From a virus (Duplodnaviria > Caudoviricetes), in IMG/VR virus record IMGVR_UViG_3300014204_000127, positions 49,898 to 113,897 of that record: a stretch of 64,000 nucleotides of DNA; one strand, written 5' to 3'. This document shows, in pieces, positions 1 through 64,000 of the stretch (its first letter is position 1; every line of letters starts with the position of its first letter). Both the position numbers and the translations under genes were made by a program. The notes beneath the pieces are model-generated. The model was not told the DNA's origin. It ran no database searches and saw only the letters and a list, made by a program, of their open reading frames with translations.

Positions 1-1007
1 AAAACTATATAAGGACATATGGGCACCCCGATATAATAAAAATAAGAAAAACATTCACTACCGCAAAAAAAGCCATGAAGTGGGAAAGAACTGTTCTTCA
101 TCGGATAGATGCCAAGAACAGAGAAGACTTTTTAAACAAATCCAATGGGGTTGTCACCTCCTATGATAAAGAACATTGGATAAAAAAAGCTAGAGATAAT
201 AGAAGAAAATGGGAAAACTTGTCAGAAGAAGAGAAAGAAAAGATAAGAAGAGAGCGTTCAGAAAGAACCATAAATGCATGGAAAAATATGAATCCTGAAA
301 AAAGAATGCAGATTAAAAAGGAAATTGATGAAAAAAGAAAAAAACGGAGGGGGTTACTGACAGAAGAAGACCTTTTAAAAACAAAAAGAAAAAAACAAGA
401 AGCATGGGATAGGGATGGAAAAAGAGAGATACATTCTCTAAAGATGAAAGAAATAGGGAAGAAGTTGGAGGCCAAAAAAACAGAGAAGCAAAAGCAGGAA
501 TTTAAATTGATATGTAAAAAAGCATATGAAAACATAACAGATGAAAGAAAAAAAGAGATAAGTGAAAAAAGGAGCAAAACTTTAAAAGAATGGCATAAAA
601 ACATGCCCGAAGAAAAGAAGAGAGAAAGAATAGAAAAAATGAAAAAATATAAAGCGGAACACCCCCGCAGAACCATGTACAAGGAAGAAAATAATAAAAT
701 AATCATAAAAAGGGTATTAAAAGAACAAGTAGAAGAATATCTAAAAAATGGGTGGATTTTGGGAATAAAAAGACCCAACGCCAAACCGGTGAGTATGGAA
801 CAACTAAGGAGTATGGGACTAAAAGGGGGAGGGGTGCAAAGGGATAAAGCAATAAAAAGACATGAGGAATACTTTGCAATTTTTATACAAAATGACAAGG
901 ACTTTAAAAAATTTAAAGATATTTCTGGATATAAGCAACCGTGGAACTATTTTAAGAACAATTTATTAAAATATAAAACATGTTCCGAGGAAGACTTACT
1001 ATCATAG
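1..1007 (+). pseudogene. Seg-like GIY-YIG homing endonuclease, 5'-truncated by the window, with an in-frame TAA at 36-38; the ORF from 75 encodes the Lys/Arg/Glu-rich NUMOD-like region
   Basis: Frame from nt 3 reads NYIRTYGHPDI*KIRKTFTTAKKAMKWERTVLHRIDAKNREDFLNKSNG, resembling the distal part of Seg-type GIY-YIG domains; followed by charged helical repeats. Confidence 0.6.
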
Positions 1008-1132
1008 TCTGATTCCTCTGTATTACAGCCATATGCCATACTGCCCATTATTGTGGCATAATGCACGTTATCCACAAGGAACTTTGGAGGATGTATCTTA
1101 TTTTCATTTTGTAGATTTTTAAGTAGTTTCAT
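947..1132 (-). pseudogene. N-terminal fragment of a pol-beta-type nucleotidyltransferase, broken just after the catalytic motif
   Basis: IMGSMAYGCNTEESDYD matches GSxAYGxxxxxSDxD; apparent homology ends near nt 1001, where the antisense endonuclease begins. Confidence 0.7.
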
Positions 1133-1137
1133 GTAAT

Positions 1138-1632
1138 TTATTCCACTACTTTGACATTCTGTTTAATAAGTTTAACGGTATTTTCAAATGCTTTCATAAG
1201 CAATTCGGGTTTGATTTCTAAAGGGTACACATTGCTAGCTCTTGCCATTCCAGCCATTACGCAATCCACAATAAGTTCAAGTACATCAACAAGATTTACA
1301 TCATCCCTAATACCGTCTTCTTGTAAAATGTGATGCCTATTGACTTTCCTGTGGTTGTCCCACCATCTAGTTTCTTTAAAGCCTGTTTGAAAATCCTTCA
1401 AGAACCTGTCAATTTCTGAAAGTTTATCAAAATCATGCGATTGTCCGGCATCATGCAGCATCTTTTTAAAGAATTCCATACCCTTTTGAACATCTTTGAT
1501 ATGGGATATAGAACTGTTTTCAAGTGTCTCTTTCTCCACTTTATTCCAATCACATGTTCTTGTATCCGCTGTAGGTGACTTTTTAATCTCAATCATAATT
1601 TTTTCCTCAATAATTGTTAAACCAATTGCCAA
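1138..1632 (-). CDS. DUF5662-like HD-related phage protein (start may be ~1596)
   Basis: SHDFDKLS...HRKVNRHH...DVLELIVDCVMAG motifs. Confidence 0.6.
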   Translation of the reverse strand: MAIGLTIIEEKIMIEIKKSPTADTRTCDWNKVEKETLENSSISHIKDVQKGMEFFKKMLHDAGQSHDFDKLSEIDRFLKDFQTGFKETRWWDNHRKVNRHHILQEDGIRDDVNLVDVLELIVDCVMAGMARASNVYPLEIKPELLMKAFENTVKLIKQNVKVVE

Positions 1633-2248
1633 TTCTTTTCATTATTGGCAACAATTGTCCAGTTTCTATATCCACATTCTTATTATTCAGCATGTGCTGC
1701 TTAATCTCATCATAGGAAAAAGGTTCCATATTTTTATGACAATCTATGCCAACTTCCATAGATAGTCTGTTTTTTGGTGTAATATGCTTGCCGTGCGAGT
1801 GCCCAAACACATGCCATGTACCATAATGCATCTTATTCCAGGTATCAAGACAATAATGGCAACATTCTATACTTTTCCATCCACTTTTAAAACTTTCGTC
1901 CTTTATTTTGAAAGTTCGTATCTGAGAATAGCTTATAAATTCATTTCTAAGACTATACATAATATCATCATGGTTGCCCTCAATAAAATGAATTCTGCCA
2001 TTAAGGGAATGAATTAGTTCTCTAGCCATTTCCTTTTTGTTATCATTAAGCCAACAAAAATCACCCAAAAAGACTACAAGAGCATTTTCAGGAACTTTGG
2101 CATTCCATATGTCAACAAGTTCGGTATTCATTTCATACTCATCTTCAAACACCCTATTAGGACAGAAATCAAGTATCCTTCTGTGATAAAAGTGTGTATC
2201 AGAAGTAAAATATATAGGTTCGTCAACTTTTGTAAGGTTTCTGCTCAT
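1607..2248 (-). CDS. Calcineurin-like metallophosphoesterase
   Basis: SDTHFYH, LGDF, GNHD, GHSH motifs. Confidence 0.9.
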   Translation of the reverse strand: MSRNLTKVDEPIYFTSDTHFYHRRILDFCPNRVFEDEYEMNTELVDIWNAKVPENALVVFLGDFCWLNDNKKEMARELIHSLNGRIHFIEGNHDDIMYSLRNEFISYSQIRTFKIKDESFKSGWKSIECCHYCLDTWNKMHYGTWHVFGHSHGKHITPKNRLSMEVGIDCHKNMEPFSYDEIKQHMLNNKNVDIETGQLLPIMKRIGNWFNNY

Positions 2249-2439
2249 TTTTTACCAGTCTTAAATGTTTCGCAAAGGTTTATAAGTACCTCTGCTTCAT
2301 ATATACTATCTACCATAACTTCAATAAAACAATTTCCATATCTTAGAGCATGGGAAACAAAAGTAATTTCCCTACTGGTGGGTTCTCTACCTAGAAAGAA
2401 TTCAAGTTCTGTTTTAATTTTATCGTCATCTACTATCAT
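2245..2439 (-). CDS. hypothetical protein
   Basis: Co-oriented ORF with ATGA overlap and upstream AGGAG. Confidence 0.6.
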   Translation of the reverse strand: MIVDDDKIKTELEFFLGREPTSREITFVSHALRYGNCFIEVMVDSIYEAEVLINLCETFKTGKK

Positions 2440-2464
2440 AATAAATAAGTATACTCCTCTTTCA

Positions 2465-3895
2465 TTAGAAAGTCAAGTATTTTTCAGCATATCTTTTATC
2501 ATGTTTTTCTATTTCCCTTATGCCTGATGATGATATATGTTCATATTCTGGCTTTGAAAAATAATAGGCAAATTTGATATTTGGAAGGATATCTTTGCAA
2601 TACTTGGCAAAATCCTTTTCATATTCATAATCTTTAACATTTCTTATGCCTCGTATAATAGTAACATCATAGGGCAAAGTAGCAAGATAATCAACCAACA
2701 TACCACTATATGTTGTATACTCATAACTATTTATAACAATATCTGGTATAGGATATGATGGTGTTTGTTTTGCATCATTACACCCCCTGCTTACTATTAC
2801 TTTATCAAAATCCTGCTCTGCCTGTGTCAAAATATCATAATGCCCTATATGAAATGGATTAAAACTTCCTACAAACATACCAATTTTGTATCGTCTGTTG
2901 TTAATATAAGCAACCAACTTTTGCACATTTTCACAAATAATTGGCCTATTTTCAGCAGCCTTCAAAACCGATTCTAAAAATTTAATTCTTTCTTTTTTAT
3001 AAACATCCAAATGACATTTGGAAAATTCTGTAAATATGTTTCTCTCATATTTATACAGTTGTTCATCATTTTCCTCAAGAAACACATGCCAGTCAAGTGC
3101 CTGAATTTGGTTCATATTATTAAAATCAGGGATTCCCTTAGTGGACATAATTAAATTAACCATATCATCTACTTCTGGACACCCACCATACTTTGATTTA
3201 ACAACATTTGTCGCATAATCTTCATGGGAAGCCCCATACACTCGTTTGGCATAGCATATATCATGATAAATAATGGCATGTACCAATGCTATGTCCAATG
3301 ATGACATTTTTGACAACATTTTCATAGGGTGTATTATGTTGTGATAAGCATTATCAACCAGTGCTTTGTTTCTGGTATATTCTGCAAATAACAAGGGAAA
3401 TGTGGCAAATGCCGTTTTGGTAGTCACCTGATTATAAACAGGGAAATCCTTCTGAAGTTCCAACATATTGGCTACAAAATTGTCAGAATGCTTGTAAGGT
3501 TTCTGTATCTCGCCAACTATCGTAAAAATATCAGTACAAAGATTTTGTAATCTGATATCCTGATGAATATTGGCACATTCTATTAGAATATAGTTGCGCT
3601 TGGTTTCGGTTACTAGAGTAAATATCTCGGAAAACATGGAGGTCTTTATTTTGCTAAGTACTTTATTAATAAGTTCTTGTGTTTCTATTGCAAGAGTTTC
3701 TTTAAATATATTAGGATATCTTTGCAGATACCCCTTTATTTCCCCAACTTCATGCATATCTTTTGTATACTTCTTGGCAATACTATCACAATCTATGTGC
3801 AGTACAGAGTCAAATGCAGACAGTTTTTTGCACAAAGTGCTCTTTCCACTGCCCATTTTACCATTAATTCCAATAATTATTTTATCTTTAATCAT
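2465..3895 (-). CDS. Fusion: dephospho-CoA kinase (CoaE)-like + HD-like domain + phosphopantetheine adenylyltransferase (CoaD)
   Basis: N-term IGINGKMGSGKST...IDCDSIAK; middle YHNIIH...IIYHD; C-term GSFNPFHIGH, IIRGIRNVKDYEYE, HISSSGIRE. Confidence 0.85.
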   Translation of the reverse strand: MIKDKIIIGINGKMGSGKSTLCKKLSAFDSVLHIDCDSIAKKYTKDMHEVGEIKGYLQRYPNIFKETLAIETQELINKVLSKIKTSMFSEIFTLVTETKRNYILIECANIHQDIRLQNLCTDIFTIVGEIQKPYKHSDNFVANMLELQKDFPVYNQVTTKTAFATFPLLFAEYTRNKALVDNAYHNIIHPMKMLSKMSSLDIALVHAIIYHDICYAKRVYGASHEDYATNVVKSKYGGCPEVDDMVNLIMSTKGIPDFNNMNQIQALDWHVFLEENDEQLYKYERNIFTEFSKCHLDVYKKERIKFLESVLKAAENRPIICENVQKLVAYINNRRYKIGMFVGSFNPFHIGHYDILTQAEQDFDKVIVSRGCNDAKQTPSYPIPDIVINSYEYTTYSGMLVDYLATLPYDVTIIRGIRNVKDYEYEKDFAKYCKDILPNIKFAYYFSKPEYEHISSSGIREIEKHDKRYAEKYLTF

Positions 3896-4269
3896 TCCAA
3901 AATACCTCTTTTATGTTCGATTATCTGCATTTTGCCCCCAAATCCATTTTTAATAGCCGGAATAACATCATATGGGTTCTTTGTTCCACACAAAAATACA
4001 TCCAATGCCGCATAATTTATTTCAGGCCACGTATGTATACTAATATGGGATTCGCTTAGTATACCTACACTGGTTAGTCCGGAATCTTCTCCAAAATGAT
4101 GTGTATGAATGTGTAGCAATGTTGCATCAGCATCTTTAATTGCCTGTTTTAATACCAATTCCACATGTTCAACATTATTAAGATTCTTTGCATCCCATAG
4201 TTCTATAATAAGGTGTCTGCCTGCAAAATAATGATGTGCATCCTTGCCTATGTATTTTTTGTCTTTCAT
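3892..4269 (-). CDS. speD: S-adenosylmethionine decarboxylase proenzyme
   Basis: GRHLIIEL...LSESHISIHTWPE...LDVFLCG. Confidence 0.93.
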   Translation of the reverse strand: MKDKKYIGKDAHHYFAGRHLIIELWDAKNLNNVEHVELVLKQAIKDADATLLHIHTHHFGEDSGLTSVGILSESHISIHTWPEINYAALDVFLCGTKNPYDVIPAIKNGFGGKMQIIEHKRGILE

Positions 4270-4272
4270 TTT

Positions 4273-5511
4273 TTATCCTTTTAAAAATTCTATTATATCA
4301 CAAAGTTTTTTATTTTCAAGCACCATATTCTGCAATTCTGCTACAGTTGTTTGTTTTTTTATCTCAAACTTACCATATTTTTCATTTGTAAAGAAGGATT
4401 TGGCAAACTGTTTAAAAATTTCAAAAGTTACATATGAAACATGCACCTTTAAGTCTATTCTGCCTGGCCTGAGCAAAGCAGGGTCAAGTTTATCTATATG
4501 ATTTGTGGTAGCAATTAGTATCCTGCCATGTGATGAAAACAACCCATCAAGGGAGTTCAATATACTAGATATATTTAAAAGGCTATCCACAAATCCAGTC
4601 CTATCCTCTTGTTCGGTATTATAAACCTCTTTGACTATATGTGGGTTTTCTGGTGTTGTTAATCGTTTTTCTTTTCTTTTATGAGTTATTTTATTACCAT
4701 CTATATCTTCTATGACCAGTATAGACTTGTCTGGCAATCTGGACACTAATCCTCCTATTTTATAAAGACTGTCACAATCAAGATAGTATATGGCATAGTC
4801 AAGATAAGATGCAATTGCTTTTATAAGGCTTGTCTTTCCTGTTCCGGGTTCCCCATACAATAGTATACCAAGTTGATAGGGGATGCCCTTATCGGTATAC
4901 CATTTCTCATTTTTTACAAAAGAATCTATTCTGCTTACAATACTGTTCCTTTTTTCTTTTTCCAGAAAAATGGTATTAAAATCCCTTTTATTGATGTCTC
5001 TAACGTAGTACCAATCCCCACTGTTTCCCTTATTTATCTGAAGAATCTTACTGTTTTTCTTTTCAGATACAATAAATTCCTTCATAAGATTATCAAATAT
5101 TTTATGGCTTCTACCTAGTTTCTTTATTGCCAGAGTTTCTTTATCATATTCCGCTATACTCTGTGCATCTTTTGACAATGCTACTAATAATATTGTTCTA
5201 TGATATACAATAAAATGTACACCGTATCCGAAAGATTTAGTTGTTTTGCTATCCCTGCCCCAACGTCCATTAGTTAGTTTTATGGTTCTGTAATTTTTGT
5301 TTCTAAACTCATTTTCAAACCACTTTAATGCCAGATGGTATATATCATTCTGGCTGGTCAATGTAAGAGTTGTGGTAAAATAACGAAGAAATAGATTATA
5401 TATCTTGGTGGGCACATTTCTTAATAGGAATGTCAAAACACCTGCACCATATAGGCTTATCAATGACAAAGCTATTGGATTGCTTTTAAATGCTTCTACT
5501 ATTTCGTGCAT
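4273..5511 (-). CDS. BCS1-like AAA+ ATPase with N-terminal TM segment
   Basis: GIPYQLGILLYGEPGTGKTS, VIEDID, LNSLDG, TTNHIDKLDPALLRPGRID. Confidence 0.9.
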   Translation of the reverse strand: MHEIVEAFKSNPIALSLISLYGAGVLTFLLRNVPTKIYNLFLRYFTTTLTLTSQNDIYHLALKWFENEFRNKNYRTIKLTNGRWGRDSKTTKSFGYGVHFIVYHRTILLVALSKDAQSIAEYDKETLAIKKLGRSHKIFDNLMKEFIVSEKKNSKILQINKGNSGDWYYVRDINKRDFNTIFLEKEKRNSIVSRIDSFVKNEKWYTDKGIPYQLGILLYGEPGTGKTSLIKAIASYLDYAIYYLDCDSLYKIGGLVSRLPDKSILVIEDIDGNKITHKRKEKRLTTPENPHIVKEVYNTEQEDRTGFVDSLLNISSILNSLDGLFSSHGRILIATTNHIDKLDPALLRPGRIDLKVHVSYVTFEIFKQFAKSFFTNEKYGKFEIKKQTTVAELQNMVLENKKLCDIIEFLKG

Positions 5512-6185
5512 TATTTCAGCCTTTCTGTACCATATTCAGTAGTATGTTCCAATTCTTTTTTTAATGTGCCCATAATGGTCTTTTTCATGTTCTCAAAAAA
5601 AGTGCGAAGTTCTCCTAATGATGTTGTATAATTTCTAATTGTTTCTTTTACTTCAATATTATATCCATTGCCAATCCATTTATACTCTGATGCAGTTTCT
5701 TTTGTAACAAAGGTATCCAGCGACAGTCTGGAGCAGCATGTCAAAACCCCTTTTTGGGGATCTTCTACATTTGATTTGGCAAAAAGACTCACAGAAGGTG
5801 TATTGGTATCCTCTTTGCCCCAATATTCATCCTCTTTACACAAAAGCCTTTCTATATTTGTATCATTTCCAAAAAATGCCCCCATTGCATTTGAAAAGCA
5901 ACTTTTAAACTCAGCACCACCATCATCATAACTTATACCTCCAACTCCTTTTGCATAGTGTTTTGGATTTTTATTTTTTAGTCCCCATTTTGCAAAACCA
6001 AACACGGAAAAACAATGTGGGTAAATATTTATCTTTGTACTGAGAACACCCTTTGGAATCAAGAAAGAATAAAATATTTTAGATATCTTTGCATCATTAA
6101 TATTCCAGATTTGTTTAGAATTCCTAAGTGTACCCCCCATTAGAAGTGTGGTGGTATTAGTAGAATCCTTTACATTATATCTCAT
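5511..6185 (-). CDS. hypothetical protein; C-terminus duplicates that of the upstream deaminase
   Basis: 224 aa ORF ending TTEYGTERLK vs TTEYGIERLK. Confidence 0.7.
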   Translation of the reverse strand: MRYNVKDSTNTTTLLMGGTLRNSKQIWNINDAKISKIFYSFLIPKGVLSTKINIYPHCFSVFGFAKWGLKNKNPKHYAKGVGGISYDDGGAEFKSCFSNAMGAFFGNDTNIERLLCKEDEYWGKEDTNTPSVSLFAKSNVEDPQKGVLTCCSRLSLDTFVTKETASEYKWIGNGYNIEVKETIRNYTTSLGELRTFFENMKKTIMGTLKKELEHTTEYGTERLK

Positions 6186-6221
6186 TTTATTTCAGCCTTT
6201 CTATACCATATTCGGTAGTAT
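5511..6221. repeat. 35-bp direct repeat (33/35 identical) at 5511-5545 and 6187-6221
   Basis: ttatttcagcctttctRtaccatattcRgtagtat. Confidence 0.9.
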
Positions 6222-6564
6222 AATATACTGGAAAATCCCAATTTTTAAGCAATATCTGACATTTTATACAAGGTTTTGCTATCGCAATAGTCTTTGTTTC
6301 TTTCTTATAACGCAGTACAAACATATTAAGATTATTATACCTGCGGTTCAAGCACATTTTATATGCCTTTGATATAACCACTTCCTCGGCATGAATAGTA
6401 AATTTACCTGAATTCGTGTTTCTATAAAACCTTGTATTACAAGCTGTTGCAAGAATTTCACCCCTGTCTGTATAAATAACAGCAGCAACCTTTCCCCGTC
6501 GTACATTGGATGTTACTGCTGTTTCTATTGCCTTATTCACGATGTTTTTGTTTATCTTTATCAT
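6187..6564 (-). CDS. Zn-dependent cytidine/dCMP deaminase-family protein
   Basis: IHAEE...AKPCIKCQ. Confidence 0.85.
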   Translation of the reverse strand: MIKINKNIVNKAIETAVTSNVRRGKVAAVIYTDRGEILATACNTRFYRNTNSGKFTIHAEEVVISKAYKMCLNRRYNNLNMFVLRYKKETKTIAIAKPCIKCQILLKNWDFPVYYTTEYGIERLK

Positions 6565-6574
6565 AAGACAAACA

Positions 6575-6603
6575 AGTATATCATATTATTTTGGAAATGT
6601 CAA
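6575..6603 (-). promoter_or_regulatory. sigma70-type promoter TTGACA-N17-TATACT
   Basis: Consensus match upstream of the deaminase. Confidence 0.7.
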
Positions 6604-6614
6604 ATAAAATATTC

Positions 6615-7229
6615 TCATAGATTGTAAATATATACCACTTTTCCAGCAGTTTCTTTATAGTATGCTTCACCAGTTGCCAATGCGTCTCTCAATCTAATGG
6701 CATATGGTTTTAGTTTACCCTTATAAAAGGTTCTAATGGCTTTATCATGGTATCTTTTGCCATTGTGTATAATAACTTTTGCACCTTTTATTGTACCCAA
6801 ACACTTAAAATTACTGGCTTTATATATGGTACCCTCGTGTCCATACTCCATATCAGCATATGACACAACAATTCCATCAGATTTCCAGTCCTTTTTTAGC
6901 ATTCGTAGAGCTTTACCTATAAAATAGCTTTCTGTGTTCTTAGGCGTATCATTTATACAACAAAGTCTACGAAGCTCTATTATGTTTTCTGGATTATCAG
7001 TATATTTCTTCCACTGATTTGCCATAGCAAGCCTACCAAAAAACAAAGCCCCCTTTAATACATCTCTATCATAAAGTCCATAACAATAATCAGTTATACA
7101 ACCATTTATTGAGCCAGAGTAATGATTCTTTTCAATAAAAGATTCTATTTCTTTTCTTTCAACTTGTTTTACAATCCATGTACGAAGTTCACTCATTATA
7201 TGTTTTTCATGTTTCCATAAACCATACAA
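6615..7229 (-). CDS. Mom-like GNAT-fold DNA adenine modification protein
   Basis: FIEKNHYS, ELRRLCC, KNTESYFIGKAL, VSYADxxxGHEGTIYKASNF. Confidence 0.8.
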   Translation of the reverse strand: MYGLWKHEKHIMSELRTWIVKQVERKEIESFIEKNHYSGSINGCITDYCYGLYDRDVLKGALFFGRLAMANQWKKYTDNPENIIELRRLCCINDTPKNTESYFIGKALRMLKKDWKSDGIVVSYADMEYGHEGTIYKASNFKCLGTIKGAKVIIHNGKRYHDKAIRTFYKGKLKPYAIRLRDALATGEAYYKETAGKVVYIYNL

Positions 7230-7434
7230 GTTTAGATTAACTTATAAATATAAGCTACTTTAGAAAATAGTCTATTTCGTTCTGTGTTAAATTATCTTTT
7301 GCCATAATATTTGCCCCCCCCTCCATGTACCCAAAAAGGATTTCCATTGGGAGGAATCCATATTCTATACCCACGGGGTTGCATTTTACCTGCTTTTACT
7401 TCTATATCTAGTGAACTCGCCACTGGTATGTTAT

Positions 7435-8094
7435 TCATTTTACTATCTCATATTCCATAAGTGTAGGTCCGTTTGCCATAGCAAAAGCATAAAAACGTTC
7501 TGGGGTGTCTATTAATATGTATCTGGTTTTTCCACTGCGTTTTGATACCTTTTTCTTGTCAGAATAGAACCATTCTACAAAAAATTCAATATCTATACCA
7601 TAAAGATTACATATTGTCTCACAAATAATATCGGATGACAGTTCTATATTACGAACTACATGACTACCCATATCAAACCCAAATTCAATAAGTTCCCTAC
7701 TTTTCTTGTCCAACGTAAGAACATTGTTTAACAGTTCCACAAAGTTTTCCTTTGTGGTAGCATTTGTAATCTCTTTTGTTGATTCCTCACAAGAACTTGC
7801 CGTGATGCCATTAACATTGTTTTTTGTCATTTTTGTTTCCTTTTTCTTTGAATTTTTTATATATCCTTTTTCCTTACACATGGGACTGGAACAAAAATAG
7901 GAGGCGTAATCCCCATTTTTATTTTTGCATAAAACAACCACAGAACCACAAAATGGACAATTTTTTAAGGCAGTCTTTAGTAGAGGTTCTTCCCTCTTTG
8001 TTCTTCCCATTGCCCGTAAAAGTGATGTTTGAAATGATACTACTTCTTTGTGGCCATTATGACTACAGTTTTCATATTCTATTGCTGCTTCCAT
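7435..8094 (-). CDS. hypothetical; Lar-like Zn finger fused in frame to a second gene with its own RBS/ATG at 7830
   Basis: LKNCPFCG...C..PMC; identical 17-bp RBS+ATG (AAAAGGAAACAAAAATG) at 8092-8108 and 7828-7844. Confidence 0.65.
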   Translation of the reverse strand: MEAAIEYENCSHNGHKEVVSFQTSLLRAMGRTKREEPLLKTALKNCPFCGSVVVLCKNKNGDYASYFCSSPMCKEKGYIKNSKKKETKMTKNNVNGITASSCEESTKEITNATTKENFVELLNNVLTLDKKSRELIEFGFDMGSHVVRNIELSSDIICETICNLYGIDIEFFVEWFYSDKKKVSKRSGKTRYILIDTPERFYAFAMANGPTLMEYEIVK

Positions 8095-8116
8095 TTTTGT
8101 TTCCTTTTAATTATAA

Positions 8117-8187
8117 AGCTAGGGGCGGGAATCGAACCCACATCTCCCACTTGTTGTAGGTATTTTTCCGATTTAAACTACCCCAAC
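8117..8187 (-). tRNA. tRNA-like gene with a 5-nt anticodon loop (anticodon unassignable)
   Basis: GTTGGGG/CCCTAGC acceptor stem, GTTT/AAAT D stem with GG in the loop, CCTAC-AACAA-GTGGG arm, GTGGG-TTCGATT-CCCGC T arm; no encoded CCA. Confidence 0.75.
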
Positions 8188-8195
8188 CATGTCAT

Positions 8196-8223
8196 AATAT
8201 ACCACAATATTTTTAAAAAGCAA
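8196..8223 (-). promoter_or_regulatory. promoter TTGCTT-N16-TATATT (extended -10) upstream of the tRNA-like gene
   Basis: Motif ends 9 nt upstream of the predicted tRNA 5' end. Confidence 0.6.
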
Positions 8224-8237
8224 GTACATTTTATAAA

Positions 8238-8420
8238 TTATTTACATTTTTCATAACTATCATACACATCTTTTACAAAAAATCTATATTTTTCTATAAT
8301 ATAATTGAGTTCATGTTCTTTGGCAAACTGTACATAGCTGACTATGTAACCACTATCTAGTTTTTCATGCACGTGTACCATTGTGCCATTTTTTAGATAT
8401 TTTATTGAACTATACAACAT
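8238..8420 (-). CDS. hypothetical protein
   Basis: Co-oriented ORF with AAGGA RBS. Confidence 0.5.
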   Translation of the reverse strand: MLYSSIKYLKNGTMVHVHEKLDSGYIVSYVQFAKEHELNYIIEKYRFFVKDVYDSYEKCK

Positions 8421-8566
8421 CTTTAGATTAAATCCTTATAATAATACAAAAGGTTATATATATTGCACTCACACTTGTCGCCAACAAACCCAGAAAAGAC
8501 ACCATCCACACTGCATAGCAGCACCATATAATAAAATCATCATTCCTAGAAGTATTAACAGATGTT

Positions 8567-9058
8567 TCATTTTCCTGTACTCCCAAAACCCCCTTTTCTG
8601 TCCGTCTTTTGAACTGGTTTTTCGGATATAGTTTCTATGGTTATTTCATTGTTTTTAACAAGCCCCCCCTGACACAAACGGGTTCCTGATTCAATTTCAA
8701 TAAATCTATCAGTAGTATTATACATCTGGACAATCACCTCATGTACATAATCACTATCAATTATACCCACAGAATTGGCCAAAATAAGTCCTGTCTTTAG
8801 AGGCGTGCTACTGCGTACATACATTTTTACATGATATCCCTTTGGAATATCAAAAATATATCCAGTTGGTATAAGACAAATAGACTGAGGAGGGAGGCTG
8901 AAAATATATTTTCCATTTTTCAAATGTATTAATCCCCTTCCCTTTATTTCCGAATTGGTGTTAAAATTAACAGGAATATCAAAACATGCTGAACCCTGTG
9001 TGGCTATTTTGGGTGTTTCTATACCCCCAAGCAATTTATAAACCTTTAGTGTATCCAT
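8567..9058 (-). CDS. dut: Trimeric dUTPase
   Basis: GSACFD, RSS, GIIDSDY, RLCQG, RKGGFGSTG. Confidence 0.95.
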   Translation of the reverse strand: MDTLKVYKLLGGIETPKIATQGSACFDIPVNFNTNSEIKGRGLIHLKNGKYIFSLPPQSICLIPTGYIFDIPKGYHVKMYVRSSTPLKTGLILANSVGIIDSDYVHEVIVQMYNTTDRFIEIESGTRLCQGGLVKNNEITIETISEKPVQKTDRKGGFGSTGK

Positions 9059-9065
9059 AGTTATA

Positions 9066-9416
9066 TCAATTTTCCTTTCCTACTATTTTTACTTTATATC
9101 CCAATTCTTTACTTATTTCATTAACAGTCATTTCTTTTATGGGGTCAGGTTTTGGAGAGGCACCATCAAGTTCATGTGCGTGTTCTAGTACCCAATATGG
9201 GGAAACCACATAGCAATTTTCTGCGCTTCCATCCCATATTTTAAAAACCATACCACCACGCAAACTACACGAATTAAGCCATATAAATTTTATATCGTCT
9301 CGTAAATATGTTCCGGCATGTGGAATGTGCCATGCGAATCCAGCACTAAACAATGCCTCTTGGACTTTTTTAGATAATTCCTCATCTTTTCCAATGGGTA
9401 TAAAATATTCTTTCAT
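9066..9416 (-). CDS. hypothetical protein flanked by 17-bp direct repeats
   Basis: atatcaattttcctttc at 9063-9079 and 9415-9431. Confidence 0.7.
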   Translation of the reverse strand: MKEYFIPIGKDEELSKKVQEALFSAGFAWHIPHAGTYLRDDIKFIWLNSCSLRGGMVFKIWDGSAENCYVVSPYWVLEHAHELDGASPKPDPIKEMTVNEISKELGYKVKIVGKEN

Positions 9417-9429
9417 ATCAATTTTCCTT

Positions 9430-9870
9430 TCATAATGCCAATAGCATTAACGCTTTTTTGTATTTTTCTATCTGACTATTTGAGGGGCTGTCTGTTAGAT
9501 TGTCCAATATGTCAGCCGTTTTTATCATTCTTACCATTATATCACACTTTGTAAGTTCTTCAATATAATTCTCATATTTTATTTCTTTATTTTTGGTCAA
9601 ATGTCTCACAAAATATAAAACTGTATCAGGAATGCCACTGTCCTTTAAAGACATTTCAGTGCATTTTGTGTCCTCAAGTACGTCATGCAACCATGCGGCA
9701 GCAATAGCATCACTATCTTGTGTATACTTGGATACAAGACCTACAACACGTTCAGGATGCTTGATATAGGGTTCTTTTATACCAAACCTATTAGGTCGCC
9801 TATACTGCCCCTCGTGGGCTTTTGTTGCAATTTCTTTTGCAAATTCTACAATATCTGTGTTATTTTCCAT
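9430..9870 (-). CDS. Stand-alone RelA/SpoT-type HD hydrolase (Mesh1/SAH-like)
   Basis: AHEGQYR, EPYIKHP, AAWLHDVLEDT, IKTADILDNL. Confidence 0.85.
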   Translation of the reverse strand: MENNTDIVEFAKEIATKAHEGQYRRPNRFGIKEPYIKHPERVVGLVSKYTQDSDAIAAAWLHDVLEDTKCTEMSLKDSGIPDTVLYFVRHLTKNKEIKYENYIEELTKCDIMVRMIKTADILDNLTDSPSNSQIEKYKKALMLLAL

Positions 9871-9876
9871 GTTATT

Positions 9877-10374
9877 TTAATTTCCTTTATAAAATTCCAA
9901 ATGAGGATAATCAACATTAATATCAACATCCTTATCATCATTGTCATTGCCAGTTAATATAAAGCTCCTGTTCGAAAAGAGGTAGCTCAATAAAGTATCC
10001 TCCGAATTACAAACAGTTTCCACATAATCGACCAATTCTTCAACATTGTGTTCAATGTAATAATCATATCCCCCATATTCCCCTTCTTGGGGTTTTTCCT
10101 GAAAGTCACATTTTACATTGTTTGATTCCAAATAATGTTTAATCTGTTGAGTGTATTCCTCTAGAAGATTTAGTTCCAAAAGTGCCGTATATAGGTATGA
10201 TGCTTTTTCTTGTGGGGTGTCAAGTTTGCGTACTTCCCATCCAAATTCCCCAAACTTAAAATATATTTTCTTAGGGGTTTCTACATTTGACATATCAAAA
10301 TCAGAAGCAATACATATGCTGTGCGTACTACTTGAATTTGTTTCAAAAACACCTTTTCTTGTCGTTCTTTTCAT
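9877..10374 (-). CDS. conserved phage protein with RxGxFETNSSS N-terminal motif
   Basis: RKGVFETNSSSTHSICI. Confidence 0.7.
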   Translation of the reverse strand: MKRTTRKGVFETNSSSTHSICIASDFDMSNVETPKKIYFKFGEFGWEVRKLDTPQEKASYLYTALLELNLLEEYTQQIKHYLESNNVKCDFQEKPQEGEYGGYDYYIEHNVEELVDYVETVCNSEDTLLSYLFSNRSFILTGNDNDDKDVDINVDYPHLEFYKGN

Positions 10375-10805
10375 TTTAATGTTCCTTTATACTCTGCTAA
10401 CACATTTCCTTTTCTGTCATAGTATACCATATCCCATGTCGGATGGCAATTAGAATTTTCACCATTATCAAATAAAATATCAAAATTTTGACTATCATTG
10501 CCATTTACAAGAGTTCCATAGTTTTTGCCACATTTTACACGCATTCCTGCAAAAACAAAAGGAAGCTCCCTTTTGCTTGCAACCTCTTGTATTCTTTTGG
10601 CATTTTCATGTGGTATTCTAATGCCCTTTTGTAGTATTTGACATCGTATATCAAGATAGTCAATACCACAATCCCCATACTCTCTATAATATTCCATTTT
10701 TGCCTGTCCCCTTGTCTTGGCATAAAAGGTAGAAGGATACTCTGGATAGGAGCACCAAATACTATATGTACTCATGGGCAATATATTTAATAGTTCTTTT
10801 TTCAT
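10371..10805 (-). CDS. hypothetical protein
   Basis: Coupled ORF, NCHPTW motif. Confidence 0.7.
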   Translation of the reverse strand: MKKELLNILPMSTYSIWCSYPEYPSTFYAKTRGQAKMEYYREYGDCGIDYLDIRCQILQKGIRIPHENAKRIQEVASKRELPFVFAGMRVKCGKNYGTLVNGNDSQNFDILFDNGENSNCHPTWDMVYYDRKGNVLAEYKGTLK

Positions 10806-10993
10806 TTTGATGCCCCTTTTAATGTTCCTTTTGGCAAATTAGCATCCCTGTCTACATAAATGTAAACTATCTTTTCTTTTTTAGAATTGCCCTTTTCTAT
10901 TGCCTCTGATATACTTCCCACCCACATACTTATAATGAGTACAATAAGTAAGAATAAAAGAACTTTTCCACTAAACGTAAGTTCTACATCCAT
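10802..10993 (-). CDS. small membrane protein
   Basis: Single hydrophobic segment; AAAGGA RBS. Confidence 0.6.
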   Translation of the reverse strand: MDVELTFSGKVLLFLLIVLIISMWVGSISEAIEKGNSKKEKIVYIYVDRDANLPKGTLKGASK

Positions 10994-11026
10994 TTTATTT
11001 TCCTTTTAATAAAAATTATTTACCAT

Positions 11027-11731
11027 TTAAACAGTTCTATTCATTTCCATAAGCACACGCTTAATTTTTTTGATATCCTGTTCTCTCTTAGACATTTTTG
11101 CCTGTGTTCTAACTGGAGAAAGCATCCTAGAACTTGACCATTCTTTAAATACTCTATATTTTAATACACGTCTTGACAAATTATATTGTTCAACCCATTC
11201 TGACACATATTTTACTCTCCCCCCTACAGCAAGTTTCTTATGCTCCCTCCAATAACAGTTAGAAGGGGTAAAGTTCTTGCTCCTGTCTTTTCTGGTAAGT
11301 GTGGTGTGGTCTCTATATCCATTTTCCATAGCCCATCTAACAAACTTTTCAAAATCCATCCAAGCCCTGCACATATGTATACCCTTGCTACCATAATAGG
11401 CGTATTCATATGAATTCTTATTATAACACCCTTCCTTTATATCTGTCCAAGCATGGTATATCTTTGTTTTTGCCAATCCCATTTTGCTTTTGTAGCCACA
11501 TCCACAACTTTTCATACCTTTACAGCTAATATGGTCATATGTAAGTATTTTTTCTTTTTTGCAAGAGGGACATATAGCCTTCCACACAGAGGAAGCAGTT
11601 CCTTTTCGCACACCCACTCTTTCTAAGAGTTTAAATCCATTAACCACTCTACCATATCTACGTTTGATATATTTTGGGGTTTTGATGCGTTTGATATCTT
11701 TCAACTTAATTTCCAAATTAATTCCTTTCAT
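11027..11731 (-). CDS. HNH-type homing-endonuclease-like protein, possibly degenerate
   Basis: KSCGC, W..IK..CYN...YYGSKGIHMCRAW.DFEKF, TLTRKDRSKNFTPSNCYW (usual form LDRIDNNGNYEPSNCRW). Confidence 0.75.
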   Translation of the reverse strand: MKGINLEIKLKDIKRIKTPKYIKRRYGRVVNGFKLLERVGVRKGTASSVWKAICPSCKKEKILTYDHISCKGMKSCGCGYKSKMGLAKTKIYHAWTDIKEGCYNKNSYEYAYYGSKGIHMCRAWMDFEKFVRWAMENGYRDHTTLTRKDRSKNFTPSNCYWREHKKLAVGGRVKYVSEWVEQYNLSRRVLKYRVFKEWSSSRMLSPVRTQAKMSKREQDIKKIKRVLMEMNRTV

Positions 11732-11759
11732 ATGTAATAAAAAACTACTTGTTTTACAT

Positions 11760-11787
11760 AGTATATCTGGTATCTATAAAAAGTCAA
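11760..11787 (-). promoter_or_regulatory. promoter TTGACT-N16-TATACT
   Basis: Intergenic consensus match. Confidence 0.6.
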
Positions 11788-11816
11788 GTATTTTCTTTCA
11801 GTACATATAAATAAAA

Positions 11817-12428
11817 TTATACCTGTTGTTCTTTTGATTCCCTATATCTTTTTATACCATAAACTATTGCAAACAGACACCAGATGTACCTATATGTGTA
11901 GTCTTCCGTGCCACCGCCTCCAAAACATTCGCCAAAATTCTCAAAAGTGTGTCCATGTGGTGACTTATAGTCCCAAATCTTTTGGGCAGCCACATCAATG
12001 CTTTTTATGTCCTCGGATTTAATATGAAAATCAACATCCTCTTTAACCCCAATCTTTTCTTCGTCACTTTCATACTCCCAATAGTCCTCTATGTACTCAT
12101 CCACACACTTACAGAAAGCATCAAAATCAAACTTTTTGTACCCATCACATCTGTCAACGCCCTCTAGTTTTTCTGCCCAATATCCTGGATTTATAGAACC
12201 TGTTCCAAAGAAATTAAACATATCATGGGCTCTTTCAAAAACATATGTTCCATAGTCACCAGAAATACAAAGATAATCAGGCCAAGTAGTTAGATAAAAG
12301 AAACCCTCTCGTGTATCGGGCATCTTAAACAAAATATTCCTATGAACACCTGAATCCATGTTTATAGTCATTTCATACTTTTCAGCATATTTATCAAAAT
12401 CTTCTTTTATTTTCTCATAATTTTGCAT
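11817..12428 (-). CDS. conserved hypothetical phage protein
   Basis: TWPDYLCISGDYGTYVF...INPGYWAEKL. Confidence 0.75.
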   Translation of the reverse strand: MQNYEKIKEDFDKYAEKYEMTINMDSGVHRNILFKMPDTREGFFYLTTWPDYLCISGDYGTYVFERAHDMFNFFGTGSINPGYWAEKLEGVDRCDGYKKFDFDAFCKCVDEYIEDYWEYESDEEKIGVKEDVDFHIKSEDIKSIDVAAQKIWDYKSPHGHTFENFGECFGGGGTEDYTYRYIWCLFAIVYGIKRYRESKEQQV

Positions 12429-12442
12429 ATTATTTATTCCTA

Positions 12443-12745
12443 TTAAACAATTTCACCAGTTTCAATAAACTTAATTAAAATAGGTAGTAACTGTTCAACC
12501 TGTTTTTTTGTAAGGTGCATTCTAGTAGTTAGTAGCACATCATCTGAAATGGGGTACTTTACCCACCCCGTACCATTTTTCACAACCTTACTTGCCATTA
12601 TTCGAGGATTAGCATCATCAACACCCATCCATATAGCATCCTTATCCCCAATAGAACTTTTTTGAATAGAACATTTTTCACCATAATAGTCTGTAAATTC
12701 TATATTATCAAACCCTCTATGTGTCTTATTTGTTTTCAGCTTCAT
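12443..12745 (-). CDS. conserved hypothetical phage protein
   Basis: RGF..IEFTD.YG..CSIQKSS...IWMG...TRMHL. Confidence 0.75.
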   Translation of the reverse strand: MKLKTNKTHRGFDNIEFTDYYGEKCSIQKSSIGDKDAIWMGVDDANPRIMASKVVKNGTGWVKYPISDDVLLTTRMHLTKKQVEQLLPILIKFIETGEIV

Positions 12746-12746
12746 G

Positions 12747-13205
12747 TTATTTATCCGTATTTTGTTCCTGTTTTAGTGTACCACGCACACCCATTAGTAT
12801 TCTGCCCAACCAGTTTTCGCCAACTCCGTTGCAAACACCCCAAAAAGTATCTTTCCAGTAGTTTCTTTCGACTATTTCGCCCTCTATTTCCAACAGCTTT
12901 ACAGCAATATCTGAATTATATAAGAATTTCTTATACACCAATTCCATCATTATATCTGTTTGCAAATCGTGCCAATTATCCCTTAATTTTAGTGTTTTTC
13001 CATAATGTTTGGACTCACTTGGCCTATATATGGTAGAAATATACATATGTATGTTGGTATCGTCTGTCTTTGACGCAACAAAGGCATGTTCAGTAGATGG
13101 GAACCAAATGCCATTATAGTCTACTTTATTCTTTAGTAGATACATATTGGAAAGAAACCCAAATTCATCTCTAAATGCTGGTATTTTTTCTACTGGCATT
13201 CGCAT
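12747..13205 (-). CDS. NADAR (YbiA-like) family protein
   Basis: FLSNMY, STEHAF, LRDNW, KF, E.NYWKDTFWGVCNGVGENWLGRILM. Confidence 0.9.
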   Translation of the reverse strand: MRMPVEKIPAFRDEFGFLSNMYLLKNKVDYNGIWFPSTEHAFVASKTDDTNIHMYISTIYRPSESKHYGKTLKLRDNWHDLQTDIMMELVYKKFLYNSDIAVKLLEIEGEIVERNYWKDTFWGVCNGVGENWLGRILMGVRGTLKQEQNTDK

Positions 13206-13206
13206 A

Positions 13207-13461
13207 TTATTTATCCTTTACACGTTCTATAAACTCAGTAAGTGCATCCTCAAGTTCATCATGTGTATTGACTATTTGGTGTTGTTTTTCCACAACCCTT
13301 TTATTGCACACACGATACATGGATACATCTAAAGAGGCATCTGATATAAAATCATTGTCCCTAACATGCTTCAACAGTTTAAACCAATTATCAGGCGTTA
13401 TTGGTACTTCCTCATGCATTTCACCATTATTAACAATTACTTTTGGCATGCTATCATACAT
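13207..13461 (-). CDS. hypothetical protein
   Basis: Co-oriented packed ORF. Confidence 0.6.
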   Translation of the reverse strand: MYDSMPKVIVNNGEMHEEVPITPDNWFKLLKHVRDNDFISDASLDVSMYRVCNKRVVEKQHQIVNTHDELEDALTEFIERVKDK

Positions 13462-13463
13462 CC

Positions 13464-13724
13464 TTATTTATTTGTATCGTTTCTATCATTTGCGTTAAAC
13501 TCTATAATCTTTATTCCATGTTGTTCAATCTTTTCTCTTATCTCATCAAACTTTGTGTTCTTGCCCCATATTTCAACAACATCACTGGCAAGAACTTTGA
13601 TTCTTATTCTATTTTTATTTATTATACATGGTTCATTATCAATGTCAACCCTATTTCTAACAAAAATAGAAATATTTTTAGAATCATATTCAAAAACACA
13701 ATATTTATTGATAAGTTTAAGCAT
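13464..13724 (-). CDS. hypothetical protein
   Basis: Co-oriented packed ORF. Confidence 0.6.
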   Translation of the reverse strand: MLKLINKYCVFEYDSKNISIFVRNRVDIDNEPCIINKNRIRIKVLASDVVEIWGKNTKFDEIREKIEQHGIKIIEFNANDRNDTNK

Positions 13725-13725
13725 T

Positions 13726-13935
13726 TTACTTTCTTGTATTCCAATACTTTACAGCATTTTCAATGGTCTGTTCATCAGCATCACCAGGGTCGTCCATAAA
13801 AAGGAAGTGTGCTGGACAATCTTGATTAGAACACCCTAGATCAAAATACTCCCCATAATGGTCGCTCTCTATCTTAATATATCCATCTGAACCACAGAAA
13901 GGACATGATTTTAGTTTATAATTTTTAGTATTCAT
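13726..13935 (-). CDS. Lar-family (restriction alleviation) Zn-finger protein
   Basis: LKSCPFCG...C....C...A...WNTR. Confidence 0.8.
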   Translation of the reverse strand: MNTKNYKLKSCPFCGSDGYIKIESDHYGEYFDLGCSNQDCPAHFLFMDDPGDADEQTIENAVKYWNTRK

Positions 13936-13946
13936 TCATACTTCCT

Positions 13947-14420
13947 TTATGTCCAAAGATAACTTCTTATTTTAACAAGCCTTATCAACATATATGTGTC
14001 GGTCTGCATCCTACACCTCTCATCGGAAAAATCAACATCATCTGAAAACCACTCTTTTTCTCTCTTTTTCCACCAATCATACAGAAATCTGATTTCTTTG
14101 GCAACCTTTCTCCTCTTTCTGTAGTACGCCCTTTGGTCTTTCAACGCATCTGCAAGTTGAGACTTGTCCGATATTTCCCTTCTCAATCTTGCATATTCTT
14201 CTTTAGATTCTTGCCCCCAATCCGTTACCTCAAGTATTTGTTCCTTTTCTACAACATTACAAAGTTCCTGAAAACATGTAAAAAGAATCTTGGTATCAAA
14301 ATCCATCCAACACCCTCTAAACTGTTTAAGTTCAATAACATGATATTTGTTAAAAAATCGGTTTATAATATACCTAAGTATACCAATTTGGTTATGAATC
14401 TCAAATAATTCTTTAAACAT
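13947..14420 (-). CDS. conserved hypothetical phage protein
   Basis: LYDWWK...MLIRLVKIRSYLWT. Confidence 0.7.
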   Translation of the reverse strand: MFKELFEIHNQIGILRYIINRFFNKYHVIELKQFRGCWMDFDTKILFTCFQELCNVVEKEQILEVTDWGQESKEEYARLRREISDKSQLADALKDQRAYYRKRRKVAKEIRFLYDWWKKREKEWFSDDVDFSDERCRMQTDTYMLIRLVKIRSYLWT

Positions 14421-14422
14421 CT

Positions 14423-14827
14423 TTATTTACCCCTTCCCTTACAAAACCCACAAACACCATTTGAATTAAGTTTACTACGGGGTACAAGAATATACTCATT
14501 TTTTCCACAAATTCTACATTTTCTTGTGGGAAATCCTTTTTCATCTATCTCATCCCACATCAGATTTCTATATATATTTGCAATATAAGGGGTTAGATTA
14601 TATTTAAGAATCCCTGCTCCAAATAATTTAGCATGTAGGTCGATACTTTTACATCTTTGTACCAATAATCCACTATATGTAGCATATCCCACATCCTCTG
14701 TTTTTTCACAATATGCTTTGGCCTTATTGCGATTTGATGCAAGGACTAGTGTCCCGTATTCACCATCTTTTGTACAAACTGTAAAACCTTTTAAATATTG
14801 TTCAGTTTTCATAAAACACTTCTCCAT
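14423..14827 (-). CDS. hypothetical protein with C-terminal CxxC pairs
   Basis: CRICG...CGFC. Confidence 0.65.
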   Translation of the reverse strand: MEKCFMKTEQYLKGFTVCTKDGEYGTLVLASNRNKAKAYCEKTEDVGYATYSGLLVQRCKSIDLHAKLFGAGILKYNLTPYIANIYRNLMWDEIDEKGFPTRKCRICGKNEYILVPRSKLNSNGVCGFCKGRGK

Positions 14828-14839
14828 TTCTACTATTTG

Positions 14840-14867
14840 AGTATAACACCTTTTTCTAAAAAATCAA
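14840..14867 (-). promoter_or_regulatory. promoter TTGATT-N16-TATACT (extended -10)
   Basis: Intergenic consensus match. Confidence 0.6.
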
Positions 14868-14876
14868 GCATAAAAT

Positions 14877-14909
14877 AAAAAATTCCTCAATTTTGTATAA
14901 GGAATTTTT
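14877..14909 (-). terminator. hairpin, probable terminator
   Basis: aaaaattcct...aggaattttt inverted repeat downstream of the phosphoesterase gene. Confidence 0.45.
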
Positions 14910-14938
14910 AAATATATAACTAATTTGTATATAATAAC

Positions 14939-15802
14939 TTATATTTTTAATTTTTCAAGCCTGTTTACAGTAGCAACAAGTTCTTTTCCATTCCAATTAT
15001 GAACATGAATGCCAGTTTCCTCAATACACACCACATTATTTTCCATATCCGCCCATGAACCGGAATTTACAAAAATACTATCCCCATTTGAAATCATGCC
15101 TGGAGTATGGGTGTGGCCTATTACAACAATATCATGGCTCAAAAGGGATTCAGATGCCTTTTTAAGTATCTTTTTTGCTCTTCCTAAACTGGTTCTAGGT
15201 GTTTTTATTAGTTTTCTTGTTATTGCGCCAAATATTGAATTTATAGGATGTTTAATCCACTCCGCAATGGCCAGTATAACACCCTCAGTTTGCTTTCCAA
15301 AAACAGATATACCATACCTATCCTCTAGTATGCCTGCCCCAATACAGGCAATCCTGGCAAATCCTGGATAGGTTCTGGAGTTGAGCTTATCATACTCATG
15401 TCCATGCTGTAAAAGCACATTGAATACAAATTTATTCATCTGAACATTTGTTTCAATTGGAACAGATGTCATATTTTTAAACAGCTTGCAACGGGAGAAA
15501 TAGGATGTACTTTTAATAAAATTGTACAAATCTGTGTCATGATTGCCAAGAATGTATGTACAGTCCATAGAACCCAACTTCTTTATAATTTGCCTGTTTT
15601 TTGGATGGCAAAGGACTTCACTGATATTATGTTGCCATAAATCAAATAAATCGCCCAAAATATAAAGTTTTCCTTTGTTTTTCTTGACAAATGACAAAAA
15701 ACTCATTAATTTGTCCCATCTAGTTGAATCTGCATTAAAATTGTCACGTTTCCCGTGATTACCTATATGCAAGTCTGATATAATGTAAATAGGTTTGGTC
15801 AT
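14939..15802 (-). CDS. Metallophosphoesterase (LpxH-like)
   Basis: ISDLHIG, LGDLFDLW, GNHD, HGH, GHTH, NSGSW. Confidence 0.85.
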   Translation of the reverse strand: MTKPIYIISDLHIGNHGKRDNFNADSTRWDKLMSFLSFVKKNKGKLYILGDLFDLWQHNISEVLCHPKNRQIIKKLGSMDCTYILGNHDTDLYNFIKSTSYFSRCKLFKNMTSVPIETNVQMNKFVFNVLLQHGHEYDKLNSRTYPGFARIACIGAGILEDRYGISVFGKQTEGVILAIAEWIKHPINSIFGAITRKLIKTPRTSLGRAKKILKKASESLLSHDIVVIGHTHTPGMISNGDSIFVNSGSWADMENNVVCIEETGIHVHNWNGKELVATVNRLEKLKI

Positions 15803-15814
15803 ATAAAATGGTTC

Positions 15815-16282
15815 TTAGTCTCTTGTCCTTTTCAGTTCTTCGGCAAAAGTACGCTGACCTGGAAATGCGTAACATCCTGCCGGAAGATTACAAACATTAC
15901 CGTGTTCAGGATGTGTTATTGTAACAGAATCATCGGCTTCAATAATTGGGCCATCCACTGCATTTCCGTTTGCCAATTTATACATTTTAACACCACCAAT
16001 TGTGTTAATTTCATGCCTTGAACCTCGTGTTGTTCCTGGTGCAACTTGTACATTAAAAAGGACTTCTTTCAAGTCGTTGGCATGTTCTTTTACAAAATTG
16101 TCAGGAAGGCGTATAATTCTAACGTCACCCTGTCGCCATTCATCATACACTTCCATTGAGGGGCAGTGGTCGCCATCATTTGCAATTTTTTCAGCATTTT
16201 GCTGAACTTCTGCAATAATATCATCAGTTTTGTGCAAATCTACTACTTTTTTCGTCTTTTTTGTCTTTACAGTTGTGTTCAT
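15815..16282 (-). CDS. conserved QGDV/HxEH metal-binding phage protein
   Basis: RQGDV, GSRH, HPEHG...LPAGCY...QR; this family often neighbours DUF6745-type genes. Confidence 0.7.
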   Translation of the reverse strand: MNTTVKTKKTKKVVDLHKTDDIIAEVQQNAEKIANDGDHCPSMEVYDEWRQGDVRIIRLPDNFVKEHANDLKEVLFNVQVAPGTTRGSRHEINTIGGVKMYKLANGNAVDGPIIEADDSVTITHPEHGNVCNLPAGCYAFPGQRTFAEELKRTRD

Positions 16283-16307
16283 TTTAATTTCTCCAATTAA
16301 AAGGGGT

Positions 16308-17375
16308 TTATGACCTTCCGATTACACGGGGGGTCTGTATTAGTTTTTCAATATTACTGCCACTATGCAACCAATTTTGTGCCTGTTCACATTTTTTTAT
16401 TTCAGCAGGTACTTCAAGAGAGTACACTCGTGGTGTACTCGTACAATGACTTACCAAAATAGTCATATTATCACACCTAAAAAGTGCTTCTAGCGTATTT
16501 TCAATATCATTTCTTCTATAATCAAGCCTTGTGGCGTTGTTTTCTTTAAGATATCTATTCCACCCATAGCGTTCTATTCTAATTCGTCTAATTTCTTCAT
16601 TTTGTTCTTTTTTTATCTGTTCTATTGTCTGTGTTTCAGGATTTTTTACTATCTGCTCATCAACTCTAACACCTTTTATAGCCCAAACTGAAAATCCATC
16701 AAAATATTCAATAGCGGGGGCACTGTCACAATGGATAACACCATCCTGCATATTTAATGTTTTAGGCTTATCCTGAATAATACAAATATTTTCATAAGGC
16801 ATCCACCAACCACAATATTTAGCTAGTTCCATTAGAGGAAGTAGTTTTTCACAGCAATTCAATTTAAAAACTTCTAAAAAATAATTATAAAAACCTAGCC
16901 AGTATGCGTCGTGATTTCCATATCCCGAATCCCATACCGAATCCCATACCGAAGCCCTTACCGAAGCCCATACCGAAGCCCTTACCGAAGCCCATACCGA
17001 ATCCCATACCGAATCCCATACCGAATCCCTTACCGAAGCCCTTACCGAAGCCCTTACCGAAGCCCTTACCGAAGCCCATACCGAAGCCCATACCGAATCC
17101 CTTACCGAAGCCCTTACCGAAGCCCATACCGAAGCCCCCAATTGTGTTTTGTTTTTAAATATATGAAAAACAATACCCGCCGAGAGAGGCGACTCACAAT
17201 ACACCCAATTCTGTGGGACTGCCCAACCTGCCACAGTATAGGCATCGGAAATATATTTTTTGGCTTTTTCCCTATCACATCTTCCGGTAGATAGTCCGAT
17301 TTCCATCCACCTATCCTTATATGTAGTAAGAAGTGCTTCCTGTTCTTTTGTCAGATTTTCTATTTTGTTTATCAT
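16308..17375 (-). CDS. DUF6745-like protein with SV(W/R)(A/D) tetrapeptide repeats
   Basis: [52 protein letters not shown]. Confidence 0.8.
16929..17132 (-). repeat. 17 x 12-bp in-frame tandem repeat, TCG GTA (T/A)GG G(A/C)T
   Basis: Read directly; only two positions vary. Confidence 0.95.
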
Positions 17376-17431
17376 TTTTGTTCCTGTTGTTTAATTCATT
17401 TAATACAATACACTCTATATTCTTAATAAGA

Positions 17432-17459
17432 AGTATACCACATTTTTAGGCAATGTCAA
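17432..17459 (-). promoter_or_regulatory. promoter TTGACA-N16-TATACT (TGTGG before -10)
   Basis: Intergenic consensus match. Confidence 0.7.
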
Positions 17460-17462
17460 GCA

Positions 17463-18467
17463 CTAATTACATATAATTTTATGAAATTCTTCATATTTAT
17501 TGTTGTAATCTATACACACATCAAGACAATTCTGCCTACATATACCATCACAATATGTATCATGGTTTTTATAATACTCATATCTATCCCGTCTTATAGT
17601 ACCCTCTGACATCCTCCCAATTGGATTACACCCTTCTCGCATCTTTATTACACAAGGATAGTGATAATCGCCTTTTACAATCATATCATCCAGTATCAAA
17701 GGGCATTTATGGGTGTCATTTTCACAAATCCCTCGCACATTTCTGCCATTTTTGAAATTATTAAGCCTATATTTCAAAATAGGATGTTTATTCAATATTC
17801 GTTCATCTATTACCAAGTCCTTGAATATATCAAAACTATTCCACTGGGCTGCTGATATAATACGAATATCTGCCACTCCAAGTCCTGATGCAAATTCAAT
17901 TATATTAACAATATCCTTAGCATTACTTTCGTTAAGTACAACACCTACAGTAACATATGTCAATTTTGAAAGACATTCAATTGTATTTACAACCTTATTC
18001 CATGCCCCCTCTATTCCACCTGACATGATATCACCAACAGAGGCACAACAGGCATCTAAAGATATAGACCAGTCATTTACACCAAGTTCAGTAAGTTCCT
18101 TATATAACTCCTTATCAGCAAAGCCATTAGACGACACTGCTATATGTTTGATATCGGTGCATGTCTTCTTGGTATATCTGATAATATCCCTTATATTGGG
18201 GTGTATTGTTGGTTCTCCACCAGAAAAACGTATATTTTGTATGCGTTCTTTGGCAAAGAAGTCAAGTATATTACAAATATTCACATATTTCATATGCCCC
18301 TGGACACCATTTATATCCGTTCCTCTACAATATGGACATTTAAAATTGCACAAGGATGTTATAATTACCTCGTTTCGCCATAAAGGGGAATATTGTGAGG
18401 CATTTCTTGCCCTATCATCTCTTAGGGTATAAAATCCTATATCCTCTAGTTTATTTATGTTACTCAT
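17463..18467 (-). CDS. Radical SAM protein
   Basis: CNFKCPYC, FSGGEPT, SSNG, ISLD; Cys-rich C-terminus. Confidence 0.9.
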   Translation of the reverse strand: MSNINKLEDIGFYTLRDDRARNASQYSPLWRNEVIITSLCNFKCPYCRGTDINGVQGHMKYVNICNILDFFAKERIQNIRFSGGEPTIHPNIRDIIRYTKKTCTDIKHIAVSSNGFADKELYKELTELGVNDWSISLDACCASVGDIMSGGIEGAWNKVVNTIECLSKLTYVTVGVVLNESNAKDIVNIIEFASGLGVADIRIISAAQWNSFDIFKDLVIDERILNKHPILKYRLNNFKNGRNVRGICENDTHKCPLILDDMIVKGDYHYPCVIKMREGCNPIGRMSEGTIRRDRYEYYKNHDTYCDGICRQNCLDVCIDYNNKYEEFHKIICN

Positions 18468-18834
18468 TGTTTTTTCCAGATAATTTAAATATTATATCAA
18501 ATTCTTCATTTCTAACATGAAACCAAAAATTCACACCATTCTTGTACAACATTATTGCCTTATTATATATCTTTGGCCTACATAATAAATTCTCACCATC
18601 ACAATATCCATAAATGTACTTCCTTAATATATTTATGCTTCTTTCAGAAGTTATATCATAATACCTACATACTATGGCAAGGTCTGCGAAATCACATTGT
18701 CGCCATGTTTGCCAGTCAAATAAGGAACTATCAAGTTTTTTAATGCTTACCACCATTTTATTAATGGGAAAGTATAGCATAAAAATGAACAGTGTCAACA
18801 ATAAAATAAAAATACCCCACAAATTTTCATTCAT
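18460..18834 (-). CDS. hypothetical protein with N-terminal TM
   Basis: Coupled ORF. Confidence 0.55.
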   Translation of the reverse strand: MNENLWGIFILLLTLFIFMLYFPINKMVVSIKKLDSSLFDWQTWRQCDFADLAIVCRYYDITSERSINILRKYIYGYCDGENLLCRPKIYNKAIMLYKNGVNFWFHVRNEEFDIIFKLSGKNNE

Positions 18835-18875
18835 GGGGTATCGTAGGGAACTATAAACTATGACAAATAAATAGT

Positions 18876-21800
18876 TTATATGTCTTTAACGTCCACAAAC
18901 TTTCTGTTTTCAAATTCCCACTCTCGGCGAACTTTTGGCCAATTTTTAACACTGACTATGTAGCCAACCACCCGTGTATAGTAGTCTACAATCTTTCCAT
19001 CACATGTAGGACAGTCTTTAAACTTGCCATGAGTCACATGATTGTTTTCGCACTGGGAATAAACCATGTTAAGAGCGAAGTGCTCAATTCCATTCTCAGA
19101 GGAGTACTCTATCAATTTTTTGGCTTGTATTGGGGACACTTCCTCCCCCACCATAAGGTGCGTAATTGACCCGCCCGTTAAAAAGTTTTCATATAGTCCA
19201 GAAGTCCTAATTCGGTCGAATATTGTAGAATCTTCCCACAAAGGAATGAATTGATTAGAATACATTTTATAGGGAACCAATTCTTTTCCAAATAGGAGTC
19301 TGTCGGCATCTGCCAATCGGACTGCCATAGACTCTCCTGGAATTTGTTCTATATTAACTGCTATATCATACTTTTTTCCCATTTCAAGAACAGTTTTATT
19401 AAAGAACTCTAGGATATCCCTGATAACATCATCGGATTCAATTTTTCCAAAACGATGTTCAAGAATCTCTCTACACTCGGAAATACCTATAATACCAAAA
19501 GTAGAAAAGGTTTTAGCAAGAGGGAGATAGCCATTTTTAATAAATGGTTGCAATCCCGCATCAGTTAGTTTATAAAGTAGAGATTTGTGTGCTTTTAATA
19601 TCTTAGCAGCGTCCTCAATGTAAGTATACAGATTTTTATAGAAGTCTTTATAATTTAGAGGCATTAGAGCCATTCTGGGCATATTTACAGTAACAACCCT
19701 ATGGCTGCCCAAACTAATTGCAACCCCACCAAAACTATTAACTTGTGATGCCATAGACATCATCTCTGCCTGCGACATAGACAATCTACAACACGAGGCC
19801 ACTTTACTTCCACTACTTACGAATATATTGTATCTATATATATCGTATTTATTGCAGAAATCTTCTAAAAATTCTGTATCTATTATTTTCTTCGTTTTAT
19901 CATCTTTAGACAGGTTAATGCTAATAACCGGGAAGCGGAATTGCAAATTTCCCGCACAGGGGTCCCCCTTATCGAAGAAATCAATGAATATCTTCTGAAG
20001 TTCCATAATATACTGTGTTAGATATTCACTATCCTTATTAAAAGAATCAAAATACCAACTCATATCTTCCACCATTTTTTTCAATTTGTGTGAATCGAAT
20101 ATGGATAGGTTAGTAAAAGGGGAATTTCCTGATATAAATGTATTTTTATTTTTATCCCTAAATAGAACAATACCATTTTTAGTGGTGGGGCACCATACTT
20201 TTCCTTTGTATTGTATTTTTTCCTTGCTTTTGAGTGATTTATTGGCTCTTTTCCTTAAATAAACATATATTGTGGAGTTTTTATTTTTTCCTATGTGTCT
20301 TTCGGTTATTGTTGAACCATATCCAGCAATGACTGCCACTTGTTGTAATTGGTTTGCTATGGTATAGTTATCTGCTTGTAATTTTATCTTTTCATCCACT
20401 TTATCAAAAGAACCATGTCCATCAAACTTAGACCAAATATCCAAAACAATTCTTGCCTGCCTTTTTGAAAGAGAACCAAACCATTTGGGAAGTTCTTTTT
20501 TCGTCTTATTCAGTAGTGTGAGCAGTTGTGTTTTCTCTTTCCCCATCAATAAATTATAGATATTACATATATATTTAGTATCTTTGTAGTTATCAGTTGT
20601 TATAGAAAAAACATTCTCTTGTATGGAGTGGGTGTATTTAATATTTAACTTTTGTAACAGCTCTTCTATAAGTTCTTTACCAAATCTCCTATTTGATTTA
20701 CATATCACTACTTTTTCATTAGAATCAATGCAGCCATCTGTTAAAATAATAGTGCACAATTTCAACAAATCATCAGATATATTGTAATCCTCTTTATTAT
20801 ACTCCAGAAAGGCAACTGGAATTGTAAGTGGTGTTTTATTATCAATAAGTTCGCTGGAGGGCTTTAGCCAGTATTCTGTACTGTTATTTTTTTTTGCTAA
20901 TATTCTGTGGTTTGGAGTAACACACTGGTATAAGTCTCTTCCACTGTATTGATGCATTTCTCCATCATAATCAAATATATTTACTTTTTCGATAGGTTTT
21001 ATTTCTAAAACACCCTCTTTCCAAGTATAAACCAAATCCCCTTCTTTTACTTCATTATATTTCTTAAATCCCTCTGTTGTAAGTACTTCTGTATCTATTG
21101 TAAAACATTCACTGCCATTTCTACTTAAATGGTTAAGGGAATGAACAAACTGCTGAAACTCATTTTCAATTAGTTTTCTTATTTTTGGTTTTTTAAGGGA
21201 TTCTATGTCATATCCATCTTTAAGAAGAACATGGCAACAATCCATAAAAAAGGTTCCTACTGCCAAAGCACCAGCCACATGATTTGAAAGTTGATGTAGT
21301 GTCTCACAAAGGGCTGAAATATAGCTCTGAATGTGCTTACTTGGTGCAGAATGCAACTGTCCAAACTTGCGTCCTTCTAGTACAATGGGCATAGCATTAA
21401 GGGCAAAGCAATAAATTCTGTCTGTCTTAGATGCGTCGTGAAGAGCGAGAGAGAAATCATATAAATTCCTAGAAAGTCTTTTTGCTTCTTCCTTTCCATA
21501 TAAATGCTTCATTTCTCTATATAGAATGTCATATCCTATTATCTTTCTGATGGGTATAACTGATTCCTGAAAAATACCTTCCAGTGTCGTATCATTCTTA
21601 TTACTATTATCGTCCACAGAAATATCATTAAGTTTCTGTAGCATAAAATTCTCAACATTGCTTATAAAATCAAACCGTCTTGCATCCATACCATGTATCT
21701 TCAATATGGCATTAGTACACTCTGGTTTTGCGTATACTTCATTAAGCCTGAATAGGAGTTCTTTATAAATGTTCTTCCTCGTCCTATCAGTCTTTGCATC

Positions 21801-21890
21801 AGGTATATATAGATTGCTGTGTTCATCTTGTACTTTAGCTGTTTCGATGTTCTTCTCGTCTTTATTTATATTATTTATATTATTTATCAT
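18876..21890 (-). CDS. nrdD: Anaerobic (class III) ribonucleotide reductase, intein-containing
   Basis: YCFA, SPFTNLSIFD, SCCRL, EQIPGES, CxxxH/CPTC and YTRVVGY glycyl-radical motif. Confidence 0.95.
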   Translation of the reverse strand: MINNINNINKDEKNIETAKVQDEHSNLYIPDAKTDRTRKNIYKELLFRLNEVYAKPECTNAILKIHGMDARRFDFISNVENFMLQKLNDISVDDNSNKNDTTLEGIFQESVIPIRKIIGYDILYREMKHLYGKEEAKRLSRNLYDFSLALHDASKTDRIYCFALNAMPIVLEGRKFGQLHSAPSKHIQSYISALCETLHQLSNHVAGALAVGTFFMDCCHVLLKDGYDIESLKKPKIRKLIENEFQQFVHSLNHLSRNGSECFTIDTEVLTTEGFKKYNEVKEGDLVYTWKEGVLEIKPIEKVNIFDYDGEMHQYSGRDLYQCVTPNHRILAKKNNSTEYWLKPSSELIDNKTPLTIPVAFLEYNKEDYNISDDLLKLCTIILTDGCIDSNEKVVICKSNRRFGKELIEELLQKLNIKYTHSIQENVFSITTDNYKDTKYICNIYNLLMGKEKTQLLTLLNKTKKELPKWFGSLSKRQARIVLDIWSKFDGHGSFDKVDEKIKLQADNYTIANQLQQVAVIAGYGSTITERHIGKNKNSTIYVYLRKRANKSLKSKEKIQYKGKVWCPTTKNGIVLFRDKNKNTFISGNSPFTNLSIFDSHKLKKMVEDMSWYFDSFNKDSEYLTQYIMELQKIFIDFFDKGDPCAGNLQFRFPVISINLSKDDKTKKIIDTEFLEDFCNKYDIYRYNIFVSSGSKVASCCRLSMSQAEMMSMASQVNSFGGVAISLGSHRVVTVNMPRMALMPLNYKDFYKNLYTYIEDAAKILKAHKSLLYKLTDAGLQPFIKNGYLPLAKTFSTFGIIGISECREILEHRFGKIESDDVIRDILEFFNKTVLEMGKKYDIAVNIEQIPGESMAVRLADADRLLFGKELVPYKMYSNQFIPLWEDSTIFDRIRTSGLYENFLTGGSITHLMVGEEVSPIQAKKLIEYSSENGIEHFALNMVYSQCENNHVTHGKFKDCPTCDGKIVDYYTRVVGYIVSVKNWPKVRREWEFENRKFVDVKDI
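20124..21107 (-). mobile_element. Intein (~328 aa) with LAGLIDADG-like endonuclease domain in nrdD
   Basis: Starts CFTIDTEVLTTEG, block B VTPNHRI, LTDGC and KFDGH motifs, ends KVWCPTTKNG...ISGN followed by Ser. Confidence 0.92.
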
Positions 21891-22320
21891 AAAATCGTAT
21901 TTCCCTATTATTTTTTAAATCATAAAATTTTTGATTCGTCTTATTACATGTTAAACCACCTAGTTCTTTTACATAACGTCCTGTCTTTAAATAGTTTAAG
22001 TGCTGTTTAATATCTTCATTTACATCCTCTAATCCGGTATACAATGCCGTTTTTTTATTAAGTTTTTGAACTTCCTTAAGGTATTCAACTAAATCCTTTT
22101 CCCAATCACCACCAAGAAAGCAGACACAGGTTACAAAATTGTCATATTTTTTTATAAGATTCCGTAAGAGTTCTATAGTCAGTTTTCGTGTTTCACTGTT
22201 TCTAAAGTCATTCCAAAAGCAATCTGGACAGTTTAATGTGCATCCAGCTACTGAAAAAGTAAGGCAGATTTCATCAGGAACTTCAGAAAATGTGATGTCA
22301 TATTTATAAATTTGCATCAA
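21880..22320 (-). CDS. nrdG: Anaerobic RNR activating enzyme
   Basis: FSEVPDEI, GCTLNCPDC, FLGGDW, LYTG, LKTGRY...GGL...TNQ. Confidence 0.92.
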   Translation of the reverse strand: MMQIYKYDITFSEVPDEICLTFSVAGCTLNCPDCFWNDFRNSETRKLTIELLRNLIKKYDNFVTCVCFLGGDWEKDLVEYLKEVQKLNKKTALYTGLEDVNEDIKQHLNYLKTGRYVKELGGLTCNKTNQKFYDLKNNREIRFYDK

Positions 22321-23104
22321 GATTCACCATAGTTGTATGGGGTATTTCTAGTAAAGCCCTGTTATCATTAACACGTTTTAATCCTATATTGCAGAATTTT
22401 TCCTCTTTTTCAATACAAATCCAGTTTCTTTTTAGATTGTCACAGGCCACAGCAGTAGTAAATGAACCCGCACAATTATCAAGAACAACATCATTCTCAT
22501 TACTATATGTTTTTATTAAATATTCTATAAGTTCCAGTGGCTTTTGAGCATTGTGCAACTTAGAATAATTATTCACACAAGGATATTCTAAAATATTGGT
22601 GGGATATCTTTCTGTACTTCCCCCTATATAGTTTCTTTTCTTTTTTCCATGATATGTATCACCATTATGGGAACCTATTGCTGAATTTGTGGGTGCATGT
22701 CCTTGTGTCTTTTGTGGAAAATACGTGTTCCCATAAAAGACACAAATTTCTTCTACTTTTCGTATAGGCATTCGTTTGGCATGAAAAAAGTTTGTTCCCT
22801 GATTTTTTATCCAATACCAACAATATTTAAAATCTTTTAAATTGCTGTTTATCAGTTTTGTAGTAAAAGGTTGGGATGCAAATAGAACAATACTTCCGTT
22901 ATTTTTTATAATCCTCTTATATTGTGCCCATAAAATATCTAAAGAAATGGGGCAATCCCACAATGATGCTACCATCCCATAAGGTAAATCGCACAATACC
23001 ATATCAATGGATTCGCTCTGAATCTTTGGCATAATAGCCAAACAATCCCCAAAAAACACTCTATTTTTAAAATTATCTTCCATTTTTTTATTTTTTTCTT
23101 GCAA
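22304..23104 (-). CDS. DNA methyltransferase (N6-A/N4-C, beta class); start probably 23083
   Basis: GDCL, DLPYG, HNAQKP, VLDNCAGSFTT. Confidence 0.9.
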   Translation of the reverse strand: MQEKNKKMEDNFKNRVFFGDCLAIMPKIQSESIDMVLCDLPYGMVASLWDCPISLDILWAQYKRIIKNNGSIVLFASQPFTTKLINSNLKDFKYCWYWIKNQGTNFFHAKRMPIRKVEEICVFYGNTYFPQKTQGHAPTNSAIGSHNGDTYHGKKKRNYIGGSTERYPTNILEYPCVNNYSKLHNAQKPLELIEYLIKTYSNENDVVLDNCAGSFTTAVACDNLKRNWICIEKEEKFCNIGLKRVNDNRALLEIPHTTMVNLDANL

Positions 23105-23186
23105 TATAACAAAAGTATGCTATACTTCACGATTGTTAAGTTAATTAAGTTGTAGGGCATTCCCCCACAATATATTCAGGTATCTT

Positions 23187-23214
23187 ATTATACATAAGAT
23201 AAGGATACAGTCAA
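23187..23214 (-). promoter_or_regulatory. promoter TTGACT-N16-TATAAT
   Basis: Intergenic consensus match. Confidence 0.6.
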
Positions 23215-23310
23215 GGATAAAAAGGGGAAAATAAAATTAATTATTCTCCCATGAGTGTACAGAAAACCAAGATTTATACACACCCTTATGAGTATGTATA
23301 AAACCAAGAT

Positions 23311-23805
23311 TTAACTAGATGTTTTCTTTTTTACGATATTTTTAAGACAACTCTCCAAACCCTTTGAAACCGCCTCTTTTTGTACGGCATATTTATCATC
23401 AATAGTAAATTTCTTTTCATTGTATGCCACAAGCATTTTAGATAATTTGAATAGCTGTCCCTTCTTTTTATATAGATAAACTATTGCTATTGCTACACAT
23501 ATAACAATTACAAATAAAATTGGTACAATAATGACAAGTGTACTGCCATCTACCACAAGATTACTTACATTAATACCCCAACCACCTGTATTAAGATTGT
23601 TGGTACTGTTTTGAGAAAGCTGTTTTGTAACCTCTTTTGATATCTCAGTTTGCAGACTGGATTTGAAATGGGGACTCGCAATATTGGCCTCTACTTCTGC
23701 CTTTACATCCGCCCTTATAGCATCCTTCTCTACACAACCTATTGTATATATAGAAATAAATACACAACATATGATGGTCAGTAACATGTTTTTTAATTTT
23801 ATCAT
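23311..23805 (-). CDS. putative lipoprotein with internal TM helix
   Basis: Signal peptide ending TIGC; second hydrophobic segment. Confidence 0.65.
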   Translation of the reverse strand: MIKLKNMLLTIICCVFISIYTIGCVEKDAIRADVKAEVEANIASPHFKSSLQTEISKEVTKQLSQNSTNNLNTGGWGINVSNLVVDGSTLVIIVPILFVIVICVAIAIVYLYKKKGQLFKLSKMLVAYNEKKFTIDDKYAVQKEAVSKGLESCLKNIVKKKTSS

Positions 23806-23864
23806 AATGTTTTCCTCTACTGTATTATATCCAAGTTAGGGATGTATTTTATTTATTTATTTTC

Positions 23865-24710
23865 CTATTTCATGTTACAATAACGACATAAGATACTATC
23901 ATCCTGTGCTTTATATTTTGCCATAAATTGAATAAATTTATCAGATTTCATAAAATCTTCTGGATTATCATAGTCTAATATGTTTCCCATTATATATTCT
24001 TTATTATAATCATTACAGCACAGAACTATATCCCCATTATATAAAATATGCATCCAATTGTACAACCTGCTGCATATAGGTTGGTTTCTTTTCTTGTGGT
24101 ACGCTTTTTCTATCTGGCCACCCCTATCATTATATTTAAAAAATCTTATATTTTCAGCCTTAAAATTATTGTGTGTCTCTTTTGTGACATAATCGTAAAA
24201 TTCTTCAGCATCATAATATTTTTCAGTGGTGTCGCACTCTATTTCAGGAATACCGCATCCTTGTATTCTAAACTCCATTTTCTTAATCATATAATTAACA
24301 TTATTCCAAACCTTTTCAGGGTCTATTTTCATCATATTTCTATGCTGCTGTCTGGAAGCACCCTGCACACTTACTATTAATCTATATGGGGTATGTATAA
24401 ATGTCTCGGCCAATAAATCTATTTTGTTCTTTGTAAGCAACTCGGCATTGGTAGATATTTCTATAAAGCCAAATTTTAATTCATTTTTTACTATATTTAT
24501 TCTTTCTATGATGTTTTTATCACTAAAAGGCTCGTTCATTAAATATAAGCATATTCTTTCTATATTCTTTACTTTTTTTAAATTGTTTACTATATTCCTA
24601 AAGATAGTGTCATCCATTATAACAGGGTTTTTATTAAACCACGACCCCTCATAAGGACATATACTGCATCGGGCATTACATATGGTTGTTGTTTGTATTT
24701 GTATATTCAT
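23865..24710 (-). CDS. Radical SAM/SPASM-type protein
   Basis: CNARCSICP, NEP, STN, GDIVLCCND, CRYC. Confidence 0.9.
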   Translation of the reverse strand: MNIQIQTTTICNARCSICPYEGSWFNKNPVIMDDTIFRNIVNNLKKVKNIERICLYLMNEPFSDKNIIERINIVKNELKFGFIEISTNAELLTKNKIDLLAETFIHTPYRLIVSVQGASRQQHRNMMKIDPEKVWNNVNYMIKKMEFRIQGCGIPEIECDTTEKYYDAEEFYDYVTKETHNNFKAENIRFFKYNDRGGQIEKAYHKKRNQPICSRLYNWMHILYNGDIVLCCNDYNKEYIMGNILDYDNPEDFMKSDKFIQFMAKYKAQDDSILCRYCNMK

Positions 24711-25247
24711 TTATTTTATGGCCTTTACGTTCAAATGCCAATCCTCACTATCATTTCCTTCTTTATATTCCTTAATATTCAGAAAACCACAAGAAAATAA
24801 CAAGTCCCTTAGTGTACCGAATGTATATCCCCACAGGTGTCTGCTATATTTGCCTCCAGTTTCCTCTCTGTCCCAACCATAAAATCCTGCCATAGCGTGT
24901 TCTGGTTGGTTGTTGAGATTGCTTTTTGACATGCCCAGCAATTGCTTTGCGTGAAATTCTATATTGGGCACAATTATATGAAGTGTGCCCCCTTTTTTTA
25001 ATATATCGTACCAGTTTTTAATAACATTTATCGCCTCCTCCTTTGTAAAATGTTCTAAGACGTGTCTGGCGTATATTAAATCTACTTTCCCTATATACCT
25101 ATCGTCGTCTATGGGATACCTGCTGTCCCACACTATATCAGGGTTTACTTCTCGTCTAATGTCTGTATTGATGTACCCATCTATTTTTTTATTACTGCAA
25201 CCTATATTAAATTTTACTTCTTTTATGTCTTTTATGTCTTTTTCCAT
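24711..25247 (-). CDS. SAM-dependent methyltransferase (glycan-cluster type)
   Basis: NIGCS...GYINTD, HVLEHF, LKKGG.LHIIVPN. Confidence 0.85.
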   Translation of the reverse strand: MEKDIKDIKEVKFNIGCSNKKIDGYINTDIRREVNPDIVWDSRYPIDDDRYIGKVDLIYARHVLEHFTKEEAINVIKNWYDILKKGGTLHIIVPNIEFHAKQLLGMSKSNLNNQPEHAMAGFYGWDREETGGKYSRHLWGYTFGTLRDLLFSCGFLNIKEYKEGNDSEDWHLNVKAIK

Positions 25248-25259
25248 TTTTATCCCATC

Positions 25260-26282
25260 TCATCTTACTGACATATTATCTATTAAAGGGTTTTGATTAT
25301 TATAAAAAACTGTACCAGGAAAAGAACAAAACCTATAAAAACCACTTACTCTCATTTTTCCACTATTTCTTTTTATAAAATCCAGTGTCATTTGCTTCTC
25401 TTGTGGTGTTTCAGTAGGCATATCATACATAAAGGAACAATATACTGGAAGACCTATCTTATTTGCAATATTTATTGCATTTTGATTGATTTCAACTGTA
25501 CTCTTTTTATTAAGTAGTTTCAGTATCCTGTCACATCCACTTTCTGCACCAAATCTAACTCCCTTAAATCCCATTTCTTTCATTTTTATACATATATCGT
25601 CATTGAACATGTTTGCTCTGATAAATGACCATAATTGCAATCTTTTATTATAACCCCTCTTCATCCATAATTCATATATCTCATAAAATCTTTTAACATT
25701 GCCGATAAACAGGTCATCCATTATATAAAGCCATTTTGCACTCGAACCGTATTCTATCAATAGGTGTTCTACTTCATTAATAAAATATTCTGCTGAAACA
25801 TACCTTACTTTTTTCCAATACTCAGTTGAACTACAAAAAGCACAGTCATAGGGGCACCCCCTGGAGGTAAACAAAGGTACTTTCGCCTCTCTAAGACTTC
25901 CCCTTTTTGGGAAATTTAAAGTATTTAAATCAGTAGTATAACACTCCAATATTCTGTTTTCGGTTCCGTCTATTATGTCCTGTAGTGATTTTTCACCATC
26001 CCCTTTAACAATGTGTTTAAAAGGGTATTTTTCCAAATCCCCCCACAGTGTAGACTGTCCTCCAATTATAACAGGGATGTTAGTTGTACTTAATATATCT
26101 ATTGCCTCTTTTATACCATGTGCTGTTGCCGATATGCCTATATAATCACAATCTTTTAAATTATCTCTGTTTTTTTCAAATGAAATATCAGCGTTTTTAA
26201 CATTGGTCATTAGATAGCCAATACTAAGAGGAATTTCACTTTCCGGCCTTTCTGAGCCACAGGAATACAATTTAATTTTCAT
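25260..26282 (-). CDS. Cobalamin-binding (class B) radical SAM protein
   Basis: PLSIGYL, IIGG, GDGE, TSRGCPYDCAFC, DDLF, GAESG. Confidence 0.88.
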   Translation of the reverse strand: MKIKLYSCGSERPESEIPLSIGYLMTNVKNADISFEKNRDNLKDCDYIGISATAHGIKEAIDILSTTNIPVIIGGQSTLWGDLEKYPFKHIVKGDGEKSLQDIIDGTENRILECYTTDLNTLNFPKRGSLREAKVPLFTSRGCPYDCAFCSSTEYWKKVRYVSAEYFINEVEHLLIEYGSSAKWLYIMDDLFIGNVKRFYEIYELWMKRGYNKRLQLWSFIRANMFNDDICIKMKEMGFKGVRFGAESGCDRILKLLNKKSTVEINQNAINIANKIGLPVYCSFMYDMPTETPQEKQMTLDFIKRNSGKMRVSGFYRFCSFPGTVFYNNQNPLIDNMSVR

Positions 26283-26829
26283 TTATAAAAACCTTTCCAG
26301 TCTCTCTCATAAACTCTCTTTTCATTGTACTACACTGTCTTACTTCTCTTGTGGCATACTCACATAGAGAGAAATCATATTTTTTAAACATATCTATCCA
26401 ATAATCCTCTGTTCTGCAATTAACATGATGATGTCCATTTTTTCCAGGAAGTGCGTGTGTCATGCAAATCACTTTACAGTTCTTTAATGTCCTAAATACA
26501 TTAACTAAATAAAGTTCTTCAATGTGTTCGAAAAACTCTACAGACCAACAGAGGTCAAAAAATCCTGTAATAATTCCAGACTCTGAATAATCATTACACA
26601 CCCCCACTATATTTTTGGACTGCCATGTTTTAAATAATGACATGTCGCCGTCTATTCCCAAACAAGAAACACCATTGTTTTTGGCTATTTCTAGCATACC
26701 ACCAGGGCCACAACCAATATCTAAAAATGTCTGGGGTTTAAATGTTTCTAATAAATAACTAAAAGCCCCCTCATCCAGATGAGTCACATTCTCATGACCC
26801 CCGAGATGAGATTTTTTTGAGTGTATCAT
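26272..26829 (-). CDS. SAM-dependent methyltransferase
   Basis: LDIGCGPG, SVEFFEHI, GHHHVNC...YW. Confidence 0.85.
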   Translation of the reverse strand: MIHSKKSHLGGHENVTHLDEGAFSYLLETFKPQTFLDIGCGPGGMLEIAKNNGVSCLGIDGDMSLFKTWQSKNIVGVCNDYSESGIITGFFDLCWSVEFFEHIEELYLVNVFRTLKNCKVICMTHALPGKNGHHHVNCRTEDYWIDMFKKYDFSLCEYATREVRQCSTMKREFMRETGKVFINEN

Positions 26830-26843
26830 TGAATCTTATCTTT

Positions 26844-27494
26844 CTATAGTGTTTTTAATATCTTTTCAGCAAAATCAAAATCATCTGGATAATCTATATC
26901 TATATTTTCAATAGATGACAAAACCTGAAAATAGGGGTTGTCCCCCAATCTTCTTCCTTTTTCTATCTGTTCTTTTGTAAAAATATAAAAACCCGAGGTT
27001 TCTATGTAAATTGGCTTCAAATCCTGTGTTTTTTGTCTATTTAGAGGAGTAAAATTTAAAGGCTTTCCATCAAACCAAATAAATGTCTGATGTTTCTCAA
27101 CAGAAGCAGCTGAATCATATTGACCCCCTGCCACCATGTCTATTGCGTTTTTTATAGAACTACTTTTTAAAAAAGGGGATGTTGTGTGTGCCAATATATA
27201 CAGGTCGGCATCTACCTTGTCCACAAAGTCCCTATAAATAGAAATACCTAGTGTATTATCGTTGTCCAGACAGGCAGGACGTTTCAAAAAAGTAGCCCCT
27301 TTTGGAAGTATGTCTTCTAGTACTGGGTCACTAGAAAAACCAAAAACACCATCCAAATAATCTATATCAAGAAGTGTTTCAAATATGTATCTGCACAATG
27401 GTTTATCGCCCAATAGTTTTAAATTTTTCTTTGGTGTTCTTTTACTGTTAAAACGAACAGGCGAAAAAGCCACTATTTTTTTTGAATTATACAT
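26844..27494 (-). CDS. neuA: CMP-nonulosonate (acylneuraminate) cytidylyltransferase
   Basis: PVRFNSKRTPKKN, HTTSPF, TQDL.P.YIETSGFYI, DIDYPDDF. Confidence 0.88.
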   Translation of the reverse strand: MYNSKKIVAFSPVRFNSKRTPKKNLKLLGDKPLCRYIFETLLDIDYLDGVFGFSSDPVLEDILPKGATFLKRPACLDNDNTLGISIYRDFVDKVDADLYILAHTTSPFLKSSSIKNAIDMVAGGQYDSAASVEKHQTFIWFDGKPLNFTPLNRQKTQDLKPIYIETSGFYIFTKEQIEKGRRLGDNPYFQVLSSIENIDIDYPDDFDFAEKILKTL

Positions 27495-27511
27495 TTTTAA
27501 ACCTTTTTTAG

Positions 27512-28246
27512 TTATTTGTATATATCAGCGTCATTCAGAGATATGTATGGAAATAAGTCTTTTATTGCCGAATCAGCAGAACAATTAATAACCTCTATAC
27601 CGTTATTTTTGTACCAACTGCTTAGACTATCCCATGCTGGAAAATGGTATTTATCCAAATTTGGAAGATTTAAAACATCTCCTTTTTGTAAATAACCTTC
27701 AAACCCATAATTAATATTAGTAGGGTTATTGCCTACAATCACCCTTTTACCCCCTATCCGCTTTAATCCCTTCTCTCGTTTATGGTTTAAATCAATGCCA
27801 ATCAAATATAATCTGTTATATCCCAGAGCTATGGCTATCTGACAGCAATTGGCTCCCGTACTGCCCACATTTTCAAAATAATATTTGCCATCCTGTGGTA
27901 ATTTAAATCTAAAAGTTGGCTCAGTCCATCCAGTTTGTATTATCTTTTTGTTTAATGGTTTTTTATCTTTTTTTGTTATTCGTGGGGCATAAAAACATTT
28001 TAATCTTTCATCAGATTTTTCAACATAATCTATAAAATTATTATTATGATGTGAACACACTAGTTCATCAAAACACCCATGATATGTTGGGAACCACCCT
28101 ATTGATAAAAAATGGCGGTATGCACTGTTCATACCAAAAGAGGCTATTTTAACTCTTTTTAAATCCAATTCGGATACTGATGGCCCGTTTCCTATTATAA
28201 GTATACTCTTATTCAAAGTTAACACCCTTAAAATACCCACTGTCAC
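27512..28246 (-). CDS. DUF115/Maf-like (sialyltransferase-like) protein; start probably 28216
   Basis: IIGNGPS, GMNSAY, QIAIALGYNRLYLIGID, VINCS. Confidence 0.7.
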   Translation of the reverse strand: MTVGILRVLTLNKSILIIGNGPSVSELDLKRVKIASFGMNSAYRHFLSIGWFPTYHGCFDELVCSHHNNNFIDYVEKSDERLKCFYAPRITKKDKKPLNKKIIQTGWTEPTFRFKLPQDGKYYFENVGSTGANCCQIAIALGYNRLYLIGIDLNHKREKGLKRIGGKRVIVGNNPTNINYGFEGYLQKGDVLNLPNLDKYHFPAWDSLSSWYKNNGIEVINCSADSAIKDLFPYISLNDADIYK

Positions 28247-28889
28247 TTAACAATATAAATTCATCTCTTGTCAAATGCTGTACATAAAAAGATTTGTCCC
28301 CTATTGGTATAGGTCTGTTTCTCCCCCCTCGCATTGACATATATTGAATATCTTGTTTATTGTATTCTTTTAAAGACAGGAACTTTAATTCAGGTCTATT
28401 GTATAAATAACCCTCATTACCACATAGAGAAAGGTACATGTTAATAAATTTTAAAATATAGTCTCTTTGAATAAAAACCAGACTCTGTTCTATTTTGTAA
28501 TTGTGGTCAAAAAACCCCACCAACATTTTACATTGTTTTTCCTCTATGTCACTATACAACGAATCAACCCAATTACCAAAACAAAAACAATCCTCCTCTT
28601 TATATATGAAATCAGTGCCGTTCATGTAAGCACAAAGTGCCCCGTGCATGAATGCCAACCACCACCCACTAAAAGGAGTATTTTCTTTTAGATTTTGAAC
28701 ATGTCCGTAGTTGTGGGTATAATTATGCCAATTACATTTATAATCTGTGACATATTTGTCTCCCCCTGTATTGATTATCTCAATAGATTGGGGATTTGAA
28801 TTTTCTAAAGTATTATAGACCCACAAGTTAAAAAAAGCAAAATTATTCTTTTTATAGTTACCAGATGTTATTGTGTATTTATTACTCAT
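28209..28889 (-). CDS. putative glycosyltransferase-fold protein
   Basis: DFIYKEEDC (DxD-like); cluster context. Confidence 0.5.
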   Translation of the reverse strand: MSNKYTITSGNYKKNNFAFFNLWVYNTLENSNPQSIEIINTGGDKYVTDYKCNWHNYTHNYGHVQNLKENTPFSGWWLAFMHGALCAYMNGTDFIYKEEDCFCFGNWVDSLYSDIEEKQCKMLVGFFDHNYKIEQSLVFIQRDYILKFINMYLSLCGNEGYLYNRPELKFLSLKEYNKQDIQYMSMRGGRNRPIPIGDKSFYVQHLTRDEFILLSDSGYFKGVNFE

Positions 28890-28890
28890 T

Positions 28891-29244
28891 TTATATTAAC
28901 AGCGTAAATATTGCACCAATTGCCGCACTAATCAATCCCTTTTTAATAGCCTGTCCATATTCATACATCTGTTGATTATATTCATTGGCTTTAGTTATAA
29001 AGGCATTACCTATTGTAATCCATTGTTCATCACTACTATTTTCTCTCAGTAGCTTTTGAGCCTGTAACATTGAATCAATATCATCTGAAAATAGATTGTC
29101 TAACACAACTTGTGCCTGTAATTTACCCATTTTAATCAATGCTGGTATAATTGGATTAATAAGGTCTATAAATTTCTCAAGATTACTATCACCCAAATCT
29201 AAAGAAACCGTCTGGTCATCCGTAATATTTATAGCTATTGTCAT
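28891..29244 (-). CDS. hypothetical protein
   Basis: Co-oriented ORF, hydrophobic C-terminus. Confidence 0.65.
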   Translation of the reverse strand: MTIAINITDDQTVSLDLGDSNLEKFIDLINPIIPALIKMGKLQAQVVLDNLFSDDIDSMLQAQKLLRENSSDEQWITIGNAFITKANEYNQQMYEYGQAIKKGLISAAIGAIFTLLI

Positions 29245-29256
29245 AATTATACAATC

Positions 29257-29448
29257 CTAAGACATGTCCCTAGTTCTAACATCGGGTTCTGAACCAAGTT
29301 CCAGTTTACTTATTGTATCTATTATAAATTGTAGTGCTTTCTCCTTTTCTTCTTTTGTTCCATCTAACGAATCAACACAAATAGTAATGATTCTTTCATC
29401 ACTTCCTCTAACTGTTTTGTGTGTAATATTTAAACCCACTGTACTCAT
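29257..29448 (-). CDS. hypothetical protein
   Basis: AGGAG RBS. Confidence 0.6.
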   Translation of the reverse strand: MSTVGLNITHKTVRGSDERIITICVDSLDGTKEEKEKALQFIIDTISKLELGSEPDVRTRDMS

Positions 29449-29459
29449 TTTATTTCTCC

Positions 29460-29789
29460 TTATTTAGAAATATTTGTACTTTCTATAAGCACATTTGTTG
29501 TCTGAGGCTTAGTACCACGAATATAGTCCAAAATTGGTCTATTTAGTTTTAAAGTGTATTCTGCCTGTGAATACAACATTTGGGACAATTGGTCTTTTGT
29601 ATATGCATCTAAAATGTTGTTTTCATTGGTCTTAAGTTTTTTAGCATATTCCATTCTATATTCAGAATCGGTCTGTATATTAACAACACAACTCTTAACC
29701 TCTTTTGGAACAAGCTCTTTACACCCAGATGTTACAAGAACAGAAAATAGTGTGCATAGAAATAGCATAATAATTAGTTTGTTTTTCAT
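29460..29789 (-). CDS. putative lipoprotein
   Basis: Signal peptide ending TSGC. Confidence 0.7.
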   Translation of the reverse strand: MKNKLIIMLFLCTLFSVLVTSGCKELVPKEVKSCVVNIQTDSEYRMEYAKKLKTNENNILDAYTKDQLSQMLYSQAEYTLKLNRPILDYIRGTKPQTTNVLIESTNISK

Positions 29790-30086
29790 AATTTATCCTT
29801 ATTTTAATAATTTATTTAGATCTTTGGGCTTTACACACCCCATCTATTCTATATTTTAATTCTATCCCCAACCATTTAGCATATGCCTTTTTCTTATCAG
29901 AAAGCTCACCGGTTAAGGGGGTAACAATACAGTTAGGACACATACTGCCCTGTTCACATGGTATGGCTAGGTATGCTTGTATACACCCACAACTGGGGTC
30001 TCTAATCATGGCCCTTGCTATTTTATCTTTATTTTTAGCAACATCTTCGGGTATAATAATTAGTTTGTTTTTCATAATTTATCCTT
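29767..30086. repeat. Identical 34-bp direct repeat (RBS + MKNKLII codons) at 29767-29800 and 30053-30086
   Basis: ataataattagtttgtttttcataatttatcctt. Confidence 0.95.
29812..30075 (-). CDS. Cys-rich hypothetical protein
   Basis: Shares its first 7 codons with the downstream lipoprotein. Confidence 0.65.
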   Translation of the reverse strand: MKNKLIIIPEDVAKNKDKIARAMIRDPSCGCIQAYLAIPCEQGSMCPNCIVTPLTGELSDKKKAYAKWLGIELKYRIDGVCKAQRSK

Positions 30087-30096
30087 GTTTTTTCCT

Positions 30097-30645
30097 TTAT
30101 TCTATAAGACCACGTTCTGTTAATGTTAGTTCAAGTTCTTTTTCTGCAATAACTTCACGAAGTCCCTTTTTGAACCCTGTTGCAGCATTTGTCAGAGCAT
30201 TGCCAACAATACCAGTCCATATTGTCTGTTGTTCCTGATACTCTGGATAACTCCTTAGATACGCTTCAGCAGAACCAATAACACCCAGTATAAGCGTTTT
30301 AGTTACAGAACGCAGGTCAGCATCAGTAAGGCGTTCATCAAGATACTTGTCAATAATAGACACACCATTAGTAGGTGTAGTAAGTGCATTTACAATATTA
30401 GAACCACTACCAATCTGTTCAAGAACTGTGCTAAAATCACCCACAACTGTTGCAATTTGTGTAGCTGCAATAACTTGGGCATCAGTCCACTTGTTGCTAG
30501 CTGTGGATGCTATGCCATATCCAGCAGTCCACGATACCGAACCCACCATTGTTGATACTTCATTTGAAGTCATTTCTACATTCTTGCAACCCATTCCTAG
30601 ACATGCAATCATTGCCATTACCATAGTTAAAACCATCTTTTTCAT
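30097..30645 (-). CDS. putative lipoprotein
   Basis: MKKMVLTMVMAMIACLGMGC lipobox. Confidence 0.75.
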   Translation of the reverse strand: MKKMVLTMVMAMIACLGMGCKNVEMTSNEVSTMVGSVSWTAGYGIASTASNKWTDAQVIAATQIATVVGDFSTVLEQIGSGSNIVNALTTPTNGVSIIDKYLDERLTDADLRSVTKTLILGVIGSAEAYLRSYPEYQEQQTIWTGIVGNALTNAATGFKKGLREVIAEKELELTLTERGLIE

Positions 30646-30680
30646 TTTATTTTCCTTCTTTCTCTAAAATTTAGTAACAA

Positions 30681-30851
30681 TTAATCTTCGGACTTCAAAA
30701 GCATTTCCGCCGGGTTTGGTTCATAAGCCACTTTAAGAACTTTAGTATCATCATCGTACTCAAAGCCCTTAACAACACTACCTACTAATTTTATTAAATC
30801 AAACACAGCATCTCTACTTTCTATCCGTAAAGCCACATCATTACATTTCAT
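30681..30851 (-). CDS. hypothetical protein
   Basis: Starts at the repeated RBS/ATG. Confidence 0.6.
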   Translation of the reverse strand: MKCNDVALRIESRDAVFDLIKLVGSVVKGFEYDDDTKVLKVAYEPNPAEMLLKSED

Positions 30852-30873
30852 TTTATTTTCCTTCTTTCTGTTT

Positions 30874-31161
30874 TTATTCAACTTTGATGTTTATTTCAAA
30901 AACATGTCCCAATGATTTATGACAAACCTCTGAATAGGCTTCAGTATCAAACCTGTAGACCACATCATCTATTTCAACATCAGAACAGTCTTTCAAAGTA
31001 TTCTCAAGTTTTTTAACAAACATATCTGTTTTATAATCAATATGGTTAAAAAACTCATCACAACATCGTACTATTATTTTACTGCTGTCAGGTTTATTCT
31101 TTAACTGAACACTAAAATCATCTATTATCAACTGTATCAATATTTCTACATCTTTTTCCAT
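30874..31161 (-). CDS. hypothetical protein, paralog of 38349-38873
   Basis: Shared EKDV..LI.LI..DF, VRCCDEFF.H..YKT, KSLGHVF. Confidence 0.75.
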   Translation of the reverse strand: MEKDVEILIQLIIDDFSVQLKNKPDSSKIIVRCCDEFFNHIDYKTDMFVKKLENTLKDCSDVEIDDVVYRFDTEAYSEVCHKSLGHVFEINIKVE

Positions 31162-31193
31162 TTTATTTTCCTTCTTTCTTTAAACTATTTTTT

Positions 31194-31466
31194 CTATTTC
31201 TTGGCCTTACCAAAACCACTTAAAACACCACCAACTATTCCCCCACACAAAAGCGATGCAGCCCATTGATATGTAAACAACCCATAGGGAATCTGTCCAG
31301 CATTGGGAATATATCCCAAAATAAGTGTATTTATTCCCCAAATCAAAAGAAGGGGGCCAAATAACACACATGCTACTATAAAAATCAATGCCACAAAAAT
31401 AACTGCCACCGATTGTCCAACACTCATGTTCTTTTCTCCTTGTTTATATTTACGTTTATTTTTCAC
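31194..31466 (-). CDS. small membrane protein (start probably ~31427)
   Basis: Two hydrophobic segments. Confidence 0.6.
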   Translation of the reverse strand: MKNKRKYKQGEKNMSVGQSVAVIFVALIFIVACVLFGPLLLIWGINTLILGYIPNAGQIPYGLFTYQWAASLLCGGIVGGVLSGFGKAKK

Positions 31467-31476
31467 TATCTATTAT

Positions 31477-31504
31477 ATTATACACCATTTTTATCGCATT
31501 GCAA
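31477..31504 (-). promoter_or_regulatory. promoter TTGCAA-N16-TATAAT
   Basis: Intergenic consensus match. Confidence 0.55.
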
Positions 31505-31532
31505 GCATAAAATAAAAAAAACTACAATAATT

Positions 31533-32516
31533 CTATTTATTTTTAAATTTAACATCCTCAGCATATTTATCCGACTCCATTTCTCTAACAGCCTTGCCAA
31601 TGATGTCCAAAAACGGCTGAAGATTCCCATCATCATATTCGTAAAGATATAATAAATACTTTCCTCTAGACCTATATATGTTAAAATCAGCGATAATTCT
31701 TGAAAACAGGTACTTGTTTTTAAGCACAAGTACTGGCCCACTACCACAAAACAAGTCTGGATAAGCACTTACAATCCTATTTCTTATTCCATCTATTCTA
31801 TTTCTCATTCCCTGTATATCATAGTCCTTTATGGTATTATAAAACTCAAAAAGACCATAAAGATTAGCAGTCTGTGCATGATTTTTAAAATATTCCTTTG
31901 TCTGGTATCTAATTAACGAATCTAAATCAAGAACGCTATAGGGCTTATATGTATGATGAATCTGCTTAAATATGTTCTTTTTGTAGACGATAAAAGAAAC
32001 AGGGGACTGGCATTTAAAAAGTGTGCCAGTTGTTCCCACCCATGCGGTAACATTTTCCGGTACATCTACATAAGGAAAACTATCACAACAATCCAAATAA
32101 ATATTTTTATACCTAACAACATTGCTCTTATTCTTATCTACATAAACCTCTCGTTTCATCATGTCAGGGTCTCTGACATACCCAGAAAAGGGGTTGTACA
32201 TGGAACCATAGATAATATAATGAGAACCAGCCCATCGTTCTTCCTGCAATAACTTGTTTTTAATGTGCATAACCCTGTCTGGAGCAGGTTCATATCTAGT
32301 AAAAGAGCATGTTCGTATTTTGTTTTTGAGAGAGTTTATCAGTATTTCACATGCTGTAATATCATCGGCAAATACCCAAACCATGTCATATTCGGTTGAA
32401 TCCACACCAAAAGCGTTAAAAAACCTGGTCTTTAGTGCTTGTAAAAAATCTATATACTCATCATCATACTGACTTAGATACCTGTTATTAAAATATATTG
32501 TATTTCTTTTAAGCAT
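31533..32516 (-). CDS. hypothetical; distant resemblance to class V PLP aminotransferases (degenerate)
   Basis: YDMVWVFADDITACEILINSL and IYLDCCDSFPY echo GSGT..E...SL and DxxS motifs. Confidence 0.4.
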   Translation of the reverse strand: MLKRNTIYFNNRYLSQYDDEYIDFLQALKTRFFNAFGVDSTEYDMVWVFADDITACEILINSLKNKIRTCSFTRYEPAPDRVMHIKNKLLQEERWAGSHYIIYGSMYNPFSGYVRDPDMMKREVYVDKNKSNVVRYKNIYLDCCDSFPYVDVPENVTAWVGTTGTLFKCQSPVSFIVYKKNIFKQIHHTYKPYSVLDLDSLIRYQTKEYFKNHAQTANLYGLFEFYNTIKDYDIQGMRNRIDGIRNRIVSAYPDLFCGSGPVLVLKNKYLFSRIIADFNIYRSRGKYLLYLYEYDDGNLQPFLDIIGKAVREMESDKYAEDVKFKNK

Positions 32517-32524
32517 TTATATCT

Positions 32525-32767
32525 TTATTTAGAATATTTAGGCACTTTATACCACGCCACAACAGGGGAAACACCATTAAAATCAATTTTGTCTCTCACA
32601 TCATACCACCCCAATCCCTCTATATAATATGCCTGCCCCTCTTTTAATATCCCATTATCATCATAAACAATATTGTGGTAGAGACAAGTGGGGATATTTT
32701 CTTCTGGTGCTGTATTTTCACAAGACATCCATCCAAACCTACTATCCTCATGTTTAATTATTTCCAT
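32525..32767 (-). CDS. hypothetical protein (DUF551-like)
   Basis: WMSCE..AP...VVAWY.VP. Confidence 0.55.
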   Translation of the reverse strand: MEIIKHEDSRFGWMSCENTAPEENIPTCLYHNIVYDDNGILKEGQAYYIEGLGWYDVRDKIDFNGVSPVVAWYKVPKYSK

Positions 32768-33549
32768 TCTATTCCCAGTTCTTTCATTCGCTTGTTAAAA
32801 ATATAATCATCAACCTTTAACATTAAATTTCTTTTTTCATCCACTATTTCTTTGCTTTCCTCTGTTACAAGATACTTTGTGGAAACAGCTTGTGTATCTA
32901 TTTTAAGAACATTCTGTCCATTTGACAACCGTAGAGTAAAATCTGTTTCATCTCTATATGATGCATCGGAATAGTTTACAAAAAAACCACCAATTTCTTG
33001 AGCCTTTTTAATATTATAGGCAAAACTAGAATATAAAAAAGAGGAGTCTAATATTACAGGTTCTTTCCATTTAAAAAATTGAACATGTTTTACATTATAA
33101 TCGGGTACAAACAGTGCTTTATCATCAATATAGTAACAAAGACGCTGCTCAAAGTGTGGCGGGAACACCCCTCCTACGGCTGGATATCCCTCTAATGCTA
33201 AGGTAAATATCCTGTCAATACAGCCTTCTTGAGGCACACTACTATCATCCCATTTAAATGCTATGTCAATATTGTCATTGATAAACATATCTAATGCTGT
33301 TTGACTGCCAGAAGGAACATTTTTACCATATTCTGATTTAACAATGTGTACAGGAACATCTGACTTTATTTTCCCCTCTAATACAGAGACTTCATTATTA
33401 TCCACAACCACAATATATTGTGGTTTATTAACAGAATTTTCAAAAGCACACACTATATCTTGTATATAAGGTATTCTTTCTATGCCCCTTGATGAAATAC
33501 CCACTGCATATGTCTTGTCTAAACTGGATGGTTTATCTTTTTTTTCCAT
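32758..33549 (-). CDS. Glycosyltransferase family 2-like
   Basis: IVVVDNN, KWDD, IGGF, RDETDFTLRL. Confidence 0.75.
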   Translation of the reverse strand: MEKKDKPSSLDKTYAVGISSRGIERIPYIQDIVCAFENSVNKPQYIVVVDNNEVSVLEGKIKSDVPVHIVKSEYGKNVPSGSQTALDMFINDNIDIAFKWDDSSVPQEGCIDRIFTLALEGYPAVGGVFPPHFEQRLCYYIDDKALFVPDYNVKHVQFFKWKEPVILDSSFLYSSFAYNIKKAQEIGGFFVNYSDASYRDETDFTLRLSNGQNVLKIDTQAVSTKYLVTEESKEIVDEKRNLMLKVDDYIFNKRMKELGIEWK

Positions 33550-33608
33550 TTTTTACCTTTTTGGTTTTATTATATTGAACTTTTTTTAAATTTATTAAAG
33601 TATTATAT

Positions 33609-34514
33609 TCATTTCGTGCATCTATTTTGAAAATAGTCAACAATATGCTTAACCACGACATCAACATCTGGTTTCCATCCTTCCTTAATTATCTTACAGT
33701 ATGCCCCAAACCAGTTAGTCTGGTTGTATACCTCTTCGTTCTGTTTATTGCCCCACACAATGTGGTCTGTTCCACATCTACTGGCAAGGTGCATTGTGCC
33801 AGATGAACCCCCTACTGCAAGGTCTGAATTGCAGAGGATGTTAATACAGTCATTTATTGAAGTGGAGTTTACAAAGTTTTTAACACTCTTATCCGGCTTA
33901 AATGTCTTATTCTTGACAAGTCCGATAGTTACAACATTATAATTCATATCACATAAAATTCTGGTAAGCTCATTCCAATATTCAAAATACCAATTTCTAT
34001 GTTCAGCCAATTCCCTGTCTCTAAGACATAATGTTATTGTAGGGACATCTGTTTTATTAAATTTCATGCCTTTGTCTGTGAATATAAGTCTATCTGCACA
34101 CCCCTCTGTTAGCATCCTATTATTAAAAATCTTTAAACTATTATACCAAAAGGTGTTAAAAGAAAGTCCCTCTTTTTTGAGTATTTCAAAACAAGATGCT
34201 CCAAGTTCATTAAGCTCCTTTTGTAGGCCACCGTCAAACTTATCCCAAAGAAGACACTGTGACTCATGTTTGGGAACATCTATTTCCCTATATTCAGCAA
34301 AATTCCACAGAGCATCATATCCCTTTGAACCAAAAACTATACATCTTTTATAGTTGTTTTTATAAAAAATAGACCTAATAAGTGGCTGCCATGTAAAACA
34401 AAGCCACCCAAATTCACCCACATAGGGGCCTACCGCAAGAATATCACTTCTTTGTTGAATTTGATTATCCGGTTTATTTTGTTCTATTTCTATTTCTTTC
34501 TTGTTTTTTGCCAT
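33609..34514 (-). CDS. Glycosyltransferase family 9-like
   Basis: RNW..EYW.EL, SDLAVGGSSGTMHLAS.CGT. Confidence 0.8.
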   Translation of the reverse strand: MAKNKKEIEIEQNKPDNQIQQRSDILAVGPYVGEFGWLCFTWQPLIRSIFYKNNYKRCIVFGSKGYDALWNFAEYREIDVPKHESQCLLWDKFDGGLQKELNELGASCFEILKKEGLSFNTFWYNSLKIFNNRMLTEGCADRLIFTDKGMKFNKTDVPTITLCLRDRELAEHRNWYFEYWNELTRILCDMNYNVVTIGLVKNKTFKPDKSVKNFVNSTSINDCINILCNSDLAVGGSSGTMHLASRCGTDHIVWGNKQNEEVYNQTNWFGAYCKIIKEGWKPDVDVVVKHIVDYFQNRCTK

Positions 34515-34516
34515 AT

Positions 34517-34732
34517 TTATCCATTTATTCCTAAAACAGTAACCTCTATTATATCAAGTTCTTGTTCTATTTCAAGTTTATTTTTTATCTGTTTTTCTAG
34601 TTCTTTAACTGATTCTTCTGATATACACCAAGAATCTTCAAAAAAAAGAATCTCATTGCCAAAAGAGGGCATAATACTTCCGTCTATATAATATGCATAA
34701 GAAATAAACCTAAATTTTCCCTTTATTACCAT
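34517..34732 (-). CDS. hypothetical protein
   Basis: Co-oriented packed ORF. Confidence 0.55.
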   Translation of the reverse strand: MVIKGKFRFISYAYYIDGSIMPSFGNEILFFEDSWCISEESVKELEKQIKNKLEIEQELDIIEVTVLGING

Positions 34733-34734
34733 AA

Positions 34735-34995
34735 TTAACCATCCTTTTCCTGTGTTTTATATGATACCTTGCTTTTTATACGTCTAGGAAGGGCATTACA
34801 CAATTCTTTAGGCCATCCTAATTTTTCTTTAAAATAGTTTCCAGCCATGGCCGCATCCTCACACTGTTTTATTGTTTTACCATAAGTAGTTATGTGTTGG
34901 TGATTTGTGTCTGGTTCATATGCAAATATAACCACTTCTGGCCAGTCATACTTATCAGCAATTTCTTTTGCTACTCTTATAGGTATGTTTTTCAT
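34735..34995 (-). CDS. conserved hypothetical phage protein
   Basis: IPIRVAKEIA...HITTYGKT...AA..GN...LGW. Confidence 0.7.
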   Translation of the reverse strand: MKNIPIRVAKEIADKYDWPEVVIFAYEPDTNHQHITTYGKTIKQCEDAAMAGNYFKEKLGWPKELCNALPRRIKSKVSYKTQEKDG

Positions 34996-35459
34996 TTTTG
35001 TTCTCCTTGATTGTTATTTTCATCCCTGATAATAAGTGGAAATCCCACCTTGTCTTTTAATAATGGGATTATCCATTTAAGATTATATATACAATTTTTT
35101 GGTAAGTCATCAACATCAGCAAGCAACACTGTTTCATCAGTCATGTGTTTATAATTATAGACATCTGTTTTTTCATTTAGATTGCCTCTAAAAACATAAA
35201 CAACCCATTTTTCTTTAGATGAGTATAGTGTGATACAGTGTTCCCAATCAGTACTAAAAATGCCTGTTTCTTCTTTAAACTCTCTTATCATAGCTTCTAA
35301 AATATGTTCATTGGCTTCAAGTTTTCCCCCTATTCCATTAATTTTTCCTTTTTGCCATAGGGGTCTATTTTTGTTAATCAACAATAATCTATCCCCATAA
35401 CAATTAAACATAAACCCTAAAACATATTCTTTATAATCATCCATCCTTATTTTCCTCAA
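34992..35459 (-). CDS. Nudix hydrolase
   Basis: NGIGGKLE...AMIREFKEETGI. Confidence 0.9.
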   Translation of the reverse strand: MRKIRMDDYKEYVLGFMFNCYGDRLLLINKNRPLWQKGKINGIGGKLEANEHILEAMIREFKEETGIFSTDWEHCITLYSSKEKWVVYVFRGNLNEKTDVYNYKHMTDETVLLADVDDLPKNCIYNLKWIIPLLKDKVGFPLIIRDENNNQGEQK

Positions 35460-36213
35460 AAGATGCGTCTATCACTTCTTGTGTATCAGTTTCAGTTGCT
35501 ATTTTAGGCACATTCATAGAGGGAACATTGCTAATAATATTAATGGTTCCTATGTTATTATTTATACCCCCCTTCTCATTTTCCTTGTCTATCTTTGACA
35601 TCTTATGTAAAATGTCTGCAACAACAGTGGCAGATGGTAACTTTATTTTGATAACTGGATTGCCGTATTTATCCAAACTAGAGGATACTGATTCTATAAC
35701 AGAAGTATCAATACCTTCCGCTCGAAGTTCTTTAAGTGTCTTTTTACCGCTTAGATAGTCTTCAAAATCAGCTATATCCACATCCTGAAGGGATTTTAGC
35801 TTAGTTATAGCCTCATTCTTGATATACTTAATATCAGCTATATTGGTATTAATAATAGACGATTCTACTCTTCCTCTTATTATAGAATTTACTTTGCCTA
35901 TGCCGATGTTTAATTTCTTTGCAATCTTGGCCTTGTTAAACCCATTCGTAAGAAACTCATATACCACACGAATATTAAGAACATTATCTAGTTTATCTAT
36001 TCCCTCTATGGGATATCGTTTTTCAATGACCTTTAAAAGAACTTCCCGCTTTTTACTCTTAGTCAAAGCAAGTTTAGTCTTATTAGGAAGAATAATGCCA
36101 AACTCTGATGCTTCTTTATATTTTTCAGCCAAATTATCTCTATCCGGCTTATTATCTGGGTCAAAGGCATCTGGATTTATAGGGGCTATATCTGGTATGG
36201 GTGTTTCATCCAT
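35437..36213 (-). CDS. putative terminase small subunit-like protein
   Basis: HTH-like FNKAKIAKKLNI then DIADF...LKEL...IESV...IKIKLP pattern. Confidence 0.45.
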   Translation of the reverse strand: MDETPIPDIAPINPDAFDPDNKPDRDNLAEKYKEASEFGIILPNKTKLALTKSKKREVLLKVIEKRYPIEGIDKLDNVLNIRVVYEFLTNGFNKAKIAKKLNIGIGKVNSIIRGRVESSIINTNIADIKYIKNEAITKLKSLQDVDIADFEDYLSGKKTLKELRAEGIDTSVIESVSSSLDKYGNPVIKIKLPSATVVADILHKMSKIDKENEKGGINNNIGTINIISNVPSMNVPKIATETDTQEVIDASFEENKDG

Positions 36214-36214
36214 A

Positions 36215-36613
36215 TTACTTTATTCCCAAAAATTCAAAGTCTAATTTTCTACACTTTTTATGTGATTTTTTAACATCTTTCTCATCATGTGTATTAGACT
36301 GCACTATAGCACTTCTTACTACATAAGATTCCCTTTTTTTATCTTTAAGGTAGTTGATAAGAATATGATAACATACTGTGGCACTATCAAAAAATTCTAT
36401 GCCCTCTTTAGGATACTCATCTAACATCTTGTTAATCTTGGCACTGTTTTTATAAATATATTTGACAAAAGAAGTTATAGGAATATTAGCTTTTTCACCA
36501 AACTCTTTAATAAGTTCAGTAGATAGGGACAAGAGGAACATTTTACTGTATTCACCTGTCTTATTGAGTTCGTCGTAGTACCGCTGATAATCTCGTTTTA
36601 TTCTTTTTGTCAC
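36215..36613 (-). CDS. hypothetical protein
   Basis: GTG-start packed ORF. Confidence 0.6.
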   Translation of the reverse strand: MTKRIKRDYQRYYDELNKTGEYSKMFLLSLSTELIKEFGEKANIPITSFVKYIYKNSAKINKMLDEYPKEGIEFFDSATVCYHILINYLKDKKRESYVVRSAIVQSNTHDEKDVKKSHKKCRKLDFEFLGIK

Positions 36614-36621
36614 GTCTTTTC

Positions 36622-36994
36622 CTATATTTTTATTGTAATTACTGCACCAGGCATACTTGTGGCAGGGTAATTAGTTATATTATCCACACTAACAGTTGTA
36701 TATAATAAATAATTTTTTGAAAGTCTCCTCATAATCTCTAATATAATCTCATATCTTTTATCTTTAGCATGTTCTAAAATAAAAGAAGGATTACATTGTT
36801 CAAGATGTGTATGGTCTGAATCATCATCCGACTCCCCCCCATTTTATAAAAATAACTGAACTTTCTGGTGTATCCTTGTATACATCTAAATAACAGTCAT
36901 GTTTTTTATAAGAACCCAAATAAATAAAATCTTTTCCATATGTAAGAGGTTCATATAGCTTGTTTATATTTTTAAATAATGGTATTGTTTTCAT
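36622..36994 (-). pseudogene. Tandem paralog of 37003-37374, frameshifted (+1) in a G7 tract
   Basis: MKTIPLFKNINKLYEPLTYG...; span is 373 nt vs 372; removing one G at 36834-36840 gives a 123-aa ORF. Confidence 0.85.
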
Positions 36995-37002
36995 TTTGTT
37001 TC

Positions 37003-37374
37003 CTATATTTCTATTGTTGCTACCAAACCGTCTCTTGTTACATTTGGATAGTTTCTCACATTGTTCAAATCAACCGTTGTGTACACAAGCATCTCGTTAG
37101 ACATGAGTTCTATAATCTTTTTAACAATAATATAAAACTTGTAATCATTTTTATGCATTAAAAAAGAGGGGCTACATTCTTCCATGTGTTGATGGTAGAC
37201 ATCTTCGTCTTTCTTGCCATGTCTTATGAATACAATAGAGCTTTGGGGGGCATCATCATATACCATAATATAACAGTCGCACCTCTTATATGTACCTAAA
37301 TATACACATTCATCCCCATAGGAAAGTTCTGGATATATCTTTGTTGTTTTCTTAAATAATGGTATCGTTTTCAT
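37003..37374 (-). CDS. hypothetical protein (intact paralog)
   Basis: MKTIPLFKKTTKIYPELSYG... Confidence 0.75.
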   Translation of the reverse strand: MKTIPLFKKTTKIYPELSYGDECVYLGTYKRCDCYIMVYDDAPQSSIVFIRHGKKDEDVYHQHMEECSPSFLMHKNDYKFYIIVKKIIELMSNEMLVYTTVDLNNVRNYPNVTRDGLVATIEI

Positions 37375-38060
37375 TTTAAATCCTTTAACTCTGCTAAATT
37401 GCCTTTTGTGTCAATTTCTTTAACTTCACTGTGTATTTTATCGGGCATTGTAACAAGATATGCCTTATCACAATACTTTATAATCTCTTTGGAATGGGTT
37501 ACAAGAATTATCTGAATGCCCATTTCTTTAGATAAAGACTGTAAAAGACTTCCAAATGCCTGTTGCAATCCAGAAGACAACTGCTTAGTGGGCTCATCCA
37601 ATATCATTATGGGACTTGTTCTATTAGATGATAGGACATAAAATGCCAATCTTAGTGACATGGATACAATATCCTCAAACCCGCCACCAGTCGAATCCTC
37701 AAGGGGCATTTTTATACCGTTTTTGATATAATTAAAAACAGCTTCAGTCTGGTTTCGTTTTACCACAAAATCTATTTCAAAACCATATTCTTCACCATAT
37801 ACAGACGTTAGGGCAGTTGATACAATAGATTCTATGCACTGTTTCACCTCTGTCTGTGTATACATAAGAACATGATTAACAATGTCAAGGGCTTCTTTTG
37901 CTACCAAAACTGAGCTTTCAGTCGTTTGTCTCCTTTGACTCAAACTGTTTAAACTATTCTGGGCAGCTTGTAAAGAAGCCTTTTTTGTATAAAGAAAATC
38001 CAGATATCTGGATTCCTCTTGTTTATTCTGTTTAATCAGATTATTCTGCAAGATAGGCAT
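37371..38060 (-). CDS. SbcC/Rad50 C-terminal ATPase half
   Basis: STGGG signature, ILDEP Walker B, LVTH. Confidence 0.85.
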   Translation of the reverse strand: MPILQNNLIKQNKQEESRYLDFLYTKKASLQAAQNSLNSLSQRRQTTESSVLVAKEALDIVNHVLMYTQTEVKQCIESIVSTALTSVYGEEYGFEIDFVVKRNQTEAVFNYIKNGIKMPLEDSTGGGFEDIVSMSLRLAFYVLSSNRTSPIMILDEPTKQLSSGLQQAFGSLLQSLSKEMGIQIILVTHSKEIIKYCDKAYLVTMPDKIHSEVKEIDTKGNLAELKDLK

Positions 38061-38277
38061 TGAGCTTTTTAATATCCTGTTCTATTTCTGCTGATAAAGC
38101 TATATTATCTTGCTCTATTTTAGCAATATTCTGTTGTGCATCAGATGTTGTTGCAAATCCCATTTCTTTAAGTTGTTCAGCATACTGCTGCTTTTTGGTA
38201 GTTGCTTCAATAATTTGACGTTCAACACGCTCGTTCTTTTCTTTAGCTTTTTGTAATATTTGTAGTGCGTCTTCCAT
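38041..38277 (-). CDS. coiled-coil protein, probable SbcC middle piece
   Basis: Heptad-rich; overlaps the SbcC C-half. Confidence 0.6.
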   Translation of the reverse strand: MEDALQILQKAKEKNERVERQIIEATTKKQQYAEQLKEMGFATTSDAQQNIAKIEQDNIALSAEIEQDIKKLNAYLAE

Positions 38278-38348
38278 ATTTTCTTCCTATTCTATTATAG
38301 TCTTTTATTGACTAATTTGTTTACTTATTTTTTAAAAATTATAAAATA

Positions 38349-38873
38349 TCAAAATGAATTATAATCAATGTGACTGGGGCCATTACAAGAAGTAACGTGA
38401 ATAAAACCTCCATCAGAGGGGCAAAAACTGACCGCCACATCCTCATCAGATTCCTCTATTATCCGATGCATCTCCTCCATTAGTTTTAGCTTGTCGCTAC
38501 CATAGGGGGATACGCATTCTTTTTTATTTTCATGTTGTTCTTGATTTGCAATATAAAAATCAAAGACGTGTCCCAATGATTTGGAATCTTCTTCATTATA
38601 AAACTCTGTCTCGAATCTATAGCAAATACGACTTACACCAACAGTTGTTGAATTTTTTAAAGTTTTTTCAAGTTTTTTAATAAACTCTTGTGTTTTATAA
38701 TTAACATGTCTAAAAAATTCATCGCAACATCTCACTGTTATTAAAGTACTATTTGGTTTTTGTTTTAATTCCTTCATAAAATCAATAACTATGAGGGATA
38801 TCAAACATTTTACATCTTTTTCAATCTTTTCAATTTCTTCCGTTGAGGGGTTCATTTTACTAATTCCTTTCAA
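38349..38873 (-). CDS. hypothetical protein, paralog of 30874-31161
   Basis: VRCCDEFF, KSLGHVF. Confidence 0.7.
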   Translation of the reverse strand: MKGISKMNPSTEEIEKIEKDVKCLISLIVIDFMKELKQKPNSTLITVRCCDEFFRHVNYKTQEFIKKLEKTLKNSTTVGVSRICYRFETEFYNEEDSKSLGHVFDFYIANQEQHENKKECVSPYGSDKLKLMEEMHRIIEESDEDVAVSFCPSDGGFIHVTSCNGPSHIDYNSF

Positions 38874-39813
38874 TTTGTTTTAGTTGTGTTTCAATGTATT
38901 TAATAAACTCAATAACTTCATTGCGAACATTATCTTTTTTGCAGTAAGTTTGCAGATTATCTGGAAAAGATATTTTAACCTGTCTATCCGATTGCAGTAT
39001 CTTTAATAATTCACTGTAATCCCTTTTAATTTCTATTTTAGGGGTTTCCTGTATCAAAAACACATCTTCAGGTTTCTTATCAGTTACTTCAAAATACTCT
39101 AAAGACTTATTATCAGTATCATATATTGCCACTTTAGGTATTCTATTCATGTCCCTGTCTGCAACAGAAAGCCTAACAAGACTACCTGGATTCACAACAG
39201 TAATCCCATCTTTTTGATAATTATAAGGATAATGATAGTGGCCTACTATATATAGCGTATATCCTTTATATTTATCTATATATTGTGGTGGGTCAAATAT
39301 CTGTTGATTGATAAACAACGGCTTATCCCCAACCATATCATGTGAAACAAGTATATCAGCATTGCATTTAGGTGTTTCACCATAAGAACAAAGGTCTACA
39401 TTAATATCTGAAAAATTCTTAACAGATAGGTATATACCATGCCCAAACAGGGGGGAGTGTGTGCTGTTATTTAGCTTATCAATAAATGATAGAATCGACA
39501 CATCTTTGTAGATAATACTGTGGTATTTTAGGTCATGATTTCCATGTATACAAAACATAGGAACATCTGGCAAAATGGTTTTCTTGGTCTGAAGGATATC
39601 AAATACAAAAGCATAATTAGGATGAATAGTGTCAAATAAATCACCCGTTTGAAAAATGTAATTAACACCCTGTTGTTTGAATATGTTTAAAGCATTTTCA
39701 AACTTCTTTAAACAAACCGAACCAAAATCCTGTTCCCCTCTGTTTACAGGGGATTCGGTTCTAAAGTGTGTGTCACCTATTATTCCGAACTTCATTATCA
39801 ATACTCTCCCCAT
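38860..39813 (-). CDS. SbcD/Mre11-like nuclease
   Basis: GDTH, TGDLFD, GNHD, GHYH, NPGSL.R. Confidence 0.88.
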   Translation of the reverse strand: MGRVLIMKFGIIGDTHFRTESPVNRGEQDFGSVCLKKFENALNIFKQQGVNYIFQTGDLFDTIHPNYAFVFDILQTKKTILPDVPMFCIHGNHDLKYHSIIYKDVSILSFIDKLNNSTHSPLFGHGIYLSVKNFSDINVDLCSYGETPKCNADILVSHDMVGDKPLFINQQIFDPPQYIDKYKGYTLYIVGHYHYPYNYQKDGITVVNPGSLVRLSVADRDMNRIPKVAIYDTDNKSLEYFEVTDKKPEDVFLIQETPKIEIKRDYSELLKILQSDRQVKISFPDNLQTYCKKDNVRNEVIEFIKYIETQLKQIERN

Positions 39814-40079
39814 TTGCCAAGAGGAGTATATACATAAATGCCACTTTCATACATGCTGTGTGATTTTATATAGAAATCTATAGCAACATCGTTGGTTTTT
39901 GGTAATTCCCAGTAAGCACCACAAGGGCAAAACATTCTTTTGGTATAGTCAGACCATGTATTGGTATCTTTACAACACGGACATCTTTTAAAGGGCTTGG
40001 AAATTTCTTTTAAAGCGTGCTTTCGCATACCAATTATATCATTTTCTTTAAACTTTATACCGTCAAGAAAAATGTTCAT
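39798..40079 (-). CDS. hypothetical Zn-binding protein
   Basis: CPCC...CPCG. Confidence 0.6.
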   Translation of the reverse strand: MNIFLDGIKFKENDIIGMRKHALKEISKPFKRCPCCKDTNTWSDYTKRMFCPCGAYWELPKTNDVAIDFYIKSHSMYESGIYVYTPLGKWGEY

Positions 40080-40528
40080 TTGAGGTTTGTTCTTTCCTTA
40101 TCTGTTCCTATTTCTTTTATTGCTAAAGCATTAGTAATATCATCTACTTCTAATACCAATTGTTCCACACCATCAGCAAGGACTAGAATATCATGCACAA
40201 CTGGTGACATTAGTGCATCTTTTTCTTTCTTTAATATATGAGGATGTGCTTTTTTTTCGGCATCCAATTTAGAGACATATCCTAATTTGCTGGACAGTCT
40301 ATAAATACAACTACCCAATTTATCTAATCTGTTTGCCAGATAACCAAGAGCATTCTCAATATATAAATAAACATCATCTGATGTGGAACTATTTGAATAT
40401 GAAATACGCTTTTCATAATCAGCAGATACTAATCTAGCAACATCTTCCCCTGCTTTTTGAACTAAATCAACCAATTCTTGTCTTGTGATTTTTATATGTT
40501 CCTCGTTGTTTTTATGTGATTCTTCCAT
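40076..40528 (-). CDS. hypothetical protein
   Basis: AAGGA RBS, coupled ORF. Confidence 0.65.
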   Translation of the reverse strand: MEESHKNNEEHIKITRQELVDLVQKAGEDVARLVSADYEKRISYSNSSTSDDVYLYIENALGYLANRLDKLGSCIYRLSSKLGYVSKLDAEKKAHPHILKKEKDALMSPVVHDILVLADGVEQLVLEVDDITNALAIKEIGTDKERTNLK

Positions 40529-40552
40529 AACACTATCCTTTCATATATTAAT

Positions 40553-41683
40553 TTATCTACCACAAAGGGGACATTTCCCCAATTCTTTCATCTTTATATC
40601 AAAATCATTTTTAGACTCAATTGCCTCTTTTTCAAGTGACTGACACAATAGATGCTGTTTTTTAAAACTTTCAAGCAACTGCTTCATTTTTATCAATTTA
40701 GTCTTATTTTGATTATATTCATCTATTTTCTTTGTAATGCTGCCAAAATCATATTCAATCCTAGTAGGAATATTAATAGAATTATAGGCACCTAACATCC
40801 TTTTTATTCTATTCACTTCTGCAATGTTATCTTTGTATTTGCCTATTCTACCACTTATTTGCTCAAAGTCAAGAACTTTTTTGGCAGGAATAGTAATATT
40901 TTCAAAATCTCGTAAAAGTGTTCGTATTTTGTTAATAATTTGCATATTTTCATTATATTTATGCAAATTATTTTCAAGATTGTGCAATACTTTTACATCT
41001 AGTGACAACTTCGGGATAACAATGGAATCATATTTATTTATGATATCCCCAAGTTTTTCTATTTCCTGAACACCCTTATCATGTTTTTCTACATTCTGCT
41101 TATATCTATTTAATATTTCTTCATACTCAACAAGAAAAGAAAGGCCTTTTACAATCAACTGCTGTTCTTTTATTTGTTCATCTATTGTAGAAAGTTCACT
41201 ATTAAATCCCTTTAATTGGGATGCTATCTTTCTGGACATTTCTTCGGCATGTTCCAATTGAGTAAGGTCATTAATAGCAGATGCTAATTTTCCTCCGCTC
41301 ATTGTACCTGGTAAAAGGTAGTTACTTTCCGATTGCGATTGAAAGTTAATATCCCCCATGTTAGTCACATTTAATACCTCATCGGGTACATTTGTGCCAA
41401 TAGCAGACAACTTTTCACCATTTAGGGTGTAGTTATTGTCCTTTTTATCCCTATAACGCCCTATTATGCTATCATTCTGTTCTATTGTTACTCTGGTAAA
41501 CTTTGCCCAATGACTAATATACGATATATTGTTGGGCTTATTATACCACAGTAATTTAAGGGCACGAAGAATAGCAGATTTGCCATGTGTGGATTCACCT
41601 ACAAAGGCTGTAACCCCATCAGCAAGGTCAACTTCGGTGTCAGGGTGGGATTGGAAGTTCTCTATTTTAAGTGATTTAAGCAT
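40553..41683 (-). CDS. SbcC/Rad50 N-terminal ATPase half ending in a Zn hook
   Basis: IENFQSH, GESTHGKSAILRAL, Q-loop, terminal CPLCGR. Confidence 0.88.
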   Translation of the reverse strand: MLKSLKIENFQSHPDTEVDLADGVTAFVGESTHGKSAILRALKLLWYNKPNNISYISHWAKFTRVTIEQNDSIIGRYRDKKDNNYTLNGEKLSAIGTNVPDEVLNVTNMGDINFQSQSESNYLLPGTMSGGKLASAINDLTQLEHAEEMSRKIASQLKGFNSELSTIDEQIKEQQLIVKGLSFLVEYEEILNRYKQNVEKHDKGVQEIEKLGDIINKYDSIVIPKLSLDVKVLHNLENNLHKYNENMQIINKIRTLLRDFENITIPAKKVLDFEQISGRIGKYKDNIAEVNRIKRMLGAYNSINIPTRIEYDFGSITKKIDEYNQNKTKLIKMKQLLESFKKQHLLCQSLEKEAIESKNDFDIKMKELGKCPLCGR

Positions 41684-42009
41684 TTTTTATGTTCTAGACA
41701 ATATTCTAAGATTGCTATTTGGGCTTGGTCAAAAGAAGTAAACCAGTTATTGGTGGCAGAAAAGCCTCTTCCATAAATTGCATAAGTAGATTCATGAATT
41801 TCAATACAGACATTATGATTCTTTTCTATCCATTCCCTACAGGCACGCTCAAGAATGGCGGCAACTGCCAATTCATTTATAATATTCTCTACGTTACCAC
41901 GCTCATACCATGTTCCATCGCCATCATATACAAGCCAATCTATATCTTGTTCAAGAACTGGTATTTCTAGTTTTTTCATAAGCTCATATTTTTTAAGTGT
42001 TAAATTCAT
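41662..42009 (-). CDS. hypothetical protein
   Basis: Overlapping packed ORF. Confidence 0.6.
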
Positions 42010-42316
42010 TTTTTAAACTTTCTGCCTTTTTTAGCAAATTAATCTCTGTTTTACAACAGTTCTTAAACTTCATTCCAGAACCACAGGGACAAACATCATT
42101 TCTACCAACCTTTTTAAAAACCCTCTTTATTGGTTTTACTCTTGGGCCATATCTGTATTCTAAACACCCTATACATAGTCCATTCCTGAACGCAAGGTTC
42201 TTTCCACAATCAACACACTTTTCTTTATGTGTGGGTGCCTCTTGTGTAATAGTAGTATCAGCCTGTTTTGTTCTTGTTTCAAAATCTGTGGTGTTTAGTA
42301 TTGATTTTGTCTGCAT
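41993..42316 (-). CDS. SEC-C motif protein
   Basis: [20 protein letters not shown] plus CxxC...CxxC. Confidence 0.85.
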
Positions 42317-42352
42317 TTATATAACCTGTGTTTCCTTTTTTCTAAAACTATG

Positions 42353-42393
42353 AAATAAGTTAGAAAAGATTGGAGGGTTTTTCTAACTTATTT
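42353..42393. promoter_or_regulatory. Perfect 15-bp inverted repeat just downstream of a promoter
   Basis: aaataagttagaaaa-N11-ttttctaacttattt. Confidence 0.7.
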
Positions 42394-42399
42394 TATACT

Positions 42400-42427
42400 A
42401 TTATATCATATAATTCTAGTTTGTCAA
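42400..42427 (-). promoter_or_regulatory. promoter TTGACA-N16-TATAAT (extended -10)
   Basis: Intergenic consensus match. Confidence 0.7.
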
Positions 42428-42437
42428 TATAATATTT

Positions 42438-42965
42438 TCAATTGCCCCAATCTAATTGACTGTGTTTTAGGTTCTTTTTTTCTATTTCCTCCAGTTTTTC
42501 ACAAATTTCTTTATAATTCATCCAGTTTTCTTTATTTTGACCACTTTTTGAAAACTCTTTTAAATGTCTAACGCACCATTCATATTGATATAATCTGTTT
42601 TCTTTTAACCATTCGGCAAAAAATATGCCATTCTTATGTGCAGAATCCTTGCCAAATTTATGATGTCTACTACATAGGCAGATACCGACACGGGGGTCTA
42701 AGGATAGCAAATAATAAGCTTCTTTGGCTAATGTGTGATGTGCCTGTGTCTTTATGTCATTGCCACAAATACAACATTTATAGCCATCAAACTGTCTTAC
42801 AATTCTTGACCAAAGTTCATATGCACGCCTCTTCCAATACATAGAAAATGGATTCTCACGGTTCTTTTCAAGTCTTGATTTCTTAACTTTCTTTGTATTG
42901 GGGGATTTTATAGTCTTTTTTACACGTTTACGTTTTGTTGGTTTTTTTGGTTTTGGCAGTGTCAT
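42438..42965 (-). CDS. HNH/NinG-like nuclease
   Basis: W...VR..D...CCICG...QAHH...LCSRHH. Confidence 0.75.
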   Translation of the reverse strand: MTLPKPKKPTKRKRVKKTIKSPNTKKVKKSRLEKNRENPFSMYWKRRAYELWSRIVRQFDGYKCCICGNDIKTQAHHTLAKEAYYLLSLDPRVGICLCSRHHKFGKDSAHKNGIFFAEWLKENRLYQYEWCVRHLKEFSKSGQNKENWMNYKEICEKLEEIEKKNLKHSQLDWGN

Positions 42966-43085
42966 TTTATTACTAAAATCCTTGCATATAGTAGCAGAAT
43001 AGATGAAAAAGGAACTTCAGTTTGGTTCTGATTCTTCTAAACAAAAAAAAAGTGATTTGTTAGCTTATTAAAAGAATTGCGAATG

Positions 43086-44411
43086 TTAAAACCTCTTTTT
43101 ACGCTGTTTAATAGTGTGCATCTGATTCCAAACCCTTTCCACATCCACTATTAACTCATTTTCAAGATTCTTATCCTCAACATATGCAACAGCATCCTCT
43201 AATCCCTGTCCCATTGATTCTTCGCCCCATTTATACCAAGAACCTGATTTGCTTACAATAGGCTTGTATGCATCACAAAACTGCGTAATCTCTTTATCTT
43301 TTAGGCCATCTCCTAGCAGAAATTCTATATTACATCTTACATCATCAAGACCGAAGTCCCATAGGCAAATATAGGGGACACTCTGACAAGGGGAATATGT
43401 CTTATTTTTTTCGGTAAAAGCTGTTACCTTAATGCCAGCCAACGTCTCTATTCCATAAATATTCTTGACATTTACTTTACCACCTGATGTCAAGTTCACT
43501 CGAATAGATGCCATGAATTCTGCGGCCTTGCTTCCAACTGCTATAACAGACTTGCCCATTCCACTTAGATTTGCACGAACCTGGTCTACAAAAACAATGG
43601 TAAGCTGGGCACTGTTTAGTCTTTTTATATACTTTCTAAATCCTTCCGACATCTTTTTGTTCTTTTCACCACCAAAAGTGCCATCTTCCATCTTACGCTT
43701 AAGTTCGGCAGCAGATGTGATGGCAGTAATAGAATCGACGCACATTACAGCAGGACTTGATATTTCTCCCTTTTCTATACCCACAAGTACAGTATCAATA
43801 TAATCATCCCAAAGGGATTCAACTGTTTCTGGACTAAAACAGGCAAAATTAGTAGAATTAGCCTTTATATTGGATGTTATCATTGCTTTGATTGCAGTAG
43901 ACTTGTTTTTGGGCTTATTTTGTGCCTCTTTTTCTTTGCTAACCATATCAGCTAAAAAAGCATCATCAACATAATTACCTACATCGCATCCAAAAACCGC
44001 CCTAGCCCTATCAAAATCAAAAGAACCTTCAATATCGCACATAATAGCGGTTCCCCCTTTGCGAATAGCGTCACCCATTATGGTCTTACACATAATGGAC
44101 TTACCAGTAGAGGGCTGCCCATGAAATGAAACAACACGTCCATAAGGTATTCCACCATTAGATTTGCCTGAAATACCTAAATTAAGCAGGGTGCTTCCTA
44201 TATTCAGATATCCAGTAATTTCCTCTGATTCCCTGCCTTCTGTAGAAAGGGATTCCGAAATTGACTTCTTTTCTGGGATTATGCTTGTTTCAGTTTTTTC
44301 TGCCATATCCTCATCCACCACAACATCATCATCACTAATTTCATTCATTTCTGTTTCAGTTTGTTCCATATTGGAACTATCTGCTTCTTTATTTTTTTTA
44401 GGTCTTCCCAT
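43086..44411 (-). CDS. recA: RecA/UvsX-like recombinase
   Basis: GGIPYGRV, GQPSTGKS, CVDSITA, FVDQVR, KNK, SGSWY. Confidence 0.9.
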   Translation of the reverse strand: MGRPKKNKEADSSNMEQTETEMNEISDDDVVVDEDMAEKTETSIIPEKKSISESLSTEGRESEEITGYLNIGSTLLNLGISGKSNGGIPYGRVVSFHGQPSTGKSIMCKTIMGDAIRKGGTAIMCDIEGSFDFDRARAVFGCDVGNYVDDAFLADMVSKEKEAQNKPKNKSTAIKAMITSNIKANSTNFACFSPETVESLWDDYIDTVLVGIEKGEISSPAVMCVDSITAITSAAELKRKMEDGTFGGEKNKKMSEGFRKYIKRLNSAQLTIVFVDQVRANLSGMGKSVIAVGSKAAEFMASIRVNLTSGGKVNVKNIYGIETLAGIKVTAFTEKNKTYSPCQSVPYICLWDFGLDDVRCNIEFLLGDGLKDKEITQFCDAYKPIVSKSGSWYKWGEESMGQGLEDAVAYVEDKNLENELIVDVERVWNQMHTIKQRKKRF

Positions 44412-44432
44412 TTTTAATCTTTTCCTTATGTT

Positions 44433-44843
44433 TTATTTAACAGTATTGGACATGACAACCCATTTTTCAGAACTGCTTGATTCTATATGACAAGGCCATA
44501 TGATAAAATTTAATAGTGGCTGTGGTTTATAGTGTTCTATAATAAGGCAAAATACCGACGGTTGTTGTCTCTCTTGTAGTCGCGTGTATTTCATTGTTTC
44601 TTTGTAAGGGAGTTCAACATCATATGGCAGTATTTGTGTTGTTTTGATTGTTTGGGTTACAGAAGTATTTTGGTTTTTTTCGACACCATACTTTATTGAA
44701 AAAGCTGTTACAGTCCATAACCAAGATAGGCTTGTACATAGTAACACTACGGATGCTGCAAACAAAATCATATCCGAGTCCCCCTCCCATATTCCATAAA
44801 TCAAGAGAGCAGCCACAATCAATATAAAAATAATAAGTAACAT
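44433..44843 (-). CDS. membrane protein
   Basis: Two N-terminal hydrophobic segments. Confidence 0.6.
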   Translation of the reverse strand: MLLIIFILIVAALLIYGIWEGDSDMILFAASVVLLCTSLSWLWTVTAFSIKYGVEKNQNTSVTQTIKTTQILPYDVELPYKETMKYTRLQERQQPSVFCLIIEHYKPQPLLNFIIWPCHIESSSSEKWVVMSNTVK

Positions 44844-44846
44844 TTG

Positions 44847-45317
44847 TTATTCCTTTGTCAATTCGTTGTCATCATCAAAACTATCATTATTCAACTTGCT
44901 TATATCTGAACAATTAAAGTAATTTGACTTGTAAAGCTCTGTTTCCACCTGTATCATTGACTTCTTTTGAAGAAACGCTTGATAAAGTGCATTAGCAATA
45001 TCTGCCTCATAATCAGCATTAGCCTGCTGTAGTTTGGCTAGCTTAACTTCTTTAGAATTGATGACAGCGGCAGAAATGGACGATTCTGTAACCTTGTCAA
45101 GACCATAAGCATCTGGATTTTGACGAACTGACAGTGTGACAGCAGCCTCTACCTCATCCACGTGTATCTTAGCCTGTTTAGCAATCTTCTTTGCCTCTGC
45201 TGCAATAATTCCAGCCTGTTCACAATAAACTGGTTGTGACATTGCTTCCACATGCAATTGTTGTAAGTCTATGCCAAGCCTGTTTTTAAGTTCTTCTATT
45301 TTTTTATCGTTTTCCAT
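44847..45317 (-). CDS. UvsY-like recombination mediator
   Basis: Helical protein, K.TE..I...V motif, between RecA and SSB. Confidence 0.6.
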   Translation of the reverse strand: MENDKKIEELKNRLGIDLQQLHVEAMSQPVYCEQAGIIAAEAKKIAKQAKIHVDEVEAAVTLSVRQNPDAYGLDKVTESSISAAVINSKEVKLAKLQQANADYEADIANALYQAFLQKKSMIQVETELYKSNYFNCSDISKLNNDSFDDDNELTKE

Positions 45318-45332
45318 AATTTATTTCTCCTT

Positions 45333-45623
45333 TTATCCTATCACTGCCAAAATGTTTTCTTGGTCAAATACTGAATATTCAGTGTTCATGCCAACCTTTA
45401 TCTTAATGGCTGCATATTCCCTGAATATAACTCTATCCCCATCCTTGACAAGTGATTGTACAGTATTGCCATGTTCATCTTCATATGTTGAATTACAGGC
45501 AATAACTGTACCCATATACCGGGGATTCTTGGTATTTTTAGGAATATAGATGCCCCCTTTAGTAATCCTATCAGGGGCATCTACTTCCACAATCACCTTG
45601 TTTTTAATTGGTTTAATTTTCAT
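45333..45623 (-). CDS. groES: Co-chaperonin GroES
   Basis: IKPIKNKVIV, TKGGIYIP, VKDGDRVIF.EYA, NILAVI. Confidence 0.9.
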   Translation of the reverse strand: MKIKPIKNKVIVEVDAPDRITKGGIYIPKNTKNPRYMGTVIACNSTYEDEHGNTVQSLVKDGDRVIFREYAAIKIKVGMNTEYSVFDQENILAVIG

Positions 45624-45634
45624 AAGTTTTTCAA

Positions 45635-46681
45635 TTAAAAGAGAATATCTTCTGGGTTGACATCCTCACCTGGTGTATTTTCTACATTTGTTGGAGTACC
45701 CCCTGCTATTCCTGCTACATTCTGACGTAGCTTTTCAAGAGCACTTGGAGTTGGTTTGCCAGAAAGACCAAAATCAATATTATTAATGACTTCCTCTTTC
45801 TTTTCAACAACCTTTTCAGGAGATTCAGCTTGTGGTGTTGAAAAATTCTGCATAATCTGTGCTATTTCCTCATATGTCTTGAAAACAAGAATATCAGTAT
45901 ATCGGGGAACATTGCGGAATTCTTCTGGCACTGGTGTATCTGCCTTATCATAATCCAGTCCTACATACTTAGTATCAAGAGGCCCCTTGCCTGTACGTTC
46001 AAATCCTAGTACAAAACAGGAATCATAATCAGCAAAGTCATTATATCCCCCACTAATCTTGGATGACTTTGCTATAAGTTCCCTATAAAGACCTGATGGC
46101 CATAGGTAATAAAGAATCTGCTTTTGGGATGCCTTTTCATCTATAACCCATGACAGGTATTGCTTGGGGTTCTGTGATTTAGTTTCCACATCATAACTAT
46201 AACTCTGTAACTTCTTGGCCTCGTCTAATAGTTGCTGATACGGTTGATTTTCTCGCTTTAGTGTAAACGCCTGTTGTAGTCTTTCTGCTGACATCTCACA
46301 AATTGGACAACGTCCTTCCATAATTTCAGCAGGAACCTCAATACCATAACGAGAGAACACTTCTTTCATCTTGGTAGGACATAAAATTGAATGTGTTGTA
46401 TCCCCTATTTTAATATAGTGTACAAATAATTCTAGTCCATATCGTGTACTGTCCTCCGCTTGAGCGGCCAGAAGACGCATAATAATCTTTTTTGAGTGGC
46501 CTGTTATTGTCTTTCCAGTTTTTGCGTCTACAACATCCTCTGGTGTTGTAACCATCTTACCAATATTCATTGCCTCGAGTCTGTCTTCTGATACAATGAA
46601 TTGACTACCAGTCCTTATATTCATTGTTGCCACATGTGCGGTCTTGTCTGTCTCGATGTTGTCTACAAATCCTTGTCGCAT
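45635..46681 (-). CDS. Single-stranded DNA-binding protein (gp32-like)
   Basis: HY...CP...CPICE Zn site, RTGKG..TKY, acidic tail ending EDILF. Confidence 0.75.
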   Translation of the reverse strand: MRQGFVDNIETDKTAHVATMNIRTGSQFIVSEDRLEAMNIGKMVTTPEDVVDAKTGKTITGHSKKIIMRLLAAQAEDSTRYGLELFVHYIKIGDTTHSILCPTKMKEVFSRYGIEVPAEIMEGRCPICEMSAERLQQAFTLKRENQPYQQLLDEAKKLQSYSYDVETKSQNPKQYLSWVIDEKASQKQILYYLWPSGLYRELIAKSSKISGGYNDFADYDSCFVLGFERTGKGPLDTKYVGLDYDKADTPVPEEFRNVPRYTDILVFKTYEEIAQIMQNFSTPQAESPEKVVEKKEEVINNIDFGLSGKPTPSALEKLRQNVAGIAGGTPTNVENTPGEDVNPEDILF

Positions 46682-46828
46682 AATACTCTAACCTTCTTTC
46701 TTTATTTTAGGGATATGTGGTTTAATTTGCATTCTGTACACTCGTACATTTAACTTTGCATTACTTTCCTATTCCCTATTTATATTATATACCTAATTTT
46801 TCAGTTTAAACAAGTATTTTAAAAAATA

Positions 46829-47176
46829 TCAACTATTTCTTATTTCGTCTATTTGTTTGTTTAAATATTTAATGTCTTTTTCTATTGATTTGACATATTT
46901 TAGCATGTCTTTTTGAACTTTAAGCAGTTTTTCAGTATTCTTTATTTTTGTTGGAAGTACTGATATATTTTCAACCTTTGCTTTTTTACTTCCTGATTCA
47001 AGATATTCTAATTTAATATGTCCATCATATCCTGCTCTAATGGAATAAATATGTCCGTTTATATCGCCAAAATCCTTATTATATTTCTTGGCTATTATAA
47101 TAATTTCATATATTTTTTGTGTTTTTTCTTCCATTTGTCTCTCAATTATACCATATTGTTTTATTTTGTCAAGCAT
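46829..47176 (-). CDS. hypothetical protein
   Basis: Co-oriented ORF. Confidence 0.6.
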   Translation of the reverse strand: MLDKIKQYGIIERQMEEKTQKIYEIIIIAKKYNKDFGDINGHIYSIRAGYDGHIKLEYLESGSKKAKVENISVLPTKIKNTEKLLKVQKDMLKYVKSIEKDIKYLNKQIDEIRNS

Positions 47177-47185
47177 AAAATATAT

Positions 47186-48676
47186 TTATTTTTTATAATT
47201 TTTAATATATTCTAAAATAGTATTTCTAAGGTCTTCCTTATGTTCAAGTACACCCATTTTCTTTTCTTCAATGGTGTCTTTTACTACAAGATCAACAATC
47301 AGAACTCGGTTCTTTTGTCCCTGTCTACTTATTCTACCTATACACTGTTCTCTGGCAACAGATGACCACCCATTTGTGAAAAATACCATTACGTCACAAA
47401 CGTCCTGTAAACCGTCAAGTCCTGTTCCTGCCGTCTTGGGGTGGGCTATAAGTACCTTATATTCGTCATTCTTAATAAACAACTCTATATTGTGCTTCTT
47501 CTGCTTGTCGTTCACCCTCCCTGACATTTCAACACACTTTATTTTAAGTTTCTTGCAAAGGGCGTTTATCATGTCAGCTTCCTCATTAAACTCATGCCAT
47601 ATAATGACTTTTCGTTCTATCTGAAGAAGAAGTTCTTCAAGTTCATTCAGCTTATTAGACTTTATTTTGACAACTTCACCATTCTTATCATAACAAAATC
47701 CAGAAGGAATTTGAACCAACTTGCTTGTTTTAGTAAGCATGGTTACAGTACTTTCCTCACTACTTCCTTTTATAGATGTTTTAAATATATCAGATTGTAT
47801 TTCAGTTTTAAGTTCTGAAAGAACATCTGATAGAAATCTGGTCTGCTCTGGAGTAATATCAACATTTATAAGCTGATATACTATTTCTGGCAAATCAAGG
47901 CATTCCTCACGGCTGAATCGTATTGTCACATCCTTAATTTTTTCAAGTATTTTCCTCTGGGAAGATGGTTTTATATACCAATTAAACTTATCCCAGGGTT
48001 TCTTATAAAAATAGTTATTAAGAAAATACCAATAATTGTCTCCAAGTGTTGCTCCATTGTCTAAAACATAGTATTGTGACCACAAGTCCATTTCGTTATT
48101 ACAAACGGGAGTTCCGGTCATAATAATAACTTTTTGACAAAATCCTGATACAGCGGCACATAGTTGTGATTGAATTGCTGCTTTATTCTTGCAATTATGC
48201 GATTCATCTATAATAAGCCCATCAAAATTAGCTTGTTTTATAGATTCAGTATCAATAACTGTCTTTACCTTCCCATTTCTGTCCTCAAATTTTTCCATAA
48301 AAAGGGGTTTAAGTCCCTCATAATTAATAATATAAAAACCTTCTTCGCCTGTTTCAAGAATTTTCTTTCTTTGAATTGCCGTGCCTTTAAGGACATATAA
48401 TGGTGATTTGGTATGCAGTGTTATTTGTTTTACCCATGAATTCACCACACCGTTAGGGCAGACAACAAGAACTTTCTTTGTCTTCCATAACTGGTGCATA
48501 TAAAGGGAATTAAGTGTTTTTCCAGTGCCTATGCCATGATTTATGGCAATTCTATTTTTTTCAAGTCCCCAAAGTAATGTAATATACTGGTGGCGATTAG
48601 GTTTTGTTCTAAATCTGATATCCTTAAATATTATTTCAAGGTCTTCTTTTGATAAATCCAAGTAGTTGATGCTCAT
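47186..48676 (-). CDS. SNF2-type SF2 helicase
   Basis: GTGKT, IIDESH, MTGTP, Q..GRI.RQGQ. Confidence 0.9.
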   Translation of the reverse strand: MSINYLDLSKEDLEIIFKDIRFRTKPNRHQYITLLWGLEKNRIAINHGIGTGKTLNSLYMHQLWKTKKVLVVCPNGVVNSWVKQITLHTKSPLYVLKGTAIQRKKILETGEEGFYIINYEGLKPLFMEKFEDRNGKVKTVIDTESIKQANFDGLIIDESHNCKNKAAIQSQLCAAVSGFCQKVIIMTGTPVCNNEMDLWSQYYVLDNGATLGDNYWYFLNNYFYKKPWDKFNWYIKPSSQRKILEKIKDVTIRFSREECLDLPEIVYQLINVDITPEQTRFLSDVLSELKTEIQSDIFKTSIKGSSEESTVTMLTKTSKLVQIPSGFCYDKNGEVVKIKSNKLNELEELLLQIERKVIIWHEFNEEADMINALCKKLKIKCVEMSGRVNDKQKKHNIELFIKNDEYKVLIAHPKTAGTGLDGLQDVCDVMVFFTNGWSSVAREQCIGRISRQGQKNRVLIVDLVVKDTIEEKKMGVLEHKEDLRNTILEYIKNYKK

Positions 48677-49806
48677 GGCAAGATCTCCGATGATTTCAGT
48701 TGAACAGCCTTTTCTGCACCCTGATTTAGCGGAACACCAATATGCCGCACGGTTGAAGCACTATGTTCAGCCGCTTGTCCATAGATAAGTTTACCCCTGG
48801 CAGATATATTAAAGGCTGCATTAGAGTCTCTATGGTCAAAGTGAGTACACAAACATTTATATGTCTTTCCATTTGGTTTGTTGATTCTACCACATCTTGA
48901 ACAAATCTGGCTTGTATAAGCTGGATTTATAAAATAGAGGGGAACACCAAGCAAAGTTGCTTTATACTCTATGAAGGTTTCTAATTGATAAAAAGACCAT
49001 TGAGATTTTTGAACATATCTCTTGGCTTTACCTTTTTTTGAAATTTTTCCTAAATCCTCTAGTACAATAGCAAGACAATGTAATTTGGCATGGTCAACGA
49101 TAGAACGACTCACTCTATGATTTATATATTTAATCCTATTTGACTGTTTTCTTCTTATCTTCTTTAAAGCATTTTTTGCCCCTTTCTTTTGTAAATTCTT
49201 TCTTCTATTACGAAAATTTTTAGAAATCCCTGATGTGTCTGGTCCAAACTTTCTAACTTTACCAGACATGGGATTAGCACAAACAGCCACATTGCCCACA
49301 CTATTCCTACCAACACCAAGAAATCCTCTGACTTCTTGTTTTTGTAAAACTGGTGTATTGTAAGAACATGACATAAACCATTTTCTATCCCTCTTAAAAA
49401 ACTCTACGTGTCTAATAAACCCAGAAATGGGCTTAGGAAATGTGGCATGGATCAATACTTTTTTAAAAATTGATGGTATTTTAATACCCCCGTCTACAAT
49501 CTTCACTTGTTTTCCTTTGTCCCCACAAATAGGTAGAACTAGGTTTTTAATCTTTTTAAGTTTAATATTTTTCTGATACTTTGAAATAAGACTCTTGGCA
49601 AGAACACATGGAACTTCTTTATAATATTTAGAAGAGGATTTAGTTTTATCTTCTAGCATTCTAGTAACACAAACAGAGGACTTTTGATATAAATCATCTA
49701 AAATAGGAAACAAAGTGTGGGGGATGACTATCTTAAAGGGAAGACACATAGTATGTCCACTCCCCTTTATTACATCATTTTCATTTATTTGTTTAATTAT
49801 GTTCAT
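48673..49806 (-). CDS. tnpB: TnpB/Cas12f-like RNA-guided nuclease homolog with RuvC-I Asp apparently replaced by Gly
   Basis: FLGVGRN (expected GVDRN), IVLEDL, WSFYQL..FIEYKA, PAYTSQICSRCG, HRDSNAAFNI. Confidence 0.88.
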   Translation of the reverse strand: MNIIKQINENDVIKGSGHTMCLPFKIVIPHTLFPILDDLYQKSSVCVTRMLEDKTKSSSKYYKEVPCVLAKSLISKYQKNIKLKKIKNLVLPICGDKGKQVKIVDGGIKIPSIFKKVLIHATFPKPISGFIRHVEFFKRDRKWFMSCSYNTPVLQKQEVRGFLGVGRNSVGNVAVCANPMSGKVRKFGPDTSGISKNFRNRRKNLQKKGAKNALKKIRRKQSNRIKYINHRVSRSIVDHAKLHCLAIVLEDLGKISKKGKAKRYVQKSQWSFYQLETFIEYKATLLGVPLYFINPAYTSQICSRCGRINKPNGKTYKCLCTHFDHRDSNAAFNISARGKLIYGQAAEHSASTVRHIGVPLNQGAEKAVQLKSSEILP

Positions 49807-49807
49807 T

Positions 49808-51220
49808 TTAGTCTAAATCCTGCCCAAATACACTAAATGCCTGTTCATCTTTTTCCTTGCCCAACCATGAACTACAACCTGTTTTACCTATTGTAAGGCA
49901 ATGGCTAAAGCTACATGACACGTTTTGTATACCATTTCTATTAGCAAGAACCTGTATCTTACCTATGTTTAGTTTCTGTTTATTGTTACACCCTATAACA
50001 GCAAGTGCTAAATCTACGTTGCCTATTTTACGCTTATCCTCAGAAATATCCTTCATATTTATTTCATTGGCATCAAGTGCATCCGCTGTAACCTGTGATG
50101 CTGTGGCAACTAGACAGTTCCGTTCTACTGCCATTTTTCTTAACTTCAGATAAAGATTATTAAGCTGGTCTCTGGTTTCTTTGCCATACTTGGATTTATC
50201 CATAATATCTGCATAATCGGTTATAATAACATCAGCAGTAATCCCCTTTTTAATCTCAAGTTGATTAAGACACCTTTCCATCTCTGCCACAGTACAGGTG
50301 TCAGGAGGATATTCCATTAGTTCAAGATGCCCTTTATATGCCTCTCTATATTTGGTTCTAATGTTTTTTACCTTTTCATTATTGCCATAAAGAGATTCTA
50401 CCTTGGCATAACCTGGTTCAAAGGACTCGGTATTGGGATTATAAGTAACATATGTAACAGGTTCCCCGACACGCTCTGTACCAAGTCCTGTCAACATCAT
50501 ATCAAAACGTTGGCATAAAACCTCTTGGGACACTTCGTGTGAAAAATAAACAACATTTAATCCATGTTCTATTGCAGTTTTGGCAAGGTGCATGAGTGAC
50601 CAGGTTTTCATGCCCTTGTATCCTGCCAAAAACACAATTAAGTTCTTTCGCCTATATCCCCCAATTAAAGTATCTAGTGCGTCATATCCCGTGTGCATAA
50701 GATATTCTATTTTCTGTCCACGAATGTCTATATCTGAGAAATCATTAAAATAATCATAACCCGCCGTCGTTTTTTGAATACCACAGGAATTAACCTTGTT
50801 AATTATTTCCTTAGCTTCGTCGTAGTTCTTGTCCACAATTGCCTTTGTAAACAATAAGGCTGCTTCCTCATATGCCCTTTGTTGTATAAATCCATCAAGT
50901 TTATATAACACATATTCTTTTGTGGCCTGTGTGTTTATAATCTTTTCAAGTAGTTTAATATATAAATTTCTATCATCTACCGAAAGATTGTTTGTCTCAA
51001 AATAAGATATTATTTCATCCTGAAAATGGTCTTCGGCAGCCTGACTGAAGTTATTAAAATAATTCAGAGCTATTTTTGATAGAGTTCTTGAATAGCTTGA
51101 ATTAAAATGCTTTGGTTCTATTTGCCCTACCACAAGTCTGCAAAACTCCGTATCCGAAAATAATAGCTTTAGAATACTGTTTTCCAGATGTGGATTAAGT
51201 TCTTTACTGTTTTCTTCCAT
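49808..51220 (-). CDS. DnaB-like replicative helicase
   Basis: TGYDALD.LIGG, AGYKGMKT, FSHE, TDYAD, ASQ, ANRNG. Confidence 0.88.
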   Translation of the reverse strand: MEENSKELNPHLENSILKLLFSDTEFCRLVVGQIEPKHFNSSYSRTLSKIALNYFNNFSQAAEDHFQDEIISYFETNNLSVDDRNLYIKLLEKIINTQATKEYVLYKLDGFIQQRAYEEAALLFTKAIVDKNYDEAKEIINKVNSCGIQKTTAGYDYFNDFSDIDIRGQKIEYLMHTGYDALDTLIGGYRRKNLIVFLAGYKGMKTWSLMHLAKTAIEHGLNVVYFSHEVSQEVLCQRFDMMLTGLGTERVGEPVTYVTYNPNTESFEPGYAKVESLYGNNEKVKNIRTKYREAYKGHLELMEYPPDTCTVAEMERCLNQLEIKKGITADVIITDYADIMDKSKYGKETRDQLNNLYLKLRKMAVERNCLVATASQVTADALDANEINMKDISEDKRKIGNVDLALAVIGCNNKQKLNIGKIQVLANRNGIQNVSCSFSHCLTIGKTGCSSWLGKEKDEQAFSVFGQDLD

Positions 51221-51240
51221 GTTTTACTAAATACTTTCTT

Positions 51241-52173
51241 TTATAACCACTTTATTGGCAATGATTTAACGTATTCTTCCCCCAGCACATCCGGGTCTTT
51301 GCCATTTAATAATACCATACCTGTTTCAAAAAAGCAACTTAATTCTGCTCTATATTCTATATTTTCCTTCATTGCATCAAGGTCATAGGTGAAAATAACT
51401 GTTTCAACATTCATATCAAGCAAGACCTGTATCTGCTTTTTGCTAACCATTTTGCCAAAGGTGGCAACAGCATTTGAGTTCATTCTCCATGCGTCAAAAA
51501 TACCCTCAACTACATAAACTGGCTTTGTTGTATCTATATCAGTGGTATAGAGATATGACTTCAAATCAACCCCATAAGGGGTATCATATTTCTTTTTAAC
51601 ATCGTCAAATATACTTCTTGCCTGAAAGCAAACTGGAATATTGTTCTTATATATAGGGAGTACAACTCTATTAGCATATTTTGAACCTATTCCACAATAA
51701 GATGCTCCATATTTTTTGCATGCATCTATTGAAATATTTCTTTTATTCAGATAATTAAGTAATTCTGGATACATAACAGCAGTATGCTCGTTTATTATTA
51801 TACCCGGAATCTCAATAGAATTGTCATTATTTTTTATTTTTTCTTCTACTTCAACAGGTTTATTGGCATTAAGCATGTTTCTGACTTGAGAAAGAAGGTC
51901 TTCCTCTGCATATAAGTCTTGTCCAGAAAGGACTATATAATCCTCACGAGATATGCCTGTAAGAGCATTAAGGATTTGAAAAAGATTTCCCCTTTTATCA
52001 CATCTAAGGCATTTAAAAATACCACTTTGTTTAGAGATACCAAGAAGATGTTCGTAATCGGGCAGATGTCTTTGTCTGGAAACGCAAAAAGGGCAGTTGA
52101 CATTCCACCACTTTGTACTATCTTTGACCTCAATACCACATTTTTCTAAATATTTTTTTACATCAAATAACAT
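51241..52173 (-). CDS. DNA primase (Zn finger + TOPRIM)
   Basis: CPFC...C..C, VVEGIFDA, YDLD, KDP. Confidence 0.88.
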   Translation of the reverse strand: MLFDVKKYLEKCGIEVKDSTKWWNVNCPFCVSRQRHLPDYEHLLGISKQSGIFKCLRCDKRGNLFQILNALTGISREDYIVLSGQDLYAEEDLLSQVRNMLNANKPVEVEEKIKNNDNSIEIPGIIINEHTAVMYPELLNYLNKRNISIDACKKYGASYCGIGSKYANRVVLPIYKNNIPVCFQARSIFDDVKKKYDTPYGVDLKSYLYTTDIDTTKPVYVVEGIFDAWRMNSNAVATFGKMVSKKQIQVLLDMNVETVIFTYDLDAMKENIEYRAELSCFFETGMVLLNGKDPDVLGEEYVKSLPIKWL

Positions 52174-52175
52174 AT

Positions 52176-52253
52176 TTATTTTAATAATTCTGGATTATCA
52201 TAGTTATTGCCGACAACGCTTAACCATTTATCTGAACCCTCTAAACTTTCCCC
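52176..52253 (-). pseudogene. 3' remnant of a YopX-family gene
   Basis: ...LSVVGNNYDNPELLK* resembles the YopX terminal motif VIGNIYENPELL. Confidence 0.6.
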
Positions 52254-52402
52254 ATATAAGCATCTAAATCATCTTGACGAAAACGCATGTGTTCACCGGT
52301 AGTTTTGAAAGACTTTATCTTTCCGTTGTTGGCAAGCGTCTTGAGCGTGTTGATTGACACTCCCAAATACTCGCTTGCTTCTGTGATTTTATAGATTTTC
52401 AT
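52241..52402 (-). pseudogene. IS607 TnpA N-terminal MerR-like HTH only (53 aa)
   Basis: MKIYKITEASEYLGVSINTLKTLANNGKIKSFKTTGEHMRFRQDDLDAYMGKV*; serine-recombinase YARxS domain absent. Confidence 0.75.
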
Positions 52403-52941
52403 ACTTCATTGCCCCAAACATCCCAGCCGTCCGTCTTTTGTCTGGCAAATAGCTCTATTCTGGGTAAATCTCCAACCAACTCAATAATTCTTTTTTTTGC
52501 TTCGTCTGGCTTTTTACTATGTCCTTCAATGGGCGTGTCGATTACAGAATGAACACCAGCATTTATTCTTTTTGGCTTTCCTTTAGTTGCAATCAAGCAT
52601 AGTTCTGCATTTGCTCTTGTCCATCTACCCATACCCAAAAACCATGTATTGCTTTTTTTGTTTCTTTTAACCCAAGTAAAAGCAACTGTTTTGTACTCAA
52701 AGCCCCATTTTTCTATGAGTTCCCAACACTCATTTAGTTTAGGCATAGTAACCCACAAGAAAAGAATGCAGTCTTTATCTGCTATATCTGAAACAGGTAG
52801 GTTATCTATCCAGTCTTTTTCTTGAACTTGGTACTTACACCCAGCACCACGATTACCAGCCAAAGCTTTATCTCTGTAACTCCACGGCGGGTCTGCATAA
52901 ATTATTTGATATTTTTTATCTGGAAACGGTATTTGTTCCAT
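52399..52941 (-). CDS. MT-A70 family adenine methyltransferase (IS passenger)
   Basis: IIYADPPWSY, LFLWVT, WGFEYKT.AFTWVK, HSKKP, IELFAR, GWDVWGNEV. Confidence 0.92.
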   Translation of the reverse strand: MEQIPFPDKKYQIIYADPPWSYRDKALAGNRGAGCKYQVQEKDWIDNLPVSDIADKDCILFLWVTMPKLNECWELIEKWGFEYKTVAFTWVKRNKKSNTWFLGMGRWTRANAELCLIATKGKPKRINAGVHSVIDTPIEGHSKKPDEAKKRIIELVGDLPRIELFARQKTDGWDVWGNEV

Positions 52942-53086
52942 CTTTCAGCTCCTTAACTAATTTCTCGTATGCATCAACAATCTTCTGCACATCATCAACA
53001 GATATTTCTTTTTCCAAAGGCTCGAAGAAATAAACCTTCTCATCCTCTGTCTCAAAATACTCTTTTGTGACTTTGATTACTTTCAT
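52916..53086 (-). CDS. 56-aa ORF at the 5' end of the IS607-like element
   Basis: MKVIKVTKEYFETEDEKVYFFEPLEKEISVDDVQKIVDAYEKLVKELKDGTNTVSR; AGGAG RBS; overlaps the MT-A70 start. Confidence 0.7.
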   Translation of the reverse strand: MKVIKVTKEYFETEDEKVYFFEPLEKEISVDDVQKIVDAYEKLVKELKDGTNTVSR

Positions 53087-53099
53087 CTTTCACTCCTAT

Positions 53100-53128
53100 A
53101 TTATAATGTATTTTTGGTTAAAAAGCAA
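53100..53128 (-). promoter_or_regulatory. promoter TTGCTT-N17-TATAAT inside the IS left end
   Basis: Consensus match before AGGAG/ATG. Confidence 0.7.
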
Positions 53129-53134
53129 GTGATT

Positions 53135-53815
53135 TTAACCGATTTCTTTTGATTTTGTTGGGTTTTCATAAGCAGTTAAAACCTCCCCCTCATTCCATCC
53201 CCCATTCTCATTATAACTAGCAATGGAAATCAAATATGGGGGGTCGACGTATACAAAATCATTGTTAGACAGTTTTTCTACTTTAATTTCCTCAAAAGAT
53301 TTACTAACAAAATCAATATTTTTTATTTTACTCAGAAAAAGAACCAATCTTTTTTCAAGTTTGCTATTAAAATCACTCCTGTTTAGTCCAAAAGGCATAT
53401 TATATTCCAATTTAGAATTAAATCTTATCATATTATTAAAACAATAACATACCAAAACATATAAATCAAGGGGATTTTTATATTTATTATATTCATTCCT
53501 TAATTGTAGATATCCATCCTTATTGGTCTTAGATAAAGAATACAATTTTATTTTTGAATAAATGTGGTTATAAACATCATCGGTACCCTTTATTTTCATC
53601 TCGTTATATAAATCTATCAAGGGTTTGCATATATCATTGGCCACTATTTTTTGAGCTTCTACATTCAAAATAACATCTAATCCCCCACAAAATAAGTCCA
53701 CAAAACAGCCTATATTTTTTGGAAATAATGGTAATATTTGAGGCAAAAGCCTATACTTGCCACCGGTATAATTCAAAGGGGATTTTATATAATTATTTTT
53801 CAAAACATCCATCAC
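53135..53815 (-). pseudogene. Dam-like (D12 class) adenine methyltransferase, truncated shortly after DPPY
   Basis: SPLNYTGGK, DLFCGG, FNNMIRFN, VYVDPPY...YNENGGWNE, then reads into the IS end. Confidence 0.82.
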
Positions 53816-56456
53816 AAGTCCAAATCATTTCTTTTGTTTCTTTATTCTTTGTCTGTCTACAATAATCTGTTTTTCCACACGTATCACAAACGTGCATACC
53901 ATAATCAAGTATTTCTGACAGTTCCCCCATATTCTTGCCAATACTGAACTCTACATCCAAAGGAACTTTTTTCATAAAATCCCATCTTACCTTGCACATG
54001 TGTTTTTTAACAATCTTTAAAACATTATTTAACTCTTCTTTAACAAAATCAATAAGGATACTATCATGAATCTGCCCCACAATTATGGATTTAAGTCCCA
54101 GTTCTTTCAATTCAGCATTGATATCATGGAAACTTGCCATAAGACACTGAAATGATATTCCCTGTATATTGCCATTGAATATCTTATTTCGTGTCATAGG
54201 GGCATACATGCGATATCCTATTGCATTGGTAATATAACCATTTTCTTGATATAAGTCAAGTAAATTATTTTGCCATTCACGAATTTCAAAATGCTTTGTC
54301 CAGAACTCATCTTCAACTTTCTTTATCCACTCCTCAGATAGTTTTAGAGCATTCGCTATTGGTTTATAGAATGAACCATAAACTAATGGGAATACCATCA
54401 TGTTTTTAGCATTTTGGCGTTCTGTCTTGGATATGTCACCACCATCTTTGGCGTAGATATTGGCAGCCCAATACCTGTGAACGTCGCCATCCGATAGAAT
54501 AAATTGCTGTAACTCATTATCATCACTACACATAGCAATAAAACGCATTTCAGCACTAGCATAGTCAACTTCAAGCAGCCCATCATTCCGTGCAATAAGT
54601 GCTTTTCGTAATTGCTTCAGATAATCGTCATGCTTAGGAACCTGTTGAATATTTGGGTCAACACAACTACTTCTGCCTGTTACAGTCGTATGTATAAGGA
54701 ACGAGGGGTGAAGATATCCATTCACATTCAATTTCTTCCAGTTCTGTATAAAACCGTTAAGTTTTATGGCCTTTGCCTTTGATTTGCAATTATTAAGAAA
54801 ATCCACAACTTCCTTGTTATCCTTGGCCTGTTCAAGAACATGGTCAATAGCATCATCATCTGAAGCAAAATACTGAAAATTATCCCTGTTGCTAAGGGAT
54901 ACATTGTCTTCTTCACCACTCGTTGTTCTCTTTAGAGGCTTATAGCCTAGCATCTTATAAAGCAGCTTCTTTAGTTTCTTTTCTGAACCAGAATCAAGTT
55001 CCTCACCATATTTAAATCTATATTGCTTATAAAGATTGCAACTTCTCTCTATTTCCAGACAGCTTTCAGTATCATCATTGCACATCTTTTCAAGTTTTGC
55101 CATATAATCCAAATCAAGACGAATGCCTCTGTATTTAGCATCAGTCATGTCTTTTATACATTGCGTGTACAATGTTGCCACATAAGCCGATTCTTGTGGG
55201 ATTTGTTGTACAAGGTCATTAACCCATTTCATTAAATATCTGGTATCAAGAGAGTTATATTTACATACCTTTTCTAAAGGGGCGGCAATCAAATTAGACT
55301 GGTCAATATTTTCATCATAATTTGTGCCATATCGCACATAACATTGAAATTTCTGACCACAAATACCTCCAGCACGATTATCAACAATGTGTTGTATTGT
55401 CATAGGGTCAAATATGACATTATTAATCTCTGTGTTCAGTTTACATCTGCTAGCCATGTCCTCATAGGCGGAGTTTTGTATAATCTTTGGCCTGTCAGAT
55501 TTTAGCCAAATAGATAACAATATATCTATTTCTTTAAGTTCCTTTTCCTTAAACGGTGTTTGAGGATGATAAAGTGGTATAACCCACCCCTCTGTTTCAT
55601 CAAAAGAAAAGGATGCTGTTAGTAGTTTATAAGATTCTGAAAAGTAATCAAGACCAGTAGCTTCATAGTCAAAGCCAACAGGGGCTTCATTCTGCATAAG
55701 GACATCAAAGAAATTTCTTACATGTTCTATATTGGAAATAATATAGTTGCCATTGTTTTCGTCAATTCTACGGTCTTTGAATATATATTGAAGTCTGTCC
55801 AGACCTTTTTCTATTGCATTATCTAATACAAAAAAGTCCATGACTTTCTTTTTACGTCCATCAGGATATGTACCCTCTATAAATAAATAGGGTTCTTTTA
55901 CACAAACAACAGGACATCCCCATGTGTAACTTGGTACAATGTATCCATGACTATTAAAAGAATTGACACTAACTGGAGCATCATATAGAACTGATTGAAT
56001 AGGTAGATTGCCAAAGGCAAATATTAAATCAGGATTAAATTCTTTTAAATCTTGTATAAACAAAGGCTTACAACATTCCATCTGTTTTTTGGTATATTTT
56101 TGATTGGCAGCAAAGAAGCTATTATGCTTCTTGTTGTGTGATGGGCATCGCATCACTGTAAACTTTTTACAATCTCGTTCAATATCTATATGATATTTGG
56201 CAAAAACCTTCTTTAAAAATCTAGTTTGTCCCCCACACATAATATCATTAAGAGCATCTTCAGTTTTACCCACGTGGTCAAGAACTAGGGCAATTTTCCT
56301 TAATCCCCTGCCAGATGGTTTCATATTAGGGTTGTGTGCAAAACCCGACAAACCACAGGTTCCACAATCAAGGTTCTTTTTGTTAATGAACATGTCATTA
56401 TCCACAGAAAACAACATGCCATTATGCGTATTAATATTTAAGTCGCTTAAATCCAT
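53793..56456 (-). CDS. Family A DNA polymerase with N-terminal uracil-DNA glycosylase-like domain and 3'-5' exonuclease
   Basis: CGTCGL...RCP...CC UDG-like; FDYEATG exo; TGRSSC.DPNIQQVP, DYASAEMR, R..AK...F..VYG, QIHDS. Confidence 0.92.
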   Translation of the reverse strand: MDLSDLNINTHNGMLFSVDNDMFINKKNLDCGTCGLSGFAHNPNMKPSGRGLRKIALVLDHVGKTEDALNDIMCGGQTRFLKKVFAKYHIDIERDCKKFTVMRCPSHNKKHNSFFAANQKYTKKQMECCKPLFIQDLKEFNPDLIFAFGNLPIQSVLYDAPVSVNSFNSHGYIVPSYTWGCPVVCVKEPYLFIEGTYPDGRKKKVMDFFVLDNAIEKGLDRLQYIFKDRRIDENNGNYIISNIEHVRNFFDVLMQNEAPVGFDYEATGLDYFSESYKLLTASFSFDETEGWVIPLYHPQTPFKEKELKEIDILLSIWLKSDRPKIIQNSAYEDMASRCKLNTEINNVIFDPMTIQHIVDNRAGGICGQKFQCYVRYGTNYDENIDQSNLIAAPLEKVCKYNSLDTRYLMKWVNDLVQQIPQESAYVATLYTQCIKDMTDAKYRGIRLDLDYMAKLEKMCNDDTESCLEIERSCNLYKQYRFKYGEELDSGSEKKLKKLLYKMLGYKPLKRTTSGEEDNVSLSNRDNFQYFASDDDAIDHVLEQAKDNKEVVDFLNNCKSKAKAIKLNGFIQNWKKLNVNGYLHPSFLIHTTVTGRSSCVDPNIQQVPKHDDYLKQLRKALIARNDGLLEVDYASAEMRFIAMCSDDNELQQFILSDGDVHRYWAANIYAKDGGDISKTERQNAKNMMVFPLVYGSFYKPIANALKLSEEWIKKVEDEFWTKHFEIREWQNNLLDLYQENGYITNAIGYRMYAPMTRNKIFNGNIQGISFQCLMASFHDINAELKELGLKSIIVGQIHDSILIDFVKEELNNVLKIVKKHMCKVRWDFMKKVPLDVEFSIGKNMGELSEILDYGMHVCDTCGKTDYCRQTKNKETKEMIWTCDGCFEK

Positions 56457-56471
56457 GTTTATTATACTCTT

Positions 56472-56717
56472 TTAGTTATTAAGTAGATGTGTGTCTTCTA
56501 ATTCATCATTTATATCCCTTGTATCCTTCTTTGTATAGGATACATCGGTGTAAAACCTCAAAACAGCTTCACAATTGGGACACTCTATGACTTGATTTTT
56601 CCAGCCACTGTCATATGTTTCCCACCCATTTTGTACTTTATCACAGACAGGACATTTAAACCATGCAATGTAAGTCGTCTTCTTTTCTTCAATATAGTCA
56701 ATATTGTGTTCAGTCAT
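56472..56717 (-). CDS. Zn-ribbon protein
   Basis: CPVC...CPNC. Confidence 0.65.
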   Translation of the reverse strand: MTEHNIDYIEEKKTTYIAWFKCPVCDKVQNGWETYDSGWKNQVIECPNCEAVLRFYTDVSYTKKDTRDINDELEDTHLLNN

Positions 56718-56910
56718 TATTCATTTCCTTTATTTTTTCAGTATATGACACAACCGTCTTACCATCTGGTGCAACTGATACACCCTGAATACATTTTCCA
56801 CGTAATTCCAGCAAATCTACTGATATTTCTTCATAATCATGTATTCTACGGTCTACAAAAAATGTTATCTTTTTTACACGTTTTGAACGCTTTACACGTT
56901 GTTTTTCCAT
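56710..56910 (-). CDS. hypothetical protein
   Basis: Overlapping packed ORF. Confidence 0.55.
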   Translation of the reverse strand: MEKQRVKRSKRVKKITFFVDRRIHDYEEISVDLLELRGKCIQGVSVAPDGKTVVSYTEKIKEMNND

Positions 56911-56933
56911 GCAACACGCTAACTTTCTTTATT

Positions 56934-57063
56934 TTAAGCAACATCTACGTCTTCATCAAAATACTCGTTATCATCATAAGATTCATCGCCCAATTCAAAT
57001 TCTTTACCACATTTAGGACAGGCAATAATGTCACCCTCCTCAAAAGAATCATTTATTTTTTCT
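56934..57063 (-). pseudogene. Detached C-terminal tail of the upstream methyltransferase ORF
   Basis: EKINDSFEEGDIIACPKCGKEFELGDESYDDNEYFDEDVDVA*; in frame with 57293-58108 once 57064-57317 is removed. Confidence 0.7.
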
Positions 57064-57175
57064 ATGAACTACTCGCCAGCAAGCTGGCTGAGTTTCTTCC
57101 TTCGTAGAATTTTCTTGTTATTACTAACAGTGGATTTTTCTCCAGAAGCGTTTATTCCCGTAGTTCCTACGGTAT
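57045..57175 (-). ncRNA. putative TnpB omegaRNA (reRNA) scaffold plus flank-derived guide
   Basis: ACCGTAGGAACTACGGGAATAAACGCTTCTGGAGA (typical tnpB 3'-end sequence) through the RE hairpin; guide AGAAAAAATAAATGATTC. Confidence 0.6.
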
Positions 57176-57317
57176 TTTCGGTATTTTGAGTTTTGTTTTT
57201 GTAAAAAACAAAACTCTAATTATATGTATAATAACTATTTCTTAGTATTTTGTCAATGTAATACTAAGACAGCAATTCATCCCCGTAGCTAGCTACTGGG
57301 GATTTCTTGCTGAAGAG
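57064..57317 (-). mobile_element. Non-autonomous 254-bp IS200/IS605-family mini-element (LE hairpin, promoter, omegaRNA-like segment, RE; no tnpA/tnpB)
   Basis: Follows TTAAT; LE CAGCAAGAAATCCCCAGTAGCTAGCTACGGGGATGAATTGCTG; RE GAAACTCAGCCAGCTTGCTGGCGAGTAGTTCAT. Confidence 0.82.
57228..57256 (-). promoter_or_regulatory. promoter TTGACA-N17-TATTAT in the mini-element; -35 bracketed by a 9-bp inverted repeat
   Basis: cttagtatt...aatactaag at 57241-57268. Confidence 0.6.
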
Positions 57318-58108
57318 ATTAAAACACTATTTAGTCTATCTTCAGTTATCTTTAAATACGATTCATTTATTTCAACACCTATAAAATTGCGATTGTTTAA
57401 TAATGCCATTTTTCCTGTTGTACCCGAACCCATGAAAGGGTCGAAGATGGTATCATTTTCATTTGACCATGATAAAATATGGTCTTCAACAAGTTTTTCT
57501 GGAAACACCGCAGGATGCCCATTCTTAACCTGCCCTACTGAATATTCCCAAATATTTGGAAGAATCTTTTCTTGTCCAGTTTCCCTGTAATATGTCCTGT
57601 CCTCAACTCTCATAGACTGGGACATATCAAGAAGTTTTCGTCGTTCTTTGCCATATTTTTCCATTTTTCCGGCATATTTACATGGCATTTTTAAGGGATT
57701 AAATGTCTTGGGTTTGCCTTTTGACCACACAAACATATACTCAAAACACTGTTCATATCTATTGTGTGTCAGAGGGACATAGTTAATTTTTCTATATATC
57801 ATTGTGTCATGCAGATTCCATCCAACTTCTTTTGCATAAAGGGCTTGCATAAAACTTGTACCACTTTCACAACCATTTTTTGTAGAGTCCCCTACAACCC
57901 AAACCACAGTTCCCCCTGTTTTGGTTATTCTATAAATTTGTTCAATGCAAGGCTTCCAAATAAGTTCACCCCACGTTTTATCTATGTCTTTTGCATAGGA
58001 TCTCAATTGGTCATAAGGGGGTGACGTAATAGTTAGGTCAATACTACTAGCATCCATTTCTTTCATTTTGCTAACACAATCACCCAATATTAACCTATAA
58101 TCACACAT
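57293..58108 (-). CDS. DNA methyltransferase (N4-C/N6-A, beta class); C-terminus altered by the mini-IS
   Basis: TSPPY, HPAVFPE, DPFMGSGTT. Confidence 0.92.
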   Translation of the reverse strand: MCDYRLILGDCVSKMKEMDASSIDLTITSPPYDQLRSYAKDIDKTWGELIWKPCIEQIYRITKTGGTVVWVVGDSTKNGCESGTSFMQALYAKEVGWNLHDTMIYRKINYVPLTHNRYEQCFEYMFVWSKGKPKTFNPLKMPCKYAGKMEKYGKERRKLLDMSQSMRVEDRTYYRETGQEKILPNIWEYSVGQVKNGHPAVFPEKLVEDHILSWSNENDTIFDPFMGSGTTGKMALLNNRNFIGVEINESYLKITEDRLNSVLISSARNPQ

Positions 58109-58110
58109 AT

Positions 58111-58857
58111 TTAATCTACCCTCTCTATTCTTTCTTTAGCATCATTATAGTATTTTTCACACAATTCCACACCTATAAAACCTCTATTTAATTTCTTACA
58201 AACAACTCCAGTAGTTTCACTTCCCATGAAGGGGTCAAGAACTGTATCATTTTCTTTTGAAAAATTAAGTATAATAGATTCTACTAACTTTTCTGGAAAC
58301 ACTGCGGCATGTCCTTTTATCTTGGAAGTACCTCTGTTTATTCTTAAAATATTCTGCATTGTGCCCCTATCAAAAATAGCATTTTGTATAACTCTTCCGG
58401 CTTTTTTATCATTTTCTAAAATAAGTATAAGTTCATAAGCACTATTCAACACCTTTTCGTGCATAGCAGGTTGTCCAAAGCCCTTGTCCCAAACTATAAT
58501 ATCTTTGATGTCCTTATTAAAATCACCAATTAGTTTAAAAAATGCTTCTTTACTGCCTGTAACTATCTGAAAATTATAGGCAACTACTTTAGATATTCTA
58601 AGCATTTCCAAAAGACATGCCTTATGAAATTCATAAAATTTATCTATTGGCAGGGCATCGTGAAATTCACTGTATTTCTTACTAAAATGTTCAGATTTTT
58701 CTCTAGTAGTATACTTACCATTGCATATTCGTGTACGCATATTGTATGGTGGGGATGTAAGAACCAAATCAACTTGTTTATCTGGGATAGTTTTCATCAC
58801 ATCAAGACAATTTCCACATATCAACTTATATTTTTCAGTATTTATAATATTTTCCAT
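58111..58857 (-). CDS. DNA methyltransferase (N4-C/N6-A, beta class)
   Basis: TSPPYN, HAAVFPE, DPFMGSETT (FxGxG third Gly replaced by Glu). Confidence 0.88.
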   Translation of the reverse strand: MENIINTEKYKLICGNCLDVMKTIPDKQVDLVLTSPPYNMRTRICNGKYTTREKSEHFSKKYSEFHDALPIDKFYEFHKACLLEMLRISKVVAYNFQIVTGSKEAFFKLIGDFNKDIKDIIVWDKGFGQPAMHEKVLNSAYELILILENDKKAGRVIQNAIFDRGTMQNILRINRGTSKIKGHAAVFPEKLVESIILNFSKENDTVLDPFMGSETTGVVCKKLNRGFIGVELCEKYYNDAKERIERVD

Positions 58858-58878
58858 AATTTTTTAATCCAGTAATAT

Positions 58879-58907
58879 ATTCTACCACATATTGTTCAAA
58901 CTGTCAA
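58879..58907 (-). promoter_or_regulatory. promoter TTGACA-N17-TAGAAT (TGTGG before -10)
   Basis: Intergenic consensus match. Confidence 0.65.
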
Positions 58908-58915
58908 GAACTTTT

Positions 58916-59803
58916 TCATGCCCCCACCATTTTCTTGATAACCTGTGGACACTTATCCTTTGTAATCAAATCACTTATTAGACTTCTGGGTGAATAACTG
59001 CTTCTATATGTATTTTTAACAGCCTCTAACAAACACCTAACAATATCATCCATTGACACAGTATAATACATCGAAAAGCTATCATGTGCCTTTTTACAGT
59101 AAACTGCGGCAAGCCTAAAATCATTGTACATACTGTTGGATGAGTTTAATCCATATTCTTTTCTACCCAAGAACTCTTTTGCATAGGCATTAGCAATTTT
59201 AATAGTTAGTTCAGGATTATCATCTTTCACATTGTTTTTCATAGCCCACCAACGCTTTTCAGTTATTTTAAGCAAAGATGTCAAAAATGTGATAAGAGAC
59301 TTGTAAGCATAGTCAAACCCATTAGAAATATTAATACCTCGCTTACATGCAATTAAATACTCATCAATAAAGGACTTAAGTTCATTTAGATTATATTTTT
59401 CAAAAACCTGTTTAAATGTTGTAATATTTTTGATAAGCTCGTCATACACAATAGGGTTGTTTCTGTCACTGGCCTCAAACAAAGATATGACAGGATGTTC
59501 ATTCCAATAACGAACAAGGCTCTCATAATCTGGATGAACCTCTACTTCCTTTAATTTCTTTTTGTGTTTTTTCTTTCTTTTAATCGAAATATGACAACTT
59601 CCAACAAAATCCTCTGAATTTAATAAGGCGTATTTTGCCTTATCAGTGAGCTTTATTTGAATATAGAAGTTGTTGTCATCAATAGAGTTAGATTCAGTAT
59701 TAGAATTACTTATATCACCATTAATATTCGGCGGGGAGTCCGTAACATCATCTTTTATGGGTTCATTCCCAGTTTTATATGTAATATCATCTTTTTCTAG
59801 CAT
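58916..59803 (-). CDS. hypothetical protein (possible replication-associated protein)
   Basis: 295 aa; first gene of the leftward arm; no recognised motif. Confidence 0.65.
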   Translation of the reverse strand: MLEKDDITYKTGNEPIKDDVTDSPPNINGDISNSNTESNSIDDNNFYIQIKLTDKAKYALLNSEDFVGSCHISIKRKKKHKKKLKEVEVHPDYESLVRYWNEHPVISLFEASDRNNPIVYDELIKNITTFKQVFEKYNLNELKSFIDEYLIACKRGINISNGFDYAYKSLITFLTSLLKITEKRWWAMKNNVKDDNPELTIKIANAYAKEFLGRKEYGLNSSNSMYNDFRLAAVYCKKAHDSFSMYYTVSMDDIVRCLLEAVKNTYRSSYSPRSLISDLITKDKCPQVIKKMVGA

Positions 59804-59810
59804 GTTTTTA

Positions 59811-59838
59811 ATAATAACACAATTTTTTTGATTGTCAA
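59811..59838 (-). promoter_or_regulatory. promoter TTGACA-N16-TATTAT
   Basis: Consensus match; -10 very close to the ATG. Confidence 0.55.
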
Positions 59839-60697
59839 GAAGAAAACAATAAAAATTTTAAGGTGTTTCATGTACAAAATAGAAAATGCAATAAAACACA
59901 TTTAAATCATTTCTAAGCCTATCAATTTTTAAAACCCATAGTAAGACACCTTTTTTTAATCTTCGTTGATTCTAAGTATGTTTTTGTGTGTTTACAATAA
60001 AGTCAGTTGTATGTGTATAACACTTGTTTTTATTATAATGACTTTTAATGATTTTCAACCCACTAAACTTAAAATATCTTGTTTGTATCATGCCGCTATT
60101 CCGGCGTTAGCCGAATGCGGCGGATTGTGTAGCGTAGCGGAACAATCTTCTTCTCTTTTATTTTTTAGTTTGTTTTGTTTGTTTGTTTTGGTCTACTTCG
60201 TATATGACCAAAATCAAGAAAAATTTCTTATACTTCTTTATCTTGATTTTTTTTGTGTTAAAAAATTTGATGTCGGCATTATACTTCTTATTTTTATAAT
60301 ATATATATTTTTTAAAAAAATGCCCCACTCTCCAAAAGGAGAGGTCTTTAAGGATTTTTAGCTATTTTTAATAATCTTATGTAATTCTTATTCAATATTT
60401 TGTAAAGTTAGCCAATTTCTTTACAAATGTTCTACAATCATTCACAACATTACACATACTTAATTTAAACCTTTTTAACTTTTTTATTAACTTAAACAAT
60501 TCTTTTTTTAGAGTTTTTATTCTATTATACTTCAGAAAAATGAAAAAAGTAGCAATATTTTTCTAATATTTAAAAATTTTATATAAGTAAAACTTATAGC
60601 GTGTTAGGGTATATACTAACATCATATACCCCTTTTTATTATTATGTTAGTATTATGTTAGGTAGTATAATCACCTTAATTTTTATATATTTTTTAC

Positions 60698-60725
60698 TTG
60701 ACTTTTATTTATAATATGGTATATT
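60698..60725 (+). promoter_or_regulatory. promoter TTGACT-N16-TATATT (extended -10)
   Basis: Directly upstream of the 60733 ATG. Confidence 0.6.
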
Positions 60726-60732
60726 AATATTC

Positions 60733-61218
60733 ATGATTAAAAACAAAGAAACAAATGATAGTAAATATGATGAAAGTGTTGAAAAAAGAACTAATACCAC
60801 ACACATTATAAATAAGAATAATATTAAGAAATATGTATTGGATAGAACCAGTACACTTCGTCCTTTTTGGGGATGTAGTCGTATTTCAACTGATTTTCTT
60901 GTGCAGGTTGAAATAAAAATAAAGGGACTTATTAATATTGCTGTTAACAATCACTCTGATACTTCTGCCAAAACATTTAATCCATGGCCTGCAAGAGAAG
61001 CACCTAACAAAGTTAAAAACTGTGATTTCATAAATGTTTCTAAAATAAAGAGATATACAATGGATATGCTACATAAATATCGTCCAGAACTGAACATAAC
61101 TCAAATAAGTTCAGTATTTTTATATGAACTTAATAACCGAGTAGAACATATTTTAAACTCTGCTGTAGATAGTCACCCATCCATAGGAAAGACGTTCAAT
61201 CCGTGGGGAAGTCTATAG
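60733..61218 (+). CDS. Putative tandem (doublet) histone-fold protein
   Basis: Two ~60-aa repeats: IN..(N/K)IK.Y...RP.....(R/Q)IS..FL.......I(I/L)N.AV..H....KTFNPW. Confidence 0.62.
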   Translation: MIKNKETNDSKYDESVEKRTNTTHIINKNNIKKYVLDRTSTLRPFWGCSRISTDFLVQVEIKIKGLINIAVNNHSDTSAKTFNPWPAREAPNKVKNCDFINVSKIKRYTMDMLHKYRPELNITQISSVFLYELNNRVEHILNSAVDSHPSIGKTFNPWGSL

Positions 61219-61234
61219 TATTTCTTGAGGGTAT

Positions 61235-61975
61235 GTGAAACCAAGATTTTTATCAATACATGATTTTATAGGACATAAAATGCAACAAAATAAACAAAAC
61301 AACGTACATCAATTAGAATCCCAGTCAGAAACACATGATATTAACTGTATTAATGCTGTTATCAACTTTGAATATGTTAATAGGGATATAAAATATTCAG
61401 ATTATTCAAAACTTGTGGAAAAGGTTGCCCATGATTTTATTAAAAAAAATAATGGAATGCGAGAATTTATAACAGTTGACGACCTGATATCAGATGGGTG
61501 GATTGTATTTCAAAGAGTTTTAAAAAGATTTGATCCAAGTAGGGACATAAAGTTCTCTACATACCTTTATTCAGCACTTGAAAATAGATTTAAGGCCATT
61601 ATTACTAAAGAAGTGGAAAGAAACTTTGAGTTTACCAACTATGAGTGTTTGTATGGATATTCATTGGATGAAAAACAGAGCAGAGATGTTTCAAAGGGGC
61701 ATTCTATTGACATTCTTGAATCGGAATGTGTTATAAAGAATTTAAATGCAGAGTCTAAAGATGTTTTTGAAGAGATTCAGAACAATCCTGAATTTTATAG
61801 AAAATTAAGTAAAAAACACAATATTGACAAAAAAGCAGAAGTGATATCAGATTATTTTAACATATCTATGGAAGATTCAGTAGACATATTAAAAAATCTA
61901 ATAACATGTATTGGGGCTAAAGTTGACCATAAAAATGTTTTACCAACTTCTGAATATCTAAACAACTATCTGTAA
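61235..61975 (+). CDS. Phage RNA polymerase sigma-70-like factor
   Basis: LVEKVAH...DDLISDGWIVF.RVLKRFDPSRDIKFSTYLY..L.N.F (region 2). Confidence 0.82.
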   Translation: MKPRFLSIHDFIGHKMQQNKQNNVHQLESQSETHDINCINAVINFEYVNRDIKYSDYSKLVEKVAHDFIKKNNGMREFITVDDLISDGWIVFQRVLKRFDPSRDIKFSTYLYSALENRFKAIITKEVERNFEFTNYECLYGYSLDEKQSRDVSKGHSIDILESECVIKNLNAESKDVFEEIQNNPEFYRKLSKKHNIDKKAEVISDYFNISMEDSVDILKNLITCIGAKVDHKNVLPTSEYLNNYL

Positions 61976-62330
61976 CAAAGGGGCATATAAAAAGCTTATA
62001 TAGTTCTCTTTTATATTTTTCATTGTATTTAAAGATATTTACCAAGTGCTTGACAATAAGATATTTATAGTCATATCCTGTTTTAAATTCAGAATATAAC
62101 ACCATTATTGCCCCTATTTCTATATCTATTTTATCTTGTGATGTCATAGAATAGACTGGAATAAGAGGGACATTTGGCACAGTTTCCTCATTTTGTTCTG
62201 GTATATCAGATGTTTCGAATGCCTTTGGTTGATGTATTTCCTCAGATTCATCAGATGTCACATTTGTCACATTTTTTGATATGTTATTTGTGACACTCTT
62301 TTTACATGTTTTACAGGGTTTATTTGCCAT
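61917..62330 (-). CDS. hypothetical protein
   Basis: PCKTC N-terminus; convergent overlap with the sigma gene. Confidence 0.6.
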   Translation of the reverse strand: MANKPCKTCKKSVTNNISKNVTNVTSDESEEIHQPKAFETSDIPEQNEETVPNVPLIPVYSMTSQDKIDIEIGAIMVLYSEFKTGYDYKYLIVKHLVNIFKYNEKYKRELYKLFICPFVTDSCLDIQKLVKHFYGQL

Positions 62331-62674
62331 TATTCATCTTCCTTTAAAATATTGGCAAGTATAAGTACATCTAATACCTTGCTTTGCATGAAGGACAGAC
62401 GTAGATTTCTTACTGTGTTCTTGATATCAGGCCAGTTTTCTGATTCTTCTTCTGCCTCATATAGATTGCCAATTATTTTAAGATATTGCAGTTTTTTGAC
62501 AACAACATTTTCTTCTTTTGTGTACTTTTCATACAGGGTTGTCACTATTCCTATATGTTTATTAACACAATCCAAACAGGAGTCCCTTGTAAGCAAAGGG
62601 CATGTTTCAGGGTTGTTCTTGCAATAGCTTCCGTGAATTAGGCATTTTGAGTAGTTTATGTAATTACATGGCAT
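62330..62674 (-). CDS. Cys-rich hypothetical protein
   Basis: CLDCVNKH motif; AAGGA RBS. Confidence 0.65.
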   Translation of the reverse strand: MPCNYINYSKCLIHGSYCKNNPETCPLLTRDSCLDCVNKHIGIVTTLYEKYTKEENVVVKKLQYLKIIGNLYEAEEESENWPDIKNTVRNLRLSFMQSKVLDVLILANILKEDE

Positions 62675-62745
62675 AAAATAGTATTCCTTTCTACTATATT
62701 ATATCCAAAAAATGAAAAAAGTTTTAAATTTTATGAATTTTTTGC

Positions 62746-62774
62746 TTGACAAACTTGAAAATATGTGGTAAAAT
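62746..62774 (+). promoter_or_regulatory. promoter TTGACA-N17-TAAAAT (TGTGG before -10)
   Basis: Intergenic consensus match. Confidence 0.65.
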
Positions 62775-62820
62775 GTATGAAAATTAGGTTAAAATATAGG
62801 TTTATGAAAGGAAAAAGAAA

Positions 62821-63066
62821 ATGGAAAACATGACTGAAAAAGAACAGGATATTTTTAATCAACTTCTTAAAGTTGATATGATTGATTATATGGATTTTAT
62901 GGATGGGGAAGTATCTTTCAATTCTCTTTCCCCCTTTGTAAAACGAAAACTAAAGAGATATTCCGTCAGATTTACAAAAACTGGAGCATGTGAACACCAA
63001 ATAGATTTATATCATTCTCCAAAGATGCTTAAAAACATGGCAAAAGAAATGGCTAAAAGGATGTAA
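62821..63066 (+). CDS. hypothetical protein
   Basis: GAAAGGA RBS. Confidence 0.65.
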   Translation: MENMTEKEQDIFNQLLKVDMIDYMDFMDGEVSFNSLSPFVKRKLKRYSVRFTKTGACEHQIDLYHSPKMLKNMAKEMAKRM

Positions 63067-63067
63067 T

Positions 63068-63391
63068 ATGAAAAATAAAGAAATAAATAATATGTTAAAG
63101 TGTGGGAAATGTGGACAATTGGTTTTAGGTATATATGAAATAAATGAGAATATATCTACAAGGTCGGAATATGGACACCTGAAACAAATATTTAAAAAAT
63201 GTAAAACATGTGGACATCTTCAGGAATTACACCCAAAAGTTGTGGTGGAATTTTTTCAAAAAGTAGAGGAGTATAAAACTTGTGATACATGTTTATATTA
63301 CCGTAAGGGACGTTGTGTAAGGAATGGTATCAATAGAAAATCGGATGATTATTGTCCTTTTTGGCAGAACTATTTGGATGTTTTGGAATAA
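63068..63391 (+). CDS. Cys-rich Zn-binding protein
   Basis: CGKCG, CKTCG, CDTC..C..C. Confidence 0.65.
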   Translation: MKNKEINNMLKCGKCGQLVLGIYEINENISTRSEYGHLKQIFKKCKTCGHLQELHPKVVVEFFQKVEEYKTCDTCLYYRKGRCVRNGINRKSDDYCPFWQNYLDVLE

Positions 63392-63421
63392 TCTATACAC
63401 GTATTGATAGGTTTGTAAAAT

Positions 63422-63634
63422 ATGGTACATTCATTTAACAGGGGGCATGAAATTATTTTTATTGATGATAGTTGGGTGTATAAAGATAATGGTCTAGAAC
63501 TGTATGACAGAGAGTGTAAAAGATGTGGTAAATATCCTACTAAGGATGGATATGATGCCTGTGTTGGTAAAATAGATGGAGCAAAAAGTGCTTGTTGTGG
63601 ACATGGTGTTGAAAAACCATATGTTATTTATTGA
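63422..63634 (+). CDS. conserved small Cys-rich phage protein
   Basis: CKRCG....DGYDAC.G......ACCGHG. Confidence 0.7.
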   Translation: MVHSFNRGHEIIFIDDSWVYKDNGLELYDRECKRCGKYPTKDGYDACVGKIDGAKSACCGHGVEKPYVIY

Positions 63635-63646
63635 AAAGAGTTTATA

Positions 63647-64000
63647 GTGAATCTAATTCAAATGTATGTAGAAGAAATGCAAAAGACCAATAATATAAAT
63701 ATAACTTCAGGTCTTAAAAAAGAGGGTATATCACTAGACTGGTTTTATACTCTGCCTGATAATACTGCCAACGATATGGCATGGGGTTTGGATAATCTGC
63801 ACTTTATGTTGTATGTTATGATATTATATAGTGGATTGATGTCTATGAATACTGAGAATATAGACGAACATTGTGACGATACTATAAAATTTTATGATAT
63901 GCTTGAGGAACTTGTTACTCTTTATGATAATAAAAATGATGTTATAAATATTATCAAAATAGCAAGAATGTATAGGAAGTATGTTTCATTTGAATCAGAA
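63647..64000 (+). CDS. partial hypothetical protein running off the window
   Basis: Open frame from GTG 63647 / ATG 63662 to the end. Confidence 0.55.
   Translation, partial: MNLIQMYVEEMQKTNNINITSGLKKEGISLDWFYTLPDNTANDMAWGLDNLHFMLYVMILYSGLMSMNTENIDEHCDDTIKFYDMLEELVTLYDNKNDVINIIKIARMYRKYVSFESE

Follow-up and report, generated by a model that had tools for sequence, protein, structure and literature searches.

A protein-less IS200/IS605 derivative with a predicted omegaRNA scaffold at a phage methyltransferase locus

A 254-nt block in the genome of a Caudoviricetes virus is very probably a non-autonomous PATE (palindrome-associated transposable element) that carries an omegaRNA scaffold behind its left-end promoter, and this is the best overall explanation of what is found at the locus. 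The block lies at positions 57064-57317, on the minus strand, of the 64,000-nt stretch of DNA analysed here (referred to as the window), which corresponds to positions 49,898 to 113,897 of the IMG/VR virus contig IMGVR_UViG_3300014204_000127 (113,897 bp). As judged by sequence comparison, the block is an element of the type present in another IMG/VR contig (IMGVR_UViG_3300014204_000827, abbreviated as L009), minus about 1.26 kb from the middle. Comparison with related sequences also shows that the phage methyltransferase (MTase) gene is essentially complete and now ends inside the left end of the element, and that the adjacent zinc-ribbon gene has been beheaded.

PATE-like elements have been described in Geobacillus, and PATEs often encode omegaRNAs that need TnpB in trans (Meers 2023, PMC10055086); a PATE derived from CdiIStron has also been shown (10.1101/2023.11.20.567912). 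In TnpB systems, the omegaRNA scaffold consists of the tnpB 3' end and the right end, with the guide supplied by the sequence that flanks the right end (PMC10055086). The RNA part of the present block has this composition, namely the 3' end of a tnpB gene and a right end, with the flank in the guide position.

Place, boundaries and parts of the element

The genes around the insertion are all on the minus strand, and the MTase reading frame (58108 to 57293) runs into the block (57317 to 57064), which directly follows TTAAT and has its terminus, GTAGTTCAT, at 57064. The features of the locus are listed below in window positions.

57293..58108, minus: N6/N4 DNA methyltransferase (PF01555), the last 8 codons and stop of which come from the element left end
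57318..57322, minus: TTAAT, the transposon-adjacent motif (TAM) in the left-end flank; TTTAAT at the L009 left end, and TTAAC-type at most recognisable left ends of the family
57064..57317, minus: 254-nt protein-less IS200/IS605 derivative (probable PATE), with stops in all three forward frames and a longest open stretch of 48 codons
57281..57301, minus: left-end subterminal hairpin of 21 nt, 16 nt from the boundary, presumed TnpA binding site
57240..57269, minus: perfect 10-bp inverted repeat enclosing the -35 box, also present in L009
57228..57256, minus: predicted left-end promoter TTGACA-N17-TATTAT, with an 11/12 consensus match
57219..57223, minus: internal deletion joint between the part homologous to the left end and the part homologous to the tnpB 3' end, about 7 nt past the -10 box
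57188..57216, minus: predicted omegaRNA stem 1, a 13-bp AT-rich hairpin that lies inside the tnpB 3' coding end in full-length copies
57170..57187, minus: 9 nt repeated in tandem within the linker that joins stem 1 to stem 2; a single copy in L009
57158..57172, minus: predicted omegaRNA stem 2, 6 bp with a GAA loop, followed by a conserved linker; two compensatory C-G to G-C changes in L042
57072..57092, minus: right-end bulged hairpin at 8 nt from the boundary, a position at which every family copy has a hairpin of variable sequence
57064..57068, minus: TTCAT, right-end terminal cleavage motif; in related phages, whose zinc-ribbon gene is intact, the flank follows the same 5 nt
57044..57063, minus: predicted omegaRNA guide, the flank right after the right end, placed by analogy with TnpB systems (PMC10055086)
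56934..57063, minus: truncated zinc-ribbon gene, C-terminal 42 codons and stop, with 84-88% identity to residues 28-61 of protein P0241

An earlier note on this DNA, made from the letters alone, had described a 254-bp insertion after TTAAT with hairpins, a promoter, a motif of tnpB 3' ends and a right-end terminus, and every one of these features was found where it had been placed. The tnpB motif (57173-57148, minus) sits at the tnpB stop or in the tnpB 3' coding end in three relatives of the element (L009, L034 and L042). As in PATEs and MITEs, imperfect subterminal hairpins are present at both ends with no terminal inverted repeats, the insertion is 3' of a short conserved motif with no target-site duplication, and no protein gene lies inside the 254 nt. 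The hexamer AAGAAA precedes both the left-end hairpin and the right-end bulged hairpin.

The ends were located by comparison with other copies of the family. GTAGTTCA(C/T/A) is the terminus of the mini-element and of 21 further copies, of which 16 are in cyanobacterial genomes or MAGs, two in L034 and one each in the viral sequence L033, in L009 and in L042; the flanks beyond it are unrelated. The recognisable left ends all follow a motif of the TTAAC/TTAAT type (TTTAAAC in L033). One close family, represented by L034 and L042, occupies two different insertion sites. Downstream of the right end there is an A-rich 10-mer, which may be a target preference of the family. Because of these comparisons of copy ends, both boundaries of the 254-nt block are fixed with no reading-frame argument.

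The 254-nt form itself is known from a single copy in the 113,897-bp contig. A second contig with the block and the MTase gene (L005) is 100% identical to the window over 12.7 kb, and so it adds no independent evidence for the element. The sign of mobility expected of a PATE or MITE, several copies or filled and empty sites, was not found for this form, and several insertion sites are seen only among the full-length relatives. The earlier note had proposed a search with the element ends, which did yield a full-length relative with tnpB and gave no sibling of the 254-nt form in IMG/VR with either exact or gapped end patterns. Exact end motifs of 20-25 nt matched only the L009 contig in IMG/VR and nothing in 185,579 species genomes, and a gapped left-end/right-end pattern for sibling PATEs gave five chance matches in IMG/VR, all without hairpins. 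No match to the element was obtained in the phage GenBank collection, where the 2.5-kb neighbourhood matched only distant MTases, and a search through the DNA polymerase gave no close relatives of the phage in IMG/VR. With a single known copy of this form, the loss of the interior could have taken place at the present site.

Full-length relative and predicted omegaRNA

The tnpB-bearing element of L009 was found by a search seeded with the peptide of the 48-codon open stretch, and it is also present on an 82.6-kb ENA contig (L038; ERZ27247350 k141_1838205). Its parts are, in order, TTTAAT, the left end, a relic of a Y1 transposase gene with 55 codons, a tnpB gene for 373 aa and the right end. 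The relic between the left end and tnpB matches PF01797 with an E-value of 8.6e-10 and 39 bits (cut-off, 23). All three Pfam domains are found in the TnpB protein, and its closest solved relative is the TnpB of ISDra2, with an E-value of 2.5e-73.

Two parts of the mini-element correspond to this relative. The left end with the promoter has about 96% identity to L009 over 103 nt, reaching just past the -10 box, and the last 150 nt or so, which comprise the tnpB 3' end and the right end, have about 95% identity, with the 9-nt duplication and a few substitutions as differences. In the left-end hairpin only one base differs from L009, and this base is in the loop; the right end of L009 has the same terminal GTAGTTCAT. 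Between the points that are joined in the mini-element, L009 has about 1.26 kb, consisting of the tnpA relic and nearly all of tnpB. The ends of the 254-nt block are thus homologous to those of an element with tnpB and a tnpA relic, as is characteristic of PATEs and MITEs. Since the left 98 nt or so and the right 150 nt or so are about 95% identical to the ends of a full-length tnpB element, the element features listed above are, by this sequence comparison, not due to chance, and the earlier designation of the block as a tnpB-less IS200/IS605 mini-element agrees with it. The same note's view that the left end, the internal promoter and an omegaRNA/right-end module have been kept is borne out by their match to L009. 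Four parts have been retained in all: the right-end terminus, the left end including its TnpA hairpin, the promoter of the left end and, directly behind this promoter, the parent's final 155 nt or so as a putative omegaRNA scaffold. The 48-codon open frame was also considered as a relic of the TnpB C-terminus and was rejected: tnpB of L009 stops earlier and is in another frame, and only the 409-aa relatives P0122 and P0123 read through this region.

Outside the element, the L009 phage and the window phage are unrelated at the DNA level, apart from a weak MTase match. The element of L009/L038 lies directly after a stop codon in this otherwise unrelated phage; its TAM (TTTAAT) and terminus are the same as those of the mini-element, and it is longer by about 1.26 kb. 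The left junction of the 254-nt block has the TAM seen in L009 and the look of a true TnpA insertion junction.

The position of the promoter is kept in the relatives, with TTGATA-N17-TATTAT in L009 and TTGACA-N17-TATAAT in L034 and L042; at the position of the 10-bp inverted repeat, L034 and L042 have a different palindrome of 7 bp. Judging from its same place in L009, L034 and L042, the left-end promoter is an ancestral feature of the mobile element. The internal joint follows the -10 box by about 7 nt, and the predicted transcript would therefore start almost exactly at the scaffold. From this promoter, an RNA of about 160 nt plus the guide would be produced.

For the omegaRNA segment, a check by RNA analysis had been suggested in the earlier note; the folding z-score against shuffles is -5.3, and a scan of 56000-58500 against Rfam with E-values up to 10 gave nothing relevant and no intron family. 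Stem 1 differs from that of L009 by paired changes only, and it is kept with different sequences in L009, L034, L042 and L033. Comparison of the mini-element with L033 and with tnpB1 of the same contig shows covariation in the long-range closing stem. With few sequences compared, this covariation is no more than suggestive of a conserved omegaRNA structure. The MAFFT/RNAalifold analysis of cyanobacterial and phage copies gave a poor alignment and was kept out of the claims on structure. The 9-nt duplication lies in the linker of the predicted omegaRNA and could impair its function.

The methyltransferase and the truncated zinc-ribbon gene

Deletion of 57064-57317 joins the MTase frame to an open frame of 42 codons ending at 56934. 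This in-frame fusion had been pointed out in the earlier note, and we confirm it, with 42 codons added to the MTase; its observation that the TAM plus the right-end flank equals the excised junction also holds, by construction. The block had been interpreted as a guide-RNA-only parasite that homes into empty alleles of co-infecting phages, and the excision of which restores the true MTase reading frame and switches the enzyme between a form with a CxxC/acidic tail and one lacking it. The two correspondences just mentioned speak for this interpretation, and the ends and scaffold look intact as it requires.

The homologues of the MTase and of the tail point in another direction. Lengths of 250-289 aa are found among the 120 closest homologues of the MTase, and the 17 that were aligned stop 0-15 residues from the insertion point, with the CxxC/acidic tail in none of them. 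When the 42-residue tail was compared by phmmer with 1.84 billion proteins, one strong match was obtained (E-value, 7.7e-11), to P0241, a 77-aa protein with two CxxC motifs. The gene for this protein is intact, with its own start and a length of 77-80 aa, in two short ENA contigs (L040 and L041) that are syntenic with the window. Their gene order is an upstream gene ending in RLNNVLK*, the zinc-ribbon gene, a gene for 63 aa and the start of the DNA polymerase gene; in the window, RLNSVLI is the counterpart of RLNNVLK*, and a 66-aa ORF matches the 63-aa gene. The zinc-ribbon gene of the window lacks the start codon and the first CxxC. The tail is the C-terminal half of a separate gene, so excision would make a chimera and would not restore a gene. 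The idea of a switch between two MTase forms fails on the same evidence, together with the loss of about 110 nt described below. The search for an empty site, which had been proposed as a check, gave no TTAAT|flank junction in JGI metagenomes with a degenerate pattern (two chance matches in eukaryote-like DNA), and the contig contains neither TnpA nor a cognate TnpB. The restored-ORF part of this interpretation is largely refuted, and as a whole we regard the interpretation as improbable. As a caution for similar cases, an in-frame "repair" upon deleting an insertion does not prove an ancestral gene.

The homology between L040/L041 and the window begins at 57068, with the TTCAT that is common to the element terminus and the zinc-ribbon gene. 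On the MTase side, 20 of 23 nt match L041, up to GTTTTAA. Between these two flanks, L041 has 113 nt that are missing from the window. With this segment of about 110 nt, the window lacks the stop codon of the MTase gene, the spacer and the first 28 zinc-ribbon codons, in which the first CxxC is encoded. Nowhere else in the contig was the N-terminal half of the zinc-ribbon gene found. Since L040 and L041 are only about 74% identical to the window, this ancestral arrangement is one inferred from relatives and not that of a direct ancestor. The flank at 57063-57037 (27 nt), which contains the 20-nt guide, is identical to the intact zinc-ribbon allele of L040/L041; there, the target matching the guide follows TTCAT and not TTAAT.

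This loss of neighbouring DNA exactly up to the right-end terminus is the one curiosity specific to this locus. In the simplest route, the element would have been inserted at TTAAT near the MTase stop, and a deletion between two TTCAT repeats would have followed, the second repeat being inside the zinc-ribbon gene about 110 nt downstream of the TTCAT at the right end. Alternatively, two copies could have been inserted at a distance of about 110 nt and have recombined to the same product. Insertion at TTCAT with a deletion on the left side might also be considered, and this would require that the canonical TAM was recreated by chance. Either the 5-nt direct repeat TTCAT or a recombination event between copies would suffice to explain the loss. 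Deletion of adjacent DNA is a general property of insertion sequences, and the present case is alike in that one endpoint of the lost flank is exactly at the element terminus. To our knowledge, no adjacent-deletion mechanism has been described for the "peel and paste" elements of IS200/IS605.

Trans partners, alternative explanations and known systems

No Y1 TnpA is found in the 113.9-kb contig, and the collections searched yielded no full-length cognate one. Nor was a TnpB cognate to the mini-element found in the contig, in which two of the three tnpB-like genes were compared with the parent. The closer of these two, tnpB1 (G000 13720-14886, outside the window), encodes a protein with 44% identity to the parent TnpB. 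Its omegaRNA architecture is the same, its right end has the terminus ACATCAA, unlike the mini-element, and its left end and TAM are not definable. The tnpB-like gene in the window (48673-49812) has 27% identity to the parent TnpB over 147 aa. With this low identity of the window gene, and with the 44% identity and different terminus of tnpB1, these two TnpBs of the contig were rejected as trans partners. The CheckV completeness of the contig is 57%, so the host, a co-infecting phage or the portion not covered by the contig could carry a cognate tnpB. A Y1 TnpA supplied in trans could excise the element and reinsert it after TTAAY, and a cognate TnpB from the host or a co-infecting phage, together with the element's RNA, could direct cleavage of the excision joint. 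Such use of the guide in trans is possible.

If the guide is used with a borrowed TnpB, elements of this kind would be low-cost selfish passengers, or would serve as weapons when phages compete, an idea that has already been proposed: a 2026 review puts forward that IS605 elements can home into co-infecting phages or plasmids (PMC13565253), and both omegaRNA-bearing, trans-dependent PATEs and phage homing are already published (PMC10055086; PMC13565253). A stronger form of it, in which the element is a borrowed-nuclease weapon or homing cassette between phages, with TnpB from the host or a co-infecting phage cutting competitors that lack the element, and in which the loss of about 110 nt is a by-product of TnpA/TnpB and not a random deletion, is in our judgement unlikely.

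The block may also be an inert relic, in which a full-length insertion lost tnpA and tnpB in place as well as the adjacent DNA and is now neither usefully transcribed nor mobile. This explanation is possible, if doubtful. It fits the occurrence as one copy only, the lack of siblings and of an empty site in the searches above, the 9-nt duplication in the scaffold, and the adjacent loss of 110 nt as an unselected rearrangement at the locus. It sits less well with the state of the element: the promoter, the TAM, the terminal motif and the two ends with their hairpins have all stayed intact, at about 95% identity to a copy that still bears tnpB, the internal deletion spares almost exactly the omegaRNA module, starting about 7 nt after the -10 box, and the changes in stem 1 relative to L009 are all paired. 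A promoter close to consensus that is aimed at the downstream genes, with no terminator after the element on the minus strand, could suggest instead that the block has been co-opted as an outward promoter, kept because it boosts transcription of the replication genes that follow (DNA polymerase and small ORFs). We consider this very unlikely, since the mobile element had this promoter in its left end ancestrally, L040 and L041 have the same gene order without it, and nothing shows selection for it. Fusions of IS605-family elements with group I introns exist in low-GC bacteria (10.1101/2023.11.20.567912), and an IStron-like element spliced from the mRNA was considered for this reason; with no Rfam intron match at E-values up to 10, no group I core, and a length of only 254 nt that is fully covered by homology to the left end, promoter and omegaRNA/right end, such an element is hardly credible here. 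The reading as a non-autonomous PATE with its scaffold behind the left-end promoter accounts for these observations best.

As such, the mini-element is a well-anchored phage example of guide-RNA-only IS200/IS605 derivatives, with an element of the parent type in an unrelated phage. It resembles the PATEs of Geobacillus stearothermophilus (PMC10055086) in having no protein gene, a hairpin at both ends and an omegaRNA (predicted here), and also in its dependence on TnpA and TnpB in trans, which is likewise predicted here. It differs from the Geobacillus PATEs in its location in a phage genome, in its single known copy, in that the cognate nuclease is not in the contig, and in the loss of about 110 nt of flank ending exactly at the right end. 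The parent TnpB can be aligned over its full length with that of the ISDra2 TnpB/omegaRNA complex (PDB 8bf8, 8exa and 8h1j), at the E-value given above. The TAM of the mini-element family, TTTAAY, differs from that of ISDra2 (TTGAT) and resembles the TTTAA reported for ISAam1 (PMC11224200), to which the family is likened by TAM alone.

Other tnpB-like genes of the phage

Three loci with tnpB-like genes are found in the parent phage contig in addition to the 254-nt, protein-less IS200/IS605 derivative (PATE) referred to here as the mini-element, one of them lying within the window:

Window 48673-49812, minus strand: tnpB-like ORF, open over 379 codons
G000:C1:8564-10400, parent contig outside the window: 349-codon tnpB-like gene and a preceding ORF on the same strand
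G000:C1:13720-15000, parent contig outside the window: third IS605-type unit of the same phage

The product of the ORF in the window has GVGRN at the RuvC-I position normally occupied by Asp, and compared with the parent TnpB of the mini-element it shows only 27% identity over 147 aa. By inspection of its translation, the ORF ahead of the 349-codon gene looks like an IS607-type serine recombinase. The tnpB of the third unit has 388 codons, its product is 44% identical to the TnpB of the full-length relative in L009, and it is followed 3' by an omegaRNA-like region and then by a right-end hairpin terminating in ACATCAA; in the sequence upstream of this tnpB, no hairpin could be clearly recognised as a left end.

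Nested insertion and promoter palindromes

In the phage-like JGI contig L034 (nested locus at 1240-2860), a full-length tnpB element, encoding a TnpB of 409 aa with 77% identity to that of L009, is inserted after TTTAAC, and the same arrangement is present in L035-L037. The insertion site lies in the interior of an older protein-less element. This older element is equipped with a left-end hairpin of its own and a promoter of consensus sequence, and its omegaRNA/right end terminates in GTAGTTCAC. The tnpB element is a nested insertion into the guide-RNA region of another PATE.

The left-end promoter of the mini-element has its -35 box within a perfect 10-bp inverted repeat (window 57240-57269), and a different 7-bp palindrome occupies the same position in the related elements of L034 and L042 (about 1440-1470 in L034). 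The symmetry is conserved while the sequence is not, and the palindrome enclosing the -35 box could act as an operator or as a hairpin specific to one strand.

Right-end flanks and contig ends

The 874-bp ENA contig L040, which contains the intact zinc-ribbon gene, has one 17-nt sequence at both ends, in opposite orientations (1-17 and 858-874); we take this to be a random-amplification primer, and the outermost ~25 nt at either end should be regarded as unreliable.

An A-rich 10-mer with a run of six A, then T and then three A is found 2-7 nt past the right end in 3 of the 22 family copies, about 0.015 such cases being expected from its genome-wide frequency, and a fourth copy is followed by the 10-mer with one mismatch.

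A-rich 10-mer after right ends of family copies
Window 57052-57061: after the mini-element
L034:2866-2875
L029:3739-3748
L009, about 3123-3132

The right-end flank in the window also shares an identical stretch of 15 nt with the sequence following a PATE-like, unrelated element of L034. These matches could be due to chance in A-rich leaders or to a target preference.
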